Shown: positions 1 to 64,000 of the stretch, one piece after another
Numbering within the stretch: position 1 is the first letter of the stretch
How the letters are laid out: every line of letters starts with the position of its first letter
Source: Acutalibacteraceae bacterium
GTDB taxonomy: Bacteria > Bacillota > Clostridia > Oscillospirales > Acutalibacteraceae
Assembly (NCBI GenBank): GCA_045637925.1
Contig: JAZUAL010000035.1
Span: 25,390 to 89,389 of the forward strand
Length of the DNA: 64,000 nucleotides
Direction: 5' to 3'
The notes under the pieces: generated by a model
The model's input: the letters and a program-made list of their open reading frames with translations, nothing else
The model's database searches: none
What the model was told of the DNA's origin: nothing
Position numbers and translations under genes: made by a program

Positions 1-1321
1 CTGTTTCAACGTGGCTTGTTCTTGGGAAAAGGTCACAAGGGGTGTATTCTATAAGCTTATATCCGCATCCGTCAAAAAGCTTTATGTCACGCGCTAGGGT
101 TGCGGGGTCGCAAGAAACATAAACCACTCTTTCGGGGGAAAACTCTTTTGATATTGTTTCTATAAGCTCAGGTGAGCAACCTTTTCTTGGCGGGTCTACG
201 ATTATGGTATCAGTTTTAATATTTTCTTCAGCTAATTTTTCTGCCGCTTCGGTGGCATCACCGCAAATAAACCTAGTGTTTTTTATACTGTTTATTTGAG
301 CGTTGAATTCAGCATCCTTAATTGCATCGGGTATGATTTCAACACCGATAATGCTTTTAGCAATGTTCGACATAGAAAGACCTATGGTACCTGCACCGCA
401 GTAAAGGTCTAAAAGGTTTTTGGCTTTAGGGTTTGCATACTCTGCAGCTTTTTTATAAAGCTTTTCTGCCATATCACGATTAACTTGATAAAAAGAGAGG
501 GGAGAGAGCCGCACCTTTATATCACACAAAATGTCGGTAATATAAGGTTCGCCGTAAATAACCTTACATTCTTCGCCTAAAATAACATTGGTATTTTTCG
601 TATTTATATTAATCTGAATACTTTTTAAAGAGCTTCCTAATAAATTTTTAAGCTCTTCTATAAGTTGGTCTGAAAAAGGCACATCTGTTCCGTTAATTAT
701 TAGAACAACCATTATTTCTTCGGTTTTTTCTGCCTTGCGGAGATATAAATGCCTAATAAGTCCGTTGCCGCCTTCTTCCGAATAAATACTTATATTATGT
801 TTTTTAATCCATTTTTCAAATAGCTTAGTAATAGCATTAAACTCTTTTGGCTGCAGCTTACAGTCATCTATGGGTATTATACGGTGAGAATGAAAAGCAA
901 AAAAGCCTACGCAACCGTCACTTGTAATAGGTAGCTGTGCCTTGTTTCTGTAACGGTCAGCATTTTCACTGAAGATAATAGGCATAGGAGCTATATCTAT
1001 TCCGCCAATGCGTTTTATTGCTTCATATACTTTTTTCTCTTTTAGTTTTAGCTCAGCCTCGTAGCTTATATGCCTAAATGCACAGCCTCCGCACTGATTA
1101 AAAGCAGAGCAATCAGGGACTATGCGGTCAGATGAAGGGGATATTACTTCTAAAAGTTTTCCAAAGGCATAGCTTTTTTTTACTTTTAAAATCTTTGCCT
1201 TTACCGTGTCACCAACAGCAGTAAGCGGCACAAAAACAGCTATACCGTCATATTTTCCTACGCCGCTACCTTCGTTAGTCACATCAATGATATCTATAAT
1301 TATTTCATCATTCTTTTGCAT
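1..1321 (-). CDS. 23S rRNA (uracil-5-)-methyltransferase, RumA/RlmD (TrmA) family; a few C-terminal codons are cut off by the window edge
   Basis: Not in the supplied ORF track because it is open at the edge. My reverse-strand translation from the ATG at 1321 gives MQKNDEIIIDIIDVTNEGSGVGKYDGIAVFVPLTAVGDTVKAKILKVKK (TRAM-like N-terminus). It also shows a Cys cluster CSAFNQCGGCAF, SAM-MTase motifs DLYCGAGTIG and DPPRKG, and the C-terminal YVSCDPATLARD...DLFPRTSHVET. Confidence 0.85.
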   Translation of the reverse strand, partial: MQKNDEIIIDIIDVTNEGSGVGKYDGIAVFVPLTAVGDTVKAKILKVKKSYAFGKLLEVISPSSDRIVPDCSAFNQCGGCAFRHISYEAELKLKEKKVYEAIKRIGGIDIAPMPIIFSENADRYRNKAQLPITSDGCVGFFAFHSHRIIPIDDCKLQPKEFNAITKLFEKWIKKHNISIYSEEGGNGLIRHLYLRKAEKTEEIMVVLIINGTDVPFSDQLIEELKNLLGSSLKSIQININTKNTNVILGEECKVIYGEPYITDILCDIKVRLSPLSFYQVNRDMAEKLYKKAAEYANPKAKNLLDLYCGAGTIGLSMSNIAKSIIGVEIIPDAIKDAEFNAQINSIKNTRFICGDATEAAEKLAEENIKTDTIIVDPPRKGCSPELIETISKEFSPERVVYVSCDPATLARDIKLFDGCGYKLIEYTPCDLFPRTSHVET

Positions 1322-1357
1322 TAAATTTTCAGCACCTAAACAGTATAATATAGTTAT

Positions 1358-1386
1358 ATATTATCACATAAAGGCTATAAGGTCAA
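1358..1386 (-). promoter_or_regulatory. sigma-A-type promoter candidate for the methyltransferase gene
   Basis: The reverse strand reads TTGACC, 17 nt, TAATAT, about 35 nt upstream of the ATG at 1321. Confidence 0.45.
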
Positions 1387-1410
1387 ACAATATGTAGCGG
1401 AAAACATCCG

Positions 1411-2061
1411 CTAACTGCAAAATCTGTGGTTTCCTATCGTAGTGATAATCGGTCTTGAAAAAATCCATTTATTTGTTGATTTAACTGGATTATAGTAGTA
1501 AATAGCACCGCCACTTGGGTCAAGACCATTTAAAGCATCGGTTGCAGCTCTGTATGCACTGTCTGAAATTGCCTCATAAAACTGACCGTCGTTAAGACAG
1601 GAAAAAGCACCTTTTTGGTAAACCACACCTGAAAGTGTATCGGGAAAGGAGGGGTGTTCGATACGGTTAAGAATTACCGCACCTACCGCCACTTGACCTA
1701 GATACGTCTCACCTCTCGCCTCAGCGGATATTATTCTTGCCAAAAGCTCATAATCGGCAGATGCAATGCCAAAATAATCAGTATTATTACCGCCTACACC
1801 CAATGCTTTAAGGGTTTTGTCCCCTGCTATTCCGTCCGCAACAAGACCGTTAGCCTTTTGAAATGATATTACTGCATTTTTTGTGGCTGTGCCGAAAATT
1901 CCGTCAACATTCCCAGTGTAATATCCTTGCTCCTTGAGAACTTGCTGAATGCTTCTTACTTCTTCTGAGCGTGAGCCTATTTTTGAAAGTGCCGAAGCGC
2001 AACAGGTGAAAACGGAAAGAATAATAAGTAATATTACGATTAATTTAAAATAGTATTTCAT
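1411..2061 (-). CDS. sleB: spore cortex-lytic enzyme, SleB-like (signal peptide, peptidoglycan-binding domain, SleB/CwlJ hydrolase domain)
   Basis: The 216-aa ORF has a hydrophobic N-terminal signal (MKYYFKLIVILLIILSVFTCCASA). It has a PG_binding_1-like segment (VRSIQQVLKEQGYYTGNVDGIFGTATKNAVISFQKANGLVADGIAG). The C-terminal part matches the SleB catalytic domain (LLARIISAEARGE...VAVGAVILNRIEHPSFPDT...VYQKGAFSC). Confidence 0.85.
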   Translation of the reverse strand: MKYYFKLIVILLIILSVFTCCASALSKIGSRSEEVRSIQQVLKEQGYYTGNVDGIFGTATKNAVISFQKANGLVADGIAGDKTLKALGVGGNNTDYFGIASADYELLARIISAEARGETYLGQVAVGAVILNRIEHPSFPDTLSGVVYQKGAFSCLNDGQFYEAISDSAYRAATDALNGLDPSGGAIYYYNPVKSTNKWIFSRPIITTIGNHRFCS

Positions 2062-2169
2062 ATAAACACCTCGAAATTAGTCTTTCCTAAAAATTCCTTT
2101 TTATACTTTTCTATACTCGACCTATAGCACACAAATATTTCAAAAAATCCTAGTTTGTTACATCACGGT

Positions 2170-2202
2170 TTGACAAAATAATCACCGTTTTAGACGTATA
2201 AT
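2170..2202 (+). promoter_or_regulatory. spoIIE promoter candidate with consensus hexamers and an abnormal 21-bp spacer
   Basis: TTGACA at 2170-2175, spacer 2176-2196 (21 nt), TATAAT at 2197-2202. The -10 hexamer ends 29 nt (2203-2231) upstream of the TTG start at 2232. Confidence 0.5.
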
Positions 2203-2231
2203 AAGCTTTAGAAAAATAGGCGGTGATGTAA

Positions 2232-4541
2232 TTGAAAGATATTGTGAAAATATCGGAAAAAAGTGAAAATTTTTCAAGCAAGGAATTAGTTTTAGGCTCC
2301 ATTTCTCATTTTTTCGTCGGTCTTGGCGGCATAGCGGCATCAAGGGCTGTTGTTTTGGACAGGCTTTTGCCGTTCGGACTTTCTTTTTTGGCGGGAAGCT
2401 CGGTAACATTCACTCCTGCTGCGGCAATAGGTGTATTTTTAGGCTATTTTTTTCCTGCTGTTGGTAACGGTGGCTTCAGGTACATAGCGGCTCTTTTTGC
2501 GATAGTGGCAATCAAGCTTTTGTTAAATAATTATAAAAAGATTGTGTGCAATCCTATATTCTTAACCTTTATTGCCTTAGCAGCTAATCTTGTTACGTCT
2601 TCGGTAGCACTAAGAAATCTGGAAACAAGTCTGCTAGATGTAGTAACAGAAACTGTTTTATGCACAGTTGCAACTTTTTTTATATCGAAAAGCTTTATTA
2701 CTATTAATCGCTTTTCTTCAGGGCTTTCTGCGGACGAGCTTGCGACTGTGCTGATAAGCCTAAGCATTTTAATATTGGGTTTTAATAATTTAGAGCTAAC
2801 AGGGATATCCTTAGGAAGACTTTTAGGCGTAGCACTTATTCTTACCTGTGCTAAGTATGGTGGAATAGTATCGGGGGCGGTATCAGGAATTGCGGTATCA
2901 CTAACCTTAATACTTAGCGGAGTTTCAGGGAATATTGGTGTTGCATTTGCTTTTTCGGGGCTTATGGCAGGTATTTTTGTGACGCTTGGAAAATATGCCC
3001 AGATTATAGTGCTTATCATTTCAAGCTTTATAGGAGCGGTAAGCACGGGGGATACAGTGCTAATTTCAAGAACAGTAATAGAGGCGGCACTTGGTGCGGC
3101 TGTTTTTCTGATTTTGCCTAGAAAAGCAGGTATTGTGTTTGGTAAAATCTTTTCTGCAAGTCCAAAGCTTGCGGTACCAACAGGTCTCAAAAAATCCCTA
3201 ACAATGCGTTTAGAATTAGCATCTAATGCTTTACGGGATGTTTCCGAGACGGTAGAACAGGTCTCCAGTGAGCTTTCAAAGATTAATGCACCTGATTTTT
3301 GCAGCGTGATTTCGGCTATTGAAAGAGACGCCTGTGCAGGTTGTAAGCTAAGGGTACATTGTTGGGAAAATAAAAGAAGCGACACAATAGAGGCTATACT
3401 CCAAATGACGAAAGCGGTAAAACAGGGAGAGGTTTCACCTGAAATTGCCGCACCGTCGGAGTTTAAGGGCAGGTGTATGCGTGTTCCACAGGTTGCTAAT
3501 GTAACCTATAAACGCTATTCTGACTATGCCTCGCATATAGCTGCCGAAAACCGTATCGATGAGGTGCGTTCGGTAGTATCTGACCAATTTGACGGAATTT
3601 CATCTATGCTTTATGATTTGAGTAGGGAATTTGGAAACGATGAAAAGCTTGACAATTCTGCAGCAGAAAATGCCGCTGCGGCACTAAAAAATATTGATAT
3701 AAGAGTAAGTGAGGCTTGCAGCCGAATAGATAAGTACGGAAGGATGACCTTAGAATTTAAGCTAAAAAAAACACCAGAGCTTGTTATAAATAGGCTACAG
3801 GTGATGAAAATACTGTCTATAGTTTGCGAAAGGGATTTTGATATACCCACAGTCAGTGAGGTGGGCGGTGATATTTATATTGTGATTAACGAACATGCGT
3901 CGCTGACGGTTGATATAGGTGTAGAACAAATTTCTGCATCAGATTCAAATATGTGCGGTGACGCATATAAGTATTTTCTTGACGGTAAAGGTCATTTTAT
4001 AATGATACTCAGCGATGGAATGGGAACAGGAGGCAGAGCAGCGGTAGACGGAGCTATGGCGTCGGGATTGATGTCAAGGCTTTTAAAGGCAGGCTTCGGG
4101 TATGATTGTTCTCTTAAAATCCTTAATTCGTCGATGCTTTTTAAATCAACCGATGAATCCTTGGCAACAGTGGATATTGCGAGCATAGACCTTTATACAG
4201 GTGTTACAGAGCTTTATAAGGCGGGTGCTGCACCGACTATTGTGAGACGTTCAGGTAAGACGGGAAAAGCTCAAAGCACCTCACTTCCCGCAGGAATACT
4301 TCGGGACATAGGCTTTGACAGAGCAATAGTTAAATGTAGAGTAGGTGATATCATAGTACTTATGTCTGATGGAGCCACAGGAAATGGCACCGATTGGATT
4401 AGGGCAGAAATTGAGGCTTGGCAGGATGGCTCGGCACAGGCACTTGCAGAAAAGCTTTGTGAATCTGCTAAACGCCGCAGAAACGACGACCACGAGGATG
4501 ATATAACTGTGATGGTGTCTATTATAAATAAATCGGCATAA
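2232..4541 (+). CDS. spoIIE: stage II sporulation protein E, a membrane-anchored PP2C phosphatase
   Basis: The 769-aa ORF has about 10 hydrophobic segments in the first 300 or so residues. The C-terminal PP2C/SpoIIE domain shows CGDAY...ILSDGMGTGGRAAVDGAMASGL...LMSDG...DDITVMV. The start is TTG, preceded by GGCGGTGA. Confidence 0.9.
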   Translation: MKDIVKISEKSENFSSKELVLGSISHFFVGLGGIAASRAVVLDRLLPFGLSFLAGSSVTFTPAAAIGVFLGYFFPAVGNGGFRYIAALFAIVAIKLLLNNYKKIVCNPIFLTFIALAANLVTSSVALRNLETSLLDVVTETVLCTVATFFISKSFITINRFSSGLSADELATVLISLSILILGFNNLELTGISLGRLLGVALILTCAKYGGIVSGAVSGIAVSLTLILSGVSGNIGVAFAFSGLMAGIFVTLGKYAQIIVLIISSFIGAVSTGDTVLISRTVIEAALGAAVFLILPRKAGIVFGKIFSASPKLAVPTGLKKSLTMRLELASNALRDVSETVEQVSSELSKINAPDFCSVISAIERDACAGCKLRVHCWENKRSDTIEAILQMTKAVKQGEVSPEIAAPSEFKGRCMRVPQVANVTYKRYSDYASHIAAENRIDEVRSVVSDQFDGISSMLYDLSREFGNDEKLDNSAAENAAAALKNIDIRVSEACSRIDKYGRMTLEFKLKKTPELVINRLQVMKILSIVCERDFDIPTVSEVGGDIYIVINEHASLTVDIGVEQISASDSNMCGDAYKYFLDGKGHFIMILSDGMGTGGRAAVDGAMASGLMSRLLKAGFGYDCSLKILNSSMLFKSTDESLATVDIASIDLYTGVTELYKAGAAPTIVRRSGKTGKAQSTSLPAGILRDIGFDRAIVKCRVGDIIVLMSDGATGNGTDWIRAEIEAWQDGSAQALAEKLCESAKRRRNDDHEDDITVMVSIINKSA

Positions 4542-4573
4542 AAAAAGGGCTACTCTTTTTTGAGTAGTCCTTT
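4541..4573. terminator. bidirectional intrinsic terminator between convergent spoIIE and comM
   Basis: Stem GGGCTACTC (4547-4555) pairs with GAGTAGTCC (4562-4570) around a TTTTTT loop. It is flanked by an A6 run on the left and TTT on the right. Confidence 0.7.
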
Positions 4574-4577
4574 AAGG

Positions 4578-6104
4578 TTATACACCCCAATATTTTCTAT
4601 CAAGACTTCTAAATGAAATGGCAGAAAAAATATGGTTCTTTTCAATTATTTTGCTACCGTCAAGGTCGGCAATAGTTCTTGCGACCTTTAAAATTCGGTC
4701 ATAGGCTCTTGCAGACATACCAAGTCTTTCAAAAGAAAGCGCCAAATACTTAGAGGCATCATCCGACATTATGCAGTATTTTTTAAGCAATGACGGAGTA
4801 AGACGTGCGTTACAGGTAATTCCTGTACCTTTATACCGTTCAACCTGTATTTTTCGGGCTTTATTCACGCGCGATTTGATTTCGGCAGAGGTTTCTGCCT
4901 TTTCGGTAGAGTTGAGCTCGGAAAAATCCACGGGAGGAACCTCTACATGAAGGTCTAATCGGTCCAGCATAGGCCCCGAAATTCTACCTAAATATTTATG
5001 CACAGCATTTTGCGAACACGTACATTCTCTGGTTGGATGTCCGAAATATCCGCAAGGACAAGGGTTCATAGCCGCTACAAGCATTATTTGGCTTGGATAA
5101 GTGAGAGTTCCTGCAACTCTCGAAATGGTAACCTTTCCGTCCTCTAATGGTTGACGCAAAGCTTCCATAACATCACGTTTGTATTCGGGTAATTCATCTA
5201 AAAACAGAACACCATTGTGAGCTAGTGAAATTTCACCGGGTTTTGGAGTTGTACCTCCGCCGGAAATACCGGCAACCGATACGGTATGATGAGGCGAACG
5301 GAACGGACGCGCAGTTATAAAAGGGTTATCTCGTGTAAGCTTACCTGCTATTGAATGAATTTTTGTGGTTTCAATCGATTCCTCAAAGGTCATTTCGGGT
5401 AGAATGCCAGGAAGACGCTTAGCCAACATACTTTTGCCTGCTCCGGGAGGACCGATAAGTAAAATATTATGTCCGCCTGCAGCAGCTACCTCTAGAGCTT
5501 TTTTTGCGGCAATTTGACCTTTAACCTCACTAAAATCTGGTATATGTAAATTTTCTAATGAATTGATATCTGTTTTGGGATGCGGGGAAAGGGGATTATT
5601 ACCATTAAAATGCTCGATAATTTGTTTGACATTTTCTACAGCATAAACATTAATTCCCTCAACAACAGCCGCTTCTGAGACATTGGCAATTGGAACAAAA
5701 ATATTTTCTATACCATTTTCCTTAGCTGTAATAGTTATTGCTAAAACACCATTTACCGCTCTTACCATACCGTCGAGAGCTACTTCACCAATTACCACCG
5801 AATTTCCGATATCCTCTTTAAATTGACCGTAAGCCTTTAAAATAGCAAGCAAAACGGGTAGGTCATAAAGTGAGCCTTCTTTTTTGCGGTCAGCTGGTGC
5901 TAAATTAACCGTAATCCTACCAACAGGGAATTTAAAGCCGCAATTTTTAATTGCGGCGCGTATTCTATCTCTTGATTCCTTAACCGTGGCATCGGGAAGC
6001 CCTACAATATCAAAAGCAGGAAGTCCGCCTGAGACATCAGCCTCAATTTCAATCATATAAGAATCAATACCGAAAAGACCGATACCTTTAACTCTTGAGA
6101 ACAC
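4578..6104 (-). CDS. comM: YifB/ComM family Mg-chelatase-like AAA+ ATPase
   Basis: The 508-aa ORF has an N-terminal Lon-protease-like domain (MIEIEADVSGGLPAFDIVGLPD) and Walker A LIGPPGAGKSMLAKR. It also shows the Mg-chelatase signature FLDELPEY and a C-terminal ChlI-like helix. GTG start with AAGGATGA upstream. Confidence 0.9.
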   Translation of the reverse strand: MFSRVKGIGLFGIDSYMIEIEADVSGGLPAFDIVGLPDATVKESRDRIRAAIKNCGFKFPVGRITVNLAPADRKKEGSLYDLPVLLAILKAYGQFKEDIGNSVVIGEVALDGMVRAVNGVLAITITAKENGIENIFVPIANVSEAAVVEGINVYAVENVKQIIEHFNGNNPLSPHPKTDINSLENLHIPDFSEVKGQIAAKKALEVAAAGGHNILLIGPPGAGKSMLAKRLPGILPEMTFEESIETTKIHSIAGKLTRDNPFITARPFRSPHHTVSVAGISGGGTTPKPGEISLAHNGVLFLDELPEYKRDVMEALRQPLEDGKVTISRVAGTLTYPSQIMLVAAMNPCPCGYFGHPTRECTCSQNAVHKYLGRISGPMLDRLDLHVEVPPVDFSELNSTEKAETSAEIKSRVNKARKIQVERYKGTGITCNARLTPSLLKKYCIMSDDASKYLALSFERLGMSARAYDRILKVARTIADLDGSKIIEKNHIFSAISFRSLDRKYWGV

Positions 6105-6124
6105 GTAACTTCATCCTTTTAAAA

Positions 6125-7078
6125 TTATTCGGCAAGATTTTCCACTTTCTCGCCATTTAAAAATTTTTCTAATTTTTCTTCTACTAAATCGAGCAGTCTG
6201 ATTCTTGTTGAATATGGTGCCCAAGCTGAGTGAGGTGTGATAATAATATTTTTAGCATTAATGAGAATGCAGTCTTTACTCATAGGCTCAGCCTTTAAAA
6301 CATCAACAGCCGCACCCGAAAGTTTTCCGCTTTCTAAAGCATCAAACAAGGCTTGCTCGTCAACCGTGCCACCGCGCGAGGTGTTTATAAAAAATGCACC
6401 GTCCTTCATTTTGCCGAAGGTATCATAATTCATCATATCGGCGCTTTGCTCGGTAAGAGGGCAGTGAAGGGTTACAATATCAGAGGATTGAAGTAGAGTG
6501 TCAAGGTCAACAAATTCTGTCTCATCGTCTTCCTGCACAGTTCTGGTATTAACAATAACCCTCATTCCAAGACCCTCTGCAGCTTTTTTAACAGCCCTTC
6601 CAATACTGCCGTACCCGATAATTCCTAAGGTTTTACCGTAAACCTCATCAGATACGTAAACAAGAGGGGAAAATATTTCTGAATTTTGCCAACCCCCACC
6701 CAGAACAAATTTGTTATATTCGGGTATACGGGTATAGTGCATAAGAATGTACCCAATAACCTGTTGAGCCACAGCATTTGTTGAATAACCGGCAATATTG
6801 CAGACAGTAATGCCTCTTTCTTTAGCACAAACAAGGTCTATATTGTTATAACCTGTTGCAAAAATTCCAACATATTTAAGGTTTGGCGCCATTTCCATAA
6901 CCTTGCGGTCAATCAATGTTTTGTTACAAAGAATAACATTTATATCCTTTACAGTTTTAAGCAGTTCTTCGCGGCTTATGTTATTACAAATGATGCAATC
7001 ACCGTATTTTTTAAAACGTTCGGTGGATATATCGTTATTTGAATGAAGTGTTGCATTATCAGTTATCAGTATTTTCAT
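6125..7078 (-). CDS. D-isomer-specific 2-hydroxyacid dehydrogenase (glycerate/hydroxypyruvate reductase-like)
   Basis: The 317-aa ORF has the NAD-binding GIIGYGSIGRAV motif. It also has the RGG...VD catalytic segment (FINTSRGGTVDEQAL) and ITPHSAW. Confidence 0.8.
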   Translation of the reverse strand: MKILITDNATLHSNNDISTERFKKYGDCIICNNISREELLKTVKDINVILCNKTLIDRKVMEMAPNLKYVGIFATGYNNIDLVCAKERGITVCNIAGYSTNAVAQQVIGYILMHYTRIPEYNKFVLGGGWQNSEIFSPLVYVSDEVYGKTLGIIGYGSIGRAVKKAAEGLGMRVIVNTRTVQEDDETEFVDLDTLLQSSDIVTLHCPLTEQSADMMNYDTFGKMKDGAFFINTSRGGTVDEQALFDALESGKLSGAAVDVLKAEPMSKDCILINAKNIIITPHSAWAPYSTRIRLLDLVEEKLEKFLNGEKVENLAE

Positions 7079-7277
7079 CTTTTGCTTTGACCTTTCGTTT
7101 TGTACCGTCAGGTTCTACAATGTAGGTGTTTTCAAGCTGTGAAACGAGGGAGGCCTTAAAGCTGTCAATATATTCACGTCTTAAAATGGATTGCTCTTCA
7201 AGTTCGGCATCTGTCAGCCCCACACTTTTTTTCTTTTTTGCAAGCTCGTTTATTCGATTGATTTTTTCGTCGGTCAT
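7059..7277 (-). CDS. DUF896 (UPF0291, YnzC-like) small protein
   Basis: MTDEKINRINELAKKKKSVGLTDAELEEQSILRREYIDSFK closely resembles B. subtilis YnzC. I chose the internal ATG at 7277 because the track start at 7298 would overlap the recR stop. Confidence 0.75.
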   Translation of the reverse strand: MTDEKINRINELAKKKKSVGLTDAELEEQSILRREYIDSFKASLVSQLENTYIVEPDGTKRKVKAKDENTDN

Positions 7278-7287
7278 ACAAAAACTC

Positions 7288-7890
7288 CTAAATTTCATTT
7301 CTGCCTGAAAGGGCGCGGGCTAAGGTAAATTCATCAGCATATTCAAGGTCGCTGCCCACGGGTATACCGTAAGCTAGACGAGTAACCTTAATTCCCATAG
7401 GTTTTACAAGTCTTGAAATATAGCTAGCGGTAGCCTCACCGTCAACCGTGGGGTTGGTAGCCATTATGATTTCGGCTATTTCATTTGAAGAAAGCCTCGC
7501 CATAAGCTCTTTGATTTTTAGTTGGTCAGGACCTATACCGTCAAGAGGGGATATAACACCATGAAGCACGTGGTAAAGACCGTTATATTCCCGTGTGCGC
7601 TCAAAAGCCATAACGTCCTTTGGTTCGGCTACAACGCAGATAACGGTTTTATCGCGTGCTGGGTTATCGCAAATTTCACAAACCTCTAAATCGGTAAAGG
7701 CTTGACAAACCTTACAAAAATGAATTTTTTTGCGTGCATTTACAAGCGCTTCAGCAAATTTTTCAGCCCTTTCGGGCGGTTGCTCCAAAATGCTGTAGGC
7801 TAATCGTTGTGCGGTTTTTTTACCTATTCCGGGCAATCTTTCAAATTGGTTAATCAGCTCGGTTAAGGGTATAATATTATTGTTAGCCAT
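7288..7890 (-). CDS. recR: recombination protein RecR
   Basis: The 200-aa ORF has an HhH N-terminus (LPGIGKKTAQRLAY), a C4 zinc finger (CKVCQAFTDLEVCEIC) and a Toprim domain. Confidence 0.95.
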   Translation of the reverse strand: MANNNIIPLTELINQFERLPGIGKKTAQRLAYSILEQPPERAEKFAEALVNARKKIHFCKVCQAFTDLEVCEICDNPARDKTVICVVAEPKDVMAFERTREYNGLYHVLHGVISPLDGIGPDQLKIKELMARLSSNEIAEIIMATNPTVDGEATASYISRLVKPMGIKVTRLAYGIPVGSDLEYADEFTLARALSGRNEI

Positions 7891-7895
7891 ATTTT

Positions 7896-8237
7896 TTAGA
7901 AAAGTCCTGGCATATTAAGTCCACCGGTGATAGCGCCCATTTCCTCTTCGGAGGTCTTGGTTGCATTGCCAATGGCCTCATTAACAGCAACAGTTATAAG
8001 GTCTTCTAGCATTTCAGCATCATCGGGGTCTATAGCATCAGGATTGATTTTTATGCTTTTTATTAAATGCTTACCATCAACAGTAACTTCAACCATACCG
8101 CCACCCGAAGTGGCAGAAAATTCGCGGTTTTCGAGGTCTTCCTGTAATGCGGCCATATCAGCCTGCATCTTTTGAGCCTGTTTTAGCATTTGATTCATAT
8201 TACCGGGACCACCCGAATTTGGAATTCTAACCTTCAT
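7896..8237 (-). CDS. ybaB: YbaB/EbfC family nucleoid-associated protein
   Basis: 113 aa, with MNQMLKQAQKMQADMAALQEDL...GGGMVEVTVDGKHLIKSIKINP. It lies in the canonical dnaX-ybaB-recR order. Confidence 0.9.
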   Translation of the reverse strand: MKVRIPNSGGPGNMNQMLKQAQKMQADMAALQEDLENREFSATSGGGMVEVTVDGKHLIKSIKINPDAIDPDDAEMLEDLITVAVNEAIGNATKTSEEEMGAITGGLNMPGLF

Positions 8238-8251
8238 AGTGTATATCTCCT

Positions 8252-9877
8252 TTAGTTGATTTCATAGTTTTTAAGTTTTTGTTCTAGCTCTGCTAGCGGG
8301 TCATTCGAATTAGAAGAGAAAGTATTTGGGTTATAAGGGCCTAATTTATAGGTGACACCTAATACTGAAAATGCCGCCTTGCGAATACTGTCTTTATAGG
8401 GCGCATTAGCACTGTTTATAAGCGTACGGAACTGATTGTTAGGTGCATCTATTAAAAGATAAGAGCCTTTTATATATGCTTTGGAATTAATAAGAACGCC
8501 TGCAATAAGAGGGCATTCGGTCTTTAGTAGCTTCAATATAGAATCCCATTGCGCAACCTCTGTGATTTCGCTTTCGGAAACAGTTTGAGCTTCTTGTCCT
8601 TTTATTGTATCTGCAGTTACGGGTGGCGGAGCCTCATTTTCATATTCGGGGAGTGGGATTTCATCGTTATCTGCTTCTGTGTTTACAGGAGGCTCTGTCT
8701 GTTGCTCAGTTTTTGCAGTGAAATCACCAGAAATTTTCACACCGCCTTTTTCGATAGCCGCAATTCGTCTTTCAAGCGCAGATAAATCAACCGATAAAGC
8801 AGGGTCACACATACGAATTACCGCCATTTCCATTTCGCAACGACGGTTTCCTGTTTGCATAGCAGCAGAGGCTGACTGAAGGCACGAAATACAATACATA
8901 ATATCCTTAATGTCATAGCTCTCGGCCTGGGTTTCCAAAGCTTTTAATCTAGAGGCTGAACAGACAACAGGTTTGTTTTTTGCCTTGACAGTTTTCACAA
9001 TCATTAAATCACGGTAATGTGAGGTGAGTTCTGAAAGTAAACGAAGCATATCAACAGAGGAATTATGCAGTCTGTCAATAAGCAGGAGGGATTGCTCTGT
9101 TGAGTGGTTTTTAATAGCATTAGCAAGCTCTAATAAATAATCGTTTCCTGCCATTGCACAGACAGTTTCAACTGTATCTTCATTAATTTCCTTACTGCTT
9201 GAAGCACACAGATCTAATATTGAAAGGGCATCGCGCATACCACCATCAGCAGCGGCAGCTATAAGTGTTGCGGCATCATCGGTTACGGTAAGCCCCTCTT
9301 TTTTAGCAATATACTGTATTCTTTCGCAGATTTTTGCATTGTCAATACGTCTGAAATCAAAACGTTGACAGCGCGATAAAATAGTGGCAGGTAATTTATG
9401 CACCTCGGTTGTGGCAAGAATAAATACCACGTGTGCAGGCGGCTCTTCAAGCGTTTTAAGCAGAGCATTAAAAGCGTTGAGGGTGAGCATATGCACCTCA
9501 TCAATGATATATACGCGGTATTTTGATGAGGAGGGTGCAAAAGAAATTAAATCACGAAGTTCTCTTATGTTGTCAACACTGTTGTTGGATGCCGCATCTA
9601 TTTCTACTATATCGGTATTCTCGCCCTCTGAAATTGAAAGACAACTTTCACACCCTAAGCAAGGGTCACCGTTTTTAGAAGCAAGACAGTTGATTGCCTT
9701 TGCTAAGATTTTAGCGCAGCTTGTTTTACCTGTGCCTCTTGTACCTGTGAAGAGGTAAGCGTGCACCGTTTTACCATCGGCTAATTCATTTTTTAAGGTT
9801 TCGGTTATATGCTCTTGACCTACAACATCTGAAAAGGTTTGCGGACGATATTTACGATAAAGCGCTTGATATGCCAT
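8252..9877 (-). CDS. dnaX: DNA polymerase III subunit gamma/tau
   Basis: The 541-aa ORF starts MAYQALYRKYRPQTFSDVVGQEH. It has Walker A GTRGTGKTSCAKILAKA, a zinc module CLGCESC and DEVHML. Confidence 0.95.
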   Translation of the reverse strand: MAYQALYRKYRPQTFSDVVGQEHITETLKNELADGKTVHAYLFTGTRGTGKTSCAKILAKAINCLASKNGDPCLGCESCLSISEGENTDIVEIDAASNNSVDNIRELRDLISFAPSSSKYRVYIIDEVHMLTLNAFNALLKTLEEPPAHVVFILATTEVHKLPATILSRCQRFDFRRIDNAKICERIQYIAKKEGLTVTDDAATLIAAAADGGMRDALSILDLCASSSKEINEDTVETVCAMAGNDYLLELANAIKNHSTEQSLLLIDRLHNSSVDMLRLLSELTSHYRDLMIVKTVKAKNKPVVCSASRLKALETQAESYDIKDIMYCISCLQSASAAMQTGNRRCEMEMAVIRMCDPALSVDLSALERRIAAIEKGGVKISGDFTAKTEQQTEPPVNTEADNDEIPLPEYENEAPPPVTADTIKGQEAQTVSESEITEVAQWDSILKLLKTECPLIAGVLINSKAYIKGSYLLIDAPNNQFRTLINSANAPYKDSIRKAAFSVLGVTYKLGPYNPNTFSSNSNDPLAELEQKLKNYEIN

Positions 9878-9916
9878 TTATTTGTCACCCCGATTAACAA
9901 GTTAATTTTGCGTTAT

Positions 9917-10072
9917 AAAAATTGCGTACTATAGTGTACGAATGAACCGATTTACTGCGGCGCACAGAAAAAACTACTTAATGCTGCTCGGTTCCCCGCC
10001 TGACATGGTTCGTAGCGTTCTGTCGCACAGGACCCGCCCATTCGCACACTACGGTACGCAAAGACTGATTTC
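9917..10072 (-). ncRNA. ffs: signal recognition particle RNA, small 4.5S-like form with an extended helix 5; ends approximate
   Basis: The reverse strand contains CGAACCATGTCAGGCGGGGAACCGAGCAGCATTAAGTAG. This matches the conserved domain IV of B. subtilis scRNA (GAACCAUGUCAGGUCCGGAAGGAAGCAGCAUUAAGUG). The termini pair (GCGTACCGTAGTGTGCGAATG with CATTCGTACACTATAGTACGC) and are followed by a TTTTT run. The position upstream of dnaX is the same as in Bacillus. A TTGTAA-17-TAAAAT promoter (with upstream TG) lies at about 10079-10107 on the reverse strand. Confidence 0.85.
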
Positions 10073-10125
10073 TAAACTATTTTAACACAAAACAAAAAAA
10101 TTTACAATAGTAAAGATATAAAATG

Positions 10126-10154
10126 TTGAAAAAAAATCATATATTTGATATAAT
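10126..10154 (+). promoter_or_regulatory. sigma-A promoter candidate for the 10189-13835 operon
   Basis: TTGAAA (10126-10131), 17 nt, TATAAT (10149-10154). Confidence 0.5.
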
Positions 10155-10188
10155 TGCAATATATAATTGTTTTTGAAAGGAAATTATT

Positions 10189-10854
10189 ATGAAAAATATA
10201 ACTGTTGCAGAATTGTTTAATCTTGAAAATAAGCTTGTGGCGCCACTCTTCAAAGGTGTGAAATATGCTTTTGAGGTATTACCGCACATCAGCGAATTTA
10301 TTAAAAAATTAGGTCCCACCCTTGATAGAGAAATTTATGAAGAACTCGGAGAGGAAATTTGGGTTGCTAAATCTGCTAAGATTGCTCCTACGGCATTTAT
10401 TACAGGGCCTTGTATTATCGGCGAAAATTCCGAAGTGCGTCACTGTGCTTTCATACGCGGAAATGCGTTTGTTGGCAATAATTGTGTGGTTGGTAATTCT
10501 ACCGAGCTAAAAAATGTTGTTTTAATTGAAAAGGTTCAGGTACCACACTATAATTATGTGGGTGATTCCGTTTTAGGAACACTTTCACATTTGGGCGCTG
10601 GCGCTATAACATCAAATGTAAAGTCGGATAAAACCTTGGTTAAACTAAAATCAGGGGATGAGATAATTGAAACAGGACTTAAGAAATTTGGAGCTATGGT
10701 TGGCGACGGAGTTGAGGTAGGCTGTGGTTCAGTGCTGAATCCGGGAACTGTTATAGGAAAGAATTCAAACGTTTATCCGCTTTCGAGTGTTAGAGGTATT
10801 GTACCCGAAAACAGCATTTATAAAAAAGCCGGAGAGGTTGTCGAAAAGCGATGA
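10189..10854 (+). CDS. left-handed beta-helix (hexapeptide-repeat) transferase, GlmU C-terminal-like
   Basis: The 221-aa ORF has repeated [LIV]-G-x-x-x-x hexapeptides (IGENSEVRHCAFIRGNAFVGNNCVVGNSTELKNVVL...VGDGVEVGCGSVLNPGTVIGKNSNV). Confidence 0.7.
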   Translation: MKNITVAELFNLENKLVAPLFKGVKYAFEVLPHISEFIKKLGPTLDREIYEELGEEIWVAKSAKIAPTAFITGPCIIGENSEVRHCAFIRGNAFVGNNCVVGNSTELKNVVLIEKVQVPHYNYVGDSVLGTLSHLGAGAITSNVKSDKTLVKLKSGDEIIETGLKKFGAMVGDGVEVGCGSVLNPGTVIGKNSNVYPLSSVRGIVPENSIYKKAGEVVEKR

Positions 10855-11375
10855 ACTTTGAAAAGTGGGATATTTTAGATGAAAACGGTATTCCCACAGG
10901 AAGAACCACCCTTCGCGGTGGGACTACCCTTAAAAATGGGGAATATCATTTAGTTGTCCATATTTGGATAGTATCAAAGGATAACAAGTTTTTAATTCAA
11001 CGTCGCTCACCCGATAAAAAGCTTATGCCGGGAGAGTGGGCTGCTACAGGCGGAGCAGCAATATCAGGAGAAGATTCCTTCTCTGCTGCTTCGCGGGAGC
11101 TTTTTGAGGAACTTGGTATTAAATCTAACAAATCAAGTCTTGTAAAGCTATTAAGACTTAAAAGAAGAAATTCTTTGCTTGATGTATGGTATATCGAATG
11201 CGATTATCCTATAGAGGCGCTTGTTTTACAGGCCGAAGAGGTAGCTGAGGCAAAATGGGTTACTTTGGATGAAATAAAGAGAATGATAAATAATGGTGAG
11301 TTTCATAATTACGGAAAAGAATATTTTATGAACGTTTTTGAAAAAATTGACAGTCACAGAGGCGCGTTGGTATGA
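10851..11375 (+). CDS. NUDIX hydrolase
   Basis: The 174-aa ORF has a Nudix box GGAAISGEDSFSAASRELFEELGI (GX5EX7REUXEEXGU pattern). It overlaps the upstream gene by 4 nt. Confidence 0.85.
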   Translation: MNFEKWDILDENGIPTGRTTLRGGTTLKNGEYHLVVHIWIVSKDNKFLIQRRSPDKKLMPGEWAATGGAAISGEDSFSAASRELFEELGIKSNKSSLVKLLRLKRRNSLLDVWYIECDYPIEALVLQAEEVAEAKWVTLDEIKRMINNGEFHNYGKEYFMNVFEKIDSHRGALV

Positions 11376-12316
11376 GCTTAAAAACAGAAGGATGTAGTTG
11401 TGTTAGGTGTAAGGCTTACTTGTTTGGTGAGGATGATGTTGTGTATTGTCCCGAATGCGGAGCACCGCATCATAGAGAGTGCTTTAATTCTTTAGGGCAC
11501 TGTGCTTTAGAAGAACTTCATGGCACCGAAATGCAGTATTCACGTGAAAGGGTGCTTGAGGCTTTTGAAAAAGAGCAAGAGAAAAAAGAGAAGTATGAGT
11601 CTAAGGCAGAGTATAAAAAGGAACATATCATCTGTAGTAAGTGCGGTGAAAGTTATGACGGTGAGTTTTCACGCTGTCCCAGATGCTCGTTTCCTAACAT
11701 AAATAAAACGAGCGGTTTAAACGGATTTGATTTTTTAGGCGGTGTGCCTGCCGATTATAAGCTTGATGAAAATGTAACGGCAGAAGATGCTAAGCGCTTT
11801 GTCGCATCAAATACCCACCGATATATTCCAAAATTTGCAACCATTAATGCCAAAAACAAGGTTTCGTGGAATTGGATGGCATTCTTGTTTCCGTGCCAAT
11901 GGATGTTTTCTCGCAAAATGTTTAAAAACGGAATTTTGCTGGGTCTTTTGGCGCTTACGGTTACGCTTTTGTCTGTACCGCTTAATATGCTTATTTTAAA
12001 TACGGGTGCTAGAGATTCGATGAACATTATGAATATAGTAAGTGCCTTAAATAGTACATTGCCCGAAACAAAAACCGTTACAATAATTTTAACCCTACTT
12101 GGTGGCGCGCTTGATATTGGAATTAGGCTGTTTGCAGGTTTGTTTGGGGACTATATATATAAAAATCACACGATTTCTGCAATAAAGAAAATCAAGGCGG
12201 AAAGTGAAGATTTAGCCTTTGATTACCGTAAGCATGGCGGAGTTAATTTGATTTGGTTTTTGGTAGCTTATCTTGCGTTACAGTATATACCTGTGATACT
12301 CATATCAATTTTTTGA
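11372..12316 (+). CDS. zinc-ribbon plus DUF2628-like membrane protein (paralog 1)
   Basis: There are two CxxC...CxxC ribbons (CVRCKAYLF..VVYCPECG and CSKCGESY...CPRCSF). The C-terminal membrane domain shows KVSWNWMAFLFPCQWMFSRKMF and GLFGDYIYKNH. Confidence 0.65.
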   Translation: MSLKTEGCSCVRCKAYLFGEDDVVYCPECGAPHHRECFNSLGHCALEELHGTEMQYSRERVLEAFEKEQEKKEKYESKAEYKKEHIICSKCGESYDGEFSRCPRCSFPNINKTSGLNGFDFLGGVPADYKLDENVTAEDAKRFVASNTHRYIPKFATINAKNKVSWNWMAFLFPCQWMFSRKMFKNGILLGLLALTVTLLSVPLNMLILNTGARDSMNIMNIVSALNSTLPETKTVTIILTLLGGALDIGIRLFAGLFGDYIYKNHTISAIKKIKAESEDLAFDYRKHGGVNLIWFLVAYLALQYIPVILISIF

Positions 12317-12326
12317 GGTGTAATCT

Positions 12327-13142
12327 ATGGATAATAAAAACATATGTAGTTCCTGTGGAACAGAAAACGAGCAGGAGTATAGATTTTGTAAAAACTGTGG
12401 AGAAGAGATTGTTGTAGAAACGGTTGAAGATAATAATACCGAAAATTATACTCATAGCGATGATAGTGCATCATCTGCTGAGCCAAACTTTCAAAGAGGT
12501 TCAAAAGGGATTATTATTGATAGTATTTCTGGAATACCTTCAGAAGAAGTAGCTCTTTTTATCGGTAAAAAGAGTTATGATATTTTGCCTAAGTTTAGTA
12601 AAATGGAACTTTCAAATTCCAAGGTGTCGTGGTGTTGGCCTGTGGCAATTTTAGGGTATTTATTCGGGCCCTTTGGTGCGGCTTTTTGGTTTTTCTACAG
12701 AAAAATGTATAAGCCTGCCTTAATTTTATCCATTATAGGCACTGTGGTTACGGTAATTGTAACCCTAATGACCGGTGGGATTAATGTAGATTTCGATGCT
12801 ATTTTCGAAGCCTTAGCAGAAGGCGACATTGAAGCTTATACCTCAGCTTTGGAGACGGTAAATCCTGAGTTCAAAGTCTTTTCTACGGTAGCTTCAATTA
12901 TTGAAAACGGTGTTAATATAGCAAGTTGTATTTTGTGTGGTCTTTTCGGCTTTTATATTTATAAAAACCACGTTATAGAAAAGATTACTAACTATAGAGT
13001 AATAGGTACTGATAAGCGCTTCTATAGAATGGGCCTGGCATCTATTGGCGGTGTTTCGGGCGGAATGGTAGTATTAGGTATAGTAATAATGATTGTGGTT
13101 ACAAATTTTGCAACTATAGTAGCTACATTAATGGGTATCTAA
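12327..13142 (+). CDS. zinc-ribbon plus DUF2628-like membrane protein (paralog 2)
   Basis: The N-terminal ribbon is CSSCGTENEQEYRFCKNCG. The membrane domain shows KVSWCWPVAILGYLFGPFGAAFWFFYRKMY and GLFGFYIYKNH, parallel to the preceding gene. Confidence 0.65.
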   Translation: MDNKNICSSCGTENEQEYRFCKNCGEEIVVETVEDNNTENYTHSDDSASSAEPNFQRGSKGIIIDSISGIPSEEVALFIGKKSYDILPKFSKMELSNSKVSWCWPVAILGYLFGPFGAAFWFFYRKMYKPALILSIIGTVVTVIVTLMTGGINVDFDAIFEALAEGDIEAYTSALETVNPEFKVFSTVASIIENGVNIASCILCGLFGFYIYKNHVIEKITNYRVIGTDKRFYRMGLASIGGVSGGMVVLGIVIMIVVTNFATIVATLMGI

Positions 13143-13835
13143 ATGGTGAAGAAATTGGCTACATACACATCTTTGTTTTTAGATGTTGATAATACGTTGC
13201 TGGATTTCTATGCAGCAGAGGATTTTGCGGTAAGGCGGGTTTTAAAGAAGCATTCGCTACCTTTTGACGATCTCACAGTAAAGTTATATTCAGGTATTAA
13301 TCAAAGCTATTGGGAGCGGTTTGAAAGGGGCGAAATTCCTAAAAGAGATATCTTTGAGGGACGTTTTAAAACTCTGCTTGAAACTCTAGGTAAAGAAGGG
13401 GATATTGCCGCTATTTCAAAGGAATACTGCTCGTATCTGTCTGAGGGCTATTATAAGGTTGACGGAGCAATCGAAATTCTTGAATATTTAAAAGGAAAAG
13501 GCTATAAGTTATATGCCACTACTAATGGGCTTTCCTCGACACAATTTAAACGAATTAAAAATTCTGGCATAGAACCGTTTTTTGATAAAATATTTGTGTC
13601 AGAAGAGGCAGGGCATCAAAAACCAGAAAAGGAATATTTTGGCTATGTTATAGCTAATATTCCTGAAAAAGATATTTCTAAAATGCTTATAATAGGGGAC
13701 AGCCAAAGCTCTGATATTCTGGGCGGCATCAATTCAGGTATCGACACTTGTTGGTTTAATTTTCAGAATATAACACCAAGATACGAAAGTAAATATGAAA
13801 TTAAAAAGCTTTGTGAACTTAAAGCAATTCTTTAA
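13143..13835 (+). CDS. HAD-IA hydrolase, YjjG-like noncanonical pyrimidine nucleotidase family
   Basis: The 230-aa ORF has HAD motif I FLDVDNTLLDF, motif II TTNG, and motif III/IV K...IGDSQSSDILGG. Confidence 0.75.
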   Translation: MVKKLATYTSLFLDVDNTLLDFYAAEDFAVRRVLKKHSLPFDDLTVKLYSGINQSYWERFERGEIPKRDIFEGRFKTLLETLGKEGDIAAISKEYCSYLSEGYYKVDGAIEILEYLKGKGYKLYATTNGLSSTQFKRIKNSGIEPFFDKIFVSEEAGHQKPEKEYFGYVIANIPEKDISKMLIIGDSQSSDILGGINSGIDTCWFNFQNITPRYESKYEIKKLCELKAIL

Positions 13836-13858
13836 TTTATTAAAAAGTAAAAAAATTC

Positions 13859-13887
13859 TTTACTTTTAAGAAAAGTTGTGGTAAAAT
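13859..13887 (+). promoter_or_regulatory. rpsO promoter candidate (extended -10)
   Basis: TTTACT (13859-13864), 17 nt, TGgTAAAAT (-10 hexamer at 13882-13887). This leaves a 5' UTR of about 120 nt before rpsO. Confidence 0.4.
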
Positions 13888-14011
13888 ACCAAAGGTTAGT
13901 GTGCAAACGCTAATTTATTACCGTCTACTATGCTTTAGGCGACTGCCTTAATGGGAACACCTACGACCTATTGCTTGGTTTGCGGATAAGATTAAAAGAG
14001 GTGAAAACGAA

Positions 14012-14275
14012 ATGACAAAAGAGAAAAAGCAGCAGATTATGGTTGAATATGCAACTCATGAAGGTGACACAGGTTCACCTGAGGTACAGATTGCTGTTCT
14101 TACCAACAGAATCAACGAGCTCAACGCTCACTTAAAGGATCATCCAAAGGATAAGCACTCTTACAGAGGTCTTCTCAAAATGGTTGGTCACAGAAGAAAC
14201 CTTTTAGCTTATTTGCAGAAGGTTGATATTGAAAGATACCGTTCACTCATTAAGAGACTCGGCATCCGTAAGTAG
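14012..14275 (+). CDS. rpsO: 30S ribosomal protein S15
   Basis: 87 aa: [49 protein letters not shown]. Confidence 0.97.
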
Positions 14276-14284
14276 TTTTAGGTC

Positions 14285-14335
14285 GGCGAGTGTCAAACCG
14301 ATTACGGTTTCGCTCGCCGTCTTTTACTGTTTTTC
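14285..14335 (+). terminator. intrinsic terminator after rpsO
   Basis: A composite stem: GGCGAG (14285-14290) pairs with CTCGCC (14313-14318). It encloses AAACCG/CGGTTT with an ATTA loop and is followed by GTCTTTTACTGTTTTTCTT. Confidence 0.75.
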
Positions 14336-14386
14336 TTGCGTTTATTTTTGTAAGGCGTAATGGGTTAGACATTCGTCGACCTATTA

Positions 14387-14427
14387 GGCAGACCGATACA
14401 AAAACGGTCTGCCTTATTGTAAAATTT
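14387..14427 (+). terminator. second hairpin with a U-rich tail between rpsO and pnp (terminator or attenuator)
   Basis: A perfect 9-bp stem: GGCAGACCG (14387-14395) pairs with CGGTCTGCC (14405-14413). The loop is ATACAAAAA and the tail is TTATTGTAAAATTT. Confidence 0.5.
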
Positions 14428-14428
14428 A

Positions 14429-14512
14429 GGGGATTTTTGCGGTTAGCGATAAATCGGGTATTTTAGTGATTAAAATATAAAATATCGGATTTATTGCTAA
14501 ACAAAAATCTCC
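14429..14512 (+). promoter_or_regulatory. long imperfect RNA hairpin in the pnp leader (candidate RNase III or autoregulatory element)
   Basis: Arms 14429-14464 and 14479-14512 pair over about 32 bp. There are three G.U pairs, one mismatch and one small internal loop. The hairpin ends 28 nt (14513-14540) upstream of the pnp ATG. Confidence 0.5.
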
Positions 14513-14540
14513 AATAAAAATAAAAGAAGGAGAATGTAAA

Positions 14541-16736
14541 ATGTTCGAAAATTACAAGGTTTATGAAACCGAGCTTGCAGGCCGCCCTTTAAAGCTTGAA
14601 ACAGGTATGATGGCGGGTCTTGCAAATGCTGCAATTATGGCATGCTATGGTGATACACGTGTACTTTGTACCGTTACCGCTTCGGCAAAGCCCCGCGAGG
14701 GTGTTGATTTCTTCCCCCTTTCTGTTGATTATGAGGAAAAGATGTATTCTGTTGGCAGAATACCAGGTTCTTTCACCAGAAGAGAGGGAAAGGCAAGTGA
14801 CAAGGCAATATTGGCATCTCGCTGTATTGACCGTCCTATCCGTCCCTTGTTCCCTAAGGATATGCGTAACGATTGCTCGGTTGTTGCAACCGTTATGTCG
14901 GTTGATCCGGATTGTTCACCTGAAGTAGCTGCTGCTATCGGTGTATCTGCTGCAATTGCAATTTCTGATATTCCTTGGGCTGGCCCTATTTCAAGTGTTA
15001 ATGTTGGTCTTATTGACGGTGAAATTGTTATTAACCCTACATTAGAGCAAAGAGCTGTTACTGACCTTAATCTTACTGTTTCTTCCACTGAAGATTTGGT
15101 TGCTATGATTGAGGCCGGCGGTAATGAAATTGAGGACGACCTTATGTTCGACTGTATCATGGCAGGCCATGAGGTCAACAAAGAGGTAGTTAAGTTTATT
15201 AATGGTATAGTAGCCGAAATTGGTAAGCCTAAGTTTGAATTCCAGTCTAACGATCCTGACCCCGTTATATTTGAGGAAATGGAAAGTTTCTGTATTGAGG
15301 ATGTTAAAAAGGCTCTTGATACCGATGATAAGCTGGTTCGCGATGCAGCATTACTTCCTATAAGCAACGCTTTACACGAAAAGTATGATGCTCAGTTTGA
15401 GGGCAATGAGGCTAAGATTGATGAAATTCTGTATCTTATACAGAAGCATGTTGTAAGAAGCTGGCTTAAGGATGAGAAAAAACGTGTCGATGGTAGAGGT
15501 ATTGATGAAATTCGTCCGCTTGATGCTAAGGTTGATTTGTTACCCCGTGTACACGGTTCAGGTATGTTTACCCGCGGTCAAACACAGGTACTTTCGATTG
15601 CTACCTTAGCTCCCGTAAGCGAGGCTCAGAAGCTTGACGGTCTTGACGAGGAAGTATCTAAGAGATATATTCATCACTATAACTTCCCATCATACTCAGT
15701 TGGCGAAACCAAGCCTTCTCGTGGCCCTGGTAGACGCGAAATCGGTCACGGTGCATTGGCTGAAAAGGCATTAGTGCCAGTAATTCCAAGTGTTGAAGAG
15801 TTTCCTTATGCTATCCGCGTTGTATCTGAGGTTCTTTCTTCAAACGGTTCGACCTCACAAGGTTCTATCTGCGGTTCTACCTTAGCTCTTATGGCTGCAG
15901 GTGTTCCGATTAAGGCGCCTGTTGCAGGTATTTCATGCGGTCTTATCACGGGCGACGAGGGTGTTTATGGCGACTTTATGACAATGGTTGATATTCAAGG
16001 CCTTGAAGATTTTTATGGTGATATGGACTTTAAGGTTGCAGGTACTCATAAGGGTATCACAGCTATTCAGATGGACCTAAAGGTACACGGTCTTACTCCT
16101 GCTATTATTAAAGAGGCTTTTGCTAAGACCCACAAGGCAAGACTTCATATTTTAGATGAGGTAATGCTCAAGTGTATTCCTGAGCCCCGTGCAGAGCTTT
16201 CTCAGTATGCACCTAAGATGCTTACAACCGTTATTTCACCCGATAAAATCGGTGATGTTATCGGTAAGCAGGGTAAGGTTATTCAGTCTATACAAGAGCA
16301 GTGTGAGTGTACAATTAATATCGAGGAAGACGGTCACGTTTATGTTTCTGGTCTTGATATCGATAAGGCTAAGCAGGCTATCTCTATTGTTGAGCTTATC
16401 GCAAATGACCCCGAAATCGGCGCCATTTATAGCGGTAAGGTAACAAGACTTATGACATTCGGTGCATTCGTTGAAATCGCTCCAGGTAAAGAGGGTCTTG
16501 TTCACATTTCAAAGCTTGATGTTAAGCGTGTTGAAAAGGTTGAGGATGTTGTGACTGTTGGAGATCAGGTACTCGTAAAGGTAACCGAGATTGATGAACA
16601 AGGCAGAATTAATCTTTCGCGCAGAGATGCTTTGGTAGAGGTTAACGGTGCTGTTGTTGAGGATGATGCTGATGATAATCAGGAAAAACCCCGTAAGAAC
16701 GGTAACCGTCGCGGTTTTAAGAAGCATAATAATTAA
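14541..16736 (+). CDS. pnp: polyribonucleotide nucleotidyltransferase (PNPase)
   Basis: The 731-aa ORF has two RNase PH domains (RIDGRG-like VDGRGIDEIRPL, GETKPSRGPGRREIGHGALAEKAL). It also has a KH domain (IGKQGKVIQSIQEQ) and an S1 domain (GKVTRLMTFGAFVEIAPGKEGLVHISK). Confidence 0.97.
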   Translation: MFENYKVYETELAGRPLKLETGMMAGLANAAIMACYGDTRVLCTVTASAKPREGVDFFPLSVDYEEKMYSVGRIPGSFTRREGKASDKAILASRCIDRPIRPLFPKDMRNDCSVVATVMSVDPDCSPEVAAAIGVSAAIAISDIPWAGPISSVNVGLIDGEIVINPTLEQRAVTDLNLTVSSTEDLVAMIEAGGNEIEDDLMFDCIMAGHEVNKEVVKFINGIVAEIGKPKFEFQSNDPDPVIFEEMESFCIEDVKKALDTDDKLVRDAALLPISNALHEKYDAQFEGNEAKIDEILYLIQKHVVRSWLKDEKKRVDGRGIDEIRPLDAKVDLLPRVHGSGMFTRGQTQVLSIATLAPVSEAQKLDGLDEEVSKRYIHHYNFPSYSVGETKPSRGPGRREIGHGALAEKALVPVIPSVEEFPYAIRVVSEVLSSNGSTSQGSICGSTLALMAAGVPIKAPVAGISCGLITGDEGVYGDFMTMVDIQGLEDFYGDMDFKVAGTHKGITAIQMDLKVHGLTPAIIKEAFAKTHKARLHILDEVMLKCIPEPRAELSQYAPKMLTTVISPDKIGDVIGKQGKVIQSIQEQCECTINIEEDGHVYVSGLDIDKAKQAISIVELIANDPEIGAIYSGKVTRLMTFGAFVEIAPGKEGLVHISKLDVKRVEKVEDVVTVGDQVLVKVTEIDEQGRINLSRRDALVEVNGAVVEDDADDNQEKPRKNGNRRGFKKHNN

Positions 16737-16751
16737 GCTCAAAGGAATTAA

Positions 16752-16790
16752 CGCCTAACAGAATTTTCTGTTAGGCGCTTTCTTATTTGT
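16752..16790. terminator. intrinsic terminator between convergent pnp and the ABC transporter gene
   Basis: CGCCTAACAG (16752-16761) pairs with CTGTTAGGCG (16768-16777) around an AATTTT loop. The tail is CTTTCTTATTT. Confidence 0.8.
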
Positions 16791-16799
16791 AGTTAGCTT

Positions 16800-19418
16800 T
16801 TATTCAGTTCTAAGTGCGGTGACCGGGTCTTTTTTAGCTGCAACTTTTGAGGGGAATAGACCTGCGATAAATGTTAGCAACATACTTATTCCTATAAGAA
16901 TAACCGCCGCAACAGTTGGTAGCTTTGCTAAACCGCTGATATCTGTAACTGCTAATATAATTGCATTAATTGGTATTAATAAAATAAGCGTTACTAATAT
17001 TCCAAGCGCACCTGCAACAAAACCTACGATTAAGGTTTCGGCATTGAAAACTCTGGATATATCTCGTTTTGAAGCACCCATGGCACGCAAAATACCAATT
17101 TCCTTAGTTCTTTCAAGCACCGATATATAGGTTATAATTCCAATCATAATAGAAGAAACTATAAGCGAAATGCTTACAAAAGCTATAAGAATATAGCTGA
17201 TTGCGTTTATAATTGTTGTGACGGAAGACATCATAAGACCGATATAATCGGTATAGGTTATTTCTTCACCGTCAGTTGCTTTATCGTTATATTCTTTGAT
17301 AAGATCAGAGATACTGTCTTTAGCTTCGAAATCCCTTGGGTATATATTTATAACGGTTGGGTTTGCAAGGTCTGAGACACCCATAAGCGCTAAATTGCTT
17401 TCAAGTGTGGCAGAAGTATTTTGTGAAGAAAGGGCTTTTTTAAAAAACTCGGTGATTTCTTGTTCATTTTTTCCTTGTGATTTCATTTGTCCGATATATG
17501 CTGTGTATTCGGACTGTTCTTTTTGAGGCAAGGTCATTATATATTGCTGTAGCTGTTCGAAGGTTAGATTTTCAAAATTGTTTTCGAACGGTCTGCCTGT
17601 GAAAGCGTTGATATTTTCGTTTTCTTTTTGGTATTTAACAATTTCACTGCTATTCACAGAGGTTATAAGCCTTTCCATAAGCTCCTTTTTATAACCGATA
17701 TAGCCACTGGTTTGGGTGCTTACGGTACTTTCAGCAGGCTTCAAAATACCAACAACTTTAATTTCTTCTGCATTTTCAAGCATTTTTTGAACATAAATAG
17801 GGTCATTTGTCTTGTCGGTCCAAATGTTATTTTCGCCCTTTTCGAAGTAATCACTGTTAACAAGTAACTTGAACTTAAGCTTTAATATTTGGTCGTATGT
17901 GTAAGAGGTCTTTTTTGTCGCTTCTATTTTTTCACCCTTTTTTGCTTTTTCTATCATTTCGGTAAGCTCATTTTGGTCCTTAAGACCTAAAGAATATAGG
18001 GTGTAATCACTGATTTGATGGTTGCGGTTAACTATTAAAACAACCTCGTTGTATTTTTTCGGCAGTCTGCCTGAGATAACTTCGTACTGAGATTCAAGAT
18101 ATTCCTTATCGTCAAAAAGCTGATTCCAGACCTCTGTGTTCATAAAGGGGCCTGAGGAGGCAGAAGCCATACCGGTGGTTTCTACATTAGTACCCATCTG
18201 AGACATCATATTTGTAAAAATCTGATTTGGGTTAATGTGAACACCTTCCTCAGTGTAAATGTTCATGGGTGTTGAATAACCGTATTGTATTTCGGTTGTA
18301 TATTCATTAAAGGCATCAGTTTTATCAATATGCTTTTTAAAGGCTTCAAGATTGTTAGCAGAAATACCGTTTATCATTGTCGACATCATTTCGGTCATAA
18401 TGTTTTGAGAATATATTTTATCAGTGCTTTTATCATCTGCTTCCTTTTCTTCGCCCATAAGGTCATTTGCAAGACCGGACATATCCATTCCGGCTTGTTC
18501 TATGGTTATAGGATAGCTTGAAAGGGTTTCCTCCTCTACCTGTCGTATATAAGCGTTCACACCGTTTGAAAGCGAAAGGATAAGGGCAATACCGATAATT
18601 CCTATAGATCCTGCAAAAGAAGTCAAAAAAGTGCGCGCCTTTTTGGTCATAAGGTTGTTGAGTGATAGACAGAGGGCTGTTATAAATGACATTGACGGTT
18701 TTTTGCTGGTCCTCTTTTTATCAATGCTTTCCTCTTCGGACGAATAAGGGGATGTATCATCGGTAACATTACCGTCTAAAAGACGGATAATTCGTGTGGA
18801 GTATTTCTCGGCAAGCTCAGGGTTGTGGGTGACCATTATTACTAATTTATCCTTAGCAATTTCCTTTAAAAGCTCCATGATTTGTAGAGAGGTTTCGCTG
18901 TCAAGTGCGCCTGTTGGCTCATCTGCTAGAAGTATATCGGGGTTGTTTACGAGTGCACGCGCAATAGCTACACGTTGCATCTGACCCCCCGACATTTGAT
19001 TTGGCTTTTTATTAAGTTGGTCAGCAAGACCAACCTTTTCTAGCGCCTCAATCGCTTTTTTATGGCGTTCTTCAGACTTTATACCCGAAAGGGTTAGTGC
19101 CAATTCAACATTGGAAAGTACGGTTTGATGTGGGATAAGATTGTAGCTTTGGAAAATAAAGCCTATTGTATGATTTCGGTAATTATCCCAATCACCGTCA
19201 CGGTAAAGCTTGGTTGATTTCCCGTTTATAAAAAGGTCGCCGTCGGTATATCGGTCAAGACCGCCAATAATATTGAGTAGGGTGGTTTTTCCACAACCTG
19301 ACGGACCTAAAATCGACACAAATTCATTCTCTCTGAATTCTAGATTAACACCCTTTAGAGCTTCAACCGTTGTATCACCTATAGGATACTTCTTAGTGAT
19401 GTTTTTTAATTTAAGCAT
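16800..19418 (-). CDS. fused ABC transporter ATP-binding/FtsX-type permease protein (MacB-like)
   Basis: The 872-aa ORF has an N-terminal NBD with Walker A GPSGCGKTT, signature LSGGQMQRVAIARAL and Walker B ILLADEPT. This is followed by TM1, an extracytoplasmic domain of about 450 aa, and a C-terminal FtsX 3-TM bundle (ERTKEIGILRAMGASKRDI). Confidence 0.85.
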   Translation of the reverse strand: MLKLKNITKKYPIGDTTVEALKGVNLEFRENEFVSILGPSGCGKTTLLNIIGGLDRYTDGDLFINGKSTKLYRDGDWDNYRNHTIGFIFQSYNLIPHQTVLSNVELALTLSGIKSEERHKKAIEALEKVGLADQLNKKPNQMSGGQMQRVAIARALVNNPDILLADEPTGALDSETSLQIMELLKEIAKDKLVIMVTHNPELAEKYSTRIIRLLDGNVTDDTSPYSSEEESIDKKRTSKKPSMSFITALCLSLNNLMTKKARTFLTSFAGSIGIIGIALILSLSNGVNAYIRQVEEETLSSYPITIEQAGMDMSGLANDLMGEEKEADDKSTDKIYSQNIMTEMMSTMINGISANNLEAFKKHIDKTDAFNEYTTEIQYGYSTPMNIYTEEGVHINPNQIFTNMMSQMGTNVETTGMASASSGPFMNTEVWNQLFDDKEYLESQYEVISGRLPKKYNEVVLIVNRNHQISDYTLYSLGLKDQNELTEMIEKAKKGEKIEATKKTSYTYDQILKLKFKLLVNSDYFEKGENNIWTDKTNDPIYVQKMLENAEEIKVVGILKPAESTVSTQTSGYIGYKKELMERLITSVNSSEIVKYQKENENINAFTGRPFENNFENLTFEQLQQYIMTLPQKEQSEYTAYIGQMKSQGKNEQEITEFFKKALSSQNTSATLESNLALMGVSDLANPTVINIYPRDFEAKDSISDLIKEYNDKATDGEEITYTDYIGLMMSSVTTIINAISYILIAFVSISLIVSSIMIGIITYISVLERTKEIGILRAMGASKRDISRVFNAETLIVGFVAGALGILVTLILLIPINAIILAVTDISGLAKLPTVAAVILIGISMLLTFIAGLFPSKVAAKKDPVTALRTE

Positions 19419-19513
19419 TAAATTACATATCCTCTCATAAATGGTATTTTAATAATATTATTATAACAACAAAATAATAACAAATTGTTAATTTTAGGAA
19501 AATTTTATAAAAC

Positions 19514-19540
19514 ATAAAAAAGCCGCTTTAAGCGGCTTTA
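19514..19540 (-). terminator. intrinsic terminator after the Na/Pi cotransporter gene
   Basis: The reverse strand reads AAAGCCGCTTAAAGCGGCTTTTTTATG, a GC stem followed by a T6 tail, immediately downstream of the stop at 19545. Confidence 0.8.
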
Positions 19541-19544
19541 AAAT

Positions 19545-21299
19545 TTATTTGATTTTATATTTGCTTTCGTACATATTATAGTCGTCAACAAATCTGCCAG
19601 TTTCTGAGTGTTTAATACGGTTAAGATATTTGTGGGCATCAAGCATATCTGTTGGCAACTGCATAGTGTAAACCGCGATATTTGAGCAATGGTCCGAAAC
19701 ACGCTCGTAGTTGGTTAAAAGGTCGGTAAAAATAAAACCGAGTTCAATAGTGCAGTCGTTATTCTGTAGTCTGTTAATATGCTTTTCTTTGAGCTGCTTT
19801 TTAATTTTATCAATAACCTGTTCAAGAGGCTCAACATGTGAAGATATTTCAACGTCATCATTTATAAATGAGTTTGTCGTCATAGTGATAATTTCAGTAA
19901 CAGCATCTGCCATAACCGAAAGCTCTTTTAAGGCATCATTAGAGAAAGAAATATTCTTTTCGTGCATTTCTTCTGCTAGCTTTGCAATACTTAGGGCATG
20001 GTCACAAATGCGCTCGAAATCACCGATACTGTGAAGCATACGGGCTACCGAGTGAGAATTATTTTCGCTGAGCTCACCGTTGCTAAGTCTTACAAGATAA
20101 GTGCCAAGCTTGTCCTCGTATTTATCGGTAAGAGTTTCTGTTTCGCGGATATACTGTACCGTTTCGGCGTTGTATTCTGAAATGAGAGCGATTGATTTTA
20201 AAAGAGCATCCTTTGAATATTCGGCCATTTCAGAAGATAATCGGTGACATTCTGATATAGCAAAGGGAGCGTTGTGGAAAATACGCTCGTCCAGAAATAC
20301 GGTATGAATTTGTTGCTCCTCTTTTTTAGGAACAACAAGCTCACAGAATTTAATTAATAGCTTTTTAATGGGGAGTAAAACGATAGTTGTTACTACATTA
20401 AACATAGTATGAACAATCGCAACACCAACCATTGTAATTTCGGCGGCAAGTAAAGTGATTTCAAATGCACGCATAGCATACATAATTATCATACAAATGA
20501 GAGAACCGAAAACATTAACCGAGAAGTGCATAACAACAACGCGTTTTGCATTTTTGTTGGTGCCCAAAGAGGAAATAAGAGCGGTGACACAGGTACCGAT
20601 GTTAGCACCGAGCACTAAAGGAATAGCCATTTCCCAAGTGATTCCGCCTGACAGCGCTAATGCCTGAACAATACCGATAGTAGCTGCAGAGGACTGTATA
20701 ACACCTGTAAATATTGTAGAAATAAGAAGGGCTAATACAGGGCTTTTGAGGGTTGCTAAAAAGGTGTCAAATCCATCTAAGGTACGGACCGATTTCATAG
20801 AGTCACTCATAAGCTCCATACCGAACATAAGGATTGCAAAACCAATAAAAATGATTGCTAAATTCTGTTTTTTATTGGAACTGCCAACCATTTTAAGAAT
20901 AATACCTATAAAAGCAAGGATTGGAGCGAAGGTCATAGGCTGCAAAAGTGTGATAAAGAAATTACCTTCACCGATACCTGCAAGGCTCAAAAGCCAGGCA
21001 GTAAGTGTTGTTCCGACATTAGAGCCCATTATCATACCAAAGGTATTAGAAAACTCTAAAATACCCGAGTTTACAAGACCTACGAGCATTACGGTAAAGG
21101 CGGAAGAGGACTGAATGGCAACTGTGATTCCGGCACCTAAAAAGAAGCCTACAAAGTCGTTAGAGGTTACTTTGTTCATAACCCTTTCAAGACCGCCACC
21201 AGCCATCTGCTCAAGACCGCCGGACATTGCACTCATACCATACATAAAGAAGGCAAGACCGCCAAGCAGCATTGCTGTCATAGTTAAAATTTGTGTCAT
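19545..21299 (-). CDS. Na/Pi cotransporter family protein with a C-terminal PhoU-like domain
   Basis: The 584-aa ORF has a duplicated Na_Pi_cotrans membrane repeat (QSSSAFTVMLVGL... and IQSSAATIGIVQAL). The cytoplasmic C-terminal half has PhoU-type helices (IGDFERICDHALSIA, YERVSDHCSNIA). Confidence 0.85.
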   Translation of the reverse strand: MTQILTMTAMLLGGLAFFMYGMSAMSGGLEQMAGGGLERVMNKVTSNDFVGFFLGAGITVAIQSSSAFTVMLVGLVNSGILEFSNTFGMIMGSNVGTTLTAWLLSLAGIGEGNFFITLLQPMTFAPILAFIGIILKMVGSSNKKQNLAIIFIGFAILMFGMELMSDSMKSVRTLDGFDTFLATLKSPVLALLISTIFTGVIQSSAATIGIVQALALSGGITWEMAIPLVLGANIGTCVTALISSLGTNKNAKRVVVMHFSVNVFGSLICMIIMYAMRAFEITLLAAEITMVGVAIVHTMFNVVTTIVLLPIKKLLIKFCELVVPKKEEQQIHTVFLDERIFHNAPFAISECHRLSSEMAEYSKDALLKSIALISEYNAETVQYIRETETLTDKYEDKLGTYLVRLSNGELSENNSHSVARMLHSIGDFERICDHALSIAKLAEEMHEKNISFSNDALKELSVMADAVTEIITMTTNSFINDDVEISSHVEPLEQVIDKIKKQLKEKHINRLQNNDCTIELGFIFTDLLTNYERVSDHCSNIAVYTMQLPTDMLDAHKYLNRIKHSETGRFVDDYNMYESKYKIK

Positions 21300-21345
21300 A
21301 CTGTTATCTCCTGTTCTCCAAGTTCCACATAAATTTACCTATATT

Positions 21346-22737
21346 TTAAAATTCTATTGCTTTTTCGATATATTCCTTAAGGTCTGCAATCGGAATACGC
21401 TTTTGTTCCATAGTGTCGCGGTCACGAACTGTAACGCAGTTATCCTCTAAGGAATCAAAGTCATAAGTGATACATATGGGCGTACCGATTTCGTCCTCTC
21501 TGCGATAACGCTTACCGATAGAACCGGCATCGTCGAAGTCTATTGTAAAGTATTTAGAAAGTTCGGTATAAACCTCAGTGGCTTTATCTGAAAGCTTTTT
21601 GGAAAGGGGAAGAACTGCTGCCTTAAAGGGAGCGAGAGCAGGGTGGAAGTGCATAACAACACGTGTATCGCCCTTTTCATCGGTCTCCTCATCGTAAGCG
21701 TTGCAGAGGAATGCCAAGAGCACACGGTCAGCACCAAGAGATGGCTCAATAACATAAGGAACGTATTTTTCGTTGGTTTCGGGGTCAAAGTATTCCATAG
21801 CTTCACCTGAGTGGTTGCTGTGCTGAGTAAGGTCATAATCCGTACGGTCAGCAACACCCCATAATTCACCCCAACCGAATGGGAATAAGAACTCAAAGTC
21901 GGTTGTGGCTTTAGAATAGAAGCAAAGCTCGTCTTTATCGTGGTCGCGAAGTCTGAGGCTTTCCTCATCCATACCAAGATTCAGCAACCAATCTCGGCAG
22001 TATGAACGCCAAAAATCAAACCATTCGAGGTCTGTGCCGGGTTTGCAGAAGAATTCGAGTTCCATCTGTTCAAACTCACGGATACGGAAAATAAAGTTAC
22101 CGGGTGTAATTTCGTTGCGGAAAGATTTGCCAATCTGTGCTACACCGAAAGGAACCTTTTTTCTTGTTGTGCGCGCAATATTTTTAAAGTTTACAAATAT
22201 GCCCTGTGCGGTTTCAGGACGAAGATAAAGGGTAGAGGTGCTATCCTCAGTAACGCCCTGAAAGGTTTTAAACATAAGATTGAATTTTCTAATATCTGTA
22301 AAATCGGTAGAATCGCAATGAGGACAGCTGATGCCGTGCTCACGGATGTAGCTCATCATTTCCTCATCACTCATAGCGGCAGGGTTATCGGAAAGACCGT
22401 TTTCTGCAACATAATCTTCGATAAGCTTGTCAGCTCTGTGACGGGTTTTACAATTCTTACAGTCCATAAGCGGATCAGAGAAACCGCCAAGATGACCTGA
22501 TGCTACCCAAGTTTCAGGATTCATAAGTATAGCGCTGTCAAGTCCGACATTATAAGGGCACTCCTGAACAAACTTTTTCCACCAAGCCTTTTTAATGTTG
22601 TTTTTAAGTTCAACGCCTAAAGGGCCATAGTCCCAAGAGTTTGCAAGACCGCCGTAAATTTCACTACGGGGATAAACAAAGCCTCTGCCTTTAGCAAGGG
22701 CTACAATAGTTTCCATATTCTTTTCTGCGTTTTTCAA
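21346..22737 (-). CDS. glyQS: glycine--tRNA ligase (homodimeric type)
   Basis: [43 protein letters not shown] and the class II motifs ([29 protein letters not shown]) are present. I moved the start to the TTG at 22737, which has GGAGGAG 6 nt upstream. The track start at 22806 would lie inside the promoter. Confidence 0.9.
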
Positions 22738-22774
22738 AGTAATCTCCTCCAAAAGCCAATTTCCTACAAATATA

Positions 22775-22803
22775 ATATTACAGAAAAAACTGCCAAAAGT
22801 CAA
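22775..22803 (-). promoter_or_regulatory. glyQS promoter candidate
   Basis: The reverse strand reads TTGACT (22803-22798), 17 nt, TAATAT (22780-22775). This leaves only about 30 nt of leader. Confidence 0.55.
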
Positions 22804-22816
22804 CAAATTAATTGGC

Positions 22817-22845
22817 TTGACATATTAATTTATATGGTTTATACT
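22817..22845 (+). promoter_or_regulatory. promoter candidate for the small ORF at 22950
   Basis: TTGACA (22817-22822), 17 nt, TATACT (22840-22845). Confidence 0.55.
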
Positions 22846-22949
22846 TATTTTATATATACGCAAGGGGTAATTTTATTATTGATAGCCAAATTCCTTGTTA
22901 CATTAGAAGTATTAAGCATAACAAACATCGAAAGGAAAGATAACAAAGT

Positions 22950-23231
22950 ATGTCAGAATTTTTAACCTATAAGGATAAGCCGCTTGTTCGTAGCGGTAAC
23001 GAAATTTATTACGGTGATATGGCAGAGCCTTATGTTATAAGACTTAATATCATCTCTGCTAAAACCGAGGGTGAAAAAGAGATGCCCGATAAGGTTAGTG
23101 TTCAGCTTTTAAAGAGTGATGTTAACCTTCCTGAAAAGGAGAGAATAGTTAAGGAAACTACTAAGAGCACAATGTTTGAGGCGCTAGACTTCGGTTTTGT
23201 CTGGCTTGACAGAGCATTAAAGGAAAAGTAA
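22950..23231 (+). CDS. hypothetical 93-aa protein (no family recognised)
   Basis: The ORF has an AAAGGAAAG SD-like sequence upstream, its own promoter and a strong terminator. It is hydrophilic and has no TM segment. Confidence 0.55.
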   Translation: MSEFLTYKDKPLVRSGNEIYYGDMAEPYVIRLNIISAKTEGEKEMPDKVSVQLLKSDVNLPEKERIVKETTKSTMFEALDFGFVWLDRALKEK

Positions 23232-23255
23232 TTCTAAATGTAATTTTAAATATAA

Positions 23256-23291
23256 CAGCCCCAAATGCCTATCATTTGGGGCTGTTGTTTT
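23256..23291. terminator. bidirectional intrinsic terminator
   Basis: A 12-bp stem: CAGCCCCAAATG (23256-23267) pairs with CATTTGGGGCTG (23273-23284). The tail is TTGTTTT. It lies between convergent genes. Confidence 0.85.
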
Positions 23292-23303
23292 AGGAAATAT
23301 TTA

Positions 23304-24434
23304 TTAATCATGCAAATATATTGTTCTTGAATTTCTGTGCATATAAACATTGAGCACGAAGCCAATACCAAAGAAAAGGCATAAGAGAGACGTACCGCCC
23401 GAAGAAAAGAAGGGGAGAGTTACACCGATTACGGGAAGCACCGAGGTGCACATACCTATGTTAATTACCGATTGTGCAAATAACATTGCGAAAATACCAA
23501 CACAAATATATTTGCCGCCATCGTTCTGACAAATTCGTGCAATTCTTATACATCTAAGGCAGATGGCTGAAAGCAGTAACACAACAACTATACAACCTAA
23601 AAAACCAAACTCTTCGCCGATGCTTGTGAAAATAAAGTCATTATGGCTTTCAGGAATAACACCAGCTTGCGTAAGGTCACCCTTTAAGAAGCCTTGACCG
23701 GTAAGTCCTCCGTTAGCAAGTGCCATTCTTCCGCGCCACTGCTGATATCCGATTTCTTTAATATCTGCGTTGATATCGAAAATAAGCTTGATACGCTTGC
23801 GGTGGTCATCATTCATAACAAAGAAATATATAAACGGCGAAGCCACAACTGCTGTGGAAAAGGCTAAAAGGAAATATTTCCAGCTAACCCCCGCCGACCA
23901 CATCATAAATAGCACCATTATAGCAAAAACAAGGGCTGTACCGTCGTCACCCTGAAAGTGTATCAGAAGAACAGGTGCCGCACCGTGCAGACATACAGGT
24001 ATTAGGTTTTTAAGCTTATTTATGTTAGGCTTAATTTTTCTAAGATGAGTGGCAAATGTTATGATAAAACAAATTTTAAGAAGTTCAGACGGTTGAAAGG
24101 TAGTTATACCGAGGTCTAGCCAAGCCTTATCGTCAGTACCCTCAGGAGCAAATCCAATAAAAAAAGTAAGTATAACAGGGATAATACCTGCGGCGCCCAC
24201 TAAAAACCATTTTTCAAGAAATTCCTCATAGTCAATTGCTGATATAACCATTGCCGCAAAAATTCCCAGAAACATACAAAGTGTTTGCACAAAAACGGGA
24301 CGGTAGGTTTCCTTATAATATGTTGTAGAAAAAACCGCTATGCATCCAAAGGAAGAAGCAAAAAGACAAAGCAACAAAAGAATTTTATCCGACTCACGAA
24401 AAAAGTCAGCAATTCTTGACATTAAATGTCTCAT
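23304..24434 (-). CDS. FtsW/RodA/SpoVE (SEDS) family peptidoglycan glycosyltransferase
   Basis: The 376-aa polytopic membrane protein has SEDS motifs: QPSELLKI, GDDGTALV, PESHNDFIFTSIGEEFGF and LPFFSSGGTSL. Confidence 0.9.
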   Translation of the reverse strand: MRHLMSRIADFFRESDKILLLLCLFASSFGCIAVFSTTYYKETYRPVFVQTLCMFLGIFAAMVISAIDYEEFLEKWFLVGAAGIIPVILTFFIGFAPEGTDDKAWLDLGITTFQPSELLKICFIITFATHLRKIKPNINKLKNLIPVCLHGAAPVLLIHFQGDDGTALVFAIMVLFMMWSAGVSWKYFLLAFSTAVVASPFIYFFVMNDDHRKRIKLIFDINADIKEIGYQQWRGRMALANGGLTGQGFLKGDLTQAGVIPESHNDFIFTSIGEEFGFLGCIVVVLLLSAICLRCIRIARICQNDGGKYICVGIFAMLFAQSVINIGMCTSVLPVIGVTLPFFSSGGTSLLCLFFGIGFVLNVYMHRNSRTIYLHD

Positions 24435-24550
24435 TTATGCGCCTCCTAAATTAATTTATGATACTATTATATTTTATTTTTTAAAAATATTCAAGTAGGT
24501 CTTTAAAATTGTAAAAAAATGTGATACACTATATAAAGTGGTGATTAATA

Positions 24551-24985
24551 ATGGAGATTTATATATCAGAAAGCCCGATACATACCGAGCAGATTGCCAC
24601 CGAATTATCAAGTAAATTAAACGGTGGAGAAGTTATAGCCTTTAGAGGCGGTCTTGGAATGGGCAAAACATGTTTTACAAGAGGTCTTGCTTCGGGACTT
24701 GGTTACAAGGGTGAGGTAACCTCGCCAACCTTTGCTTTAATTAATGAATATATAGGTGGCAGATTGCCCGTATATCATTTTGATATGTATCGCATTTCTT
24801 CTTGGGATGAGCTTTATTCCTGCGGTTATTTTGAATATATAGAAGAGGGCGGAGTAGTTGTGGCAGAGTGGAGTGAGAACATAGAAAATGCTCTGCCTGA
24901 CAAGACGTGGTATGTAGAGTTTGAGCTGATTGATGAAAATAAGAGAAAAATCACAGTGTATAATAAAAAGGAAACTAAAAAATGA
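24551..24985 (+). CDS. tsaE: tRNA t6A37 biosynthesis ATPase TsaE
   Basis: 144 aa, with FRGGLGMGKTCFTRGL, SPTFALINEY and HFDMYRI. Confidence 0.9.
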   Translation: MEIYISESPIHTEQIATELSSKLNGGEVIAFRGGLGMGKTCFTRGLASGLGYKGEVTSPTFALINEYIGGRLPVYHFDMYRISSWDELYSCGYFEYIEEGGVVVAEWSENIENALPDKTWYVEFELIDENKRKITVYNKKETKK

Positions 24986-25698
24986 AAATATTAGCGATTG
25001 AGTGTTCATCAACAGCCTGTTCTGCGGCTGTTTTGGAAAACGAAAAAATTGTGGCTTCGGGATATGTCAATGTAAAACTAACTCATTCTCAAACCCTAAT
25101 GCCTATGGTAGAAAGCATATTAAAATCGTCTATGATTAATATAGGAGAAATAGACGGTTTTGCGGTTAGTGCGGGTCCTGGGTCTTTTACAGGTATTAGA
25201 ATAGGTATCAGTGCTGTTAAGGGTTTGGCAATACCGCAGAAGAAACCTTGTGTGGCGGTATCAACTTTACAGTCTATGGCGGTAAATTATCGCGATAGTG
25301 ACTGTATTGTTTGTGCTGTTATGGATGCCAGATGCAATCAGGTTTATAACGCTATTTTTGATGTGGAAGGTGGCAAAATAACCCGACTTTGCGAGGATAG
25401 AGCATTAATGTGCGATGAACTTGCCAAAAATTTAAAAAATATGTCGCAAAATGAGAAAAAGCGTGTTATAATAGTTGGCGACGGTGCAGAGTTGTTTTAT
25501 TCCTTTGTTGAAGAGCTTCAAAACGTTACTATTTCGGTGCCAGAACATAGGTATCAAAATGCGGTGGGTGTCGGTCTAGTAGCGTTGGATGAGTTTAAAA
25601 ACAATAAACACCAAACACCTGAGGAATTGCTACCGTTTTATTTAAGACTGCCTCAGGCAGAAAGAGAACTAAAACTTAAAAAGGAGCAAGGAAGATGA
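24982..25698 (+). CDS. tsaB: tRNA t6A37 biosynthesis protein TsaB
   Basis: 238 aa, with MKILAIECSSTACSAAV and GPGSFTGIRIGISAVKGLA. ATGA overlap with tsaE. Confidence 0.9.
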   Translation: MKILAIECSSTACSAAVLENEKIVASGYVNVKLTHSQTLMPMVESILKSSMINIGEIDGFAVSAGPGSFTGIRIGISAVKGLAIPQKKPCVAVSTLQSMAVNYRDSDCIVCAVMDARCNQVYNAIFDVEGGKITRLCEDRALMCDELAKNLKNMSQNEKKRVIIVGDGAELFYSFVEELQNVTISVPEHRYQNAVGVGLVALDEFKNNKHQTPEELLPFYLRLPQAERELKLKKEQGR

Positions 25699-26138
25699 AA
25701 ATTGCAGTAGGATGTGACCATGGCGGACTTGAACACAAAAATGCAATCGCTGAACATTTAAAAGAGAGAGGCTTTGAGGTTACCGATTACGGTATATATG
25801 AGCAGGTATCTGTTGATTACCCCGATATTGCTAAAAAGCTTTGTGCTAGTATTACAGCGGGCGAAAATGAGCTTGGAATTTTGGTCTGCGGAACAGGTAT
25901 CGGTATGTCAATTGCGGCAAATAAGATAAACGGTATCAGAGCGGCAGCTTGCAGCGAGCATTTCTCCGCAAAGTTTACCCGTCTTCATAACAATTCAAAT
26001 GTTCTATGTCTAGGCGGCAGAGTAATCGGTGTAGGTACAGCTGTAGAGCTTGCGGATTTGTTTGTTGATACCGAGTTTGAGGGCGGTCGCCATCAAACAA
26101 GAGTAGATAAAATTATGGAAATTGAGAGGGAAAATTAA
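25695..26138 (+). CDS. rpiB: ribose-5-phosphate isomerase B
   Basis: 147 aa, with [28 protein letters not shown], and [13 protein letters not shown]...F.GGRH. Confidence 0.92.
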
Positions 26139-26139
26139 A

Positions 26140-26772
26140 ATGAACGATAATGTTTTTGTAATGGACCATCCTTTAATTCAGCATAAGCTTACTATTTTAA
26201 GAAATGAAAAAACAGGTTCAAAGCAATTTCGTGAGCTTGTGAGTGAAATCGCAATGCTGATGTGCTATGAGTCAACAAGAGACTTACCGCTTAAGGAGGT
26301 TGAGACCAAAACTCCGCTTACGGTGGCTAAAACAAAGGTGCTTGCGGGCAGAAAGATGGCATTTGTGCCGATTTTAAGAGCAGGTCTTGGTATGGTTGAC
26401 GGTGTGTTAAGTCTTATTCCTGCTGCTAAGGTGGGTCATATCGGTATGTACCGTGACCCAGAAACACATATGCCTGTTGATTATTATTGCAAGCTTCCTG
26501 CCGACCTTCCTGAACGCGATGTTTTCGTGCTTGACCCGATGCTTGCTACGGGTGGCAGTGCTATTGATGCAGTTTCAAGAATTAAAGAATTTAATCCTAA
26601 AAGAATTAAGTTTATGTGCATAATTGCCGCCCCAGAAGGTATTGAGGCTTTCACGAAGGCGCATCCCGATGTTCCTGTTTACTGTGCAGGACTTGACGAC
26701 CATCTTAACGACCATTGCTATATAGTTCCAGGTCTCGGTGACGCAGGTGACCGTATATTCGGTACAAAATAA
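26140..26772 (+). CDS. upp: uracil phosphoribosyltransferase
   Basis: [27 protein letters not shown] and [16 protein letters not shown] are present. I moved the start to the ATG at 26140, just after the rpiB stop. Confidence 0.95.
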
Positions 26773-26785
26773 TTAAAAACAAAAT

Positions 26786-26817
26786 GCTGATTTCTTGATA
26801 GAAATCAGCGTTTTTTA
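26786..26817. terminator. bidirectional intrinsic terminator between upp and the rluA-family gene
   Basis: GCTGATTTC (26786-26794) pairs with GAAATCAGC (26801-26809). The tail is GTTTTTTATT and the left flank is A-rich. Confidence 0.8.
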
Positions 26818-27462
26818 TTACTTTAAAAAATTTTTAATTATATTTTCGGGTTCTGCTTTTAACACAAGATTTTCTTTAGTTTTTGGGTGGGTAAAGCAAA
26901 GGGTATATGACCAAAGACCGATTTCTTTGAAACTATCCTTAGCACCGTATTTTCGGTCACCTACGAGCGGCATTTTTCGTGATGCAAACTGAACTCGTAT
27001 TTGGTGAGTTCGGCCTGTGTGAAGCAGTATTCTAACCACGGAATATTGTTTGTTTTCGAAATTTACTTTATTAAGAACTTCATATTCAAGTGAGGCTTGT
27101 TTTACGCCCTTTCGCTCTTTTTTAACAACAAACACCTTGTTTTTACTGCTGTCCTTAAATAGTAAATCTTGCATATCACCATTGTTTTGCTGTGGAGTGC
27201 CGTGAACTAATGCTATATATTCTTTTTTAAAGCTTCTGTTAGCGATATCTTGGCTTAAAATTGCTGCGGCTTTTTGGGTTTTGGCATAGAGCATAATTCC
27301 GCCGACCTCGCGGTCTAAGCGGTGCAATGGAAAAACAGTTCCGCCAGTGTGGCTTTCAAGCAACGATATCATACTCTCTCCGCTACCATTTCCAGCTTGT
27401 GACAGTATGCCTATCGGCTTTATAGGGGCTATAATATAATCATCTTCGAATAAAATTTTCAT
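26818..27462 (-). CDS. RluA family pseudouridine synthase
   Basis: HRLDREVGGIMLYAKT and HTGRTHQIRVQFA motifs are present. The start is taken at the internal ATG (MKILFEDDYII) at 27462. Confidence 0.85.
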   Translation of the reverse strand: MKILFEDDYIIAPIKPIGILSQAGNGSGESMISLLESHTGGTVFPLHRLDREVGGIMLYAKTQKAAAILSQDIANRSFKKEYIALVHGTPQQNNGDMQDLLFKDSSKNKVFVVKKERKGVKQASLEYEVLNKVNFENKQYSVVRILLHTGRTHQIRVQFASRKMPLVGDRKYGAKDSFKEIGLWSYTLCFTHPKTKENLVLKAEPENIIKNFLK

Positions 27463-27599
27463 AATAATCTCTTTCGGGAAGTTTAAATATGTATTATTAT
27501 AACACACAAATTAAATAATTCCAATATAAAGATTGTTGCTATTAATTATGAGTTGTGATAAAATTTATTTAACAAATTTTATTTGAAAGAGCGTTTGCT

Positions 27600-28202
27600 A
27601 TGGAATTTAATGAAAAATTACAGGAGCTTAGAAAACAAAAAGGATTAACACAAGAAGAGTTAGCTAAGGCTCTATATGTGTCTAGAACTGCTATTTCAAA
27701 ATGGGAATCGGGTAGAGGATATCCAAATATAGATTCACTAAAGCGTTTGGCAAATCTGTTTTCTGTGACAGTTGATGAACTTTTATCAGGAGATGAATTG
27801 CTTACGTTAGCGGAACAAGACCAAAAGCAAAAAGAAAACTGTTTTCGCGATTTGGTGTTTGGGTTGCTCGATATTAGTATGGCAGTCTTACTTTTTTTGC
27901 CTTTCTTTGCTCAAAAGAAAAATGGAATTATAGAAGAAGTTTCTCTTCTTAACCTGAATGAAATTGCGCTATATATAGATATTGCTTACTTTGTTTTAAT
28001 ATTCGGAATGATATTCTGGGGGATTTTAATCCTTGCTTTGCAAAACTGCAATTTTGCATTTTGGCAGAAAAACCGAACTAAAATATCTATAATACTAAAT
28101 GTAATAGGCACAATGCTCTTTATTATAAGCTCTCAACCATATGCGGCAAGCTTTTTGTTTGCATTCTTAATAATAAAGATTTTAGTGCTTATAAAAAACT
28201 GA
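27600..28202 (+). CDS. XRE-family HTH transcriptional regulator with a C-terminal multi-TM domain
   Basis: The N-terminal Cro/C1 HTH reads LRKQKGLTQEELAKALYVSRTAISKWESGRGYPNIDSLKRLANLFSVTVDELL. It is followed by about 4 hydrophobic segments. Confidence 0.8.
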   Translation: MEFNEKLQELRKQKGLTQEELAKALYVSRTAISKWESGRGYPNIDSLKRLANLFSVTVDELLSGDELLTLAEQDQKQKENCFRDLVFGLLDISMAVLLFLPFFAQKKNGIIEEVSLLNLNEIALYIDIAYFVLIFGMIFWGILILALQNCNFAFWQKNRTKISIILNVIGTMLFIISSQPYAASFLFAFLIIKILVLIKN

Positions 28203-28303
28203 TGTTACGGAAAGTGTCATTAATGTGACGACCCGTTTCTTGTACTTTTTTATGCCCACCTGTAAAGTGTGTTTGGCTAAAACCAAATACATAAAGGCAG
28301 GTT

Positions 28304-28960
28304 TTGAAATTGAGTAAAAATAAAAACAATTTTTTTATTGCGGTAATTATGCTGGCGGCGTTTGCGATATGGACAGTAGCGGTTTGTTTTGTTGATGTTA
28401 AAGCAATCGGTCCTAAGGGTACAACGGTTGGGTTTGCCGCGGTTAATGAATTTGTGCATTGCATCACAGGCGTTAACATGATGCTTTACACTATTACTGA
28501 TTGGTTAGGTCTTGTGCCAATTGCTTTCGCATTTGGATTTGCAGTTCTAGGTCTTATACAATGGATTAGAAGAAAAAGTCTTATTAAAGTAGATTGCAGT
28601 ATATTTATTCTTGGCGGATTTTATATTGTGGTAATGGCGGTATATATCTTCTTTGAAACGGTTGCAGTAAATTATAGACCTATACTTATTAACGGATATT
28701 TAGAAGCATCATATCCATCCTCAACGACGTTGCTTGTTTTATGTGTGATGCCGACTGCGTTTATGCAGCTTAAATTACGAATTAGAAATATAATATTAAG
28801 AAAAATCGTCTCTTTTGCAATTTTTGGCTTTACCGCTTTTATGGTAATCGGCCGACTGATTTCAGGTGTTCATTGGGTTACAGATATTATAGGAGGCGCT
28901 ATTTTAAGTGCAGGACTTGTGATGCTGTATTATTCGGTATGTAAAATAAAGTCGCAATAA
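28304..28960 (+). CDS. PAP2 superfamily membrane phosphatase
   Basis: The 218-aa polytopic protein has the acid-phosphatase motifs SYPSSTT and SGVHWVTDIIGG. TTG start, less certain. Confidence 0.75.
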   Translation: MKLSKNKNNFFIAVIMLAAFAIWTVAVCFVDVKAIGPKGTTVGFAAVNEFVHCITGVNMMLYTITDWLGLVPIAFAFGFAVLGLIQWIRRKSLIKVDCSIFILGGFYIVVMAVYIFFETVAVNYRPILINGYLEASYPSSTTLLVLCVMPTAFMQLKLRIRNIILRKIVSFAIFGFTAFMVIGRLISGVHWVTDIIGGAILSAGLVMLYYSVCKIKSQ

Positions 28961-28986
28961 TTGCACTGCTTGAAGGAGAATTTTGT

Positions 28987-29298
28987 ATGAAAAATAAAAC
29001 TTTCGTTGTAATTGGCTTATTTACTATCATCTTAGTATTTTCGTCATTATTGACAAGCTATGTGGACAGCGCCAGAGTAAGAAATGCTGTAGAGCCCAAG
29101 TGCGTTGTTAAAATTGTATCTGAGGATGGAAGCCGAGTTACCTATTGGGGATTGGGCTATAAGGTTGTGAGATATCCAAGTGTTAGCCCAAATGAACCGT
29201 ATAAGAATAATCGTGGTGTTAAATATGGTAGTTGGTTTATGAAATATGAATTACCGAATAATGAGTTTAGCAAAACAAATCAAAGCTATGGTAGTTGA
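28987..29298 (+). CDS. hypothetical small exported or membrane-anchored protein
   Basis: 103 aa with an N-terminal signal/anchor MKNKTFVVIGLFTIILVFSSLL. GGAG SD upstream. No family recognised. Confidence 0.55.
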   Translation: MKNKTFVVIGLFTIILVFSSLLTSYVDSARVRNAVEPKCVVKIVSEDGSRVTYWGLGYKVVRYPSVSPNEPYKNNRGVKYGSWFMKYELPNNEFSKTNQSYGS

Positions 29299-29328
29299 TG
29301 CGGATTTGATGATTTTTGAAATAAAATG

Positions 29329-29357
29329 TTGACAAATTGATTTAAAAGGCGTATTAT
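29329..29357 (+). promoter_or_regulatory. promoter of the aromatic amino-acid operon leader
   Basis: TTGACA (29329-29334), 17 nt, TATTAT (29352-29357). Confidence 0.6.
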
Positions 29358-29391
29358 AAATGAAATAAGTTTTTTAAAAGGGGTGGACAGA

Positions 29392-29463
29392 ATGTTCGTA
29401 AAATCATATTATCGATTTTATTATTTTAATGAAGCGGACTGTCTGTACACCTGTGAAGCTTAA
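29392..29463 (+). CDS. candidate leader peptide, 23 aa, Tyr/Phe-rich (MFVKSYYRFYYFNEADCLYTCEA)
   Basis: The ATG at 29392 is preceded by GGGGTGG. The ORF has 5 Tyr and 3 Phe codons, six of them in an eight-codon run, and ends at TAA 29461-29463. It lies between the promoter and a terminator hairpin upstream of a Phe/Tyr biosynthesis operon. It is below the ORF-track size cutoff. Confidence 0.55.
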   Translation: MFVKSYYRFYYFNEADCLYTCEA

Positions 29464-29506
29464 ATGCTTTTCAAATTTTACAGTCAGCCTGCTTTTCGTC
29501 GTGCTT

Positions 29507-29540
29507 TTTGCATTTCGAAATGCAGGTTTTTATATTTTTA
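29507..29540 (+). terminator. attenuator terminator hairpin in the aromatic operon leader
   Basis: The palindrome TGCATTTCGAAATGCA (29509-29524) can be extended by two U.G pairs. It is followed by GGTTTTTATATTTTT, about 25 nt before the SD of the first operon gene. Confidence 0.5.
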
Positions 29541-29566
29541 ATACATACTGCAAAGGAGAAGTTTAA

Positions 29567-30751
29567 ATGATATCTGAAAAAATGATGAGTCTTGGTAAAA
29601 AACGCTCGGTAATACGCGAGATTTTCGAATACGGTAATAAAAGGCGGGCTGAAATAGGCGCGGAGAATGTTTATGATTTCAGCCTTGGTAACCCAAGTAT
29701 TCCTGCGCCCGATTTTGTTAACGAAACAATGAGAAAACTCGTAACTGAAAAGGATAGTGTAGCTTTGCACGGATACACCTCAGCTCAAGGTGCGCTACCC
29801 GTTAGAAAGGCTATAAGTGACCATATAAACGGTCGTTTTAATATAAACGCCTCTCCTGACCTTTTATATATGACCTGCGGTGCGGCGGCTTCTCTCACAA
29901 TCACCCTTAATGCGCTAGTAAACGAGGGTGATGAGGTAATAGTTTTAGCACCCTTTTTCCCCGAATACACAGTATTTGTTGAAAAAGCAGGCGCTGCTGT
30001 AAGAATTGTAAACTGTCGCGAAAGCGATTTCCAGATTGATTTTGAGGCGATTGGAAATGCTATAACAAAAAACACAAAGGCAATAATTGTAAATTCACCA
30101 AATAATCCAAGCGGTGTTGTGTTTAACGAGGAAAGCATTAAGGGTTTGGCTGATTTGTTAAATAAAAAATCAAAGGAATTTGGAATAAAAATTTATATAA
30201 TTGCCGACGAGCCATATAGAGAGCTGGTATACGGCGACATTACAGTGCCATATATCCCCGAATACTATAACAATACGGTGGTTTGCTATTCCTACAGTAA
30301 ATCATTGTCTCTTCCCGGTGAGCGTATTGGTTATATTTTTGTGTCTCCAAGGGTTGAAAATTGCGATGATGTATATGCGGCTGTTTGCGGTGCGGGCAGA
30401 GCATTAGGTTTTGTTTGTGCGCCAAGCCTCTTGCAATATACTGTGGCTGAATGTGTGGGCCTTACAGGTGATATTTCGGCATATGAGAAAAACCGCAATT
30501 TACTTTATAATGCGCTTACCGAGTACGGTTATAATGCCGCTAAGCCTGACGGCGCATTTTATCTTTTCATTAAATCGCCCCAAAAGGATGCCGCCGCTTT
30601 CTGCGAAAAGGCTAAAAAGTATGATTTACTTTTGGTTCCGGGTGAGGACTTTGGCTGTCCTGAATATGTTAGAATTAGCTATTGTGTAAGCTATGAAATG
30701 ATTGAAAAATCCCTACCTTACTTTAAAAAACTGATTGAAGAATATATATAA
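29567..30751 (+). CDS. class I/II pyridoxal-phosphate aminotransferase (aspartate/aromatic aminotransferase-like)
   Basis: The 394-aa ORF shows LGNPSIPAP, NSPNNPSGVVF, YSYSKSLSLPGERIGY (PLP lysine motif SxSK) and RISY. AAGGAG SD. Confidence 0.85.
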   Translation: MISEKMMSLGKKRSVIREIFEYGNKRRAEIGAENVYDFSLGNPSIPAPDFVNETMRKLVTEKDSVALHGYTSAQGALPVRKAISDHINGRFNINASPDLLYMTCGAAASLTITLNALVNEGDEVIVLAPFFPEYTVFVEKAGAAVRIVNCRESDFQIDFEAIGNAITKNTKAIIVNSPNNPSGVVFNEESIKGLADLLNKKSKEFGIKIYIIADEPYRELVYGDITVPYIPEYYNNTVVCYSYSKSLSLPGERIGYIFVSPRVENCDDVYAAVCGAGRALGFVCAPSLLQYTVAECVGLTGDISAYEKNRNLLYNALTEYGYNAAKPDGAFYLFIKSPQKDAAAFCEKAKKYDLLLVPGEDFGCPEYVRISYCVSYEMIEKSLPYFKKLIEEYI

Positions 30752-30771
30752 TTTTGAAAAGAGTAAAGCTT

Positions 30772-31860
30772 ATGACTGAACTAGAAAAGGCAAGACAGAT
30801 TATAAATGATGTCGACAAAGAGATGGCAGAACTTTTCCTTAAAAGAATGGATGCAGTTCGCACAGTTGCTGAATATAAAAAGCTTCACGGTATTCCGATT
30901 ACTGATGTTAACCGTGAGGCTGAGGTTATTAAACGCAACTCAGATTACATAACCAATGAGGAATATAAATCATATTACATAAACTTTTTACAGCATACTA
31001 TGGATATTTCCAAAAGCTATCAGCACCGTCTTTTAGAGGGAATGCGTGTAGCTTTTAGCGGTGTGGAGGGCGCTTTTGCAAATCTTGCTGCTAATAAGGT
31101 TTTTCCCGATGCTGTAGCTGTGCCATATCCCGATTTTAAATCGGCATATAATTCAGTTGTGTGCGGAGAGTGTGACTGTGTAATACTACCCATTGAAAAC
31201 AGCTATAACGGTGATGTTGGGCAGGTAATGGATTTAAGCTTTTTCGGTCCGCTTTTTATAAACGGTATTTATGATATCGGTGTGGTACAAAATCTGTTAG
31301 CGGTAAAAGGAACTTCTATTGACAAAATAAAGCAGGTTATAAGTCATCCACAGGCGCTGGGACAGTGCGCGGGCTTTATAAAAGAGCATGGCTTTGAGAC
31401 TATTGAAACGGTAAATACCGCAGTAGCCGCAAAACAGGTTGCTGAAATGGAAAAAGAGTATATTGCCGCTATTGCAAGCGAGGATGCTGCTGAAAAATAC
31501 GGTCTGCAAGTGCTAAGAACACATATCAACGAAAGCAATAATAATACAACCCGTTTTGCAGTGTTTTCGCGTAGTGCTAAGCTTGCCACACCCGATGATA
31601 AGCATTTTATTATGCTGTTTACCGTTACTAACGAGGCAGGCTCACTCTCAAAAGCAATTTCAATAATAGGGGATAACGGATTTAATTTAAAGGCTTTAAA
31701 AAGCCGCCCCACAAAAGAGCTTATCTGGAGTTATTATTTTTATGCCGAGGGTGAAGGTAATATAAATACTCCGGAAGGTCAAAAAATGTTGAATGAGCTA
31801 AAAGAAAAATGCAGTGAAATTAAGGTAATAGCAAGCTTTGAAAAGGAAATTAGTTTGTAG
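30772..31860 (+). CDS. pheA: bifunctional chorismate mutase / prephenate dehydratase (P-protein)
   Basis: The domains are an N-terminal AroQ-type CM (LEKARQIINDVDKEMAELFLKRMDAVRTVAEYK), PDT (VAFSGVEGAFANLAA...PIENSYNGDV...NTTRFAVF) and a C-terminal ACT (GSLSKAISIIGDNGFNLKALKSRP). The ORF track offers an alternative TTG start at 30754. Confidence 0.88.
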   Translation: MTELEKARQIINDVDKEMAELFLKRMDAVRTVAEYKKLHGIPITDVNREAEVIKRNSDYITNEEYKSYYINFLQHTMDISKSYQHRLLEGMRVAFSGVEGAFANLAANKVFPDAVAVPYPDFKSAYNSVVCGECDCVILPIENSYNGDVGQVMDLSFFGPLFINGIYDIGVVQNLLAVKGTSIDKIKQVISHPQALGQCAGFIKEHGFETIETVNTAVAAKQVAEMEKEYIAAIASEDAAEKYGLQVLRTHINESNNNTTRFAVFSRSAKLATPDDKHFIMLFTVTNEAGSLSKAISIIGDNGFNLKALKSRPTKELIWSYYFYAEGEGNINTPEGQKMLNELKEKCSEIKVIASFEKEISL

Positions 31861-31869
31861 GTGAGTGTT

Positions 31870-32871
31870 ATGATAATACCCGTAAAAACTGCTACAAGTG
31901 AATATGATATAGTTTTAGAACGCGGCGCTTTAGAAAAACTTGATGAATATTTGAATTTGAAGCGTAAGGTACTTATTGTTACAGATAGCGGTGTGCCTAA
32001 GAGTTATTCTTTATTAGCTTCTAAGCAATGTGATGAAGCATATATTGTGACTATACCAGAAGGCGAAGCTTCGAAAAGCTTTGATAATTTTAAGCTGTTG
32101 CTAGCGCGAATGGTAGAGCTAGGGTTTACTCGCACTGACTGTGTGATGGCTGTAGGTGGCGGTGTTGTAGGCGACCTTGCGGGTTTTGTGGCTGCGTCCT
32201 TTATGCGTGGAGTTGATTTTTATAACATTCCAACAACCCTACTTTCTCAGGTGGACTCCTCGGTTGGCGGAAAGGTTGCTATCGATTTTGAGGGTTATAA
32301 AAATATTGTAGGCGCTTTTTATCCGCCGAAGGCAGTGATTATAGATTTTAACACCCTAAAAACACTAGAACCCAGACAAATTGCTAACGGACTTGCTGAG
32401 TCGGTTAAAATGGCAATGACCTCTGATAAGGAACTGTTTGAGCTTTTCGAAACTGGGGAAATAATGCCTAATATTGATAAAATTATTGAGGCTTCACTTA
32501 AAATAAAGCGTTATGTGGTTGAAGAGGATGAAAAGGAAAAAGGGCTTAGAAAAGTTCTAAATTTCGGTCATACATTAGCTCACGCTATTGAAAGCGAAAA
32601 GGAAATGCAAAACCTTTATCATGGCGAATGTGTTGCCCTTGGTATGATACCAATGTGTGCACAATCTATAAAACCTAGGCTTATAAAGGTTCTGCAAAAA
32701 ATTGGGCTTCCTACAAGTGCTGAATATGAAGTGAATAAGGTTATAGAAGCGATGCGTCATGATAAAAAAGTGTCGGGCGATAAAATAACCGTGGTTTATG
32801 TAGAGGAAATCGGTGATTTTAAAATGAAAGAAATGCCATTTTATGACCTGGCTGAGAAATTTAAGGGGTGA
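31870..32871 (+). CDS. aroB: 3-dehydroquinate synthase
   Basis: GGGVVGDLAGFVAASFMRGVDFYNIPTTLLSQVDSSVGGKVAIDF and NFGHTLAHAIE are present. The start is taken at ATG 31870 (AGGTGA SD) rather than the track GTG at 31861. Confidence 0.9.
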   Translation: MIIPVKTATSEYDIVLERGALEKLDEYLNLKRKVLIVTDSGVPKSYSLLASKQCDEAYIVTIPEGEASKSFDNFKLLLARMVELGFTRTDCVMAVGGGVVGDLAGFVAASFMRGVDFYNIPTTLLSQVDSSVGGKVAIDFEGYKNIVGAFYPPKAVIIDFNTLKTLEPRQIANGLAESVKMAMTSDKELFELFETGEIMPNIDKIIEASLKIKRYVVEEDEKEKGLRKVLNFGHTLAHAIESEKEMQNLYHGECVALGMIPMCAQSIKPRLIKVLQKIGLPTSAEYEVNKVIEAMRHDKKVSGDKITVVYVEEIGDFKMKEMPFYDLAEKFKG

Positions 32872-32877
32872 AATACT

Positions 32878-33966
32878 ATGAAAAATACTTTCGGTCAAAA
32901 TGTTGTGACTACTCTATTTGGCGAGAGTCACGGTGTGGCAATAGGGGCTGTTATAGACGGTTTAGCGCCGGGGATTGCGGTTGATGAGGAATTTATTAAC
33001 GCTCAACTAGGTCTTAGAAGACCTGTCGGCAGTATTTCAACACCTCGCGTAGAAAAGGATGAATTTCGGATTTTAAGCGGTGTTTTTGAGGGTAAAACCA
33101 CAGGCACACCCGTTTGCATTGTAATACCTAACGAGGATAAAAAGCCTAAGGACTATAGTGACATTCGTTCTAAAGCCCGTCCAGGACATGCCGATTTTAC
33201 CGCTTATGAGAAGTATCATGGATTTGAGGATTATCGCGGTGGCGGACATTTTAGTGGAAGAATAACTGCAGGCATCGTAGCTGTGGGTGCAATAGCAATT
33301 TCTGCGCTAAAAAACAAAGGAATTTATATTGGCACACATATTTCCAGATGCGGTGGTATAGATGACGCTGAGTTTTCTGAATTAAAGAGTGAGATTGAAG
33401 CTTTGAATAAAAAACAGTTTGCAGTGATAGATGATAATAAAGGCGAGCTGATGATGGATGCGATTACTAAAGCTAAAAATGATGGTGACAGCGTTGGTGG
33501 TATACTCGAAACCGTGGTGTTAGGTTTGCCCTCGGGCGTTGGTGAGCCATGGTTTGACAGTATGGAAAGCTTGTTATCGCATGCTCTTTTCAGCATTCCC
33601 GCTGTAAAAGGTGTTGAGTTTGGAGAGGGCTTTAAGTTATCGGATATGCTTGGTAGCGAGGCTAATGACTGTTTTTGTTTAGACGGTAATATGATTAAAA
33701 CCGAAACTAACAACAATGGCGGTATAAATGGCGGTATTGCTAATGGAATGCCTATAATTTTCCGCACAGCTGTTAAGCCCACTCCAACCATAAGCAAACA
33801 ACAGCAAACCGTTGATTTTATAAATCGTGAAAACACTGTGATTACAGCAGGCGGCAGACATGACCCTTGCATAGTACACCGTGCGCGTGTTGTAGTTGAC
33901 AGTATGGTAGCACTTGTACTTTGCGATTTACTAACTGGCAGATTTGGAACGGATTGGTTGGCTTAA
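32878..33966 (+). CDS. aroC: chorismate synthase
   Basis: 362 aa, with TLFGESHGVAIGAVIDGLAPG, RPGHADFT, GGGHFSGR and GGRHDPC. Confidence 0.95.
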   Translation: MKNTFGQNVVTTLFGESHGVAIGAVIDGLAPGIAVDEEFINAQLGLRRPVGSISTPRVEKDEFRILSGVFEGKTTGTPVCIVIPNEDKKPKDYSDIRSKARPGHADFTAYEKYHGFEDYRGGGHFSGRITAGIVAVGAIAISALKNKGIYIGTHISRCGGIDDAEFSELKSEIEALNKKQFAVIDDNKGELMMDAITKAKNDGDSVGGILETVVLGLPSGVGEPWFDSMESLLSHALFSIPAVKGVEFGEGFKLSDMLGSEANDCFCLDGNMIKTETNNNGGINGGIANGMPIIFRTAVKPTPTISKQQQTVDFINRENTVITAGGRHDPCIVHRARVVVDSMVALVLCDLLTGRFGTDWLA

Positions 33967-33967
33967 A

Positions 33968-35221
33968 ATGGAATATGGACTAATAGGTGAAAAGTTGAGT
34001 CACAGTTTTTCAAAGGTTGTGCATTCTCAGATTGCAGATTATAAATATGAATTAAAGGAAATAGCAAGAGGAGAAATTGAGGCTTTTTTCAAAAACCCTC
34101 AATTTAAGGCTATTAATGTGACAATTCCTTATAAGCAGGATGTTATACCTTTCTTAGATGTTATTGACGAAACAGCAGAAAAAATAGGCGCTGTTAATAC
34201 AGTGGTTAATAAGTGTGGCAAGCTTTACGGTTATAATACCGATTTTTCTGGACTTAAAGCTTTGATAGAGCGTGCTAACATTGAGTTATTATCAAAAAAA
34301 GTATTAATTTTGGGTAGCGGCGCCACCTCAAAAACTGCACTTGCTGTGGCTAAAACTTTGGGGGCAAAAGAGATTTACAGCATATCACGCAGCGGCGGAA
34401 AAGGTCTTTTAACTTATGAAGAAGCCAAGAGCATACATAACGATGCAGATGTAATTATTAACACAACCCCTTGCGGAATGTATCCAAATAATGACGGGAT
34501 TGCGGTGGATATTACTAAATTCAAAAAGCTTTCGGGAGTTGTCGATGTGGTATATAATCCACTTAATACCGAGCTTGTTTTAAAGGCAAGTGAGCTTGGG
34601 ATAAAAGCAATAGGCGGACTTTATATGCTCGTAGCACAGGGAGTTTTTGCGGCAGAAAAATTTATGGATAAGGAAATTAATAAATCGCAAATTGACCGTA
34701 TATATAATAAGCTTTTAAAAGAAAAGCAAAATCTGGTGCTTATCGGTATGCCGTCAAGCGGAAAAACAACATTAGGTAAAATGATTGCTGATGAGCTTGC
34801 ATTAGATTTTCTTGATAGTGATGAGGAAATTGTGAAGGCAGAGGGTAGAACAATCCGCGAAATATTTGAAGCAGACGGTGAAAAGCATTTCAGAACCCTT
34901 GAAACCAAAGTGATTAGCGAGTTTTCAAAAAGGCAGTCTTCGGTTATTTCTACAGGCGGCGGTGCGGTTTTAGATAAAAATAACATTTCAAAACTTCGTC
35001 AAAACGGTTTTATTGTTTTTATTGACCGCCCTATAGAGCTTCTCCTTTCTACTGACGACCGACCCCTTTCAAGCAATAAAGAAGAACTTATAAAACGATA
35101 TAATGAAAGATACGGAATTTACTGTAACTGTGCAGATTATACTGTGAAAAATGATTGTAAAATAGAGACTGTTATAAAGAAAATTAAAGAGGCGTTTTTA
35201 AATGAAAATTTTGGTGCTTAA
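33968..35221 (+). CDS. aroE-aroK: fused shikimate dehydrogenase (AroE) and shikimate kinase (AroK)
   Basis: The N-terminal 250 or so residues show YGLIGEKLSHSFSKVVH, NVTIPYK, NTV, YNTD and GSGATSK (AroE). The C-terminal 165 or so residues show the P-loop LIGMPSSGKTTLGKMIADEL, DSD and GGGAV (AroK). The start is taken at ATG 33968, right after the aroC stop. Confidence 0.88.
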   Translation: MEYGLIGEKLSHSFSKVVHSQIADYKYELKEIARGEIEAFFKNPQFKAINVTIPYKQDVIPFLDVIDETAEKIGAVNTVVNKCGKLYGYNTDFSGLKALIERANIELLSKKVLILGSGATSKTALAVAKTLGAKEIYSISRSGGKGLLTYEEAKSIHNDADVIINTTPCGMYPNNDGIAVDITKFKKLSGVVDVVYNPLNTELVLKASELGIKAIGGLYMLVAQGVFAAEKFMDKEINKSQIDRIYNKLLKEKQNLVLIGMPSSGKTTLGKMIADELALDFLDSDEEIVKAEGRTIREIFEADGEKHFRTLETKVISEFSKRQSSVISTGGGAVLDKNNISKLRQNGFIVFIDRPIELLLSTDDRPLSSNKEELIKRYNERYGIYCNCADYTVKNDCKIETVIKKIKEAFLNENFGA

Positions 35222-35636
35222 CGGACCTAATATTAATATGCTAGGTATCAGAGAACCCGATATTTACGGAGCTGATAATTATAAAAAACTGTGCTTTAAT
35301 ATTAAAGAATATTCAAAGAAAAAAGGCTTTAAAGTAAAGCTTTATCAATCAAACCACGAGGGTGATTTGGTAGACAAAATTCAAGCCGCATACAATGTTT
35401 TTGATGGTATCGTTATTAATCCCGCTGCACATACTCACACAAGTATAGCACTGCTTGATGCCATAAAGGCTGTGGGTATACCTACGGTTGAGGTGCATAT
35501 TTCAGATGTGAGCGCACGCGAGGATTTTAGACAAATAAGCTATGTGAGAGAGGCCTGTGTTAATACCATCAGCGGTCATGGAATTAAGGGCTATATAGAG
35601 GCAATAGATTTTTTGCTAGAGAATTACGGTGAGTAA
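35202..35636 (+). CDS. aroQ: type II 3-dehydroquinate dehydratase
   Basis: 144 aa, with [42 protein letters not shown] and VEVHISD. Confidence 0.95.
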   Translation: [144 protein letters not shown]

Positions 35637-35639
35637 ATA

Positions 35640-36845
35640 ATGACGGTTAAATTTGAAAAAAGTATCGCTTCCGGAAGAGTGAAATCGCCACCGTCTAAAA
35701 GTATGGCGCATAGATATCTAATTTGCGGTGCACTGTCTGGCGGTAGCGTTATAAAAGGAATAGACTATTCTGAGGATATCATGGCAACCCTTAAGTGTCT
35801 CAAAGCCTTGGGTGCTGATATCGAATTAAATAAAAATACTGTTAACATCGGCGGAATTGATTTTGAAAAGGGAATAAGTGGTTCGAAGCTTTTTGCTAAC
35901 GAAAGCGGTAGTACGCTTAGGTTTTTAATTCCTTTATGCCTTATCTTTGAAAAACAAATTACCATTTGCGGTAGCGAAAGACTTTTTAGCCGTTCACTTT
36001 CGGTTTATGAGGAGATTTGCAAGTCTCAAGGACTTGAATTTATAAAAACTGCTAACAGTGTAACCATAAAAGGCAAACTGCAAAGTGGCAAATATTTAGT
36101 CCGCGGTGATATTTCAAGTCAGTTTATAAGTGGGCTTATGTTTGCATTGTCAAAGCTTCAAGATGATAGCTTAATAGAAATTGAGGGCACTATAGAAAGT
36201 GGCTCTTACCTTAATCTTACGATTAAAGCTTTGGCAGATTTTGGGGTGAGAATTAGCCGAATTGACGAGCGTACTATATATGTTAAAGGAAATCAAACCT
36301 ATAAAAAACGTGAAATATCGGTTGATGGAGATTACTCTAACTCTGCGTTTTTAGAAGCTTTTAATCTTTTAGGTGGCAATGTGATGGTAAAAGGCTTGAG
36401 TGCAAAAAGTGTTCAGGGAGATATGGTTTACCGCGATATATTTAAAAAGCTAAGTGCCGGTTGTCCCACATTGGATATGTCTGACTGTCCAGACCTGGCA
36501 CCGATAATTATGGCACTGGCTGCCGCTAAAAACGGTGCCGTGCTTACAGGCACAAATAGGCTTAAAATTAAAGAAAGTGACCGTGGTGAAGCAATGAAGG
36601 CTGAGCTTGAAAAAATGGGCGCTAAGGTTTTGGTAGAGGATAATAAAATCACGGTTAAAAAGGCAAAATTGCATTTGCCTGAAAGACCTGTCTTTAGTCA
36701 CAACGACCACCGCATAGTTATGGCGATGTCGGTGCTTTTAAGTGTCACGGGCGGAGAAATTATAGGAGCTGAAGCGGTGGCAAAGAGTTATCCTAAATTT
36801 TTTGATGACATTTTATCTTTGGGTGTGAATGTTAGGGAGATATAA
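35640..36845 (+). CDS. aroA: 3-phosphoshikimate 1-carboxyvinyltransferase (EPSP synthase)
   Basis: 401 aa, with PPSKSMAHRYLI, GSTLRFL, DISSQFISGLMFA, ESDR and DHRIVMA. Confidence 0.93.
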   Translation: MTVKFEKSIASGRVKSPPSKSMAHRYLICGALSGGSVIKGIDYSEDIMATLKCLKALGADIELNKNTVNIGGIDFEKGISGSKLFANESGSTLRFLIPLCLIFEKQITICGSERLFSRSLSVYEEICKSQGLEFIKTANSVTIKGKLQSGKYLVRGDISSQFISGLMFALSKLQDDSLIEIEGTIESGSYLNLTIKALADFGVRISRIDERTIYVKGNQTYKKREISVDGDYSNSAFLEAFNLLGGNVMVKGLSAKSVQGDMVYRDIFKKLSAGCPTLDMSDCPDLAPIIMALAAAKNGAVLTGTNRLKIKESDRGEAMKAELEKMGAKVLVEDNKITVKKAKLHLPERPVFSHNDHRIVMAMSVLLSVTGGEIIGAEAVAKSYPKFFDDILSLGVNVREI

Positions 36846-37709
36846 ATGAGACTTATTAAAAATATAAATATTTTAATTGTGGGCTTAGGTCTTTTGGGTG
36901 GTAGCTATGCTAAAGGCCTTAAAAAATTAGGCTTTACGGTCAATGCTATTACTAAGGACAGATTTTCTATTGATTATGCAATGGAAAACGGTATCATAGA
37001 TTTTGGCACAACCGATGTAAATCCCGAGCTTGTGGGCAACGCTGATATAGTTGTGTTTGCACTTTACCCTCATGTTTTCATAGAGTGGATAAAGGTAAAT
37101 CAAAGGTATTTTAAGCGCGGTGCTGTTATCACTGATGTTACGGGTGTTAAGGGCTGTGTTGTGCGTGAAATCCAGTCGATTTTAAGAGACGATGTTGAAT
37201 ATATTGCTGCACACCCAATGGCAGGTAAAGAGGTGTCGGGTGTTGTAAACAGTGATGATGCTATTTTTAAGGGTGCTAACTATATTGTGGTGCCTACAGA
37301 GAAAAACACACCAGATGCTATTGAGCTTTGTAGAAACTTAGGTGAAATTTTAGGTTTCAAACAGGTAGCAGAGCTTAGTGTTGAAGAACATGACCGAATG
37401 ATAGCATTTTTGTCACAGCTTACTCACTGTATTGCGGTTTCGCTTATGTGCTGTAATCAAACCGAGGGACTCGAAAGTTATACCGGTGACTCTTTCCGTG
37501 ACTTAACTCGAATTGCTCGTATTAACGATGAAATGTGGAGTGAGCTTTTTTTAAGCAATAAAAAACCGCTTCTGGAGGAAATGGAGCGTTTTAGACACTC
37601 TTTTGATGAGTTATATGAAAAGATTAAAAATGACGACCGTGACGGTATGCGCGAAATGATGCGCACCTCAACCGAACGTCGTAAGCTATTTGACAAAAGG
37701 GATAAATGA
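36846..37709 (+). CDS. tyrA: prephenate dehydrogenase
   Basis: 287 aa, with Rossmann IVGLGLLGGSYAKGL, DVTGVK, AHPMAG and HDRMIAFLSQLTH. Confidence 0.9.
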   Translation: MRLIKNINILIVGLGLLGGSYAKGLKKLGFTVNAITKDRFSIDYAMENGIIDFGTTDVNPELVGNADIVVFALYPHVFIEWIKVNQRYFKRGAVITDVTGVKGCVVREIQSILRDDVEYIAAHPMAGKEVSGVVNSDDAIFKGANYIVVPTEKNTPDAIELCRNLGEILGFKQVAELSVEEHDRMIAFLSQLTHCIAVSLMCCNQTEGLESYTGDSFRDLTRIARINDEMWSELFLSNKKPLLEEMERFRHSFDELYEKIKNDDRDGMREMMRTSTERRKLFDKRDK

Positions 37710-37721
37710 TAGGTGAATGTT

Positions 37722-38753
37722 ATGAATTTAGTGTTTAAAAGGAAATTACCTATACCAAAGCAGATAAAAACGCGCTATCCCTTAACACCTGAACTAGAAA
37801 AGCAAAGGGACGAGCGCGCAAAAGAGCTTGCAAATATTTTTTCGGGCAAAAGTGATAAGTTTGTACTTATAATAGGTCCTTGTTCGGCTGATAACAAGGA
37901 AGCGGTGCTAGAATACATTGGCAGACTTCGTACAGTTCAGGATGAGGTGAAGGATAAAATCTTTATCGTTCCCCGCATTTACACAAACAAACCTCGTACA
38001 TCAGGTGACGGCTATAAAGGAATGCTTCATCAACCCGACCCTGATGTTAATCCCGACATGTTAAAGGGAATAGTGGCTATAAGAGATTTGCATATGGCGG
38101 CTTTAAAAGATTACGGTTTTACCTGTGCAGATGAAATGCTTTATCCCGATAATTACCGTTATCTTTCCGATATTTTAGCTTATGTAGCGGTTGGCGCACG
38201 TTCGGTAGAAAATCAACAGCATCGACTTACTGCAAGCGGTATTGAAGTGCCTGTTGGTATGAAAAATCCAACAAGCGGTGACCTTTCAATTATGATGAAT
38301 TCTATCACTGCCGCACAGCATAAGCATACTTTTATTTACAGAGGTTGGGAAGTAACAAGTGCAGGAAACCCTTATGCACACGCTATTATGCGCGGTTATA
38401 TTGATTACGCAGGAAAAAATGTTTCGAATTATCATTATGAAGATCTTGCAAAGCTTTCTGAAATTTACGCTGAGACAGGACTTTTGAACCCTTCTGCAAT
38501 AGTTGATACAAACCATGCGAATTCGGGCAAAAAATATCTTGAGCAGATAAGAATTGCCAAGGATGTTATATATAGCTGCAACCATAATAAAGATATACGA
38601 AATCTCGTAAAGGGTCTTATGATAGAAAGCTATATTGAAGATGGCGCACAGAAGATTGGTGAACATATATACGGCAAGTCGATTACCGACCCATGTCTTG
38701 GTTGGGAGAAGAGTAAAGAACTTATTTATACTATTGCAGATACATTAAAGTGA
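37722..38753 (+). CDS. 3-deoxy-7-phosphoheptulonate (DAHP) synthase, class I alpha (AroF/G/H-like)
   Basis: It aligns along its length with E. coli AroG motifs: IIGPCS, PRIYTNKPRT, GARSVENQQHR, PVGMKNPTSG, DTNHANS and YGKSITDPCLGWE. The start is taken at ATG 37722 (AGGTGA SD) rather than the track GTG at 37713. Confidence 0.88.
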   Translation: MNLVFKRKLPIPKQIKTRYPLTPELEKQRDERAKELANIFSGKSDKFVLIIGPCSADNKEAVLEYIGRLRTVQDEVKDKIFIVPRIYTNKPRTSGDGYKGMLHQPDPDVNPDMLKGIVAIRDLHMAALKDYGFTCADEMLYPDNYRYLSDILAYVAVGARSVENQQHRLTASGIEVPVGMKNPTSGDLSIMMNSITAAQHKHTFIYRGWEVTSAGNPYAHAIMRGYIDYAGKNVSNYHYEDLAKLSEIYAETGLLNPSAIVDTNHANSGKKYLEQIRIAKDVIYSCNHNKDIRNLVKGLMIESYIEDGAQKIGEHIYGKSITDPCLGWEKSKELIYTIADTLK

Positions 38754-38765
38754 TTTGTAAATTAG

Positions 38766-38812
38766 AAATAGGGATTGTTTGTTTTTTGAGCAATCTCTAT
38801 TTTTGTTTTTTT
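38766..38812 (+). terminator. intrinsic terminator ending the aromatic operon
   Basis: A 12-bp stem: AAATAGGGATTG (38766-38777) pairs with CAATCTCTATTT (38791-38802), with one G.U pair. The tail is TTGTTTTTTT. Confidence 0.75.
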
Positions 38813-38872
38813 ACCTAAAATATCAGATTTTGATATTAAAAATATATTTTTTAAATTTTTTTCAAAAAACAC

Positions 38873-38901
38873 TTTACAACTTTATCTTAATAAAGTATAA
38901 T
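38873..38901 (+). promoter_or_regulatory. promoter candidate for the amino-acid ABC importer operon
   Basis: TTTACA (38873-38878), 17 nt, TATAAT (38896-38901). Confidence 0.55.
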
Positions 38902-38935
38902 TACAGTATAATAAAAAATGAAGGGGTTAATCTAA

Positions 38936-39721
38936 ATGAAAAAGTTATTAGCAATTATTTTATGTCTTGCAATGGTATTTGCTTTTGTAGGATGCGGCAA
39001 CGCAAAAATCGTTGTTGCGGAGAAGGAATCAGCAGGTGAGGCTGTTGCAACCACAGAGGAAGCTTTCAAGGAATATGAGTATACCGCTGTTGATACTCAG
39101 GCAAAGGCTCTTATGGAAGTAAGCGCAGGTACCGCAGATGCTGCTGTTGTTGACTATGTTATGTCAATCGGCTCTATCGGTGAGGGCACCGATTATGCTG
39201 ACCTCGTTGTTGAGGGTGAGGGTTATTCTGAAGAAGAATACGGTATCGCTTTCAGAAAGGGCTCTGACCTTGTTAATAAGGTAAATCAAATTATTCTAGA
39301 GCTTAAGTCTGAGGGTAAGCTTAATACAATTGCTTCAAGCTACAAGCTTCAGAATATAATCACTGCTGACAAAACTGTTACACCTTTTGTTGAGGATAGT
39401 GAAAATTCTGATTATAGGTATGTTATGGATAAGGGCGAGCTTGTTATTGGTATTACATATTTTGCACCTATGAACTATCTTGACGATGAGGGTAATTTAG
39501 TAGGCTTTGAAACCGAATTTGCGAAGGCTGTTTGCGAGAAGCTTGGTGTTAAGGCTAAATTCCAGGAAATCAGCTGGTCTGCTAAGGAAACCGAGCTTGC
39601 TGCTAAGAATATTGACTGTATCTGGAACGGTATGACAATTACACCTGAAAGAGAAGAAAATATGGCTATCTCTGTTCCTTACATGGCTAATAAGCAGGTT
39701 AAGATTGTAAAATCCAAATAA
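38936..39721 (+). CDS. amino-acid ABC transporter substrate-binding lipoprotein (SBP_bac_3-like) with swapped half order
   Basis: The lipobox is LAMVFAFVGCG. Residues ~24-140 resemble the C-terminal half of GlnH-type binding proteins (ADAAVVDYV...EEYGIAFRKGSDLVNKVNQIILELKSEGKLNTI). Residues ~165-261 resemble the N-terminal half (LVIGITYFAPMNYLDDEGNLVGFETEFAKAVCEKLGVKAKFQEISW...IDCIWNGMTITPERE). Confidence 0.8.
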   Translation: MKKLLAIILCLAMVFAFVGCGNAKIVVAEKESAGEAVATTEEAFKEYEYTAVDTQAKALMEVSAGTADAAVVDYVMSIGSIGEGTDYADLVVEGEGYSEEEYGIAFRKGSDLVNKVNQIILELKSEGKLNTIASSYKLQNIITADKTVTPFVEDSENSDYRYVMDKGELVIGITYFAPMNYLDDEGNLVGFETEFAKAVCEKLGVKAKFQEISWSAKETELAAKNIDCIWNGMTITPEREENMAISVPYMANKQVKIVKSK

Positions 39722-39741
39722 TTTAAGAGGTTAAATTTATA

Positions 39742-40386
39742 ATGTCTTTTCAGCAGGTTAGTATAAGTCTTGCTGCGGGATTTTTGGAAAATTGCAGGTT
39801 GTTTCTCGAAACCCTGCTTTTTTCTATTCCGTTGGGACTTCTTATAAGCTTCGGCTCAATGTCTAAATTCAAGCCTTTGAGCTTTTTGGTTAAGGTGTTC
39901 GTTTGGTGTATACGAGGCACGCCGTTAATGCTACAGCTTTTTGTTATTTTCTATGTGCCCGGTCTTGTTTTCGGTATTCCGATGCGCAACAGAATGTTAG
40001 CTGCTCTTATTGCTTTTGTTATAAATTACGCTTGCTATTTTTCTGAAATCTTCCGTGGCGGAATTGAAAGCATACCAAAGGGACAATATGAGGCGGGACA
40101 GGTTTTAGGACTTACAAAGAAACAGATATTTTTTAAAATTGTTCTGCTACAGGTAATTAAGAGAATAGTACCGCCTATGAGTAACGAAATCATTACACTT
40201 GTTAAGGATACCTCTCTTGCGCGTGTTATAGCGGTTGCTGAAATTCTTATGGCGGCTGAGCGCTTTGCGGGCAAGGGAATTATTTGGCCTTTATTCTATA
40301 CAGGTGTGTATTTCCTTATTTTCTGTGGTGTGCTGACCGTTTTGTTCGGCTACATTGAAAAGAAGCTCGATTATTTTAAATCTTAG
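39742..40386 (+). CDS. amino-acid ABC transporter permease (HisMQ/GlnP family)
   Basis: The 214-aa protein has 5 TM segments and the EAA-type loop EIFRGGIESIPKGQYEAGQVLGLTKKQ. Confidence 0.88.
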   Translation: MSFQQVSISLAAGFLENCRLFLETLLFSIPLGLLISFGSMSKFKPLSFLVKVFVWCIRGTPLMLQLFVIFYVPGLVFGIPMRNRMLAALIAFVINYACYFSEIFRGGIESIPKGQYEAGQVLGLTKKQIFFKIVLLQVIKRIVPPMSNEIITLVKDTSLARVIAVAEILMAAERFAGKGIIWPLFYTGVYFLIFCGVLTVLFGYIEKKLDYFKS

Positions 40387-40401
40387 AAAGGGGAAGGCTT
40401 T

Positions 40402-41163
40402 ATGTCTGTATTAGAGGTTAACAACATAAAGAAAAGCTTCGGTAAATTAGAAGTTTTAAAGGGTATAAGCTTTTCTCTTGAAAAGGGCGAGGTTTTGTCG
40501 ATTATCGGCTCCTCCGGTAGCGGTAAAACTACCTTACTTCGTTGCATAAATTTTTTAGAATTTGCTGATGAGGGTACTATTTCTGTAAATGGTAAGCAGA
40601 TTTTTGACGGCGGTGCGGTTAAAAGTCTCAGTGATAATGAAATCAGAGAAAACAGACTACATTTTGGTTTAGTTTTTCAGCAGTTTAACCTTTTTCCACA
40701 GTATACCGTGCTCAATAACATAACCTTGGCACCAACACTGTTGAACAGAGGAAGTGCCGAGGAAATTGAGAAAAAAGCGCGAATGCTAATAAACAGGGTG
40801 GGACTTTCTGATAAAATAGACCAATATCCCTGTCAACTTTCGGGTGGTCAGCAGCAGCGTGTAGCTATTGCAAGAGCACTGGCGCTAGAGCCTGATATAC
40901 TCTGTTTTGACGAGCCAACATCGGCACTTGACCCTGAGCTTACAGGGGAGGTTTTAAGGGTTATACGTGACCTTAAATCTTCTGATAGCACGATGATTGT
41001 TGTAACTCACGAAATGGAGTTTGCACGCAATGTGTCTGATAAGGTTATGTTTATGGCTGACGGTGTGATTGAGGAATTCGGCACACCCGATGAGGTATTC
41101 CAAAATCCGAAATCTCAAAAAACAAAAAGCTTTCTTATGAAGGATATTGAGTTCAATGCATAA
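40402..41163 (+). CDS. amino-acid ABC transporter ATP-binding protein
   Basis: Walker A GSSGSGKTTLLRCIN, Q-loop, signature LSGGQQQRVAIARAL, Walker B ILCFDEPTSALD and H-loop VTHEM are present. Confidence 0.93.
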   Translation: MSVLEVNNIKKSFGKLEVLKGISFSLEKGEVLSIIGSSGSGKTTLLRCINFLEFADEGTISVNGKQIFDGGAVKSLSDNEIRENRLHFGLVFQQFNLFPQYTVLNNITLAPTLLNRGSAEEIEKKARMLINRVGLSDKIDQYPCQLSGGQQQRVAIARALALEPDILCFDEPTSALDPELTGEVLRVIRDLKSSDSTMIVVTHEMEFARNVSDKVMFMADGVIEEFGTPDEVFQNPKSQKTKSFLMKDIEFNA

Positions 41164-41440
41164 TAAAAAAGCAGACCGAAAAATGATTGATGAGCTATAC
41201 GAGCTTATAGTCTCTCTAAAAAACAAAGAGGATTGCGAAAAGCTATTCAGTGATTTGTGCACAAAAAAAGAAATAGAGCAGATGGCACAAAGAATAAAGG
41301 CAGCTAGATTGTTGCTTGAAGGTAATACCTATCAGCAGGTGACAGAGCAGTGTGATATTTCATCTGCAACGTTAAGTCGCGTATCGCGCTGTGTTCAGTA
41401 TGGAAGCGGCTATAATGAGTTTTTAAAAAGTAATTTATAA
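41156..41440 (+). CDS. YerC/YecD family TrpR-related protein
   Basis: LYELIVSLKNKEDCEKLFSDLCTKKEIEQMAQRIKAARLLLEGNTYQQVTEQCDISSATLSRVSRCVQYGSGY matches the YerC/TrpR-like fold signature. The start is taken at ATG 41156, overlapping the ABC ATPase stop. Confidence 0.8.
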   Translation: MHNKKADRKMIDELYELIVSLKNKEDCEKLFSDLCTKKEIEQMAQRIKAARLLLEGNTYQQVTEQCDISSATLSRVSRCVQYGSGYNEFLKSNL

Positions 41441-41447
41441 AAAAAGC

Positions 41448-41475
41448 TTGACATTTTACCAAAATGGTATATAAT
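41448..41475 (+). promoter_or_regulatory. infC-rpmI-rplT promoter candidate
   Basis: TTGACA (41448-41453), 16 nt, TATAAT (41470-41475). Confidence 0.55.
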
Positions 41476-41635
41476 AGTAAGCACAATGAAGCAGTACGCT
41501 ATGCGTCCTCACCCTCAAACGAACGAGTTAAAGGGTTAATAAGATTTCGTTTAATGTTTATTTTACGGTATTCTTATGCGTGGGCGTTATTGCGTCCACG
41601 CTTTTGTTTTAGCTAAATTTTGGAGGTGTGTCAAC
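41476..41635 (+). promoter_or_regulatory. infC operon 5' leader (L20-leader-type attenuator region)
   Basis: A leader of about 155 nt lies between the promoter and infC and contains an intrinsic terminator. Position and layout match the L20-controlled leader of the Bacillus infC operon. The specific L20-binding mimic was not verified by eye. Confidence 0.5.
41578..41610 (+). terminator. leader terminator upstream of infC
   Basis: GCGTGGGCG (41578-41586) pairs with GCGTCCACGC (41592-41601). The tail is TTTTGTTTT, 25 nt before the infC start. Confidence 0.7.
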
Positions 41636-42154
41636 ATTAGCAGTAAAGAACTTGCCATAAACGAAAATATTAAATTCAAGGAAGTTCGCACAATTTCCGC
41701 CGATGGTTCACAGCTTGGCATTATTTCTGTTGCTGAGGCTTTGGAGGCAGCTTATGCTGCAGATTTGGATTTGGTCTGTATTTCACCAAACGCACAGCCG
41801 CCTGTTTGCAAAATAATGGATTACGGTAAGTACCGTTTTGAACAGGCAAAACGAGAGAAGGAAGCTAAGAAGAACCAAAAGGTTATGGATGTTAAAGAAG
41901 TTCGTCTTGGACTTAGTATTGATGTTCATGATTTTGAAACCAAAGGCAAGCACGCTATCCGCTTTTTACAGGATGGCGACAAGGTTAAAGTTTCAATCCG
42001 TTTTAGAGGCCGTGAACTCGGTCATCCCGAAATCGGTCTTGATACTATGAACCGCTTTGCAGAGTTCTGTAAGGACTATTGTTCTGTAGAAAAGCCTGCT
42101 AAGATGGAGGGACGTAATATGCTTATGTTCCTTGCTCCGAAATCGAGCAAATAA
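41636..42154 (+). CDS. infC: translation initiation factor IF-3 with a non-canonical ATT start codon
   Basis: The GGAGGTG SD is followed 7 nt later by ATT (41636). The protein begins ISSKELAINENIKFKEVRTISADGSQLGI, which is the typical IF-3 N-terminus. The track ATG at 41576 lies inside the leader terminator. Confidence 0.88.
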   Translation: MSSKELAINENIKFKEVRTISADGSQLGIISVAEALEAAYAADLDLVCISPNAQPPVCKIMDYGKYRFEQAKREKEAKKNQKVMDVKEVRLGLSIDVHDFETKGKHAIRFLQDGDKVKVSIRFRGRELGHPEIGLDTMNRFAEFCKDYCSVEKPAKMEGRNMLMFLAPKSSK

Positions 42155-42185
42155 TTGTTGTAAAAAAACATAGGGAGGACTTACA

Positions 42186-42383
42186 ATGCCTAAGATTAAA
42201 ACACACAGTGGCGCTAAGAAACGCTTTAAGCTGACCAAAACCGGTAAGGTAAAGAGAGCTCATGCTTTCAAGTCACACATTCTCAACAAGAAAACCACAA
42301 AGCGCAAGAGAAATCTTCGCAAGACCGTAACTGCTGATGTAACAAATGTAGCAGCAATAAAGAAAATGATTCCTTATAAATAA
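42186..42383 (+). CDS. rpmI: 50S ribosomal protein L35
   Basis: 65 aa: [33 protein letters not shown]. Confidence 0.97.
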
Positions 42384-42412
42384 GGACAACTTGAAAGTGG
42401 AGGTAAACACAA

Positions 42413-42772
42413 ATGGCACGTGTTAAAGGTGCGTTAGCAACACGCAAAAGAAGAAAAAAGATATTAAAGCTTGCTAAAGGCTATTTTGGTGCTAAATCCA
42501 AGCTTTTTAAAACCGCGAAAGAAGCCGTAATGAAATCCGGCAACTATGCTTATGTTGGTCGTAGACTTAAGAAGCGTGATTTCCGTCGTCTTTGGATTAC
42601 ACGTATTTCTGCCGCTTGCAAAATGAATGATATTAACTATTCTTCATTTATGAATGGTCTTAATAAGGCAGGAGTTCAGATTAACCGTAAAATGTTGGCT
42701 GATTTAGCTGTTAACGATGCAGCAGGCTTTGCTACACTCGTTAAGGCTGCTAAGAAAGCGCTCGAAAAATAA
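42413..42772 (+). CDS. rplT: 50S ribosomal protein L20
   Basis: 119 aa: [42 protein letters not shown]...[11 protein letters not shown]. Confidence 0.97.
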
Positions 42773-42779
42773 TTTTTTC

Positions 42780-42817
42780 TCGCCAGAGAGCTATCTCTGG
42801 CGACTTTTTCATTTTTT
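42780..42817 (+). terminator. intrinsic terminator after rplT
   Basis: TCGCCAGAG (42780-42788) pairs with CTCTGGCGA (42795-42803). The tail is CTTTTTCATTTTTT. Confidence 0.85.
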
Positions 42818-42851
42818 AATAATATTATTTTTGTGAATTGGAGGGTTATTT

Positions 42852-43634
42852 TTGAAGAATTTCAAGGAAATCACAAGCAAAGAAAATTCACTTATCAAGC
42901 TGATTTCACAGTTACAGATTTCAAATAAAGCGCGCAAAGAAAACGGTCTTTTTGTACTCGAAGGACTTAGAATTTGCTTTGATGCATTTGATAACGGAAT
43001 TCTGTTTGATAAGTTAATTATCTCGCAAACTGCTTTTGATAAATATCCCGAGGATGTTGAAAAACTAAGCGAAAAGGCTGAGGAATGCTATAAAATACCT
43101 GATAGTCTTTTTAAAAAAATCAGTGATACTGCATCACCGCAGGGGATTATAGCAGTTTCAAAAATCCCTTCTAGTGACAGCCTTTGGATTAATCCTGATG
43201 GTAGATATATTGCGCTTGAAAATATCGCCGACCCATCAAATTTAGGTGCGGTTGCACGTACTGCAGAGGCGTTGGGAGTAACGGGGATAATTTTATCACA
43301 CGGTGGATGTGACCCATATTCACCTAAAGCCTTGCGTGCTTCGATGGGTACTATTTTGCGACTGCCTGTAATAGTGCTAGAGGACTTTGCAAATGCTTTA
43401 AAGAAAACAGGTCTTAAAACCTATGCTTGTGTTGTTGACAGTAGTGCTAAAAGTGCCTCAGATATTAGTTTTGGTGGCGGCACTGTGCTTATAATCGGAA
43501 ATGAGGCAAACGGAATTACCAACCAAACCAAAGCTTTATCCGATGAGCAAATAACCATTCGTATGAGCGGTAAGGCTGAATCTTTAAATGCGGCTGTTGC
43601 CGCCGCAATTCTGATGTGGGAAATGATGAAGTGA
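42852..43634 (+). CDS. TrmH/SpoU family RNA 2'-O-methyltransferase
   Basis: 260 aa, with the SpoU motifs LENIADPSNLGAVARTA, LIIGNEANG and SLNAAVAAAILMWE. TTG start. Confidence 0.85.
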   Translation: MKNFKEITSKENSLIKLISQLQISNKARKENGLFVLEGLRICFDAFDNGILFDKLIISQTAFDKYPEDVEKLSEKAEECYKIPDSLFKKISDTASPQGIIAVSKIPSSDSLWINPDGRYIALENIADPSNLGAVARTAEALGVTGIILSHGGCDPYSPKALRASMGTILRLPVIVLEDFANALKKTGLKTYACVVDSSAKSASDISFGGGTVLIIGNEANGITNQTKALSDEQITIRMSGKAESLNAAVAAAILMWEMMK

Positions 43635-44776
43635 TTAGGTATTTTATTTGGCTTCAGTGTGCTTTGGGACAAGGAAATGCAAAATCAATTAGAATTTTAG
43701 AGCATTTTGGTTCCGCAGAAGCGGTTTTTAAATCAAGTTTAGAAGAAAGAGCAAAAAGCAGGCTTTTCAGTGTGAAAGAGCTTGCGCGAATGGAAGCGGT
43801 GTCTCTTACTAATTCTCTCGAAATTATGGCTAAGTGCAGAGAAGAGGGTATTGATATAATTCCTTTTGGAGATACACGGTATCCTGCTTGCTTGGCTAAT
43901 ATTTGCGATGTACCATTGGTGATTTATGTAAAGGGTAAAATGCCTGATTTTGATAATCTGCCCGCGGTTACTATTGTTGGACCGCGAAAAGTTAGTGAAT
44001 TCGGTAAGAAGGCAGCATATTCGTTAGGGTATCGTTTGGCGGCTTCAGGTATAACCGTTGTCAGCGGCGGTGCTTTAGGAACCGACACCTATGCACACGC
44101 AGGCGCATTAAAGGCGGGCGGTAAAACAGTGATGTGTCTCGGATGTGGAATTTGCAGTGATTATCTTAAAGAAAATGCAAAGCTTAGAAATGCTGTTTCA
44201 AAAAGCGGATGTCTTATAAGCGAATATCCGCCAGATGCTGAGGCTTCGCGTTACACATTTCCTATAAGAAACCGAATTATGTCGGCTTTAGGATTGGGTA
44301 CGGTTGTTATTGAAGCTGGTGTAAAAAGCGGTTCTCTAATAACTGCAAGACACGCTAATGAACAGGGTAGGGATGTTTTTGTGATTCCCGGTTCACCAGA
44401 TGATAAAAAATATGCAGGCTCTAATAGTCTTTTGCGTGACGGTGCAAAACCTCTTTTAGATGTTAGCGATATTTTTAATGAATATATTTTGCAGTTTCCC
44501 GATAAAATCAATATAGGTAAAGCTTATGATAAGCCGATTATTAACAAGAAAACCAAGACGGAAGCCAAGGTTTTCGAAAAAAATGAAAAAATTTTGATTA
44601 AAACTCTTTCAAAAGAGGCAGAAATAGTGTATAATTATCTAGATAAGCAGATTTTTCTGCCCGAAGAAATTAATGCCCCTGAGCTTAGCGGCAGTCAGCT
44701 GTTAGCCGCTTTAACCGAGCTGGAAATGGAATTTTTGATTGAGGCTATGCCTGGCGGCAGATATAAAAAACTTTAG
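43616..44776 (+). CDS. dprA: DNA-processing protein DprA (Smf)
   Basis: The Rossmann-like core shows VTIVGPRKVSEFGKKAAYSLGYRLAASGITVVSGGALGTDTYAHAGAL and FPIRNRIMSALGLGTVVIEAGVKSGSLITA. The start is uncertain: GTG 43616 or GTG 43631, the latter overlapping the upstream TGA. Confidence 0.88.
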   Translation: MGNDEVIRYFIWLQCALGQGNAKSIRILEHFGSAEAVFKSSLEERAKSRLFSVKELARMEAVSLTNSLEIMAKCREEGIDIIPFGDTRYPACLANICDVPLVIYVKGKMPDFDNLPAVTIVGPRKVSEFGKKAAYSLGYRLAASGITVVSGGALGTDTYAHAGALKAGGKTVMCLGCGICSDYLKENAKLRNAVSKSGCLISEYPPDAEASRYTFPIRNRIMSALGLGTVVIEAGVKSGSLITARHANEQGRDVFVIPGSPDDKKYAGSNSLLRDGAKPLLDVSDIFNEYILQFPDKINIGKAYDKPIINKKTKTEAKVFEKNEKILIKTLSKEAEIVYNYLDKQIFLPEEINAPELSGSQLLAALTELEMEFLIEAMPGGRYKKL

Positions 44777-44805
44777 CCTTTAAGATTATTTATAGGAGGA
44801 AATAT

Positions 44806-46908
44806 ATGTCCAAGCTTTTAATTGTTGAGTCTCCAACTAAAGTGAAGAGTATAAAAAAATATCTTGGCAGTGGTTATAACGTAATGGCTTCAATGGGCCA
44901 TATACGTGATTTGCCTAAATCAAAGCTAGGTGTTGATATAGAAAACGGTTTTGCTCCGCAATACCAAAATTTGCCCGAAAAAAAAGAGCTTATTAAATCC
45001 TTAAAGCAAGCGGCTGCTGATTGTGATGAAGTATATCTGGCAACCGACCCTGACAGAGAGGGTGAGGCTATTTCTTGGCATTTAGCACAGCTTTTGGCAC
45101 TTAATCCCCAAGATGCAAACCGTGTTACTTTTAATGAAATCACCGAATCAGGTGTTAAAAGCGGAATTAAAGCACCGCGCAAGCTTGATATGAGCCTTGT
45201 TGACGCGCAGCAGGCCCGTCGTGTGCTTGATAGAATTGTTGGCTATAAGCTTAGCCCATTACTATGGAAAAAGGTGAAGAGCGGTCTGTCGGCAGGTCGT
45301 GTTCAAACGGTTGCACTTCGACTTATTGTTGAGCGTGAGCGTGAAATTGAAAAATTTATTTCAGAGGAGTATTGGTCTATTGATGCGAAGCTAGCATCGG
45401 GAAGAAGAACCTTTATTGCTAAACTTTTTGGTGATAAGAACGGTAATAAAATTGATACAATAGAAAACGGTGAACAGGCAGAAAAAATCGTTAACAGCCT
45501 TTTGGGTGCAACATACACCGTATCTGAAATAAAAAAAGGTAAGCGCAACCGCCAGCCTGCACCCCCGTTTATTACTTCAACGCTTCAACAGGAAGCATCC
45601 CGTAAATTAGGCTATACAGGTCAAAAAACAATGCGTATTGCACAACAACTCTATGAAGGTGTTGATATTTTAGGTCATGGTGTTACAGGTCTTATAACCT
45701 ATATGCGTACTGACTCACTCCGCATTTCAGAAGAGGCAAGAGCGGCTGCAAATCAGTATATAGTTGGTCGTTACGGTGAAAAATATTTGCCATCATCACC
45801 TAGATATTTTAAAACAAAGAGCGGCGCTCAGGATGCTCACGAGGCAATTCGTCCTACTGTTATCGGTATTACACCTGAACAGGCTCAGGCTTCGTTGACA
45901 AATGAGCAATATAAACTGTATAAGCTCATTTGGGAACGCTTTATTGCATCCCTTATGGCAGTTTGCGTTCAAAAGACGGTTAATGTTGTTATAACAGCTG
46001 GTGATTATCTGTTCAAAGCAAGCGGTTATTCAGTTGATTTTGACGGTTTTACCATACTTTATGAAGAGGGGAAGGATGAGGAGAACGAAAATGAAGTCAG
46101 AATTCCCGAGGATATGACCGAGGGCGAAATTCTAAAGCTTCGTGACCTTACTCCGAATCAGCACTTTACTCAACCACCGCCGAGATACACCGAGCCAACA
46201 CTTATCAAGGCGTTGGATGAAAACGGTATCGGCAGACCTTCAACCTATGCACCGATATTATCAAATATTATGAATCGTGACTATATCGAGCGCATTAAAA
46301 AGGTGCTAAAGCCAACTAATCTTGGTATGGTTGTATCAGACTTAATGACACAATATTTCGATAAAATTTTTGATGTTAAATTTACCGCGGCGCTTGAAGT
46401 AAAGCTTGATAAAATTGGCTCAGGTGATCTTCAGTGGGTTGATACCATTAAGAATTTCTATAATGATTTTGATAAACTTTTCAAGAAGGCAGAAGAAGCT
46501 CTTGACGGAAAGCGGGTTAAGGTGCCTGTAGTTGAAACCGAGGTTATCTGTGAAAAGTGTGGCAGTAAAATGGTTGTACGCTCAAGCCGATTTGGAAAAT
46601 TTTTGGCTTGTCCTAATTATCCTCAGTGCAAGAACACAAAGCCTGTACCCGAGGATGAGGTAAAGGAGCCTTGCCCGAAATGTGGTGCAAAGCTTATAAA
46701 ACGCACCTCTAAAAAAGGCAAGAAGTTCTATGGCTGTTCAAATTATCCTAAATGTGATTTTGCTGCTCCAGGTATTCCTACGGGTGAAACCTGTAAGGAG
46801 TGCGGCGGATACATGATTAAGGGAATAAGAGGAAGAAATTATTGTATTAATGCCGATTGTCCTTCAAGACAGAAAAAAACCACTAAAAAGAATAAGGATA
46901 CCGAATAA
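44806..46908 (+). CDS. topA: DNA topoisomerase I
   Basis: The 700-aa ORF has a Toprim domain ([27 protein letters not shown]) and the active-site region ITYMRTDS. Three C-terminal C4 zinc ribbons are present. Confidence 0.96.
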
Positions 46909-48206
46909 TGAAAGAAATTAAGGTTTTGGGAGCAGGACTTGCAGGATGTGAAGCTGCTTGGCAGATAGCTAATAAGGGCTATAAGGTGCGGCTAATTGAA
47001 ATGAAACCTCTTAAAAAAAGTCCCGCTCACAAAAACGATAACTTTGCTGAGCTAGTTTGTTCAAATTCTTTAAAGGCGGCACGTATAGATTCGGCGGCAG
47101 GTCTTTTAAAGGAAGAAATGCGAAAATTCGGCTCGGTTTGTTTAATGGCGGCTGCAGAGTGTTCAGTTGCAGCTGGTGGTGCTTTAGCGGTTGACCGTGA
47201 CATTTTTTCGAAGCTCATAACTGAAAAAATAAAATCCCACCCCAATATTGAAATTGAACACAGTATTGTGAATAAAATTCCAAGGGATTGTATAACAGTT
47301 GTCGCAACAGGTCCACTTACCGACGGTGAGTTAGCGGAGGATATAAGTGAGCTTTGTAGCGGTGAGAATTTTAGCTTTTACGATGCAGCAGCACCTATCA
47401 TTACTGCTGACAGTATTGATATGAGTAAGGCTTTTTTTGCTTCACGCTACGGTAAGGGTACGGATGATTATATCAACTGTCCTATGAACAAGGACGAGTA
47501 TACCTCTTTTCACAAAGAGCTTATTAATGCCGAAAGCGCACCGCTTAAGGAGTTTGATAAACCTCTTACGGTGTATGAAGGCTGTATGCCTATTGAGGTT
47601 TTGGCAAAACGCGGCGAGGATTCAATTCGTTTTGGACCGCTAAAACCTGTTGGTCTTACCGACCCGCGTACCGACAGAAGACCTTGGGCGGCAGTGCAGT
47701 TAAGACGTGAGAACGCAGAAGGCACACTGTTTAATATAGTGGGTTTTCAAACAAATCTTAAATTTTCTGAACAAAAAAGAGTATTTTCCATGATACCCGG
47801 TTTAGAGAATGCAGAGTTTATGCGTTATGGGGTTATGCATAGAAATACGTTTATTAATTCCCCAAAGCTATTAAATAGGGATTTATCGTTAAGAAAAAAT
47901 GAAAATATATTCTTCGCGGGTCAAATTTCGGGCGTTGAGGGTTATATGGAATCTGCAGCTAGCGGAATTATTGCAGGAATTAATGCGGTTGCAAGGCTTG
48001 AAAGAAAAAATCACTTGGTATTACCGAATATTAGTATGATTGGTGCCCTACTTGGATATATAACCGATGAACGTGTCCAAAAATTTCAGCCTATGGGTGC
48101 TAACTTTGGGATACTTCCTGAGCTGAATATAAGAATTAAGGACAAGAAAGAGCGTTATGCGGCACTTTCACAGAGGTCACTAAATTGGTTTGAAAAGGAG
48201 CTTTAA
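46908..48206 (+). CDS. trmFO: methylenetetrahydrofolate--tRNA-(uracil-5-)-methyltransferase TrmFO
   Basis: 432 aa, with the FAD motif [22 protein letters not shown] and [19 protein letters not shown]. Confidence 0.93.
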
Positions 48207-48207
48207 A

Positions 48208-49194
48208 ATGCGTGTAGTTGTAGATGCTTTTGGCGGAGATAATGCACCCTTGGAAATTGTGAAGGGTGCGGCGATGGCTTCAAAGGAATTAGGCGTTGAT
48301 ATTACTCTTACTGGTAATAAAGAAACGATAGAGAACATTATTAAGGAAAATGGATTTGAGTTTAACGGTGAGCTTTTAATTGTTCATACCGCGGATATTA
48401 TTTCAATGCATGATGACCCCACAACGCTTTTAAAGGCTCATAGCGAAAGTTCAATGGCCTTGGCATTTAAAGAGCTTAGCGAGGGAAGAGCAGATGCTTT
48501 TGTTTCAGCAGGCTCTACGGGCGCTATTGTAGTGGGAGGCACCCTTTTAATCAAGCGTATAAAAGGAATTAAGCGTCCGGCACTTGCTGGTCTTATTCCG
48601 TCTCCAAACGGTCACTATATGCTTATGGATATGGGAGCTAATGCAGAGTGCAGACCCGAAATGCTAGAACAGTTTGGTATTATGGCAAGCGCATATTTAT
48701 GTCGTGTCGAGGGCATCAATAATCCCAAAATCGGACTTCTTAATATCGGTGTTGAGGATAGCAAGGGTGGAGAGCTTCAAAAAGAGGCATATAAACTCCT
48801 TAGTGAAGCGCCAATTAATTTTGTTGGTAATATTGAATCAAGAGAAATGCCAAAGGGTGTTTGTGATGCTATTATTACAGACGGTTTTACAGGTAACATT
48901 GCTCTAAAGCTTATTGAGGGTACAGCAATTACCTTCTTCAAGCTGATTAAGAATGCACTATTTAAGAATATATTTAACAAATTAGCCGCTTTAGTTATAA
49001 AGAAGGATTTATATTCTTTGAAAAGTATGATGGATAGCTCTGAGGTGGGCGGCGCGCCACTTTTGGGTGTTAAAAAACCTGTTATTAAGGCGCACGGCAG
49101 CTCCGATGCTAAGGCTATTAAAAATGCAATACGTCAGGCTGTTATATTTACACAGAACGGTGTTATAGATGCTATTTCAGAGCAACTTACATAA
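48208..49194 (+). CDS. plsX: phosphate acyltransferase PlsX
   Basis: MRVVVDAFGGDNAP, SAGSTGA and GFTGNIALK are present. The start is taken at ATG 48208, after the trmFO stop. Confidence 0.93.
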   Translation: MRVVVDAFGGDNAPLEIVKGAAMASKELGVDITLTGNKETIENIIKENGFEFNGELLIVHTADIISMHDDPTTLLKAHSESSMALAFKELSEGRADAFVSAGSTGAIVVGGTLLIKRIKGIKRPALAGLIPSPNGHYMLMDMGANAECRPEMLEQFGIMASAYLCRVEGINNPKIGLLNIGVEDSKGGELQKEAYKLLSEAPINFVGNIESREMPKGVCDAIITDGFTGNIALKLIEGTAITFFKLIKNALFKNIFNKLAALVIKKDLYSLKSMMDSSEVGGAPLLGVKKPVIKAHGSSDAKAIKNAIRQAVIFTQNGVIDAISEQLT

Positions 49195-49214
49195 AATTTA
49201 AAAGGAAATTTACG

Positions 49215-49895
49215 ATGAGGATTTTAGAAAAAAACCTTGGCTATTCCTTTAAAAACGAAGCATTGCTTATAAATGCGCTTACGCATTCCTCATATGCTAA
49301 TGAAGCGAGGGATGGTGTGAGCTCTAATGAAAGACTTGAGTTTTTAGGCGATTCGGTTTTATCGGTGATAGTTTCTGATTATTTATACAAACGATTTGGA
49401 AATCTGCCAGAGGGTGAGCTCACAAAACTGAGAGCGTCCTTAGTGTGTGAAAAATCGCTTTGCGGTTTTTCAAGAGAGCTGAGTATTGGTGAATTTTTGC
49501 ATCTTGGTAAGGGTGAAGAAAAAGGCGGCGGAAGAGAAAGAGATTCTATTTTAGCAGATGCTTTTGAAGCTGTGCTTGCCGCAATATATCTCGACAGCGA
49601 TTTGGAAACAGCATCAAAATTTGTTATGCGATTTGTTCTGAAGGAATTAAATCATACCGATGATGAGGCGTTTAAGGACTATAAAACCGCTTTGCAAGAG
49701 ATAATTCAACGAAACCCTGAAGAATATGTAACATATATTCTGACTGGTGAAAGCGGTCCTGACCATGATAAACTCTTCGAGGTTGAGGTTCATCTTAACT
49801 CTAATGTTATAGGTAAGGGTAAGGGCAAGTCTAAAAAACAGGCAGAGCAGATGGCGGCTAAACAGGCACTTAGTCTTATGGGTGCTGAAATATGA
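49215..49895 (+). CDS. rnc: ribonuclease III
   Basis: 226 aa, with the signature NERLEFLGDSVL and a catalytic ADAFEA segment. The C-terminal dsRBD reads GPDHDKLFEVEVHLNSNVIGKGKGKSKKQAEQMAAKQAL. Confidence 0.95.
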   Translation: MRILEKNLGYSFKNEALLINALTHSSYANEARDGVSSNERLEFLGDSVLSVIVSDYLYKRFGNLPEGELTKLRASLVCEKSLCGFSRELSIGEFLHLGKGEEKGGGRERDSILADAFEAVLAAIYLDSDLETASKFVMRFVLKELNHTDDEAFKDYKTALQEIIQRNPEEYVTYILTGESGPDHDKLFEVEVHLNSNVIGKGKGKSKKQAEQMAAKQALSLMGAEI

Positions 49896-50887
49896 GTGCG
49901 GTTCACTCTAATATATCAATTTTTGTGCCACATATTGGTTGCCCAAATAAGTGTAGCTTTTGTAATCAACGATATATAACCGGCGTTTGCAAAGCACCGA
50001 GAGAAAAGGATGTAATTTCTGCGGTTACTGCGGCTAAAAAATCTCCTAAATATGACCCGTCAACTACCGAAATTGCATTTTTTGGCGGAAGCTTTACTGC
50101 AATTAACCGCAACTATATGATGGGACTTCTTGAGGTTGCTTACCGTTTTGTTGAATGCGGTGAGGTAAAGGGAATTAGAATTTCTACCCGTCCAGATGCT
50201 ATTGACCGAGAAATCTTAGAGATTTTAAAAGCACACGGGGTTACAGCTATAGAGCTTGGCGCACAAAGCTTGGTAGCAAGGGTTCTTAAAATGAATAACC
50301 GAGGTCATACCGCGCAAGATGTAGTAAATGCTTCAAGGCTTATAAGGGAATATGGCTTTGAATTGGGGCTTCAGATAATGACAGGCCTTTATTGTGACAG
50401 CGACGAGGGCGCAATAAAGACAGCTAAAAAGGTGATTGATATAGCACCCGATACGGTAAGAATTTATCCTACTATAGTTTTAAAGGATACTGACCTAGGC
50501 GTGCTTTATGAGGATGGTAAGTATTATCCTCAGACATTAGGTGAAGCTGTAGAATTAGCGTCAAAACTTTATACTATGTTTTCCGATAACGGTATCAGAG
50601 TTATAAGGCTAGGTTTGCACTCTATAGAAGAAAAAGCTTATCTTGCAGGTCCTTGGCATCCTGCATTCAGCGAGCTTTGCCAATCACAGATAATGCTTAA
50701 TAAAGCTATAAAACAGCTTAGTACAATCGGAAATTATAAAATTTATGTCGGCAAAAGCGATGTTTCAAAAATGATAGGACAAAAGAAAAGCAATATATTG
50801 CATTTAGAGACATTGGGATATTTTTGTAAGGTTTTTGAAAAAGACGGAATAGAGTCACTTAATCTTGAAATTGAAAGGGAAGTGTAA
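49892..50887 (+). CDS. radical SAM protein (ELP3-like N-terminal domain family)
   Basis: The CxxxCxxC cluster motif is HIGCPNKCSFCNQ. A TIM-barrel-like core shows GGSFTA and ELGAQS. It lies between rnc and smc. Confidence 0.75.
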   Translation: MSAVHSNISIFVPHIGCPNKCSFCNQRYITGVCKAPREKDVISAVTAAKKSPKYDPSTTEIAFFGGSFTAINRNYMMGLLEVAYRFVECGEVKGIRISTRPDAIDREILEILKAHGVTAIELGAQSLVARVLKMNNRGHTAQDVVNASRLIREYGFELGLQIMTGLYCDSDEGAIKTAKKVIDIAPDTVRIYPTIVLKDTDLGVLYEDGKYYPQTLGEAVELASKLYTMFSDNGIRVIRLGLHSIEEKAYLAGPWHPAFSELCQSQIMLNKAIKQLSTIGNYKIYVGKSDVSKMIGQKKSNILHLETLGYFCKVFEKDGIESLNLEIEREV

Positions 50888-50892
50888 CAAAG

Positions 50893-53800
50893 ATGCTGTT
50901 AAGCTCAATAGAAATACAGGGCTTTAAATCCTTTGCGGATAAAACAGTTTTAAAATTCGGCAAGGGCATAACTGCAGTTGTAGGTCCTAACGGTAGCGGA
51001 AAAAGTAATATTTCCGATGCTGTGCGTTGGGTGCTTGGAGAACAGTCTACTAAAAGTCTTCGCGGTCAGTCTATGGAGGATGTTATTTTTGGGGGCACAG
51101 AAACCCGTCGTCCTCATGGATTTTGTGAAGTTACCCTTAACATAAATAATACAGACCGTACCCTAAATTTTGATAATGATTTCGTAGCAATTACAAGGCG
51201 TTATTACCGTTCTCATGAAAGTGAGTATGCTATAAACGGTGTTTCTGTGCGCCTTAAGGATATACATGAGTTGTTTATGGATACAGGTCTTGGTCGTGAC
51301 GGTTATTCAATGATTGGTCAGGGTAAGATTGACAATATAATAAGTTCAAAATCGGGCGAACGCCGTGATATTTTTGAAGAGGCGGCTGGAATTTCAAAAT
51401 ACCGTTACCGTAAAATAGAGGCTGAAAGAAAACTTACCGCTGCTGAGGACAACCTGCTTCGTCTTCATGATATTCTTGATGAATTGGAGTCTCGTGTGGG
51501 CCCTTTGGCGGAACAGAGTCGAAAGGCTCAGAAGTTTTTAGAGCTTGCCGACCAAAAGAAAGAGCTTGAAATCGGGCTTTGGCTTTATACCCTTAATAAT
51601 TCTAAGGATGCACTTAGAAATCAGGAAAGCAAAATTGCAGCGGCACAACTTTCATACCGTGAAATAGAAGAGGCTTTAGAAGAATTTGACCGTAAAACTG
51701 AGCAAAATACTGCTTATTTTGCAAGGCTTACCTCTGATATTGAGGGTGAGAGACTGAACATTTCTTCTACTAACGAGGAAATTGTTAAGCAAAACGGAGA
51801 AATTGCTGTAATTGAAAATAATATCACATATAATAACGAAAATATTGCAAGACTTATAGAAGAAAAGCGAGTTTTGGGACGTACAGATAGTGAGGCTTTT
51901 GCAGAAATAGAGGAAAAGCATTCACTAGCTGATAAAAAACTTCAAGAGCGTGTAGCCCTTGAGGAAAAGCTTCGTGCCTTAGAAACAGAGCTTTCAGAAT
52001 TATTGAGTGACAGTGACAGTATTTCAAGGAAAATTGAGGCACAGATAAGAGCACTTAATACACTTTCTGCCCAAAGTGCTGATATGCGTGTGGAAATGGT
52101 TACTGCTGATACTGCTATTGAGGAAATCAACAGCAGAGGGGCTAACTCTCATGAACAGATTAACCAGTACACAGCTGATATTGAAAAGCTTGATAGTGAG
52201 TTTTCTGAAACCGAAGTTTTACTTAAAAAATTCGAAGAAATTATCCAGAGCAATAATAATGTTTTAAAGGGTTATGAGCTTCGTCTTGCTTCAAAGGTAC
52301 AGGTAGCTGATAACCTAAAGCAAGAACTCGATTTACTTAATCTTGATACCGAGGCGAAGCGTCGCAGAATGCAGATTTTGCGTGAGCTTGAAAATAATAT
52401 GGAAGGCTTCGGTCATGCTGTTAAAACTGTTATGAAACAGGCAGAAACGGGAATTTTAAAGGGAATATGCGGTCCTGTTTCTAAACTTATCCGAGTGGAT
52501 AAGGAATATAGTATTGCAATAGAAACCGCATTGGCGGCGGCAATACAAAATGTTATTACTGAAACCGAGGCCGATGCTAAGAGGGCAATTAATTATCTTA
52601 AAACCTCTGGCGGTGGTAGAGCAACATTTTTACCCGTTGCCACAATTAAATCACGCGAATTTAAAGAAGAGGGCTTTGAAAAGCTTTTTGGCTTCGTGGG
52701 TATTGCCTCCGATTTGGTTGACACCGATGAAAAATACCGTGAAATTATAAAGTATCTTTTAGGTGGTGCAGTTGTTGCTGAGGATATTGACAGCGCGGCT
52801 ACTATTGCTAAAAAATACGGTTACAGAATTAAGGTTGTAACCCTTGACGGTCAAGTGATTAATCCGGGTGGTTCTCTTACGGGTGGTTCACTTGTGAAAA
52901 ACGCAGGTATTTTAAGCCGTACATCTGACATTGAAAAAATGGAGGAAGAAATTAAAGCTTCTGTACAAAAGGCTGAGGAGTTGGGTGCTAAACTTACTGC
53001 GGCTAATGAGGCTGTTGCTTTGGTTGAAGCTGATATAACATCCGCCAAGGCAGAGCTTACAACTGCCAATGAGGACAAAATCAGAGCTTTAGCAGAGCTT
53101 AAAAGAATTGACGATTTACGCGAGAATGTAAAAGTTGCTTTAAAACAATTAACAGATGAGCAAATTTCTAATGATGAAAAGCTTGAAAAATTAAAAGGGC
53201 AGTCTGTAGCTGCTGCAATTAAAATCACCGAGCTTGACGCCAAGAAAACCGAACTACAGTCTGAAATCGACAAAATGACGGGCGGTAGAGATTCTCTTAA
53301 TGAAACCAGAGAAAAAATCACTGCGGATATTACCTCAAACAAGCTTTTAATTATAGAGGCAGATAAGGATATAGAACAGCTTAATGCCGCTGCTGATGCA
53401 TTAGAACAGCTTATTTCCTCAAGAAGTAAGCGAAGTGGCGAGATTGATTTAGAAATAGATGCAATCGGTAATAAGAATAATGATTTAAATCTTAAAATTA
53501 CCGAAATTAATACCTTTATTGAAAATCTAAAGCAAAAAATTGCTTTCAGTGAGCATAGTATCACCGAAATGCTTGAAAAACGCAATCAAACCGAAAAAGC
53601 GGGTATTGAGCTTAGAAACAGCGAAAGAGAAAAGACTCTTCGTCGCGAGCAAATTGGTGGCGAGTTAGCTCGACTTACTGAACGCAAAGAAGTTATGCTA
53701 AGAGAGTATGATGAGGTAATTAAAAGGCTTTATGACGAATATCAGTTAACCCGTAGCGAAGCTGAGAAGGTAGCAAGCGAGCCTGAAAATCCAAATGAAG

Positions 53801-54474
53801 CCAAGAAAACTCTTGCTGAAATCAAAGGCAAAATTAGAAATCTTGGTAGCGTCAATGTTTCGGCTATTGAGGAATATAAAGAGGTTAAGGAGCGCTATGA
53901 TTTCTTATCCGCACAGATTGAGGATGTTGAAAAATCACGTGCTGAACTTTATAAGTTGATTAATCAGCTTACAACTCAAATGCGCGATATATTCACAGAG
54001 GGATTTGAAAAGATTAATGCTAATTTTTCAAAAACTTTTACAGAGCTCTTTGGAGGAGGTATGGCAGGACTTTCTCTTACCGACCCTGAAAATGTGCTTG
54101 AAAGCGGAATTGATATTAATGTTAAGCTACCCGGTAAAAATGTTCCGAGCATAGACGGTCTGTCGGGTGGTGAAAAGGCAATAGTAGCTCTTTCTATCTA
54201 TTTTGCCATTATGCGACTTAGTGCGCCGCCTTTCTGTTTTCTTGATGAGGTTGATACTGCACTTGACGACATCAATGTGGATAGAATTGCAGCATATATG
54301 AAAAACTCACAGTTTGCTACTCAGTTTATTTGTGTTACTCACCGCAGGGGTACTATGGAAGCGGCTGATATGCTTTACGGTGTTACAATGCAAGAAAAAG
54401 GTGTAACAAAGCTATTGGAACTTAATGTAGCAGAGCTAGAAAAGAAATTGCTTGAAAATAATCAGGGCGCATAA
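50893..54474 (+). CDS. smc: chromosome segregation protein SMC
   Basis: The 1193-aa ORF has an N-terminal Walker A VVGPNGSGKSNISDAV and long coiled coils. The hinge shows GICGPVSKLI...GGRATFLP. The C-terminal signature is LSGGEKAIVALS with Walker B FCFLDEVDTALD. Confidence 0.96.
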   Translation: MLLSSIEIQGFKSFADKTVLKFGKGITAVVGPNGSGKSNISDAVRWVLGEQSTKSLRGQSMEDVIFGGTETRRPHGFCEVTLNINNTDRTLNFDNDFVAITRRYYRSHESEYAINGVSVRLKDIHELFMDTGLGRDGYSMIGQGKIDNIISSKSGERRDIFEEAAGISKYRYRKIEAERKLTAAEDNLLRLHDILDELESRVGPLAEQSRKAQKFLELADQKKELEIGLWLYTLNNSKDALRNQESKIAAAQLSYREIEEALEEFDRKTEQNTAYFARLTSDIEGERLNISSTNEEIVKQNGEIAVIENNITYNNENIARLIEEKRVLGRTDSEAFAEIEEKHSLADKKLQERVALEEKLRALETELSELLSDSDSISRKIEAQIRALNTLSAQSADMRVEMVTADTAIEEINSRGANSHEQINQYTADIEKLDSEFSETEVLLKKFEEIIQSNNNVLKGYELRLASKVQVADNLKQELDLLNLDTEAKRRRMQILRELENNMEGFGHAVKTVMKQAETGILKGICGPVSKLIRVDKEYSIAIETALAAAIQNVITETEADAKRAINYLKTSGGGRATFLPVATIKSREFKEEGFEKLFGFVGIASDLVDTDEKYREIIKYLLGGAVVAEDIDSAATIAKKYGYRIKVVTLDGQVINPGGSLTGGSLVKNAGILSRTSDIEKMEEEIKASVQKAEELGAKLTAANEAVALVEADITSAKAELTTANEDKIRALAELKRIDDLRENVKVALKQLTDEQISNDEKLEKLKGQSVAAAIKITELDAKKTELQSEIDKMTGGRDSLNETREKITADITSNKLLIIEADKDIEQLNAAADALEQLISSRSKRSGEIDLEIDAIGNKNNDLNLKITEINTFIENLKQKIAFSEHSITEMLEKRNQTEKAGIELRNSEREKTLRREQIGGELARLTERKEVMLREYDEVIKRLYDEYQLTRSEAEKVASEPENPNEAKKTLAEIKGKIRNLGSVNVSAIEEYKEVKERYDFLSAQIEDVEKSRAELYKLINQLTTQMRDIFTEGFEKINANFSKTFTELFGGGMAGLSLTDPENVLESGIDINVKLPGKNVPSIDGLSGGEKAIVALSIYFAIMRLSAPPFCFLDEVDTALDDINVDRIAAYMKNSQFATQFICVTHRRGTMEAADMLYGVTMQEKGVTKLLELNVAELEKKLLENNQGA

Positions 54475-54509
54475 TTTGTGATAATTTTATTAGATTAACA
54501 GGTGATGAA

Positions 54510-55424
54510 ATGGGATTTTTCAGTAAGATTAAAGAAGGACTTAAAAAAACCCGTAATTCCATAGCTGAGGGTGTTAACAACATTGTAAAAAGCTTTACTA
54601 AAATAGACGAGGAGCTTTTTGAGGAGTTAGAAGAAACTCTTATTATGTCTGATATCGGTGTTACAACCTCTTGTGATATTTGTGATATGTTACGCAAAAA
54701 AATAAAGGATACGGGCGAGACTGAACCCAACGCGATTAAGGATATGCTTCGTGAAATAATCACCGAAATGCTGGGTGCTGACGAAGGCTTGAAATTGGTA
54801 ACAAAACCGTCTGTTATACTTGTTATTGGCGTTAACGGTGTTGGCAAAACAACCTCAATAGGAAAAATTGCGGCACAACTCAAAAAGGATGGTAAAAAGG
54901 TGTTTTTGGGTGCCGCCGATACTTTTCGGGCCGCTGCTATTGAGCAGTTGGAAATTTGGGCAGACAGAGCGGGTGTTTCAATGGTTAAAAGTGTTGAAGG
55001 GACCGACCCTGCATCTGTGGTTTTTGATACTATAGCATCCGCAAAGGCACATAATGCAGATGTTATTATATGCGACACAGCAGGCAGGCTTCATAATAAG
55101 AAAAATCTTATGGATGAGCTTGCAAAAATCAACCGAGTTATAGCGCGCGAGTTACCTGATGCTTCAGTGGAAACCCTATTAGTTTTAGATGCCGCTACGG
55201 GACAGAATGCGGTTAATCAAGCTAAAGAATTTAAGAATGTTACAAATATTACGGGTATCGTACTGACTAAGCTTGATGGTACTGCGAAGGGCGGTATAAT
55301 AATTCCAATAAGAAATGAGCTTGACATTCCTGTTAAATATGTTGGCGTAGGAGAGGGAATAGATGATTTGCAACCCTTTAACGCTGAGGATTTTGCCGAA
55401 GGTATTTTCGGTGCGGAGGAATAA
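54510..55424 (+). CDS. ftsY: signal recognition particle receptor FtsY
   Basis: 304 aa, with the NG domain: GVNGVGKTTSIGKIA, DTFRAAA, DTAGR and TKLDGTAKGG. Confidence 0.95.
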   Translation: MGFFSKIKEGLKKTRNSIAEGVNNIVKSFTKIDEELFEELEETLIMSDIGVTTSCDICDMLRKKIKDTGETEPNAIKDMLREIITEMLGADEGLKLVTKPSVILVIGVNGVGKTTSIGKIAAQLKKDGKKVFLGAADTFRAAAIEQLEIWADRAGVSMVKSVEGTDPASVVFDTIASAKAHNADVIICDTAGRLHNKKNLMDELAKINRVIARELPDASVETLLVLDAATGQNAVNQAKEFKNVTNITGIVLTKLDGTAKGGIIIPIRNELDIPVKYVGVGEGIDDLQPFNAEDFAEGIFGAEE

Positions 55425-55425
55425 A

Positions 55426-56013
55426 ATGAAGATATTTATTGCGACCAAAAACAAAAAAAAGCTTGTAGAGCTTGGCAGAATTTTAGAGCCTATGGGCTTT
55501 GAGGTTTTATCGGAAAAAGACTTACCAAAGCCTTTAGAGGAAATAGAAGAAACAGGTACAACTTTTGAAGAAAATGCTATTTTAAAGGCAAAAGCTGGAT
55601 TAAAAGAGACCGGTTATATAAGCGTTGCTGACGATTCGGGTATTTGTGTGGATTATCTTGGCGGAGCTCCCGGAATATATTCCGCTCGGTATTCGGGCGG
55701 TCACGGAAATGACGACGATAATAATAAGAAAATTTTAGAAGAGCTTGTCGGCGTGCCGATGGAACAGAGGACTGCTTATTATGTTGCTGCAATAGCTTGT
55801 GTTTTTCCCGATGGACGCGAATTCACCGTCAGAGGTGAATGTCACGGTCATATAGCTTTCAGTGAATCGGGAAACTGTGGCTTTGGGTACGACCCTTTGT
55901 TTATCAGTGAAAAGGGTTGCTTCGGTCATTTATCTGCCGATGAAAAGGACAGTATAAGTCACAGAGGTAAGGCTTTAAGATTATTTAAGGAAGAATTGGC
56001 TAAATATATTTAA
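55426..56013 (+). CDS. rdgB: non-canonical purine NTP pyrophosphatase RdgB/HAM1
   Basis: MKIFIATKNKKKLVELGRIL, ADDSGICVDYLGGAPGIYSARY, FGYDPLF and SHRGKA are present. The start is taken at ATG 55426, after the ftsY stop. Confidence 0.92.
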   Translation: MKIFIATKNKKKLVELGRILEPMGFEVLSEKDLPKPLEEIEETGTTFEENAILKAKAGLKETGYISVADDSGICVDYLGGAPGIYSARYSGGHGNDDDNNKKILEELVGVPMEQRTAYYVAAIACVFPDGREFTVRGECHGHIAFSESGNCGFGYDPLFISEKGCFGHLSADEKDSISHRGKALRLFKEELAKYI

Positions 56014-56023
56014 GGAGAGATTT

Positions 56024-56317
56024 ATGTTAAATAGCAGACAGCGTGCACAGCTTCGTGCCATGGCAAACGATATGGAAACAATACTTCAGGTGGGAAAAGG
56101 CGGTATAAATGATAACACCTTAAAGCAGGTGCGGGACGCTTTAGAAGCAAGAGAACTTATAAAGCTTCGTGTTTTGGAAACTTCACCCACGAATTCAAGA
56201 GAAACAGCTGACCTTATAGCCGAGGCGGTAGAATGTGATGTTGTTCAGGTTATAGGTACACGTTTCATTCTTTACAAAGAGAGCAATACTAATAAAATAA
56301 TCAAGCTGGTGAAATAA
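56024..56317 (+). CDS. yhbY: YhbY-like CRM-domain RNA-binding protein (ribosome assembly)
   Basis: 97 aa: LNSRQRAQLRAMANDMETILQVGKGGINDNTLKQVRDALEARELIKLRV. Confidence 0.88.
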   Translation: MLNSRQRAQLRAMANDMETILQVGKGGINDNTLKQVRDALEARELIKLRVLETSPTNSRETADLIAEAVECDVVQVIGTRFILYKESNTNKIIKLVK

Positions 56318-56910
56318 TGGCACTAACTGCAATTTTCGGGGGTACTTTTAATCCTTTTCATATAGGTCACTATGAAATGTTAACGGCCTTACAAATAGAA
56401 GAGGAAATTGAAAAAATTTTTGTTATGCCTGATAAAATACCACCACATAAGGTTTGCGATTTTTTAGCTGATGATAATATCAGAATTGAAATGTGTCGTA
56501 TTGCTTGTGATGATTTCAGCAAGGCGGAGCTTTGCCTTATTGAGTTTGAACGTGAGGGGAAAAGCTATAGCTACGATACGGTTATCGATTTAAAGCAAAG
56601 ATACAAAGATAAAAACTTTGTTTTTGTTTGCGGTGGAGATATGCTTGTGACCTTTGACAGATGGTATAAATACGAGGAACTGATGAAGCAAGTACCGTTT
56701 ATTGCTTTCAGACGAAGTGATATCGATAATTCTTTATTTGACAGTTGTGTAAAAAAGCTATCAGATAAGGGTATGCGTATTACCGTTATGGAAGAAATTA
56801 TATCTGCTGTTTCTTCTACCGAAATCAGAAATGATTGGTGTCGCGCTAAAGAATTTTTGCCACTAAAGGTTTTTGAATTCTTGAACGAAAGGGGAGTATA
56901 TAATGGATAA
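56317..56910 (+). CDS. nadD: nicotinate-nucleotide adenylyltransferase
   Basis: 197 aa, with GGTFNPFHIGH and SSTEIR motifs. Confidence 0.92.
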   Translation: MALTAIFGGTFNPFHIGHYEMLTALQIEEEIEKIFVMPDKIPPHKVCDFLADDNIRIEMCRIACDDFSKAELCLIEFEREGKSYSYDTVIDLKQRYKDKNFVFVCGGDMLVTFDRWYKYEELMKQVPFIAFRRSDIDNSLFDSCVKKLSDKGMRITVMEEIISAVSSTEIRNDWCRAKEFLPLKVFEFLNERGVYNG

Positions 56911-57487
56911 AAGTTATGATACCTATAAAGAAATCTTAAAATCAAGGCTTAATGAAAAACGCTATTATCATTCCCTTTGTGTTGCGGACGAGGCTGAGCG
57001 GCTGGCAATAAAGTACGGTGGTGATATTGAGAAGTGCTACCTTGCAGGGTTGCTTCACGATATAACAAAAAACGCATCAGAGGAAGAACACTTGCAAATT
57101 TTTACAGGCTTTGGTATAATGCTAAACGATATTGAAAAAAATGCTAAAAAGCTATGGCATGCCATATCGGGCGTTGAGTTTATAAAAAATATTTTAAAGA
57201 TTGATGACCCTGAACTTTTAGACGCAGTCCGTTATCACACAACTGCTAAGAAAAATATGTCACTTACTGCAAAGATTTTATATCTTGCAGATTTTACCTC
57301 ACTTGACAGGGATTATGATGATGTTGAGGTAATTAGAGAACTTGTTAATAAATCGATTGAGGATGCTATGGTTTATGCTTTAAAGTATTCTATAACTGAT
57401 TTAGTTGAGCAGTCTAAAGCAATTCATTTTGATACTTTAGATGCATACAATGAGGTATGTATGGGAGGAAACAATGGAAGCATTTGA
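56903..57487 (+). CDS. yqeK: YqeK HD-domain phosphohydrolase (bis(5'-nucleosyl)-tetraphosphatase type)
   Basis: 194 aa, with RYYHSLCVADEAERLA, GLLHDITK and the conserved position after nadD. Confidence 0.88.
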   Translation: MDKSYDTYKEILKSRLNEKRYYHSLCVADEAERLAIKYGGDIEKCYLAGLLHDITKNASEEEHLQIFTGFGIMLNDIEKNAKKLWHAISGVEFIKNILKIDDPELLDAVRYHTTAKKNMSLTAKILYLADFTSLDRDYDDVEVIRELVNKSIEDAMVYALKYSITDLVEQSKAIHFDTLDAYNEVCMGGNNGSI

Positions 57488-57839
57488 AATTTTAAAAATT
57501 GCTGCTAACTCATTAAACGAGAAGAAAGCTAAAGAAATTTTAGGAGTTAAGATTGACAGTTTAACCGTTTTAACAGAGTATTTTTTAATCTGCACCGCAG
57601 GTTCTACAACACAGCTTCGTGCTTTTTGCGACGAGGTCGAGGAAAAGCTAGAGGAAAATGGAGTAAAACCTCATCATATTGAGGGTAAAACTACCGGTTG
57701 GGTATGCTTGGATTACGGTTCGGTTATAATTCATATCTTCACACGCGACCAAAGAGAATTCTACGGTCTTGATAAAATGTGGAGTGACGGCGAGATTGTT
57801 AATATGGAAGAAATTCTTACTAACGCTTTGGAGGACTAA
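57474..57839 (+). CDS. rsfS: ribosome silencing factor RsfS
   Basis: [26 protein letters not shown]...[29 protein letters not shown] is present. The start is taken at the internal ATG 57474. Confidence 0.9.
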
Positions 57840-57841
57840 AA

Positions 57842-60253
57842 ATGAGAAATTACGATTATGCACAAATAGAAAAGAAATGGCAGCAAATTTGGGATGAAAA
57901 AGACACGTTTGCCGCTAAGAACGATTATTCTTTGCCCAAATTTTACGGATTGGTTGAGTTTCCTTATCCTTCGGGTCAGGGTTTGCACGTAGGTCATCCC
58001 CGTTCGTATACTGCTATTGATATTGTTTGTCGTAAAAAGCGTTTACAAGGATATAACGTTCTTTATCCTATGGGATGGGATGCGTTCGGTCTTCCCACTG
58101 AAAACTTTGCAATAAAAAATCATATTCACCCAGCGGTCGTAACCGAGAACAATATTGCCAATTTTAAAAGGCAGCTAAAGTCTTTGGGCTTTTCTTTTGA
58201 TTGGAACAGGGAAGTTAATACCACAGACCCATCATATTATAAATGGACCCAATGGATTTTCTTACAGCTATTTAAAAAGGGACTGGCATATAAAAAGGAA
58301 ATGTCGGTAAACTGGTGTACCTCATGTAAGTGTGTGCTTGCAAACGAAGAGGTTGTTGGCGGTGTTTGTGAACGTTGCGGCAGTGAGGTTGTTCAAAAGG
58401 AAAAAAGCCAATGGATGCTTAAAATTACCGATTATGCTGAAAAGCTTTTAGACGGTCTTGAAGAGGTTGATTTTATTGAACGCGTTAAAACTCAGCAACG
58501 CAATTGGATTGGCCGCTCTTACGGTACACAGGTCACCTTCAGCACTAATATCGGTGATACCTTTGAAATTTTCACAACCCGTGCGGATACTCTTTTTGGT
58601 GCTACCTATATGGTAATGTCGCCAGAACATCCTTTGCTCGAAAAATGGGCTGATAAGATTGAAAACTACAGCGAGGTTACCGAATATAAAGCACAGGCCG
58701 CTAAAAAGTCTGACTTTGAGAGGACCGAGCTTGCTAAGGATAAAACAGGTGTTAAGCTTTTGGGCGTTACCGCAATAAACCCCGTTAATAACACTGAAAT
58801 TCCGATTTTTATTTCGGATTATGTACTTATTTCATATGGCACAGGTGCTATTATGGCTGTTCCTGCTCACGATACACGTGACTGGGATTTTGCAAAGAAA
58901 TTTGGTCTGCCTATTGTTGAGGTTGTTGCAGGCGGTGAAGATGTTCAAAAAGAAGCTTACACCGAATGTGCATCAGGAACCCTTGTTAATTCGGATTTCC
59001 TTAACGGGCTTTCAGTAGAAGATGCTAAGAAAAAAATACAGGAGTGGCTTACCGAAAAGGGTATTGGATCAGTAAAAACAAATTATAAGCTTCGTGACTG
59101 GGTGTTCTCACGTCAAAGATATTGGGGCGAGCCAATTCCCATGGTTTACTGTGAGAAGTGCGGATATGTGCCATTACCTGAGAGCGAGCTTCCTTTGATG
59201 CTTCCAAATGTTGATTCCTATGAGCCCACTGATAACGGTGAATCACCCTTGGCAAAAATCACAGATTGGGTAAATACAACCTGTCCACACTGCGGTGCTC
59301 CTGCAAAGCGTGAAACCGATACTATGCCTCAATGGGCAGGCTCTTCTTGGTATTTCTTAAGATACTGCGACCCACACAATGATAAAGAATTAGCTTCTAA
59401 AGAGGCTTTGGAATATTGGAGCCCGATTGATTGGTATAACGGTGGTATGGAGCATACCACACTGCATCTGCTTTATAGTCGCTTCTGGCATAAATTCCTT
59501 TATGATATCGGTGTTGTTCCAACTGCTGAACCATATGGTAAGCGTACAAGCCATGGTATGATTTTGGGTGAAAACGGAGAAAAAATGTCCAAATCACGTG
59601 GCAATGTGGTAAACCCAGATGAAATCATTGAAAATTATGGTGCCGATACTATGCGTGTTTATGAAATGTTTATTGGTGACTTTGAAAAGGCTGCACCTTG
59701 GAGTCAGTCTTCAATTAAGGGTAGTAAGCGGTTTCTTGATAAGGTTTGGGCTTTGTTAGAAAATATCACTGATGACAGCGGTTACAGAAGTGAGCTTGAG
59801 GCTGAGTTCCACCGCACAATTAAAAAGGTCACAGAGGATATAGAGGGCCTTAAAATGAATACCGCTATTGCAGCGCTTATGTCTTTGCTTAATTCTATTC
59901 AAAGCAGCGGTAAAATCACTAAGGATGAATTTAAAACATTTATTATTCTTCTTAATCCTTTTGCTCCTCATATTACTGAAGAATTGTGGACTGAAGCGGG
60001 CTTTGACGGTATGCTTAACGAAACTGTGTGGCCAGAGTTTGACGAGGCAAAGTGCATTGATGCTACTGTTGAAATTGTAGTGCAGGTAAACGGTAAAATA
60101 AAGGCAAGAATTAATATTCCTACCGATATTTCTGCTCCTGACGCTATATCTATGGCTAAGGCTGTGGAAACGGTTTGCGGAGAAATTTCAGGCAAAAATA
60201 TCGTAAAAGAGCTTTATGTTCCTAAAAAACTTGTAAACATAGTTGTAAAATAA
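57842..60253 (+). CDS. leuS: leucine--tRNA ligase
   Basis: 803 aa, with the HIGH motif (LHVGHPRSY), the CP1 editing domain and KMSKS. Confidence 0.97.
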
Positions 60254-60274
60254 TTAATTTTTGCAAAAAAAATG

Positions 60275-60303
60275 TTGCAAAATTAATAAGTATGTGTTAT
60301 TAT
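60275..60303 (+). promoter_or_regulatory. secG promoter candidate
   Basis: TTGCAA (60275-60280), 17 nt, TATTAT (60298-60303). Confidence 0.45.
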
Positions 60304-60367
60304 GTTTTTAAGCGTTGCCACTAGTGGCTTTGCTTTGTATGTTATTCGTATTTTGGAGGTGAAATAG

Positions 60368-60616
60368 ATGAGCGCAGTTGAAATTATTTTGGGTATTTTG
60401 GTTATACTGGTTTCCCTTATCATAATAGTTGCGATTCTTCTTCAACCCGGTCGTCGCGCAGGCATAAATGGCGCCATCTCCGGTGGTTCTGATACTTTTC
60501 TTTCTAAGAATAAGGCCAGAACTTTTGATGCCTTTTTGGCACGTTGGACAAAGTATGTAGCAATACTTTTCTTTATCCTTGCCATTGTGGCTAATGTTAT
60601 TGCTTTAAGAGGTTAA
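60368..60616 (+). CDS. secG: preprotein translocase subunit SecG
   Basis: The 82-aa protein has two TM segments flanking the Gly-rich loop LLQPGRRAGINGAISGGSDTFL. GGAGGTG SD. Confidence 0.9.
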   Translation: MSAVEIILGILVILVSLIIIVAILLQPGRRAGINGAISGGSDTFLSKNKARTFDAFLARWTKYVAILFFILAIVANVIALRG

Positions 60617-60698
60617 TAATTTATTACCTTTTCTTTTAAGGCTATCTGCCTAATATTATGTAAGACCCCTGCTATTAATGCGGAGGGAGGGAATGTGA

Positions 60699-60875
60699 AT
60701 GAGTCAAGTAAGAATTAAAGAAAACGAATCACTTGATAATGCTTTGCGCCGTTTTAAGAGACAAACTGCTAAGGATGGCGTTATTCAAGAAGTTCGTAAG
60801 AGAGAGCATTATGAAAAGCCCTCTGTAAAACGTAAAAAGAAGTCGGAAGCTGCTCGTAAAAGAAAGTTCCGCTAA
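60699..60875 (+). CDS. rpsU: 30S ribosomal protein S21
   Basis: This is missing from the ORF track (58 aa, below the 60-aa cutoff). My translation is [70 protein letters not shown] lies 7 nt upstream. Confidence 0.93.
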
Positions 60876-60884
60876 TAAGACTGA

Positions 60885-60916
60885 AAAGCGGTTATTTTTA
60901 ACCGCTTTTTATTTTA
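60885..60916 (+). terminator. intrinsic terminator after rpsU
   Basis: AAAGCGGTT (60885-60893) pairs with AACCGCTTT (60900-60908). The tail is TTATTTT. Confidence 0.8.
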
Positions 60917-60937
60917 TGTTATTTTTAAGGTGATAAA

Positions 60938-61435
60938 ATGTTTAAACCCGAGATTAAATTAGAGCGTGTTACGGATATTACTCCTAATATCCTTAAAAAA
61001 TATAATATAAATGCATTGATTTTGGATGTAGATAACACCCTTTCTACCCACCACGGACATATTCTTACCGATGGACTTCCTGAATGGTTAAAATTGATGC
61101 AAGACAGCGGTGTAAAACTTATAATTCTTTCTAATTCCAAGGAGAATAGGGTAAAACCGTTTGCTGAGAAAATCAATTTGCCATACATAAGCCTGGGTTT
61201 AAAGCCATTGCCTTCGGGATATATCAAGGCTTTAAAGGCATTGCGTACAAAAAGGCGTGAAACAGCTATTGTTGGTGACCAAATTTTTACCGATGTTTTA
61301 GGCGGTAGGATGGTAGGCGTCAGAACAATTTTGCTCACCCCCATTAAGCTTGAAACTACTTGGGGCTTTAGATTTAAACGTAGAGTTGAACGAATTTTGT
61401 ACAAGCTTCTTGAAATTAAGAATACTGAGGTGTGA
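60938..61435 (+). CDS. yqeG: YqeG family HAD-IIIA phosphatase
   Basis: 165 aa, with LILDVDNTL, ILSNS and VGDQIFTDVLGG. Confidence 0.88.
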   Translation: MFKPEIKLERVTDITPNILKKYNINALILDVDNTLSTHHGHILTDGLPEWLKLMQDSGVKLIILSNSKENRVKPFAEKINLPYISLGLKPLPSGYIKALKALRTKRRETAIVGDQIFTDVLGGRMVGVRTILLTPIKLETTWGFRFKRRVERILYKLLEIKNTEV

Positions 61436-61438
61436 TAA

Positions 61439-62305
61439 ATGAGTGCTTTTTTTGGTCCCGCGGGAAATTCAGAAAGCTTTGCAGCGCTTGGATATAAAAG
61501 TAGTTTAGATGTGCCAGAATACGTGGTTAGAATGGGACTTGACTGTTTTGAATACCAATGTGGCAGAGGGGTAAACATCGGTGAAGAAAAGGCAATAGCT
61601 TTAGGTAAAAAGGCTGCCGAAAAGGGAATAAAGTTATCGTTACATGCACCTTATTATATTTCAATGTCTTCGGTTGAGGAAGAAAAGCGTCTTAATTCTA
61701 TTAACTACATTTTAGCCTCGGCTAAGGCTGTAAAGGCTATGGGCGGTGACCGTATTGTTGTGCATACAGGCTCTTGTGGTAAAATCAGTCGCGAACAGGC
61801 CTTGGAATTAGCATCCGATACAATGAAGTTAGCACTTAAAGCTCTTGATGAAAACGGGCTTTCAGAAGTTCATATTTGTCCTGAAACTATGGGAAAGGTT
61901 AATCAATTAGGAACACTTTATGAGGTATTAGAACTTTGTAAAATCGATGAAAGACTTATACCTTGTATTGATTTCGGTCATCTTAATGCCAGAGATTTAG
62001 GAATTATTAAATCAAAGGCAGATTTTGAAAATATTTTTACTAATATTAGAAACGCTTTGGGCACAGAGCGCCTTAAAAATTTTCATTCCCATTTTTCAAA
62101 AATAGAGTATACAACGGGTGGAGAAAAGCGTCATCTCACCTTTGAGGATATAGTTTACGGTCCTGATTTTGAGCCACTTATGGAGCTTACTTATAAGTAT
62201 GGTTTAAGTCCTATATTTATATGTGAGTCCGCGGGCACTCAGGCAGAGGATGCAAAGCAAATGAAAGATTATTATCTTTCGCTTAAAAAGGAGAACAGTT
62301 TATGA
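61439..62305 (+). CDS. xylose-isomerase-like TIM-barrel protein, endonuclease IV (AP endonuclease 2) related
   Basis: The 288-aa ORF shows the metal-ligand pattern LSLHAPYYI, VVHTGS, ICPETMG, IDFGHLNA, FHSHFS and ICES. This resembles Nfo-family barrels. Confidence 0.6.
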   Translation: MSAFFGPAGNSESFAALGYKSSLDVPEYVVRMGLDCFEYQCGRGVNIGEEKAIALGKKAAEKGIKLSLHAPYYISMSSVEEEKRLNSINYILASAKAVKAMGGDRIVVHTGSCGKISREQALELASDTMKLALKALDENGLSEVHICPETMGKVNQLGTLYEVLELCKIDERLIPCIDFGHLNARDLGIIKSKADFENIFTNIRNALGTERLKNFHSHFSKIEYTTGGEKRHLTFEDIVYGPDFEPLMELTYKYGLSPIFICESAGTQAEDAKQMKDYYLSLKKENSL

Positions 62306-64000
62306 TTTGGCATAGTGTAACTGCAGAAGAGGTTTTAAGCGAACTTCAGGTTGATGCGAATGCGGGCCTTGCAAACGGTGTAGCAGACCTAAGACTTGAA
62401 GATTCACAGGAAAACGTGATATCACGTATAGAAAGACCAAGCTTTTTAGAATGCTTTTTAAATCAGCTTAAAAGCAAGCTTGTGATTTTCCTTATAATAA
62501 CAGCAATAGCTTCGTTAGTGGTATCAATTATGTATCAAGCGGTTAATTTGTATTCACCGCTTTTGATTATTGCTATTGTTGCTATAAATGCTGTTATAAG
62601 CGCTTATCATATATATACCTGTAATAAAACTCTGGATAGTATAAAACAGATTACTAACCCAACGGCAACGGTTCTGCGTGACGGTATTATAAAATCTGTA
62701 AATGCAGCAACCTTGGTTCCGGGTGATATCATTTTGCTCGAAGAGGGAGATTATATTTCTGCTGATGCACGTCTTATTGAATCTAATGAATTCAGATGCA
62801 GTGAAACCGTGCTTACGGGGGTTGAGGTGCCTGTTGAAAAAAATCCTAATATGATTTTTGAAGAAATTACTACAGTTGAAAAGCGAAGTAATATGATTTT
62901 TTCTGGCTGCAGTGTAGTACACGGTACTGCAAAGGCGGTTGTGGTTGCGACAGGTCTTAACAGCGAGCTTGGTAGGACTTCAGCAATTTTGCAGCAAACA
63001 GGCGAGGATAGATTGCCGCTTCAAAATCAACTGGAGGGTATTGGCAAGGTTGTAAATGTTGCAATAATTTTGGTTTGCTTTGTTGTGTTCTTGATTTCTA
63101 TAATACAAAATTTCGGTGCTGAGCAATTTGCAAGTATGACGGTGGACAACCTTATGAATTCAGTTGCTTTGGCAGTTGCCGCTATTCCTGAGGGCTTGCC
63201 TGCAATAACTACAATAGTTATTGCTATAGGAATGCACCGTATTTTAAGTGATAATATCGTTGTTAAGGATGCTTCTGCGGCTGAATTATTGGGAAAAACA
63301 GATGTTATTTGTTGTGATAAAACAGGTGTTTTCACAAGAAATAAAATGGTGTTAAGCAGAATTTTTGATGGCAAGAAAATAACGGATTTGAATAAAGATG
63401 CTATTGATGAAACCTCGGCGCTGATTTTAAAGCTAGCAACCGCTTGCTCAACACTTAATAATGACTCAACCGAAAATGCTATTGAAAAGGCTTGTCTAGC
63501 CTATAATTCAATGACTTTAAAGGATCTAAATGCGATTTTTCCACATATAGCTGAAATCCCTTTTGATTTGGACCGCAAGACAATGACGGTTATTACAATG
63601 ATAAATGAAAAGCCCTTTGCTATCGTAAAGGGTGCACCTGAATCAGTTATCCCTAACTGTAAGGGTTGTAAAGGGGATGAAATCTTAAAGGTTAATAACA
63701 CTTTGGCTGATGAAGCCTTTAGAATAGTTAGCATAGCTATGAAGCCTCTTGATACTATTCCTGCAAATCCTAATTCAGAGGAAATTGAAAAGGATTTAAC
63801 TTTTGTTGGGTTATTAGCATTTGATGACCCGCCGCGCGAGGGAGTTATCGATGAAATTGCCGCTTGTGATATGGCCGGCATAAAGACGGTAATGGTTACG
63901 GGCGATAATCTTAATACCGCAAAAGCAATAGCTAGAAGAATTGGTATTTTAAAAGATGGTACAATGGCAATAACGGGTGCTGAGCTTGCTGAAATGAGTG
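62302..64000 (+). CDS. P-type cation-transporting ATPase (Ca2+/PMCA-SERCA-like, type IIA); 3' end beyond the window
   Basis: Not in the ORF track because it is open at the edge. My translation is MIWHSVTAEEVLSELQVDANAGL..., TGESVPV-like TGVEVPVEK, PEGLPA, the phosphorylation motif CDKTGVFTRNKM, and MVTGDNLNTAKAIARRIGI. ATGA overlap with the upstream gene; AAGGAG SD. Confidence 0.88.
   Translation, partial: MIWHSVTAEEVLSELQVDANAGLANGVADLRLEDSQENVISRIERPSFLECFLNQLKSKLVIFLIITAIASLVVSIMYQAVNLYSPLLIIAIVAINAVISAYHIYTCNKTLDSIKQITNPTATVLRDGIIKSVNAATLVPGDIILLEEGDYISADARLIESNEFRCSETVLTGVEVPVEKNPNMIFEEITTVEKRSNMIFSGCSVVHGTAKAVVVATGLNSELGRTSAILQQTGEDRLPLQNQLEGIGKVVNVAIILVCFVVFLISIIQNFGAEQFASMTVDNLMNSVALAVAAIPEGLPAITTIVIAIGMHRILSDNIVVKDASAAELLGKTDVICCDKTGVFTRNKMVLSRIFDGKKITDLNKDAIDETSALILKLATACSTLNNDSTENAIEKACLAYNSMTLKDLNAIFPHIAEIPFDLDRKTMTVITMINEKPFAIVKGAPESVIPNCKGCKGDEILKVNNTLADEAFRIVSIAMKPLDTIPANPNSEEIEKDLTFVGLLAFDDPPREGVIDEIAACDMAGIKTVMVTGDNLNTAKAIARRIGILKDGTMAITGAELAEMS

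Follow-up and report, generated by a model that had tools for sequence, protein, structure and literature searches.

The aromatic operon and its leader

On its forward strand, the window (the whole stretch of 64,000 nucleotides analysed here) carries a nine-gene operon upstream of which lies a short leader. Pfam assignments give the gene order as class I/II aminotransferase, chorismate mutase-prephenate dehydratase (pheA), aroB, aroC, an aroE-aroK fusion, aroQ, aroA, tyrA and DAHP synthase. The genes overlap or abut, and they cover the common aromatic pathway together with the Phe and the Tyr branches. With both pheA and tyrA present and trp genes absent, the operon is as the original prediction had described it, making Phe and Tyr and lacking trp genes. 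The host is known from metagenome-type sequence. The parts of the leader and of the operon, with the basis of each assignment, are as follows.

29329..29357, forward strand: sigma-A-type promoter, TTGACA (29329-29334), 17-nt spacer and TATTAT (29352-29357); consensus match 11/12
29380..29386, forward strand: Shine-Dalgarno (SD) sequence of the leader ORF, GGGGTGG, 5 nt 5' of the ATG; direct reading
29381..29391, forward strand: segment 1, 5' strand of a tentative anti-antiterminator helix, P1, with 29442-29452 as its partner; MFE fold
29392..29463, forward strand: leader ORF of 23 codons plus stop, ATG at 29392, product MFVKSYYRFYYFNEADCLYTCEA; direct reading and conservation
29407..29427, forward strand: codon run Y-Y-R-F-Y-Y-F (TAT TAT CGA TTT TAT TAT TTT), putative ribosome stalling site; family codon statistics
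29434..29446, forward strand: segment 2, putative antiterminator 5' strand GCGGACUGUCUGU, within the leader ORF towards its 3' end; covariation with 29480-29492
29480..29492, forward strand: segment 3, putative antiterminator 3' strand ACAGUCAGCCUGC; covariation and hairpin energy
29487..29527, forward strand: predicted intrinsic terminator hairpin (attenuator) of 41 nt, GCCUGCUUUUCGUCGUGCUUUUUGCAUUUCGAAAUGCAGGU; -20.9 kcal/mol
29528..29539, forward strand: terminator U-tract UUUUAUAUUUUU; direct reading, found in all leaders
29553..29558, forward strand: aminotransferase SD AAGGAG, 8 nt 5' of the ATG at 29567; direct reading
29567..38753, forward strand: nine-gene operon under the leader; Pfam assignments and ORF coordinates
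38763..38805, forward strand: operon-closing terminator hairpin followed by a T-run/U-tract; -18.2 kcal/mol

Transcription would start at about 29364, some 7 nt 3' of the -10 box. The leader peptide contains five Tyr, three Phe and no Trp residues, six of the aromatics falling within S-Y-Y-R-F-Y-Y-F. Direct reading placed the promoter, the GGGGTGG motif, the 23-codon ORF with this composition and a palindrome (TGCATTTCGAAATGCA at 29509-29524, followed by GGTTTTTATATTTTT) exactly where they had been predicted. The palindrome had been proposed as the terminator, a role that we reject: at 16 nt it is weak (-3.7 to -5.3 kcal/mol) and unconserved, and it is contained in the 41-nt hairpin at 29487-29527, to which we assign the terminator instead.

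Several of these parts share nucleotides. The 5' strand of P1 covers the leader SD, which pairing would mask according to the window fold; the 3' end of segment 2 overlaps the 3' strand of P1 (29442-29452); and the last 6 nt of segment 3 form the 5' arm of the terminator base. The leader RNA has a folding z of -4.9 relative to dinucleotide shuffles, and the hairpin energies in the window are near-isoenergetic, at -22.0 kcal/mol for P1, -20.3 kcal/mol for the antiterminator (29434-29492) and -20.9 kcal/mol for the terminator. A window-wide scan for other leader-like elements, consisting of a short ORF with an amino-acid run and a terminator, returned none that was convincing beyond the aro leader.

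Conservation and codon usage of the leader ORF

We compared 80 orthologous aminotransferase loci, each from a different species. Thirty-three other species of Acutalibacteraceae/Oscillospirales carry an F/Y-rich ORF of 17-27 codons behind an SD, and in these 33 loci it ends 82-115 nt before the aminotransferase ATG. It was present in 33 of the 46 loci in which the aminotransferase is followed by pheA-aroB-aroC and in none of the 33 stand-alone aminotransferase loci; two further leaders, judged by eye, were partial: one runs off its contig and the other is degenerate. In all 34 leaders the start codon (ATG, GTG or TTG, in register) has an SD-like sequence in front of it, and a promoter matching at least 10 of 12 consensus positions lies at equal distance, almost always with a 17-nt spacer. 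Peptide length and the sequence outside the F/Y run drift freely. Orthologous leaders thus keep an aromatic-rich short ORF with its SD and start while the flanks change, as had been predicted. Conserved across leaders are also the C-terminal part of the peptide, (A/T)DCL(Y/C), and, at the nucleotide level, segment 2 and the spacer GGACAG. As a separate observation, many orthologous promoters have the palindrome CTTTAAA-N2-GTTAAAG at or upstream of them, which suggests an additional protein regulator.

To gauge chance occurrence, SD-preceded ORFs of 12-40 codons with at least five aromatic residues in eight were counted on both strands of 589 kb. Sixty-two ORFs were retrieved, 34 of them at the syntenic leader site and 28 anywhere else (1.18 Mb of strand). 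In the background, such ORFs turn up roughly once per 42 kb of strand, with about 0.005 expected per site, and the leader is far beyond chance.

Over the 34 leaders, 131 of 666 codons encode Phe (19.7%), 108 encode Tyr (16.2%) and none encodes Trp. Phe and Tyr together make up 36% of the leader peptides vs 8.1% of the operon's own proteins, and aromatic codons account for 77% in frame 0, with values of 28% and 20% for the two remaining frames. Conservation within the run has a period of three: the first codon position is T, the second T or A and the third T or C, and A sits at codon position 2 in 97 of 146 cases. The compared sequences are phylogenetically related, and p-values from these counts overstate their independence. 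TTT/TTC and TAT/TAC are interchangeable across leaders, and 28 distinct F/Y arrangements occur, differing in order and length. At least one Tyr codon is kept in the run of every leader, with 3-5 in most; the run FFYF, with a single Tyr, is found in L018, L037 and L039. The retention of TAT/TAC in frame over 28 arrangements suggests selection for Tyr codons, beyond selection for U-rich sequence.

The original prediction had asked for another regulatory class to be excluded by Rfam, and no such match was found. No leader family reached its gathering threshold in the window, nor E<=10 in 29200-29700 (Phe_leader and leu/phe-leader included); the T-box (RF00230) had no match in the window, and neither T-boxes nor riboswitches were detected in 20 leader-less related loci. 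The sole Rfam match below E=0.1 was RF02453 ncr952, a Bacillus sRNA, with 20.9 bits vs a gathering threshold of 100, the remaining weak matches being eukaryotic noise. ncr952 resembles the leader in its GGGGUGG-ACA-AUG start region and in its terminal hairpin with U-tract; we rejected membership, as the score is far below threshold and the likeness is confined to generic SD and terminator features. Searches of NCBIfam and Pfam with seven representative leader peptides gave no family match at E<=10. Neither Rfam 15 nor NCBIfam nor Pfam contains the family.

Terminator, antiterminator and ribosome position

A hairpin equivalent to that at 29487-29527, of -15 to -29 kcal/mol and followed by a U-tract, was found in 34 out of 34 leaders. 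These terminators were located by a custom search, because the loop and stem rules of the standard scanner exclude interrupted long hairpins. The base stem shows compensatory CG<->UA changes among leaders, and RNAalifold over the whole leader recovered the terminator base only, as expected where alternative folds compete. One of the two helices predicted earlier, 29486-29492 with 29522-29528, can indeed be drawn, but rather than competing with the terminator it is the terminator base.

The other predicted helix, 29434-29442 with 29480-29488, joined the right segments in a register 4 nt off; in that register there is no covariation (238 out of 500 shuffles). Pairing 29434-29446 with 29480-29492, by contrast, leaves 78% of cells paired across leaders, with 10 of the 13 pairs changed on both sides. 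None of 500 shuffles equalled it on any of five measures, two robust ones included, and slid controls gave 25-47%. These data support an antiterminator that would sequester the 5' arm of the terminator, making the two structures mutually exclusive. The mutually exclusive pair anticipated by the original prediction is thus present in sequence and covaries. The case for P1 (29381-29391 with 29442-29452) is more tentative: it belongs to the MFE fold and reaches 70.7% pairing across leaders, with moderate covariation (1 out of 500 shuffles on score, while the robust pair-count measures are not significant). An alternative register, GGACAG at 29385-29390 with CUGUCU at 29439-29444, showed no covariation and was discarded.

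We modelled ribosome occupancy with a footprint of assumed size and no pairs allowed to span the ribosome. In this model, 188 of 258 aromatic codons permit the antiterminator when they occupy the A site, and it cannot form once the ribosome is beyond the F/Y run; with the ribosome at the stop codon it forms in 4 of the 34 leaders. In almost all species, occlusion of the antiterminator sets in where the F/Y run ends on its 3' side. A ribosome stalled at the final aromatic codon, or at the one before it, already occludes the 5' end of segment 2, so that only part of the run would be productive under the assumed footprint. In nascent, ribosome-free MFE folds, the antiterminator forms in 29 of 34 leaders. 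The default without translation may, therefore, be read-through, unlike in the E. coli trp model, where super-attenuation results.

A probable leader-peptide attenuator and its alternatives

Sequence comparison establishes the component parts and how they are conserved, a constraint acting at codon level, covarying terminator and antiterminator helices, and the geometry; together these argue for a classical ribosome-mediated (leader-peptide) transcription attenuator of the nine-gene aromatic operon, a reading to which we give a probability of roughly 0.85. In such a scheme, a ribosome would load on the strong leader SD and translate the 23-codon leader. If Phe-tRNA or Tyr-tRNA were scarce, it would stall within 29407-29427 and leave segment 2 (29434-29446) free; segment 3 (29480-29492), once transcribed, would pair with segment 2, occupying the 5' arm of the terminator and allowing read-through into the operon. 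With both charged tRNAs plentiful, the ribosome would cross the run and segment 2 to the stop codon, leaving segment 3 free to form, with segment 4, the 41-nt terminator, and transcription would end in the U-tract at about 29530-29540. P1 may lock segment 2 and the leader SD in untranslated RNA. We infer the stalling, the response to tRNA charging and the premature 3' ends from this arrangement; the original proposal, that a Tyr/Phe run attenuates a Phe/Tyr operon, is thus favoured on comparative grounds, and its tRNA-sensing step would follow from the same scheme. Transcription and translation are reportedly poorly coupled in Bacillus subtilis (Johnson et al. 2020); if this is valid in the host lineage, attenuation would require RNA polymerase to pause within the leader.

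The attenuator might work as proposed while effectively sensing one amino acid, probably Phe, with the Tyr codons playing a minor part. As summarised in PMC11802643, read-through at the Corynebacterium glutamicum leader aroR rises under Phe limitation and Tyr availability has no effect, and in the family described here Phe codons outnumber Tyr codons overall, some runs holding a single Tyr. Set against this are the Tyr codons that every leader retains, in frame whatever the arrangement, and an operon that unites pheA, tyrA and their shared aminotransferase, and we regard an effectively Phe-only sensor as unlikely. Much less probable is a switch governed in trans by a factor, whether RNA-binding protein, tRNA or small ligand, with the conserved U/A-rich and GGACUGUCUG segments as its recognition site and the ORF incidental or auxiliary. 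Such a switch would suit a phylum whose amino-acid operons are typically under T-boxes, TRAP-like proteins or riboswitches (PMC2965389, PMC9413887), as well as the promoter palindrome and the nucleotide-level conservation of segment 2 and GGACAG. Pairing with segment 3 accounts for the conservation of segment 2, and neither the T-box nor another Rfam leader family was matched up to E<=10. Moreover, runs differ in length by multiples of a codon and in the order of F and Y, always in the reading frame of a conserved SD and start codon, which is unexpected for a factor site, and the occlusion boundary of the antiterminator falls at the end of the run.

A functional micropeptide, or an ORF that mainly boosts downstream translation or mRNA stability without acting as a sensor, would account for the C-terminal (A/T)DCL(Y/C) as a conserved peptide, and trans-acting leader peptides and re-initiation effects have reportedly been proposed in other systems. 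The conserved C-terminal codons, however, are those of segment 2 and change in concert with segment 3, the remainder of the peptide outside the run drifts freely in length and sequence, and no peptide family in NCBIfam or Pfam matches. Re-initiation is implausible given that about 100 nt and a full terminator separate the ORF stop from the next gene, and we consider this explanation highly improbable. As for a chance ORF in AT-rich intergenic DNA beside an ordinary hairpin, the region has 30-33% G+C, TTT and TAT triplets are common in it, and 28 comparable ORFs exist elsewhere in the compared DNA. Thirty-four occurrences at one syntenic site, with promoter, SD, frame, terminator and antiterminator all conserved, refute this reading and leave it a negligible probability.

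The attenuator reading places the aro leader in a regulatory kind that is already known, classical leader-peptide attenuation, and it brings no new regulatory principle. In the E. coli systems pheL-pheA, trpL and hisL, a promoter is followed by an SD and a short ORF rich in end-product codons, with overlapping 1:2, 2:3 and 3:4 pairings as anti-antiterminator, antiterminator and terminator. The aro leader would follow the same logic, and pheA is controlled in pheL-pheA too. It differs in its mixed Phe and Tyr codons and its Gram-positive Clostridia host, in having the SD/spacer region as segment 1 where the E. coli class has the regulatory-codon region, and in a segment 2 contained within the ORF and situated before its stop codon. 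Among Firmicutes, Weinberg et al. 2010 reportedly described a leu/phe leader motif in Lactococcus. His leaders have been reported in the B. cereus group (hisS/hisZ), Peptostreptococcaceae and Erysipelotrichales (PMC2965389, PMC9413887), and a Leu-rich attenuator peptide of S. aureus ilv-leu was tested experimentally (PMC5794164); the novelty first claimed for a leader peptide in a Firmicute was, consequently, overstated. These amino-acid-sensing peptides share with the aro leader the kind of comparative evidence and a T-box-dominated phylum, and differ from it in amino acid, target operon and lineage. None of those cited acts on an aro/phe/tyr supra-operon, and a mixed aromatic run is unreported among them.

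The claim that no mixed Tyr/Phe leader peptide had been characterised likewise went too far, given the Phe-Tyr-Phe leader aroR of C. glutamicum (Neshat et al. 2014), as summarised in PMC11802643. According to that text, the aroR/aroF attenuator resembles the aro leader in being ribosome-mediated, in lying 5' of aromatic-pathway genes and in mixing Phe and Tyr codons, and its response to Phe limitation was shown experimentally. As described there, aroR has three regulatory codons and belongs to an actinobacterial operon containing aroF, whereas the family described here has 5-8 such codons and belongs to a Clostridia operon of the order aminotransferase-pheA-aro-tyrA-DAHPS. aroR sits upstream of aroF, while the aro operon begins with the aminotransferase and ends with DAHP synthase. 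Compared by description, the two are likely of independent origin. A search of open-access papers found no description of the aro leader element.

Taken jointly, the results might describe an uncatalogued family of dual-input (Phe OR Tyr) attenuators, widespread in gut Acutalibacteraceae/Oscillospirales and switching a whole nine-gene supra-operon, with the leader SD region as segment 1 and three near-isoenergetic structures; in this full form we hold the idea tentatively, at somewhat less than even odds. If the dual-input switch works as drawn, it would imply tight ribosome-RNA polymerase timing in a Clostridia lineage, within a phylum thought to favour ribosome-independent riboregulators. 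The aro leader would be a well-supported amino-acid attenuator for Clostridia, a class with few such elements, in which one would expect T-boxes or protein regulators, and one of very few mixed Phe/Tyr sensors. The 33-species alignment is a ready basis for a new Rfam or NCBIfam family, which would improve the annotation of gut MAGs, in which gene callers pass over a 23-codon gene as too short. In addition, the element is a natural system in which to ask whether ribosome-RNA polymerase coordination in Clostridia suffices for classical attenuation.

Leader and terminator ahead of the aromatic operon

The aminotransferase gene opens a nine-gene operon in the order class I/II aminotransferase, chorismate mutase-prephenate dehydratase-ACT (pheA), aroB, aroC, aroE-aroK fusion, aroQ, aroA, tyrA and DAHP synthase, with no trp genes among the nine. 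In the fusion, a shikimate dehydrogenase N-terminal domain and a shikimate kinase form a single 425-aa ORF (33944-35221), which, counted from its listed start, shares 23 nt with the end of aroC. The promoter, GGGGTGG motif, 23-codon ORF and palindrome with U-rich tract named in the original prediction are all present at the sequence level.

Features of the leader and operon in the window
29329-29334 and 29352-29357, +: promoter, TTGACA / 17 nt / TATTAT, top promoter-like site of the region (11/12)
29380-29386, +: leader SD, GGGGTGG, 5 nt before the ATG at 29392 (read from the sequence of 29100-29800)
29392 (ATG) to 29461-29463 (TAA), +: leader ORF of 23 codons, MFVKSYYRFYYFNEADCLYTCEA, with 5 Tyr, 3 Phe and 0 Trp
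29487-29527: terminator, GCCUGC-UUUCG-GUGC...GCAU-CGAAA-GCAGGU, -20.9 kcal/mol, then U-tract UUUUAUAUUUUU
29509-29524, +: palindrome, U-rich tract after it (read from sequence)
29567, +: aminotransferase start ATG (read from sequence)
29567-38753, +: nine-gene operon, tightly packed (ORF coordinates and gene assignments)
38763-38805: the operon's own closing terminator

The leader RNA shows an unusual degree of structure, with an MFE of -56.2 kcal/mol and z = -4.9 relative to dinucleotide shuffles. A long GC-based hairpin (-15 to -29 kcal/mol) with a U-tract just downstream occurs in all 34 leaders, that is, the window and 33 other species; its base carries CG<->UA compensations, and it is the sole helix returned by unguided RNAalifold. 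This conserved hairpin (29487-29527) replaces the 16-nt palindrome at 29509-29524, first taken for the terminator; the palindrome, at -3.7 to -5.3 kcal/mol, forms a weak local fold instead and is not conserved. Likewise, the helix 29486-92 : 29522-28, drawn as a competitor consuming the terminator 3' arm, is actually the base of the terminator.

Directly upstream of the leader lies a 103-aa ORF (28987-29298, +) without a Pfam match, and an orthologue at this position was found in none of 80 related loci. It ends 30 nt before the -35 box, and since no terminator intervenes, transcription could run on into the leader.

Conservation and codon constraint of the leader ORF

The G+C content of the region is 30-33%, which makes TTT and TAT triplets cheap, so a test against chance must be comparative. 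We scanned the aminotransferase protein against one genome per species and retrieved 80 loci (63-91% protein identity) from Acutalibacteraceae (a family within Clostridia/Eubacteriales), Oscillospiraceae and 'Clostridia' MAGs, mostly sourced from animal and human guts. The orthologous upstream regions bear out the expected Phe/Tyr-rich small ORF: in 33 out of 80 loci, an SD-preceded ORF of 17-27 codons, starting with ATG, GTG or TTG in a constant register, ends 82-115 nt 5' of the aminotransferase ATG (for example, MFVKSYFRFYYFTNADCLYTCEA, MFGFKFFYFYFINADCLCTKKA, MSISRYFFYYFYFFKKTDCLYPVKNAF, MAGFYFYYFTSADCLNVD and MAKFNAFYFYYYFNNADLNTCKKPYMA). Phe and Tyr account for 19.7% and 16.2% of codons in 31 distinct leader ORFs and Trp for 0/666, while Phe and Tyr together make up 8.1% of the operon's own proteins. 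A background scan for SD-preceded ORFs of 12-40 codons with at least 5 aromatic residues in 8, covering both strands of 589 kb of fetched DNA, gave 62 matches, 34 of them at this single syntenic site and 28 everywhere else. A promoter matching at least 10/12 positions stands at a fixed distance in 34/34 leaders.

The leader goes with the operon, not with the aminotransferase gene: 33 of the 46 loci in which pheA-aroB-aroC follow have it, against 0/33 loci with a stand-alone aminotransferase. In L002 (1-83), the contig end falls inside the terminator, which is still visible. Locus L033 (688-730) retains a terminator and a degenerate, shortened 13-codon ORF (VPFSFNYEKKFSK), and L011 and L017 keep promoter and operon with no leader upstream of 3001, a pattern that points to evolutionary turnover within the leader-bearing clade. 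The leader is absent throughout a distant operon clade with pheA about 50% identical (L051, L059, L060, L062, L063, L067, L070 and L075). A group II intron 5' fragment (RF02001, 50.4 bits) was seen at the contig's end in another locus, L046 (6199-6253).

Within the aromatic runs, codon position 1 is T, position 2 is T or A and position 3 is T or C. The codon counts (TTT/TTC 112/19, TAT/TAC 64/44) come from related, not phylogenetically independent, sequences. The aromatic codon share is 77% in frame 0 and 28% and 20% in the other two frames; A stands at codon position 2 in 97/146 and C at position 3 in 38/61. There are 28 distinct Phe/Tyr orders and lengths (FYYF, FYFYYF, YFFYYFYF, FYFYYYF and others), which always differ by whole codons. 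A protein- or ligand-binding RNA motif, considered as the origin of the run, would not be expected to vary in frame by whole codons; selection on codon identity produces such a pattern, and the runs fit it despite the kinship of the sequences. A CGA Arg codon in mid-run (29413-29415; context cga ttt tat tac ttt) is kept in 21/34 leaders, CGA being minor among the operon's Arg codons (8/121). Its role might be that of a deliberately slow codon, or it may belong to a local RNA feature.

Competing structures and ribosome position

Segment 2, the antiterminator 5' strand (GCGGACUGUCUGU, 29434-46, leader codons 15-19), pairs with segment 3 (ACAGUCAGCCUGC, 29480-92), whose last six bases are the terminator 5' arm, so that antiterminator and terminator are mutually exclusive. 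In an alignment of 33 sequences (A1), 78% of antiterminator cells are paired, compared with 25-47% in slid controls, and in 10 of 13 pairs both sides vary. Not one shuffle in 500 matched the observed covariation on any of five measures, two of them phylogeny-robust. L040 and L047 give the clearest compensations: there GCGGACC.UGA faces UCAGGGUCCGC and GGUCCGC is the terminator arm of both. The segments first drawn for this helix thus stand, whereas their register, 29434-42 : 29480-88, shows nothing in the covariation test. A tentative anti-antiterminator, P1, joins the SD/spacer region (29381-91) to 29442-52. This helix is present in the MFE fold and has moderate covariation support in A1, a shifted register being rejected. 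P1, antiterminator and terminator exclude one another and have nearly equal energies in the window (P1 domain -22.0, antiterminator hairpin -20.3, terminator -20.9 kcal/mol).

We folded the nascent transcript, to just 5' of the terminator 3' arm (segment 4), at each possible A-site codon, with the ribosome covering mRNA to 12 nt past the first base of that codon and spanning pairs forbidden. In nearly all species the antiterminator is formable with the A site anywhere as far as roughly the penultimate aromatic codon (188/258 aromatic codons permissive) and not after the ribosome passes the run; just 4/34 leaders form it when the ribosome has reached the stop codon. In the model the on/off boundary therefore falls where the run ends on its 3' side, and the distance from run to segment 2 is conserved at 2-3 codons. 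The fate of untranslated transcripts is uncertain, since ribosome-free nascent RNA (29364-29519 and equivalents) prefers the antiterminator in 29/34 leaders, whereas the terminator wins in about 30/34 full-length free RNAs. Judged by the ribosome-free nascent folds, untranslated transcripts might read through rather than be super-attenuated, unlike in the E. coli trp paradigm; the weakly supported P1 would block this.

In its parts, conservation, codon constraint, covariation and geometry, the element agrees with a classical leader-peptide attenuator in the defining features open to computation, P1 being a candidate for the anti-antiterminator, and ribosome-mediated attenuation is the best-supported explanation, with a probability of roughly 85% judging from comparative sequence and folding models. 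Scarcity of Phe-tRNA or Tyr-tRNA would stall the ribosome at the run Y-Y-R-F-Y-Y-F (29407-29427), segments 2 and 3 would pair and transcription would read through. With abundant charged tRNAs, the ribosome would cover segment 2, segments 3 and 4 would form the terminator, and we infer premature 3' ends near 29530-29540. The Tyr/Phe-sensing mechanism originally proposed is thus supported once its helices are redrawn.

Relation to known leaders and control of the operon

No family among 4227 Rfam models matches the leader at gathering thresholds, whether a known leader or another regulatory class, and no T-box was detected by Rfam in the window leader or in 20 leader-less relatives. The sole gathering-level match in the 64-kb window is a bacterial small SRP RNA (RF00169, 65.3 bits; 9941-10039, -). 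At E<=10, the sole bacterial match to the leader is ncr952 (RF02453; 29379-29530, 20.9 bits where the threshold is 100), a likeness that reflects generic SD and terminator resemblance. As the RF02453 consensus starts with GGGGGUGGGAACAUG and has a terminator at its end, ncr952 may itself be a small-ORF leader. Curated NCBIfam and Pfam leader-peptide models recognise none of the peptides; the leader falls in no catalogued sequence family.

Amino acid leader peptides were long held to be restricted to Proteobacteria and Actinobacteria. They have since turned up in Firmicutes as well: in bacilli, His leaders precede hisS/hisZ (PMC2965389), attenuators of the His type are known from the B. cereus group, Peptostreptococcaceae and Erysipelotrichales (PMC9413887), and S. 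aureus has an experimentally validated Leu-rich attenuator peptide (PMC5794164). Antibiotic-responsive genes of B. subtilis are also described as under ribosome-dependent attenuation. Nor is a mixed Tyr/Phe leader peptide without precedent, as had been supposed: C. glutamicum aroR (Phe-Tyr-Phe), upstream of aroF, has mixed Phe and Tyr codons like the window leader and, according to PMC11802643 citing Neshat et al. 2014, responds to Phe limitation and not to Tyr limitation. No description of a Phe/Tyr leader of a clostridial aro operon was found in the open-access papers searched.

In about 16 leader-bearing loci, and in leader-less L011 (~2909-2924) and L017 (~2899-2914), the palindrome CTTTAAA-N2-GTTAAAG precedes the aro-operon promoter, some 15-25 nt before its -35 box and often with an extra TTTTAACAC/TTTAAA half-site 8 nt further upstream. 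The palindrome sits about 250-280 nt ahead of the aminotransferase ATG in L018, L019, L021, L023, L024, L026, L027, L030 and L036, and absent from the window (29290-29328) and its closest relatives (L001, L003-L005). It looks like a putative operator for a DNA-binding regulator, in which case the aro operon would have a second layer of control. The leader makes a solid case for a new Rfam/NCBIfam entry and, although it represents no new principle, is a useful system in which to test attenuation in Clostridia.
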